Shown in pieces: positions 1-13,900 of a stretch of 13,900 bases of DNA; positions within the stretch are counted from its first letter, which is position 1; each line of letters starts with the position of its first letter. The notes under the pieces are model-generated. The model was not told the DNA's origin and ran no database searches. It was given only the letters and a program-made list of their open reading frames with translations. Source of the stretch: Candidatus Sigynarchaeum calidifontis (GTDB taxonomy: Archaea; Asgardarchaeota; Lokiarchaeia; Sigyniarchaeales; Sigyniarchaeaceae); NCBI GenBank assembly GCA_030587475.2, contig JAUQYZ020000121.1:1-13900 (forward strand), read 5' to 3'. The position numbers and the translations under genes were made by a program.

Positions 1-132
1 GATCTTGCTCTTTCGGTCACGTAATCTTTGGAACATGCCAAGCGCGAACGCACCGAAGAACACCATCGCGATGGTAAAGCAAACCGTGAATAGGACGGAT
101 ATGAGAACGCCCTCGAGCATGTATTGCAGCAT
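1..132 (-). CDS. Partial (runs off window edge) membrane protein, N-terminus
   Basis: Manual translation from ATG 132: MLQYMLEGVLISVLFTVCFTIAMVFFGAFALGMFQRLRDRKSKI, a hydrophobic TM segment followed by a basic stretch, open to position 1. TATA-like TTGTATAG (161-154, minus) lies ~22 nt upstream. Not in the ORF track. Confidence 0.6.
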   Translation of the reverse strand, partial: MLQYMLEGVLISVLFTVCFTIAMVFFGAFALGMFQRLRDRKSKI

Positions 133-240
133 CTTATCTCGCCTTGGTCACTACCTATACAATGGATCGCGGTGTTTTTTTAGGTATTGGCACTCGCCGC
201 GCTCGATTCAATTTATTGCTCCCACGCCTTTATAACGGTT

Positions 241-996
241 ATGAAAAAGGAGAAGATCCTCATCGACTACCTTCCCAAGAAAATCAGCAGGCCACTGCAG
301 ACCATCATCGAGGACATCATCGTGAAGTTCCGCCACAAGAACATGGTTGACCTGTATTCCAATTTCGTGAGCAAGGGGGATCTTGCCTTTGACATCGGGG
401 CATATCGCGGCCTGATCACGGACGTCCTCCTCTCGATCGGAGCAAAAGTGGTTGCCTTGGAACCCAACCCTGACATGTTTGCCAAATTGCAAAAAAAGTT
501 CCGAGACAAGCTAGACGTGACTATCCTCAACATGGGTGCGGGTAGCGTGGAATGTGAGCTCGATTTCCACATCAATCAGAAAGTACCGCAAAGCTGCACG
601 TTTTCAGAACAATTCATCAGCGATAGCAGGTATTCCTTGCGAAAATGGGAGAACACGGTTAAGGTACCCGTCACGAAGCTGGACACGCTGATCGACAAGT
701 ATGGAATTCCCAAGTTCATCAAGATCGATGTGGAGGGCTACGAGTGGAGCGTTATCCAAGGTCTCACAAAGAAGGTACCGTTCCTCACCTATGAATTCCA
801 CCGGGAGTTCATGGAAGACACGAAAAAATGCGCCGCGCACCTTGCAAGCCTCGGAAATGCCATGTTTAACTACAACCTCGATTTGAATTTCAAGTCCACG
901 TCGCCGGAATGGCTCACGATGGACGCGCTGTTTGCGGATCTGGACTCGCGCAAAGAGGAGAACTTGAAGGGAGATATCATCGTGAAGTTGACGTGA
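241..996 (+). CDS. FkbM-family SAM-dependent methyltransferase
   Basis: Motifs AFDIGAYRG, VVALEPNP, V.VTKLDTL and FIKIDVEGYEWSVIQG. ATG 241 preferred over TTG 187; TTTATTG at 212-218 would fit a leaderless start. Confidence 0.88.
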   Translation: MKKEKILIDYLPKKISRPLQTIIEDIIVKFRHKNMVDLYSNFVSKGDLAFDIGAYRGLITDVLLSIGAKVVALEPNPDMFAKLQKKFRDKLDVTILNMGAGSVECELDFHINQKVPQSCTFSEQFISDSRYSLRKWENTVKVPVTKLDTLIDKYGIPKFIKIDVEGYEWSVIQGLTKKVPFLTYEFHREFMEDTKKCAAHLASLGNAMFNYNLDLNFKSTSPEWLTMDALFADLDSRKEENLKGDIIVKLT

Positions 997-1040
997 AGGA
1001 ACGCGGGAATTTCGGTCTCAATGTTCGAACGTGGTTGGTA

Positions 1041-2060
1041 TCACGCCTCTGGAGCTGGCTCCTGCCTCACCGCCGGGACGGGAACTGGCACGTCGGCCGT
1101 GCCCGGCTTTTTCATGACCGCCTCTGATTCTATCTTGCTCGTGAGGAGGATGCCCACGACCATGAACGCGATCCCGATCCATGCTATCGAGTCGATCGGC
1201 TCCGCACACATGAAAAAACCGAACAAGATCGAGACGAGAAAGTTCAACGACGTGTTGATAGGTATCGTCACGCCCGCGCGCCCGTGCTGATACATCATCG
1301 TCAACAAGAAAAAATTGGCGATAAAATTGCCGATCCAGAGCCAAAAATAGACCGATGTGAGGAAATGAAGGCTGTTTGGAACGAAGATCGAGAACATGAT
1401 AGTGAAAAACTCGGGTAAATCGAACATGTTGAATATATCGACTTGAGGCAACGTTCCGAGATCGTATGCCCTCACGATAGGAAGCACCTTTAAGGCCAAG
1501 GTCCCGGCCACGCCCGATATGCCCGCCCCGACGGCGAGGAGCACCTCCTTGACCTTGACGTTTTTCAGCTTGGTATAGGTGAGAAGCGTCGCCAGCTCGA
1601 TGCCGCCAGCCGCCGCGAAGAAGAGCAGCCCTTGGACTCGCATCCCTTGGACAGCACCTGCATAGAACGGGGTCACCTGGGAATTCATGATGACAGACAT
1701 CATGAGCATCATGCTGAAGAAAACGACTACTAATCCAACGACTTCGACTTTCTTGAACCGTTCTTTCATGTACTTGGCAGAAAATATGAAGATGATGATC
1801 AAGCCAAGCCTTTGGCAGACCATGATGAATGAAACGGTGGATATAGACAACAGCGCGGCGAAATACGGGACGGAGAGGACATTAAGCAAGATCCCGGCAA
1901 GCCAGACCTTGTTCTTGGCGAGGTTCACGAGCACAGAAACGTATCTCTCCTCGCCAAAACGCGGGGATCGCGTCGCGCCGACCTTCTGGCATATGATGGC
2001 CCCGTAAACAAGGCCAACGTAGATCAAGTTGAAGATAAAAATCTCGAGCACAGAAGACAT
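1041..2060 (-). CDS. DMT-superfamily integral membrane transporter, NIPA (Mg2+ transporter)-like
   Basis: About 9 hydrophobic segments. The pattern CQKVG...KNKVWLAGILL...FSAKYMKERF and C-terminal EPI...WIGIAFMVVGILL match DMT/EamA/NIPA-type repeats. Confidence 0.65.
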   Translation of the reverse strand: MSSVLEIFIFNLIYVGLVYGAIICQKVGATRSPRFGEERYVSVLVNLAKNKVWLAGILLNVLSVPYFAALLSISTVSFIMVCQRLGLIIIFIFSAKYMKERFKKVEVVGLVVVFFSMMLMMSVIMNSQVTPFYAGAVQGMRVQGLLFFAAAGGIELATLLTYTKLKNVKVKEVLLAVGAGISGVAGTLALKVLPIVRAYDLGTLPQVDIFNMFDLPEFFTIMFSIFVPNSLHFLTSVYFWLWIGNFIANFFLLTMMYQHGRAGVTIPINTSLNFLVSILFGFFMCAEPIDSIAWIGIAFMVVGILLTSKIESEAVMKKPGTADVPVPVPAVRQEPAPEA

Positions 2061-2185
2061 CGGACTTCATGCCCAATAAGGAAGTACGGGTTAAAAAAAT
2101 GTACGTGGATTGTTCCCGGCTGCGTGTCTTGGTGGATATCCGTTTCACGTGAGCGTGAATAGATCGATCGAACGCACCCACCGGT

Positions 2186-2959
2186 TCATGCTTTCTTTTT
2201 CGCGCTCGATTGTTCTTCGTCCTTGGCCTCGGCGATTTCCTTCTTCATGGCGAGGATCTGGTCGACGATCTTGGCTGCCAGCTCGTGTCGCTCTTCACGC
2301 TTGATGTTCGGCTTCACCGATATCGGTTCAGCGACCTTGAAGTGAATGGATTTCCCAAGCTTGAAGCCTTTCAATGGCGTAGCGGCGTAGATGATGACGG
2401 GACAAGGAATGCCGGCTGCGAACTTGAGCACGCCGGATATCGACTTGTCGAGCCGCTCTCGCTCGCCATTATCGAGGGGGATCATGGCGACGAGGTCCTT
2501 GTCTTGGTTCAAGAACTCGATCGTCTTTTGGATCGGCTCCATGTCATCTTGCGATGTCGTTGAGCGGAACGCCCCGATAGCATCGAGCAAGGGTTTCAAG
2601 CCCGGGGTCTCGAACATTTTTACAGGAACCATGAAGTGTATTTTTCGAGGGGTTAGCTTCGTGGCGAGAAATAGCTCGATGGGTTGCTCGACGATGCTGC
2701 ATAAAATGGCAGGCTTGAACTCAGGGACGTGCTCCAGGCCGTCGATCTTCATGGGGATGAACGTGGAGCTCAAAAAATCGACCGATTTCCGAAGCGCAAG
2801 GTAAGTGAGCTCGTCGGCCACTTTCAGCATTTTCTGCTCTGCGAGGAATTTTCTTGCCCCTTCCAGGACCTTGTCGACCATCCCGAGCAGTGGATTGCTT
2901 TCCTTCTTCTCCTTGGTCTCGCTGTCCTTCGGTTTTTCTTCGCTCTTTTTTTCGCTCAT
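2186..2959 (-). CDS. PlsC/LPLAT acyltransferase-fold protein with degenerate catalytic motifs
   Basis: Fold-typical segments KIDGLEHVP..PAIL, RKIHFMV...FETP..LL..IGAF and A.IPCPVI are present, but NHxxxxD and FPEGT are not conserved. ATG 2959 chosen (GTG 2968 is an alternative). Confidence 0.65.
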   Translation of the reverse strand: MSEKKSEEKPKDSETKEKKESNPLLGMVDKVLEGARKFLAEQKMLKVADELTYLALRKSVDFLSSTFIPMKIDGLEHVPEFKPAILCSIVEQPIELFLATKLTPRKIHFMVPVKMFETPGLKPLLDAIGAFRSTTSQDDMEPIQKTIEFLNQDKDLVAMIPLDNGERERLDKSISGVLKFAAGIPCPVIIYAATPLKGFKLGKSIHFKVAEPISVKPNIKREERHELAAKIVDQILAMKKEIAEAKDEEQSSAKKKA

Positions 2960-3038
2960 TCGGATCACTAGGACTCGTGACTTGTTGTTCCGTGGAAACT
3001 GGCCCCCTTAAAAAAATAGCATACTAATCACGCGGGGA

Positions 3039-3065
3039 TAATAACACGTCTTGCGGTTGTTATTA
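3039..3065. repeat. 8-bp perfect inverted repeat TAATAACA-N11-TGTTATTA
   Basis: Read directly; lies in the divergent plsC-like/aroA' intergenic region. Confidence 0.6.
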
Positions 3066-3167
3066 AGAACCTTGATTGCCGAGTAATCATCGCCATCAAC
3101 GAGTTTCGACCCGTGGAGCATTAAAGATCACTTGTTTTATCACGAAGGCTTCAATTCCACGCGCTCG

Positions 3168-3201
3168 TTTCTAAAGAAGTGGTGTTGCTTAACTTTAGAA
3201 A
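3168..3201. repeat. 9-bp perfect inverted repeat TTTCTAAAG-N16-CTTTAGAAA
   Basis: Read directly; the spacer can pair further (AAGUG/UGCUU). Confidence 0.6.
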
Positions 3202-3345
3202 AACAAGCCCGGTATTTCGAGAACCTCCGTGCAAAACCTTAATTTTCGGGCCTCGCTCGCGCCAGTGAATCGATAATCCTAAATAGGTTGGCCCACTTTT
3301 TTCCCACCGGGTATAATCGAGCTTCAAACAGTCAAGGTGCCTTCT

Positions 3346-4164
3346 ATGAGTTCTATGGGAAAAGCGATCCGATTGGAACGCTTGATCAACAGGAAAACAA
3401 AGAAAACCATCATCGTGCCCATGGATCACGGTTTGACAATGGGTACCATCAAGGGCCTGGAAAACATGCCCAAGATCGTGAATCAAGTTGCCGAAGGCGG
3501 TGCAAACGCTGTTCTATTGCATGCGGGCGTGGCGCTGGCCGGGCACAGGACCTCGATGGGAGTACAGTCAACGAAGGACATTGGCCTCATCATCCACCTG
3601 TCCGCGAGCACGAAGCTCAGCCCCACGCCGAACCGGAAGGTGATCGTTTGCCCGGTCGAGGATGCTGTCCGGATGGGCGCTGACGGCGTGTCGATCCACA
3701 TCAACATCGGCGACAACGACGAGCCAGAGATGCTGCAAGAAATGGGCGAGATCTCGAGCATGTGCCGGTATTTCGGCATGCCCCTGCTTGCCATGATGTA
3801 CCCGCGCGGGCCGAACATCAAGGTGGAACACGATCCAGAGGTCGTCAACATCGCAGCCAGGGTCGGCGCCGAGCTTGGCGCGGACATCGTCAAGACCAAC
3901 TACACGGGAAACGTCGACACGTTCAAACCGATCGTCAAGGGCACCCCGGCGCCCGTCATCATCGCCGGCGGGCCGAAAATGAACACCGTGCGAGACATCT
4001 TGACGATGGTGCACGAGGCGGTCAACGAAGCGGGAGCAATGGGCATCGCTATGGGGCGCAATGTCTGGCAATCCGATGACCCCACGAAGATGGTGCAAGC
4101 CTTGTCCAAGATCATCAACGAGAACTGGACGGTCGAGGAGACCTTGAAGGAATTCCATTTTTAG
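3346..4164 (+). CDS. aroA': 2-amino-3,7-dideoxy-D-threo-hept-6-ulosonate synthase (DhnA-type class I aldolase family)
   Basis: GKAIRLERL, IIVPMDHG, HLSASTKLSPTPNRKV, PLLAMMYPRG, Schiff-base Lys in ADIVKTNYTG, AGGPK, GRNVWQ. SD AGGTG precedes ATG 3346. An FBP aldolase/DKFP synthase paralog cannot be fully excluded. Confidence 0.8.
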   Translation: MSSMGKAIRLERLINRKTKKTIIVPMDHGLTMGTIKGLENMPKIVNQVAEGGANAVLLHAGVALAGHRTSMGVQSTKDIGLIIHLSASTKLSPTPNRKVIVCPVEDAVRMGADGVSIHINIGDNDEPEMLQEMGEISSMCRYFGMPLLAMMYPRGPNIKVEHDPEVVNIAARVGAELGADIVKTNYTGNVDTFKPIVKGTPAPVIIAGGPKMNTVRDILTMVHEAVNEAGAMGIAMGRNVWQSDDPTKMVQALSKIINENWTVEETLKEFHF

Positions 4165-4167
4165 ATC

Positions 4168-4176
4168 TTTTTTTTT
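4168..4176 (+). terminator. Archaeal oligo-T terminator (T9)
   Basis: Nine consecutive T starting 4 nt after the aroA' stop, followed by a pyrimidine-rich tract. Confidence 0.6.
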
Positions 4177-4314
4177 GAACGCGTTCCATCTTGTTGTTCT
4201 TTGCCTCCCGAAGCGAGAATCGAGTTAAGCAGCGAACTTTCGGGTGGATGTTGAGAGCGTTTATTCTACTGGGCACCATGCGATAAAATGTCACTTTAGA
4301 GTGTCTTCTCAGTG

Positions 4315-4350
4315 TTCACTTTCATATCTGAAAGTGAAGGGTTATTAACC
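4315..4350 (+). promoter_or_regulatory. Putative operator palindrome plus TATA-like box of the metVF promoter
   Basis: TTCACTTTCA-TATC-TGAAAGTGAA (4315-4338) is immediately followed by GGTTATTAACC (4340-4350), ~50 nt before the metV start. Confidence 0.6.
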
Positions 4351-4397
4351 GTAAAACGATGTTGGATCATATCCTTTCGATAAAGAGTTGATCGATT

Positions 4398-5180
4398 TTG
4401 ATAGTGACTACAAAAAAAGCTATAGCGGAAATCCTTGACCTCCTCAAACCGTTCGAAAAAATCTTCTTGCTCGGTTGCGGGAGCTGTTCCACGGTATGCC
4501 TCACGGGCGGCGAGAACCAAGTCAAGGAGATGGCCAAGATTCTCACGGGAGAATCGGCCTACAAGTACGAGGTCGAAGTAGAAAAAGAATACGTGGATGA
4601 AAAAGGAAAGACGAAGAAGAAAAAGGAGATGGAGCTCCGTGAAGCAAAATGCCCAGACAAGCACGTGGTCACGGGCTCGATCATCATCGAGGAACCGTGC
4701 GACGTGCGCCTGGATACCAAGGATCTCCCCACGGCACCGGGGCTCGCGGACGCTGATGCCATCCTCGCCATGACGTGCGGCGTCGGGATGCAAACGGTAT
4801 ACGACGTGCTCATCAGCGCCAAGGAGAAGGGCAAGATCCCCAAGCTGCCAAGGGTGTTCGTCGCCAATGACACCCGGTTCATCGGCCAAACCGAGCGCAT
4901 CGGTGTGTTCCACGAGATGTGCCGTGGCTGCGGCGACTGCATGCTCAACGAAACCGGTGGGATCTGCCCTGTCGTCCGCTGCGGAAAATCGCTCATGAAC
5001 GGTCCCTGCGGGGGCATGATCAACGGCAAGTGCGAGGTCAAGGATTACACCTTGCCATGCGGCTGGGCGCAGCTGTACGAGCGCTTGAAATTGCTCAACA
5101 AGCTCGAGACATACGTCGACGTTAACGAGCCCCGCGATTTCGCCCGCTGGACGGCAACACGTGACGTCATGAACAGGTAA
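4398..5180 (+). CDS. metV: Methylenetetrahydrofolate reductase Fe-S/Zn subunit MetV (MTHFR C-terminal-like domain protein)
   Basis: GCGSCSTVC.TGG, TCGVG.Q, CRGCGDC, GGICPVVRCGKSLMNGPCGG..NGKCEV and PCGW..LYERLK. TTG start gives the family-typical MIV..K N-terminus. Directly upstream of metF. Confidence 0.88.
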   Translation: MIVTTKKAIAEILDLLKPFEKIFLLGCGSCSTVCLTGGENQVKEMAKILTGESAYKYEVEVEKEYVDEKGKTKKKKEMELREAKCPDKHVVTGSIIIEEPCDVRLDTKDLPTAPGLADADAILAMTCGVGMQTVYDVLISAKEKGKIPKLPRVFVANDTRFIGQTERIGVFHEMCRGCGDCMLNETGGICPVVRCGKSLMNGPCGGMINGKCEVKDYTLPCGWAQLYERLKLLNKLETYVDVNEPRDFARWTATRDVMNR

Positions 5181-5196
5181 ACGAGGTGCATGCAAC

Positions 5197-6132
5197 ATGG
5201 TGAAAAAAGTATTCTCCAACCTGAAAAAAGCCCTCGTCGAGGGCAAGTTCGTCTTCACGGGCGAGCTGGAACCCCATTTCTCGACGTCCATCGACGACAC
5301 GATCGAGGACGCGAAGGCCATGAAGAATTACGTGACCGCTGCCAACGTGACCGACAACCCCGCGAGCGACACGGGCTTCGTGAGCAACGTGGCATCGCAC
5401 ATCGTGCAAAAGGAGACCGGCCTCGAGGTCATCTGGCAGCTCAGGTGCACGGACAAGAACCGCATGGCACTCATCGCTGACTTGCTGGCCGCGCCGCGCC
5501 TTGGGCTGAAGAACGTGCTGGCACTGACCGGTGATCACCCGTGGTGTTCGCCGCACTGGCGGCCCTCGAAGCCGGTCTATGACCTCGATTCGACGACGCT
5601 CGTTCGACTAGTTAACGAGATGGTTGAAAAGCACACGGCGCTTGGCAAGGAATATGCGGGCCCCCCCGTTGAACTCAACGTCGGTGGCGCCGCGAATCCC
5701 AACGCCGGGCCGTTGGAAGCGGAACTCCTCAAGTTGCAGCGGAAAGCGAAGGTCGGCTGCGACTGGTTCCAGACCCAGGTCGTCTTCGACGTCCAGAAGA
5801 CACTCGACTTCCTCAAGGAAGTGAATAAGTTCGGCGTGCCCGTCTTGATCGGACTTTTCCCCATAAAATCATATGAGGTCGCCAATGGATTCAATACCAT
5901 GGTTCCCGGCGTGAAGGTTCCCGACTCGTTGATGGCCAAGTTCAAGCAGATCAAGACCGAATGGAAAAATGTTGACAAGAAGCGCATGGAAGAGGAATAC
6001 CTCAAGCTCAACGCGGAATTCCTCGGCCCCGTGATCCAGGAGCTGCGCAGCAAGAAAGCATGCGCGGGCATCCACATAATGGCCGTGCATTATCCCGAAG
6101 CATTCCCCGCGCTGTTCAAGTACGTTTCCTGA
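5197..6132 (+). CDS. metF: 5,10-methylenetetrahydrofolate reductase, flavin subunit
   Basis: FVFTGELEP, ANVTDNP, QLRCTDKNR, NVLALTGDHP, KPVYDLDS, FQTQVVFD, GIHIMA. SD GAGGTG at 5183-5188. Confidence 0.92.
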   Translation: MVKKVFSNLKKALVEGKFVFTGELEPHFSTSIDDTIEDAKAMKNYVTAANVTDNPASDTGFVSNVASHIVQKETGLEVIWQLRCTDKNRMALIADLLAAPRLGLKNVLALTGDHPWCSPHWRPSKPVYDLDSTTLVRLVNEMVEKHTALGKEYAGPPVELNVGGAANPNAGPLEAELLKLQRKAKVGCDWFQTQVVFDVQKTLDFLKEVNKFGVPVLIGLFPIKSYEVANGFNTMVPGVKVPDSLMAKFKQIKTEWKNVDKKRMEEEYLKLNAEFLGPVIQELRSKKACAGIHIMAVHYPEAFPALFKYVS

Positions 6133-6136
6133 GGCT

Positions 6137-6160
6137 CTTCTCTTTTTCTCGTTTTTTTCC
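6137..6160 (+). terminator. Pyrimidine/oligo-T terminator of metVF
   Basis: T5 and T7 runs within a CT-rich tract just after the metF stop. Confidence 0.5.
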
Positions 6161-6249
6161 ATCCGATAAGGATTTCATCAATTCAAGGAATTCTACAAGG
6201 TAGGATCGGCACCTCCACGCGTGTTATGGAGTAGAACAATGTCTAACCG

Positions 6250-6264
6250 AGAAGGTTTTTATTA
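6250..6264 (+). promoter_or_regulatory. Putative BRE-TATA promoter of the cold-shock gene
   Basis: Purine-rich AGAAGG followed by TTTTTATTA; would place the transcription start near ~6285, just ahead of the structured leader. Confidence 0.45.
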
Positions 6265-6285
6265 TGTTTAAAATTCCAGCAAGCA

Positions 6286-6371
6286 GACGGGAACCAATTC
6301 CGTCGGTCTATACCGGACAGTTGTGGAAGGATTTCGATCTTAAAAAATTGAGACCCGTTTCATAATCCGGT
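6286..6371 (+). promoter_or_regulatory. Structured putative 5' leader RNA (two hairpins) of the cold-shock gene
   Basis: Hairpin 1: 6286-6292 pairs with 6298-6304. Hairpin 2: 6312-6338 pairs with 6347-6371, 23 pairs including 4 G-U (hand-folded). Confidence 0.5.
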
Positions 6372-6408
6372 CGAATAAATGATAGATCGAGCAATAATCG
6401 TGAGTGAT

Positions 6409-6831
6409 ATGGTCAACGGAACGTGTAAATGGTTCAATTCGAGAAAAGGTTATGGTTTTCTCACGCCAGATGGCGCTCCCGAGGGTGAAAAATCGGACGT
6501 TTTTGTTCACCACACGAACATCAAGATGGAAGGCTTTCGTGCCCTCTACGAAGGCGACAAGGTGACCTTTGACATCGAGGAGGGTGCTAAGGGCAAGGAG
6601 GCAAAGAACGTCGTAGTCGTCGAGAAGGCTCCACGCCCGAAACGCCGCCGAGGTCCTCGCAAGGAAGGCGCAGCTGAAGCGAAACCCGAAGGTACGGCCG
6701 CGGGGAAAACCGAAGGCGCAGCTGAGAGTGGTGAGAAGCCGGCCGAAGACGCGGAAGCGAACTCGAAGAAGGGTAAGAAAAAGAAATCAGATTCAGAAGG
6801 CGGCGAGAAATCCGACTCGGAAAGTGAGTAG
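6409..6831 (+). CDS. csp: Cold-shock domain RNA-binding protein with long charged low-complexity C-terminal tail
   Basis: GTCKWFN, RNP1 KGYGFL, RNP2 DVFVHH, EGFRAL.EGDKVTF and KGKEAKNV, then a ~68-aa Arg/Lys/Glu/Ala/Ser tail. ATG 6409 is preceded by SD-like GAGTGA (ATG 6379 is an alternative). Confidence 0.92.
   Translation: MVNGTCKWFNSRKGYGFLTPDGAPEGEKSDVFVHHTNIKMEGFRALYEGDKVTFDIEEGAKGKEAKNVVVVEKAPRPKRRRGPRKEGAAEAKPEGTAAGKTEGAAESGEKPAEDAEANSKKGKKKKSDSEGGEKSDSESE
6664..6725 (+). repeat. Intragenic degenerate 24-nt/8-aa tandem repeat
   Basis: GAAGGCGCAGCTGA occurs at 6664-6677 and 6712-6725 (48 nt apart). Peptide KEGAAEA-KPEGTAAG-KTEGAAES. Confidence 0.55.
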
Positions 6832-6842
6832 AACCACGCAGC

Positions 6843-6900
6843 AGTGTTCAATGCATGCGTTCCATGTTGAATGCTACTAGCGTTTTTTCTTGATTTTCTT
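6843..6900 (+). terminator. Hairpin plus U-tract terminator / 3' stabiliser of csp
   Basis: AGTGTTCAA(TG)CATG-CGTTC-CATGTTGAATGCT stem (6843-6875), followed by TTTTTTCTT..TTTTCTTT. Confidence 0.6.
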
Positions 6901-6939
6901 TCCTTCCATACAAATTTTTAAAAGGCACCGGCTGGATGT

Positions 6940-8406
6940 TCACGGCACGTTCACGATGCGCTCAGGCGTGCCGCGGGCGAGCAAGAACCGGGGGTTGCTC
7001 GTCTCACCGATGGTCGATCCATCGACTTGAACCGAGATCGATGCAAGGGAGTTTCCCTTCCAACGGGCTCGCAACAAGTGCTCGCGGCCATCGAAGAAGA
7101 AGGTCATATCTAGTTTTTCCAGGCTGTCGAGCCCGGCCACGTTGAAATCGAGTCCTTTAGCGCCCGGCACGATGCCAAGGACGCCGAAAACGAGCGGCGC
7201 GAAGAGGGCGCCGTAATTGGCGATTTCGGGATCCCACGAGTCGTTCACGGTGTTGTTTCCAGGGTACAAGCAATTGTGCAGCACGCCCTCACGGGCCTCA
7301 TAATCCACGATCGCCTTGTACATCTCGGTACCCTCCTTGATATAACCATCTTGAAGCCTCGCTGCGGCCGCATGCGCCCCCAGCACCATCCAAACGTCCC
7401 CGTTCGTGACCGTGCGCCTGTATTCCTTCCTGCGCGCCCCGGTCCGCGGTCCGAGGTTCGTGAGGACAGGAAAAGGCATCTCGAGGGGCCGGCGGTGCGC
7501 GTTTGTGTATTCCCAGATACGTTTGCGCATCTCCGGCGGGGCGATTCGCCAGAGGATCGCAAAATAATTGGTGGTACTCTCGAAGTATTTATTCCCATGT
7601 ACTATATCCCCAGCTCCATCATTCCCGTGCACGTAATGGCCCAGTTCTGGATCCCAAAAACCGCCCTTCCGCACTGGCGCGTTGAATGCGGCGATCATCG
7701 CTTCTCGTGCGGTCTGATATTCTTTCACTCCAACATCTTTACCAATCAGTACCATGCACTCGGCCAGGAGTCGGAGCGTTTCGATGAAGTTTACGTTCAC
7801 GTTAGCGTTGTCGAGTGTCCAATCCGTGCACTCGGTCCAGTCGCCCTCGATACCAGCCTCGACCAGTACAGGATTGAACCGGCCGCGCAAGTTGTCAAGA
7901 ATGTAATCGACCGTGCAAGTGATTCTTTCAAGCTTTGCAGTTGTGAACCAGACCTTGTCATTTGTCACGAGGAAATATTCCATGGCCATTTTTGCCCAGC
8001 AGAGCATGTTATCCAGGTTGTATGACTCGCCGTGTTGGCCGCCATAACACTTGTACTCTGGCTGCGAGCCGAACACCCCGTCCTTGTGGATCACGGCGTG
8101 CGGCAATAAGCCGGTGGTTGGTTCCGGGCGCGTGAACCCGACATCGACCGTGGCTTTGTAAATGCTCGCGAGGTCACCGCCCGTGAGCAGCGGAAAGGCA
8201 TGGATCCCGCACCACGAGTTCCATCCCCAGACACCCACGTGCGTCGACGATACGAGGCGTTTCCTCCAGAGGAAGTGTTTATATTTACAATGTATCTCGT
8301 TGTAAACCCCGTTCCAGACCAGCTTGTTCAGGTACACGGTCTCGATGCGCCGCGGGATTCCCTCCAACCAAGGCAGGTTGGAAGAAAGAGAAAAAACGCC
8401 ATACAT
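6940..8406 (-). CDS. Six-hairpin (alpha/alpha)6 glycosidase-like protein
   Basis: Trp/aromatic-rich helical-barrel motifs (W..MAMEYF.VT.D..W, EGDWTE, AFN....FWD..LGHY, NGDVW) plus a C-terminal GIVPG beta domain as in GH78/GH63/GDE-like enzymes. Exact family is uncertain. Confidence 0.6.
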   Translation of the reverse strand: MYGVFSLSSNLPWLEGIPRRIETVYLNKLVWNGVYNEIHCKYKHFLWRKRLVSSTHVGVWGWNSWCGIHAFPLLTGGDLASIYKATVDVGFTRPEPTTGLLPHAVIHKDGVFGSQPEYKCYGGQHGESYNLDNMLCWAKMAMEYFLVTNDKVWFTTAKLERITCTVDYILDNLRGRFNPVLVEAGIEGDWTECTDWTLDNANVNVNFIETLRLLAECMVLIGKDVGVKEYQTAREAMIAAFNAPVRKGGFWDPELGHYVHGNDGAGDIVHGNKYFESTTNYFAILWRIAPPEMRKRIWEYTNAHRRPLEMPFPVLTNLGPRTGARRKEYRRTVTNGDVWMVLGAHAAAARLQDGYIKEGTEMYKAIVDYEAREGVLHNCLYPGNNTVNDSWDPEIANYGALFAPLVFGVLGIVPGAKGLDFNVAGLDSLEKLDMTFFFDGREHLLRARWKGNSLASISVQVDGSTIGETSNPRFLLARGTPERIVNVP

Positions 8407-8409
8407 TGA

Positions 8410-9213
8410 TCACTTGCCTTTGAACGATGGTTTCCGCTTTTCGAAGAAAGCCATGCATCCCTCCTTGAAATCGATCGTCGCCGCGGTTTCACCAACGCTG
8501 ATGGCTTCCTTGGCCAAGTGCACCTCCAATGAATCTGTGAACGCGGAATCGTACAAGCGCTTTACTGCCCCGAGTGCCTTGGTCGGCATGGAAGCTAACT
8601 TGCGGGCTAGCTCGATCGCATCCGCCACGACGTTCCCTGCCGTGACCGTGTTCACGAGGTTCAGTTCGTGTGCCCGCTTTGCATCGATAACGGGATTGAG
8701 GAACGCCAGCTCGGTCGCCATGGCCTGCCCGACGAGGCGTGGCAAGAAGAAAGGAAGACCACTGTCGGGTGATAGCCCGACCCCGGTGAAGGCGACCGAG
8801 AACTTGGCATCCTCCGCGGCGATACGGAAGTCACACGCGCATGCAAGCGAAAGACCCACGCCCATGCACGGGCCGTGAATGGCTGCGATGAAGGGAGCAT
8901 CCATAGTCCTAATACGCTTGATGCTCTCGTGGAATCGCGTCGCAAGGCTTGTTAAAAACTGGCCTGGCGCGTGGGCAGCTTTGAATGCCGCGAGGTCACC
9001 CCCCGCGCAAAAAGCTTTCCCGTTTCCTGCCACGACAACGGCACGCAAGCCGTCTTGGGCGGCGAGCTTGTCTAGCACGGCCATGAAATCGTCTGCAAGC
9101 TGCATGTTCAGCGCGTTCATCGCCCCTGGGCGATTCAATCGAACGATGGCAATGGTACCATCGTCTTTTAATTCCAGGTCGACGGTTTCGTGTTGTTTCA
9201 TGAGCATCGTCAT
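8410..9213 (-). CDS. Enoyl-CoA hydratase/isomerase (crotonase), PaaG-like
   Basis: LNRP..MNAL, AFCAGGDL, GVGLSLACACDFRIA, VGLSPDSG (PaaG-type Asp) and DFKEG..AFFEKRKPSFKG. The start could also be 9207 or 9201. Confidence 0.9.
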   Translation of the reverse strand: MTMLMKQHETVDLELKDDGTIAIVRLNRPGAMNALNMQLADDFMAVLDKLAAQDGLRAVVVAGNGKAFCAGGDLAAFKAAHAPGQFLTSLATRFHESIKRIRTMDAPFIAAIHGPCMGVGLSLACACDFRIAAEDAKFSVAFTGVGLSPDSGLPFFLPRLVGQAMATELAFLNPVIDAKRAHELNLVNTVTAGNVVADAIELARKLASMPTKALGAVKRLYDSAFTDSLEVHLAKEAISVGETAATIDFKEGCMAFFEKRKPSFKGK

Positions 9214-9290
9214 GGACGATCACCGATCCCTTTATTAGAGGATCCGTTACTTTAACCTTGGCATAATTAAATCAACGACTGCCCTTTTCT

Positions 9291-11723
9291 ATGATGCACG
9301 AGGATGAAGAGCTGGACATGGAATCGATCCGCGTAGATATCGAAGGTATCGTTCAAGGTGTCGGGTTCCGCCCGTTCCTTTATAACCTCGCGGTAGCCCA
9401 CGGGCTGAAAGGTTGGGTCATGAACAGGGGCAATGCGGGCGTTCGATTGCGGTTAGAAGGAGATAAGGCATCCATCGATCGTTTTTTGAGCGAGATCGAC
9501 AAGAAAAAGCCGGCCATTTCCCGTGTCGATTCGATCTCCGTCGAGCAAGTCACGCCGCCCGAAAACTTTTCAACCATGATGATTAAGGACAGCGAGGATG
9601 CCATGGGCCCGGCAATCGTGCTGCCCGCGGACATCGCCATTTGCGATGATTGCATTAAGGATATGACAGGAAACGGCCCTGGCGGCAAGGCAAACAAGTA
9701 TTACATGTACTCATTCGTCGCGTGCGCGAATTGTGGCCCGCGCTTCACGACGGTCGTGGACCTACCTTACGACCGGAGTCGCACGACTATGGTAGATTTT
9801 CCTTTATGCGACACGATTCAATCTCCGACGTGCAAGCAAGAGTACGAGGACCCGAACAATAGGCGGTTCCACGCGCAAGCATTCTCTTGCCCCAACTGCG
9901 GTCCAAACTATTTCCTGGCTGATCACGACGGGAACGTGCTCTCGCGTGAAAGCGACGCGCACAAGCAAGCTGCCAAGAAGATAAAGAACGGGAACATAAT
10001 CGCCATGAAGGGCATCGGTGGCGTCCATCTCGTGTGCGATGCGACCAGCGATCGAGCCGTCCTCCGTCTTCGCGAGCGAAAGGGCGACCGAAAATTCAAG
10101 CCGTTCGCGATCCTGGTACCAGACATCGTAATGGCCCGCAAACTAGTGGAAATCTCGGATGCCGAGGAACGCGTGCTGACATCCCATCGTCGCCCTATAC
10201 TCTTGCTAAAACGCAAGTTTCCATCGGCATTATCCCCGCATGTGGCCCCAGGGCTGAACTCCGTGGGGATAATGCTCCCCTACATGGGCTCCCACCACAT
10301 CTTGCTCCAGTATTGCAAGGCACAAGGTTTAGGCCCGCTCGTATTCACGAGCGGCAATCGATCGGGCGTACCAATGGCTATAACCAACGATGACATCGTG
10401 GCACAGCTCGGATCCCTCGCGGACTATTTCCTCATGCACAACCGCCGCATCGAACAGCGGTGCGACGATTCCGTCGGCAAAACTATTGGCGATGCATTCA
10501 TGCTTATCCGGCGTTCCCGAGGGTTCGTGCCGGAATTCATACCCGCTCCGGTCGATACGGGGGGAAAAGCAATCCTGGCCGTCGGCCCCGAGCTGCACTC
10601 TACGGGTGCCATCCTCAAGGGAAACAAGCTTTTCGCCACCCAGTACATCGGCGATGTCGTGAATCTAGAAACCCTGACGTATCTCCAGCAGGCAACGAAC
10701 CATTTCCTGCGGCTTTTACGGGTGCGTGGCAAGGATATCGCCGCCGTGGCATGCGACGCCCATCCAACCTTTCATTCTTCCACGTGGGCAAAGGAATTTG
10801 CCACTGCCATAGGAACCAGCTTGAATCCCATTTACCATCACAACGCGCATTGCGCGGCTCTCGCATTGGACAACAAACTCGACCCGAACGAATCCAGGGT
10901 ATACATCGCGTGCGATGGTGTTGGATATGGCGTGGATGGTAAAGCCTGGGGAGGAGAAATTTTTATAGGGTCGCTGTATGACTTGCTCCGTGCTGCTCAT
11001 TTGAAATACGTGCCCATGCCTGGCGGGGACGTGGCAGTCCAGCATCCAGCCCGCATGCTCGCCGCGTTCTTGCACGGGAAAATGGCGCGGAGCGAGATAG
11101 AATCTTTGTTTGCGGACCGCCTCATTCATGCTTTCAAGGGAGGGAGGGATGAATTCGCGCTCGTCCTCAACCAGCTCGACGCGGGGGACAAGCTGCCACT
11201 CACGTCGAGTACAGGCCGTTTGCTGGACGCAATGAGTGTTGCATTAGGTGCATGTACCGAAATGACCTACGAGGGCGAGCCAGCCATCCGTTTGGAAGGC
11301 ATGGTCTTTCCAGGATCAACCGTCGATCCCGCGCTCAAGAAATCGTACCTTGACTCGTTCATTATCAAGGAACGAGGCGGGTCCATCGAAATAGACATGA
11401 GCGGGGCATTTCCGTTCCTGATCCAGCAGACAAATCGCTACACGGGGCCGAGAGACCGTGCACGACACGCGCTGGCATTTCAGGTCGCCGTTGGCGAGTT
11501 TTTAGGGAACACGGCCGTGAGCATCGCAACGCGGGATGGTGTAAAGTCGATCGGCTTCACGGGCGGGGTTTCCTACAACGAATTCATCTTCACCGCGATC
11601 CGCGACGCGATCCGTGCTGCCGGCCTCGATTTTTTCCACCACAAAAACCTCCCGCCAGGAGACGGTTGCGTAGCCGCGGGACAAGCATTGCTGGCGTGGC
11701 TCGCGGCGCGGGACAAGAACTAG
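9291..11723 (+). CDS. hypF: [NiFe]-hydrogenase maturation carbamoyltransferase HypF
   Basis: Acylphosphatase GIVQGVGFRPF, Zn fingers (CDDC/CANCGPRF; RRFHAQ...CPNCGP), YrdC-like KGIGGVHL.CDA and TSGN.SG, Kae1-like HHNAH, DGVGYG, TSSTGRL.D and PPGDG. Confidence 0.96.
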   Translation: MMHEDEELDMESIRVDIEGIVQGVGFRPFLYNLAVAHGLKGWVMNRGNAGVRLRLEGDKASIDRFLSEIDKKKPAISRVDSISVEQVTPPENFSTMMIKDSEDAMGPAIVLPADIAICDDCIKDMTGNGPGGKANKYYMYSFVACANCGPRFTTVVDLPYDRSRTTMVDFPLCDTIQSPTCKQEYEDPNNRRFHAQAFSCPNCGPNYFLADHDGNVLSRESDAHKQAAKKIKNGNIIAMKGIGGVHLVCDATSDRAVLRLRERKGDRKFKPFAILVPDIVMARKLVEISDAEERVLTSHRRPILLLKRKFPSALSPHVAPGLNSVGIMLPYMGSHHILLQYCKAQGLGPLVFTSGNRSGVPMAITNDDIVAQLGSLADYFLMHNRRIEQRCDDSVGKTIGDAFMLIRRSRGFVPEFIPAPVDTGGKAILAVGPELHSTGAILKGNKLFATQYIGDVVNLETLTYLQQATNHFLRLLRVRGKDIAAVACDAHPTFHSSTWAKEFATAIGTSLNPIYHHNAHCAALALDNKLDPNESRVYIACDGVGYGVDGKAWGGEIFIGSLYDLLRAAHLKYVPMPGGDVAVQHPARMLAAFLHGKMARSEIESLFADRLIHAFKGGRDEFALVLNQLDAGDKLPLTSSTGRLLDAMSVALGACTEMTYEGEPAIRLEGMVFPGSTVDPALKKSYLDSFIIKERGGSIEIDMSGAFPFLIQQTNRYTGPRDRARHALAFQVAVGEFLGNTAVSIATRDGVKSIGFTGGVSYNEFIFTAIRDAIRAAGLDFFHHKNLPPGDGCVAAGQALLAWLAARDKN

Positions 11724-12799
11724 ATGCGAAGGAGGAGCCGCTGAAGGGCGTGCGGGATATCCTTGAATCGCCCGACCCGGACGAACATTCCCTTGCCGAG
11801 GCGCGCGATGCGCTCGCAGTTCTTGATACCGCCTTTTGCTTGCTCCAGTTCGGTCGGGATGGCGATCACGTGAAGATTCTCGAATCGGGATGCCGCTCCG
11901 TCGATTTCACTAACGGCACGGTTTGCGTTCCCGTCCGTGATGAGGATGGCGAACTTGCAATGCGATCGCGCGAGTTTCATTTGCTCGAATCCATCGTTCA
12001 AGCCAGCGGTGATGTTCGTAAACCCGGATGCCGCAGTCTCGAGAATCTCGTCAATGAGGTTATTGATATCACGGCGTTCATTTATTTTCTTGAGAACTTG
12101 CGAGCTTGTATTGAATATCACGACGGAATATTCATTTTCTCTCATATGATAGCTAAGAACTGCGGTAGTTAGAGCAGCATTGAAGATCAATCGACCATAC
12201 ATGCTGCCGGACGTGTCAAGAATCAGCACACCCGCTTTTTTCTTTTGCACGCGTTCGAACCCGGCGAGATCGGCGGCCGTCATGTACGTGAGCGGGCGGC
12301 CGGCCATGTTCAATACCGTCCGGGGCACGTCTAGCTCCGTTCGATATGGGATATAACGAGTACGCAACTTGTGCCAACCCTTCAAGCCTCGACCAGCGAT
12401 CTTGCGAGACTCTTTTAAAATGACCATTTTTGTCAAGTTCTTGAAGAGCTGTTTGTAGTATGGGGTCAACACGCTGCGAAGGAGGAAGAAAAACTCCGGC
12501 GCGAACTCCGATCCTTTTTCCGCTGCTTGCTGGACGAGCTCGTAGCCGATCGCCTCCTGGAGGGGAGCGGCGACCGCGGCACGGTTGAGTTCCGCGAGCC
12601 CGCGTAGCGCGTTCAAGTTTTTTTGCTTGATGGCAGCGCGTGCAAGCTCCTCGATCTCTTGATACTCGAGATGTTGCGCGAGCTTCTCGTAATAGCCAGG
12701 GGATTTCCCCTGGATTTGCATCTGTATCTTGAGTATGTCCTTTTTCGATGCGTTCCCGCGCATGATCTTGGTTTCCAGCTGTTTCGACTCATCGAGCAA
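11720..12799 (-). CDS. VWA (von Willebrand factor A) domain protein, MoxR partner; probably the 3' part of a frameshifted AAA-VWA gene
   Basis: Complete MIDAS: ILDTSGSM, GFTNI, LITDG, plus ELDVPRT upstream motif. First start is a TTG; the frame is open upstream through the end of the MoxR gene. Confidence 0.88.
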   Translation of the reverse strand: MLDESKQLETKIMRGNASKKDILKIQMQIQGKSPGYYEKLAQHLEYQEIEELARAAIKQKNLNALRGLAELNRAAVAAPLQEAIGYELVQQAAEKGSEFAPEFFFLLRSVLTPYYKQLFKNLTKMVILKESRKIAGRGLKGWHKLRTRYIPYRTELDVPRTVLNMAGRPLTYMTAADLAGFERVQKKKAGVLILDTSGSMYGRLIFNAALTTAVLSYHMRENEYSVVIFNTSSQVLKKINERRDINNLIDEILETAASGFTNITAGLNDGFEQMKLARSHCKFAILITDGNANRAVSEIDGAASRFENLHVIAIPTELEQAKGGIKNCERIARLGKGMFVRVGRFKDIPHALQRLLLRI

Positions 12800-12825
12800 G
12801 CCTTCGATGCTGCCGCCCTCGTCAT

Positions 12826-13704
12826 CTATCGGAAAAAATCTTTCGTCAGGACCGATCGCGCGATGAGCGTGATGACCTCCTCGGGGCTCTTGTCGATGCC
12901 TTCCTCGACATCGATCTTGGTGACGAGAGAGGCGATTGCAACGTCAATCCAGAGTTGCTGGTCTGCCCACGGGTCGGCGCCCGTGCTTATGAGCATGGCC
13001 ACCATGTCGATGGCGCCGCGGATGCTGGAACCACGGCGGATATCCTTGTTCTTGCGGGTGGCGCGCGTGATCTTCACCGCGGCAGAGATCATGTCGTTGT
13101 CGGTGCAACCCGTGTGGATCTTCACGATATTTCGCTCATCCTCCTCGGATTGATAATCGAGCTTGATCCAGACGAAGCGATCCTTGAGCGCCTCCCCAAG
13201 CACGGAGACTCCGATGTGGGATGCGGGGTTGCGGGTGGCGATCGTGAAGAAGCCGGGAGCGGCGTTGATGCGCTTGAGGTTCGGGATGTCGAGGAAGCCC
13301 TCGTCGAGCGCCGTGAGCAACAAATTTTGGGAACTCTCGGGTGCCCGGTTGATCTCGTTGATGAAGAGGCATCCACCGTCCATCATCGCTCTTGCCAGGG
13401 GGCCATACTCGAATGCCTCCTCGACATAGCCCTTCTGGATCAAGACGGGCGGCTGCCACGTGCCGATCAAGGTCGTGGAATACAAGTCCTCGGTTCCCTC
13501 GACCCTGTGAAAATGCTTGTCATATTGCTGCGCGATGGCCTTGGCCAAGGTAGTTTTCCCCGTGCCGATCTCTCCTTCGAGAAGGATATTCTTGCCGGCC
13601 TCGTGCGCGACGACCATCATCTTGAGCTCCTTTTCGCGTCCGACTATATGAAACGTGGATTGGATTTCTTTCACGATGTCGGCCAAAGGCTTCTTGTTCG
13701 CCAT
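12826..13704 (-). CDS. MoxR-family AAA+ ATPase (CoxD/GvpN-like), 292 aa
   Basis: IVGRE, Walker A GEIGTGKT, GPLARAM, Walker B variant LFINEINR, QNLLL.ALDE, ATRNP, ALKDRF and S.RGAID. ATG 13704 has SD GGTGA and TATA-like CTTAAAAG upstream, so the ORF-track extension to 13878 is rejected. Confidence 0.92.
   Translation of the reverse strand: MANKKPLADIVKEIQSTFHIVGREKELKMMVVAHEAGKNILLEGEIGTGKTTLAKAIAQQYDKHFHRVEGTEDLYSTTLIGTWQPPVLIQKGYVEEAFEYGPLARAMMDGGCLFINEINRAPESSQNLLLTALDEGFLDIPNLKRINAAPGFFTIATRNPASHIGVSVLGEALKDRFVWIKLDYQSEEDERNIVKIHTGCTDNDMISAAVKITRATRKNKDIRRGSSIRGAIDMVAMLISTGADPWADQQLWIDVAIASLVTKIDVEEGIDKSPEEVITLIARSVLTKDFFR
12832..12838 (-). other. Candidate -1 programmed frameshift site U_UUU_UUC
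   Basis: X_XXY_YYZ heptamer in the correct phase (GAT TTT TTC CGA TAG); the -1 frame is the VWA frame. Confidence 0.65.
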
Positions 13705-13900
13705 GGTTTCACCGGGTGCAAGTGATAGAATCCCTTTTAAGGACAAATATTCGGTAGTGAAAACGTTTTGTATGCACAACGGGGCGGGACCTAGCACGTG
13801 CTGATGTTTTATAACGGACGAAATAGATTTATTATGAAAGCAATAAAATACATACAGCAAACAAAGTATCGTTTGCACTTGTGGGAAAAAAAGTGCGCCG

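Follow-up and report, generated by a model that had tools for sequence, protein, structure and literature searches.

Two reading frames on the minus strand of the window, by which we mean the whole 13,900-nt stretch of Candidatus Sigynarchaeum calidifontis DNA analyzed here, raise the question of whether a AAA+ ATPase and the von Willebrand factor A (VWA) protein encoded immediately downstream are the products of two genes, as gene callers annotate them, or of one gene read by −1 ribosomal frameshifting. The ATPase zero-frame ORF (12826 to 13704, minus strand) encodes a 292-aa protein of the MoxR/NorQ (AAA_5) class and ends with AAA GAT TTT TTC CGA TAG. The T6 run in this sequence (12838 to 12833, minus strand) is part of the heptamer T_TTT_TTC (U_UUU_UUC; 12832 to 12838, minus strand), which has the X_XXY_YYZ phase of a −1 shift site and is separated by one codon from the TAG stop (12826 to 12828, minus strand). 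From this putative slip site, the −1 frame reads FFPIDDEGGSIEGLLD and runs without a stop codon into the VWA ORF, which terminates at 11722 to 11720; in the upstream direction, the −1 frame is open to about 12946. The −1-frame part of the proposed trans-frame product (11720 to 12832, minus strand) comprises 370 codons plus the stop and encodes a linker, a helical domain, and the VWA domain. The calculated product sizes are, thus, 292 aa for the termination product and 291 + 370 = 661 aa for the trans-frame product, which would contain the predicted junction peptide DFFPIDDEGGSIEGLLDESK. The ATG at 12825 to 12823, immediately after the TAG, is in the ATPase frame and opens an ORF of only 70 codons. 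The initial annotation of this locus had described the KDFFR* stop context, the phase of the heptamer, the −1 frame leading into the VWA ORF, the wrong-frame ATG, and the 292- and 661-aa products, and all of these were confirmed.

The ATPase matches the AAA_5 and AAA_3 profiles with 72.9 and 66.1 bits, respectively, and meets the criteria for these families, i.e., a size class of ~270 to 330 aa, a Walker A motif (GEIGTGKTT at 13549 to 13575), and sensor and Arg residues, while its Walker B motif has N-E and not D-E. Its best single-domain relatives in the PDB are NorQ (58 bits), MoxR (2r44), and also CbbQ. In the VWA part, which matches the VWA_CoxE, VWA_2, and VWA profiles, a disordered linker rich in acidic residues is followed by a ~150-aa helical domain and, at the C terminus, by a VWA domain whose MIDAS motif is complete (DTSGS at 12203 to 12217), with residues D207, S209, S211, T273, and D301 being invariant in the alignment. 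A predicted structure of the VWA part has a pLDDT of 83.5, with residues 1 to 14 below 50, and its top fold matches are the VWA domains of NorD (NorD chains at Foldseek ranks 1, 2, 11, and 16). Both ORFs are intact and conserved across the family with a mean column identity of 56 to 59%, and the catalytic and MIDAS residues are all invariant. No gene neighbor is conserved among 88 distinct homologous loci, the most common being a Ras-like GTPase (24 of 88) that is absent at the locus under study, and no NOR or Rubisco genes were found around it.

The VWA frame is in the −1 phase relative to the ATPase in all 108 homologous Asgard loci. These represent the 88 distinct loci, and we note that counts over related genomes overstate independence. 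The loci are from a broad range of Asgard lineages, among them Lokiarchaeum ossiferum and metagenome-assembled genomes labeled Borr-, Hod-, Hermod-, Odin-, and Sifarchaeum. Of the 41 genomes searched within the Asgard order of this organism, 35 have the gene. In every distinct locus (88/88), a U_UUU run phased to the zero frame as NNT TTT is located 0 to 2 codons before the ATPase stop; the Phe codon at this site is invariably TTT, and the codon before it invariably ends in T. Based on the codon usage of each locus, the joint probability of TTT together with a T-ending codon is about 1e-26, with the reservation that the loci are not independent. The recurrence of the phase and the phased U_UUU in 108 of 108 loci supports that the pattern is more than chance. 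The run is limited to T4 in 70 of the 88 loci, including L. ossiferum (L020/L082), in which the junction reads AAU UUU CAG UAG, and is T5 in 15. A Z_ZZN tetramer is the minimal −1 shift site (PMC5009743). We observed that most lineages have only the U4 tetramer, which by itself is a weak slip site. In the GC-rich lineage under study, GAT TTT TTC is kept in four independent assemblies (L001, L002, L003, and L115), all with T6. TTT is the minor Phe codon in this lineage: elsewhere in the two ORFs, there are 4 TTT versus 18 TTC codons in our locus and 0 versus 21 in L002. Synonymous-site conservation over the 644 columns of the conceptual fusion has a mean of 0.50, and the nine windows with the highest values (0.86 to 0.96) are all at the junction, in columns −2 to +7.

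A start codon for the VWA frame is not similarly conserved. The first canonical start in this frame, a TTG (12797 to 12799, minus strand) at +29 nt relative to the stop, lies inside a candidate RNA hairpin (see below), and the homologous codon in L002 is CCG. The first VWA-frame ATG (12761 to 12763, minus strand; +65 nt) encodes the Met of KIMRGN, which is Leu in L003 and Ile in L115. In 84 of the 88 distinct loci, the region from −15 to +30 nt around the stop contains no VWA-frame ATG, GTG, or TTG, and the remaining four have one. Across the 88 loci, the first VWA-frame starts are scattered from +17 to +326 nt, while the first ATG is located 12 to 140 codons past the stop (median, 73 codons), beyond invariant residues. 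Two relatives have overlapping start and stop codons, i.e., GTGA in L002 and ATGA in L114. The locus consists of a downstream −1 ORF that overlaps the upstream stop without a conserved start of its own and, therefore, meets the criterion for a frameshift cassette.

An exhaustive HMMER search identified natural in-frame AAA_5-VWA proteins of 614 to 711 aa that align collinearly across the junction. A word-index search for longer homologs had returned no fusion, which we attribute to insufficient sensitivity because the exhaustive search recovered them. At the DNA level, two of the fusions (L112 and L113) have TTC and lack the T-run, and the in-frame fusions sharing the C-terminal motif of the ATPase use TTC. 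A third (L111) has T7, i.e., exactly T6 plus one base.

Based on these comparisons, we consider it likely, with a probability of roughly 0.8, that the ATPase and VWA frames are one recoded gene expressed via −1 ribosomal frameshifting. This estimate rests on comparative sequence evidence without protein, RNA, or read-level data. In this model, most ribosomes would stop at the TAG and release the free 292-aa ATPase, while a fraction would slip back one base at U_UUU_UUC, with the P- and A-site tRNA-Phe re-pairing with UUU UUU, and continue in the −1 frame to generate the 661-aa ATPase-linker-helical domain-VWA (MIDAS) protein. If NorQ/NorD and CbbQ/CbbO are taken as a guide, the ATPase would form a ring with the VWA part as its adaptor; a minority of the ring subunits would then carry the adaptor in covalent linkage, in a proportion that depends on how efficiently frameshifting occurs. 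The conserved site, phase, and synonymous constraint, the lack of a conserved VWA start, and the existence of natural in-frame fusions are established by the data, while the ribosomal nature of the slippage, its efficiency, and the co-assembly of the two products are inferred. The interpretation of the initial annotation that the two frames are joined by a programmed frameshift, thus, held upon comparison, given the U-run before the stop, the constant −1 phase, and the absence of a conserved VWA start. Of the checks it had suggested, the one on natural in-frame fusions across the linker came out in favor, and the one on whether the run is T6 or T7 is answered at the assembly level only, by the four assemblies with T6. 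Its proposal that the stoichiometry of a hetero-oligomeric ring is fixed in this way remains an inference only.

Among alternative explanations, the one that survives best is that the locus consists of two ordinary adjacent genes, with translation of the VWA protein starting at the TTG at 12799, at the ATG at 12763, or, following termination of the ATPase, by reinitiation at a non-canonical codon close to the stop; the U-run would then be conserved solely because the C terminus of the ATPase requires Asp-Phe. In agreement with this scenario, gene callers annotate the frames separately, TTG and ATG codons are available downstream in this window, L002 and L114 have start/stop overlaps, and MoxR ATPases and their VWA partners are normally separate proteins, as in the case of NorQ/NorD (PMC13036017). 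However, 84 of 88 loci lack a canonical start near the junction, and initiation at the scattered first starts would cut off invariant residues. Moreover, a requirement at the protein level leaves unexplained that TTT and a T-ending codon are constant even in loci that prefer TTC and GAC, does not account for the maximum in synonymous-site conservation at the junction, and is difficult to reconcile with the use of TTC by in-frame fusions that have the same C-terminal motif. We, therefore, regard this explanation as unlikely. Nevertheless, the GTGA and ATGA overlaps leave room for translational coupling in some lineages, and with a TTG at +29 and an ATG at +65, some independent initiation of the VWA protein at the locus under study cannot be excluded.

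Alternatively, slippage of RNA polymerase on the T-run could add one U, such that some mRNAs would encode the in-frame fusion. In the chelatase frameshift genes with long A-runs, efficiency rises with run length (PMC3711429), and the T7 of the L111 contig is the exact product expected from such slippage, with the DNA or RNA origin of this run undetermined. Against this, the run is T4 in 70 of 88 loci and T5 in 15; runs of four or five T residues are too short for efficient polymerase slippage. In addition, the strict zero-frame phasing (NNT TTT) is relevant to tRNA re-pairing, whereas a polymerase would be indifferent to it. We consider this explanation very unlikely. The same applies to an assembly or sequencing error, in which case the true gene would carry T7 and simply encode an AAA-VWA fusion in frame, and to a pseudogene in decay. 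Homopolymers are error prone, one related contig (L111) has the in-frame T7 version, and T6 rests on assembled sequence alone; however, all 108 loci, which were assembled independently and have T4, T5, or T6, share the −1 phase, four assemblies of the lineage agree on T6, and the intactness and conservation of both ORFs described above, with invariant catalytic and MIDAS residues, argue against error or decay. Finally, +1 frameshifting at UUU_Ynn (PMC5009743) is ruled out because the VWA frame is −1 (= +2).

With regard to −1 frameshifting as the preferred reading, we identified a kink-turn-like hairpin (12785 to 12824, minus strand) as a tentative candidate 3′ stimulator beginning 7 nt past the heptamer, which falls into the 5- to 9-nt spacing expected of such a structure. 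Its 5′ side comprises UGAC (12824 to 12821), GA (12820 to 12819), and GGGCGG (12818 to 12813) followed by the loop, and its 3′ side comprises UUGCUC (12799 to 12794), a GAU bulge (12793 to 12791), GA (12790 to 12789), and GUCG (12788 to 12785); the GA steps are supplied by acidic GAN codons. A kink-turn is composed of a C stem, a 3-nt bulge, tandem sheared G.A/A.G pairs, and an NC stem. The kink-turn descriptor matches this window and also 5% of its synonymous recodings. In its strict form, the descriptor matches 5 of the 17 lineages outside the f4 type (this window and four others) versus 0.41 expected from synonymous recodings, and none of the 71 f4-type loci versus 4.2 expected. Among the relatives, L002 has a perfect GGGCGGG/CCCGCCC stem and L003 a CUAGA/UCUAG outer stem. 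RNAalifold on 48 f4-type sequences recovered a UCUCU/AGAGA stem as the sole structure, with little covariation. MAFFT did not align the divergent regions downstream of the site in a structure-consistent manner, which precluded a formal pair-count or covariance model. Family-wide, the degree of structure in the 63 nt following the site exceeds that of synonymous recodings (mean z of −1.53 versus −0.40 in control windows); relative to recoded controls, no gain in downstream stability was detected in this window (z = +1.0) or in its closest relatives (−0.2 and +1.7). An alternative CAUCGA/UCGAUG hairpin can form in this window and, in part, in L002, whereas L003 and L115 are unable to form it. 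Both readings include the outer UGAC/GUCG pairing, and neither is thermodynamically distinguished in this lineage. The kink-turn-like hairpin is, thus, compatible with the sequence and remains a possibility that is weakly supported in this window, with no data on L7Ae binding. A bolder reading, which we regard as improbable, is that the hairpin is an authentic kink-turn to which L7Ae or a different K-turn protein binds and that the frameshift is a protein-controlled switch. If so, the L7Ae/ribosome-biogenesis state of the cell would adjust how much free ATPase is made relative to the fusion, and the locus would represent a naturally occurring −1 frameshift stimulated by a K-turn, in a core gene of the archaeal group that is closest to eukaryotes, with a product of midasin architecture (AAA_5 ring, acidic linker, and MIDAS domain).

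Returning to the simpler reading of a −1 ribosomal frameshift, programmed frameshifting is rarely documented in archaeal cellular genes, and this instance, if true, would be ancient and strictly conserved. Current annotations would then split one gene in two and assign the VWA protein a wrong, truncated N terminus. The strategy of producing a ring subunit with and without a tethered adaptor from one gene would extend from the ChlI/ChlD chelatases to the MoxR/NorQ class, in which partner stoichiometry is a live mechanistic question. The prediction is testable in cultured L. ossiferum.

Among known systems, the closest relatives by ATPase sequence and VWA fold are NorQ/NorD and CbbQ/CbbO (PMC13036017; PDB 9qh6, 9qhd, 9qhe, 5c3c, and 6l1q), which share with our locus the adjacent arrangement of ATPase and then VWA gene and the complete MIDAS motif. 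In these systems, however, the partners are separate polypeptides with their own starts, whereas no VWA start is conserved here. Also, the VWA protein here is much shorter (~370 aa), the Walker B motif is N-E instead of D-E, and without NOR or Rubisco context, the cellular substrate is unidentified. Midasin/Rea1 of eukaryotes, with a ring of six AAA_5 domains, resembles the proposed fusion in that a flexible, D/E-rich linker tethers a MIDAS/VWA domain to the AAA_5 ring, and the Rea1 MIDAS domain ranks sixth among the fold matches of the VWA part. The match of the ATPase profile to midasin (E = 8e-61) is a sum over six AAA domains; the best single midasin domain scores only 32 bits, below NorQ with 58 bits, and the VWA profile did not find midasin in sequence searches. 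We, therefore, rejected a specific kinship with midasin, the per-domain score being below that of NorQ or MoxR. As in dnaX, which encodes tau and gamma, −1 slippage at a homopolymeric heptamer would yield two AAA+ forms from a single gene and set the subunit ratio of a mixed complex; unlike in dnaX, the frameshift product here is the longer one, and the protein family and the domain of life differ.

In terms of expression strategy, the counterpart is the frameshifted chelatase gene fs-chlD described by Antonov et al. 2013 (PMC3711429) and Kuznetsov et al. 2022 (PMC9227772) and reviewed in PMC5009743, with archaeal examples known from Methanococcales. There, termination yields a short AAA+ protein and programmed −1 frameshifting a long AAA+-linker-VWA protein, annotations list the two frames as adjacent genes, other organisms have in-frame fused homologs, and the long product has the same layout of AAA+ domain, acidic/Pro linker, and C-terminal MIDAS VWA domain. 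The systems differ in the AAA+ family (ChlI/Mg_chelatase, PF01078, versus AAA_5/MoxR-NorQ), in the slip site (A_AAA_AAR or longer A-runs in the 2013 cluster versus a U-run, U_UUU_UUC or U_UUU_Y, here), and in the clade, which here is the Asgard archaea. Against PF01078, the ATPase reaches just 21.7 bits across a 40-residue segment around the P-loop, versus the 72.9 bits for AAA_5, and against TIGR02031, it scores 19 bits, with a cutoff of 499. No CobN/ChlH gene is near the locus in the window; the genome has a single CobN-like gene, located on contig C205 (51633 to 54803), with a 677-codon open frame matching Mg_chelatase just upstream. Because the AAA+ domain type differs and a separate chelatase locus exists, we rejected membership in chlD. 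The parallel with chlD drawn in the initial annotation, therefore, holds as an analogy and not as membership, and the ATPase-VWA pair is closest to NorQ/NorD, not ChlI/ChlD. In the literature searched, we found no paper on a frameshift joining this ATPase and VWA protein, and the same strategy was found published only for chlD. In the absence of direct evidence for the products, we, thus, suggest that the locus is likely a real variant of this known recoding strategy, not previously described in that literature, in which a NorQ-like ATPase takes the place of the chelatase AAA+ subunit.

The ATPase ORF of the window lies on the minus strand, extends from an ATG at 13704 to a TAG at 12828-12826, and encodes 292 aa with the C terminus KDFFR. 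Its 3' end reads AAA GAT TTT TTC CGA TAG and contains a T6 run (12838-12833) within a T_TTT_TTC heptamer (12838-12832), which is correctly phased as X_XXY_YYZ and located one codon 5' of the stop. Open from ~12946, the -1 frame reads ...FFPIDDEGGSIEGLLDESK... and stops at 11722-11720; the first canonical start codon in this VWA frame is a TTG at 12799, followed by an ATG at 12763. On re-examination, the coordinates and readings of the initial annotation (ATPase end, heptamer phase, -1 frame, and start codons) all held. The ATG directly 3' of the TAG opens a 70-codon ORF in the ATPase frame (12613-12825, minus strand); this ATG comes from the ATA GAT GAC codons of the VWA frame, the ORF overlaps the conserved VWA frame, and it is most probably not a real gene. 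As inferred from sequence alone, the products of the locus would be proteins of 292 aa and 661 aa. A gene for an 810-aa HypF (hydrogenase maturation carbamoyltransferase; 9291-11723, plus strand) is convergent with the VWA frame; their stop regions share 4 nt (11720-11723). A further ORF of the window (6379-6831, plus strand) specifies a protein that combines a cold-shock domain (CSD, 82.9 bits) with a long, charged tail.

Based on Pfam, the ATPase is an AAA_5/AAA_3 (MoxR-class) protein (AAA_5, 72.9 bits), and its Mg_chelatase match is confined to the P-loop. The best partial NCBIfam matches were GvpN and MadB. Among solved structures, the best single-domain relatives were NorQ (58 bits), the MoxR protein 2r44 (54 bits), and CbbQ; the best single domain of midasin scored 32 bits, and its total score exceeds those of the other three solely because six domains are summed. 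The Walker B motif (13354-13359, N116-E117) is hhhhN-E rather than D-E, with both residues invariant in 20/20 aligned family members. The VWA frame encodes a VWA domain of the CoxE type whose MIDAS motif (D207, S209, S211, T273, and D301) is invariant. In an AlphaFold model of this downstream part (pLDDT 83.5), the first 14 residues are predicted to be disordered and to be followed by a helical domain of ~140 residues and a VWA fold; NorD VWA domains from NorQ-NorD complexes were Foldseek ranks 1 and 2.

The locus is present in Promethearchaeota (Asgard) MAGs and genomes, including Lokiarchaeum ossiferum, Harpocratesius, and MAGs labelled Borr-, Hod-, Hermod-, Odin-, and Sifarchaeum, with a full-length orthologue in 35 of 41 genomes of the window's order. 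We gathered 110 loci, located both ORFs in 108, and retained 88 distinct loci. The VWA frame was -1 relative to the ATPase in 108/108 loci, and in 88/88 distinct loci the ATPase 3' end was NNT TTT with 0-2 further codons ahead of the stop. The junction took the form GAT TTT CAA/CAG TAA in 63 of these, GAT TTT TAA/TAG in 14, and GAT TTT TTC NNN stop in 3, all of the window's lineage; single loci had CAT, AAT, CCT, or CTT 5' of the TTT. A fourth relative, L115, also has GAT TTT TTC and has HypF/enoyl-CoA hydratase synteny in common with the window. Without exception, the junction Phe codon was TTT and the preceding codon ended in T. Elsewhere in the two ORFs of this GC-rich lineage TTC is preferred, with 4 TTT versus 18 TTC in the window, 0 versus 21 in its close relative L002, and 3 versus 16 in another, L003. 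The VWA frame of most loci becomes open just 10-16 nt 5' of the ATPase stop. Between positions -15 and +30 nt relative to the stop, 84/88 loci have no ATG, GTG, or TTG in this frame. Its first ATG is reached a median of 73 codons 3' of the stop (range, 12-140), when invariant residues of the helical domain have already been passed.

When the VWA part was used as the query in an exhaustive HMMER search, proteins of 585-711 aa were recovered that match it at the C terminus. AAA_5 was at the N terminus in 7/7 of those tested, six of which had Pfam VWA at the C terminus, and a joint alignment across the junction showed twelve fusions to be collinear with the conceptual products of the frameshift. 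One fusion, P0029, is 46% identical to the window ATPase right up to ...SDFFR and continues into an in-frame VWA part 34% identical to that of the window. Its junction DNA (L111:3859-3885, a related Asgard Logan contig of SRR21418557) reads GAT TTT TTT CGT, a T7 equal to T6 plus one base, which places both parts in a single 711-codon frame; the T7 could be a real fused allele, an error in the homopolymer, or a slippage product that entered the library. The junctions of two other fusions, P0068 (L112; GAA TTC CAG CAA) and P0040 (L113; TCA TTC AAA), lack a T-run. The phased T4-T6 run is missing from all three fusions for which DNA was inspected and goes only with the split arrangement. Walker B is N-E in P0029 and P0040 and E-E in P0068. 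The initial annotation had proposed a -1 programmed frameshift joining the MoxR ATPase to the VWA part; its expectations of a conserved phase, no conserved VWA start, and in-frame fusions aligning across the linker held, and that of a conserved slippery site held as the phased T_TTT, with the TTT TTC form restricted to the window's lineage.

We aligned the 88 conceptual fusions (644 columns) and scored synonymous-codon identity per column in 7-column windows. Against a gene-wide mean of 0.50 (sd 0.18), the nine top windows of the entire alignment (0.86-0.96) all mapped to junction columns -2 to +7, and a second peak mapped to columns +15 to +18. Since the same sequences underlie every column, common ancestry by itself does not account for the peak.

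The 63 nt 3' of the site were compared with synonymous recodings. Across the family this stretch folded more stably than the recodings (mean z of -1.53), with 43/88 loci below -1.64, versus -0.40 and 15/176 for control windows from the same ORFs; the window and its nearest relatives displayed no excess fold stability (z = +1.0, -0.2, and +1.7). A kink-turn-like arrangement, UGAC-GA-GGGCGG...UUGCUC-GAU-GA-GUCG (12824-12785, minus strand), can be drawn starting 7 nt 3' of the heptamer; in L002 the inner stem is a perfect GGGCGGG/CCCGCCC, and L003 has CUAGA/UCUAG as an outer stem. A strict descriptor matched 5 of 17 lineages outside the f4-type class, the window included (0.41 expected from synonymous recodings), and 0/71 f4-type loci (4.2 expected), which have in common another hairpin with the stem UCUCU/AGAGA. 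Because the GA steps are supplied by acidic GAN codons, the kink-turn remains a hypothesis without an unbiased covariation test. In the literature searched, we found no account of a natural K-turn frameshift stimulator.

Ribosomal -1 slippage is the most likely mechanism, a reading that we consider likely and that is inferred from sequence comparison without read, RNA, or protein evidence. In the window, two tRNA-Phe would slip in tandem on U_UUU_UUC; in most relatives, the P-site tRNA would slip on U_UUU while the A site holds a sense or stop codon. The minimal -1 site is Z_ZZN (PMC5009743). Independent initiation of the VWA part may contribute in some loci and cannot be the general route; in its favor, a start codon overlaps the ATPase stop alongside the conserved U-run in L114 (ATGA, 996-1010) and L002 (GTGA, 1499-1507), and these two lineages might use translational coupling in addition to, or in place of, frameshifting. 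Transcriptional slippage is an unlikely source of the fusion, since T4-T6 runs make polymerase slippage unlikely and codon phasing of the run would not be needed.

Under ribosomal slippage, the efficiency of the frameshift, the joint assembly of the short and long forms in one ring, and the substrate are matters of inference only. The gene neighborhoods of the window and the 88 loci contained no conserved neighbor pointing to function. In 24/88 loci (e.g., L073:2781-3440), the gene immediately 3', in the same orientation, encodes a Ras-family small GTPase; this gene is absent in the window. Other neighbors (MoeA, FTR1, and Nre) are lineage specific and none is universal; L111 carries CDC48, EAP30 (ESCRT-II-like), SecE, and Spt5 genes.

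Full-text literature on frameshifting in connection with Asgard, MoxR, VWA, or recoding yielded nothing on this ATPase-VWA frameshift system. The precedent in the literature is the chelatase fs-chlD gene of bacteria and Methanococcales, from which ChlI-like and ChlD-like subunits are made by -1 frameshifting at A-rich sites (PMC3711429; PMC9227772; PMC5009743). The sole CobN-like gene of the window's genome is on another contig, C205, where (49340-54803) a 677-codon frame that matches Mg_chelatase and AAA_5 immediately precedes the 1260-codon CobN/ChlH-like gene; this is a conventional class I chelatase locus distinct from that of the window. Membership of the window locus in fs-chlD is ruled out by its AAA_5/NorQ-like ATPase, its U-run rather than A-rich site, and the separate chelatase locus. 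The chlD comparison made in the initial annotation is an analogy in working rather than a case of membership: like fs-chlD, the window locus would give short and long products by -1 frameshifting.
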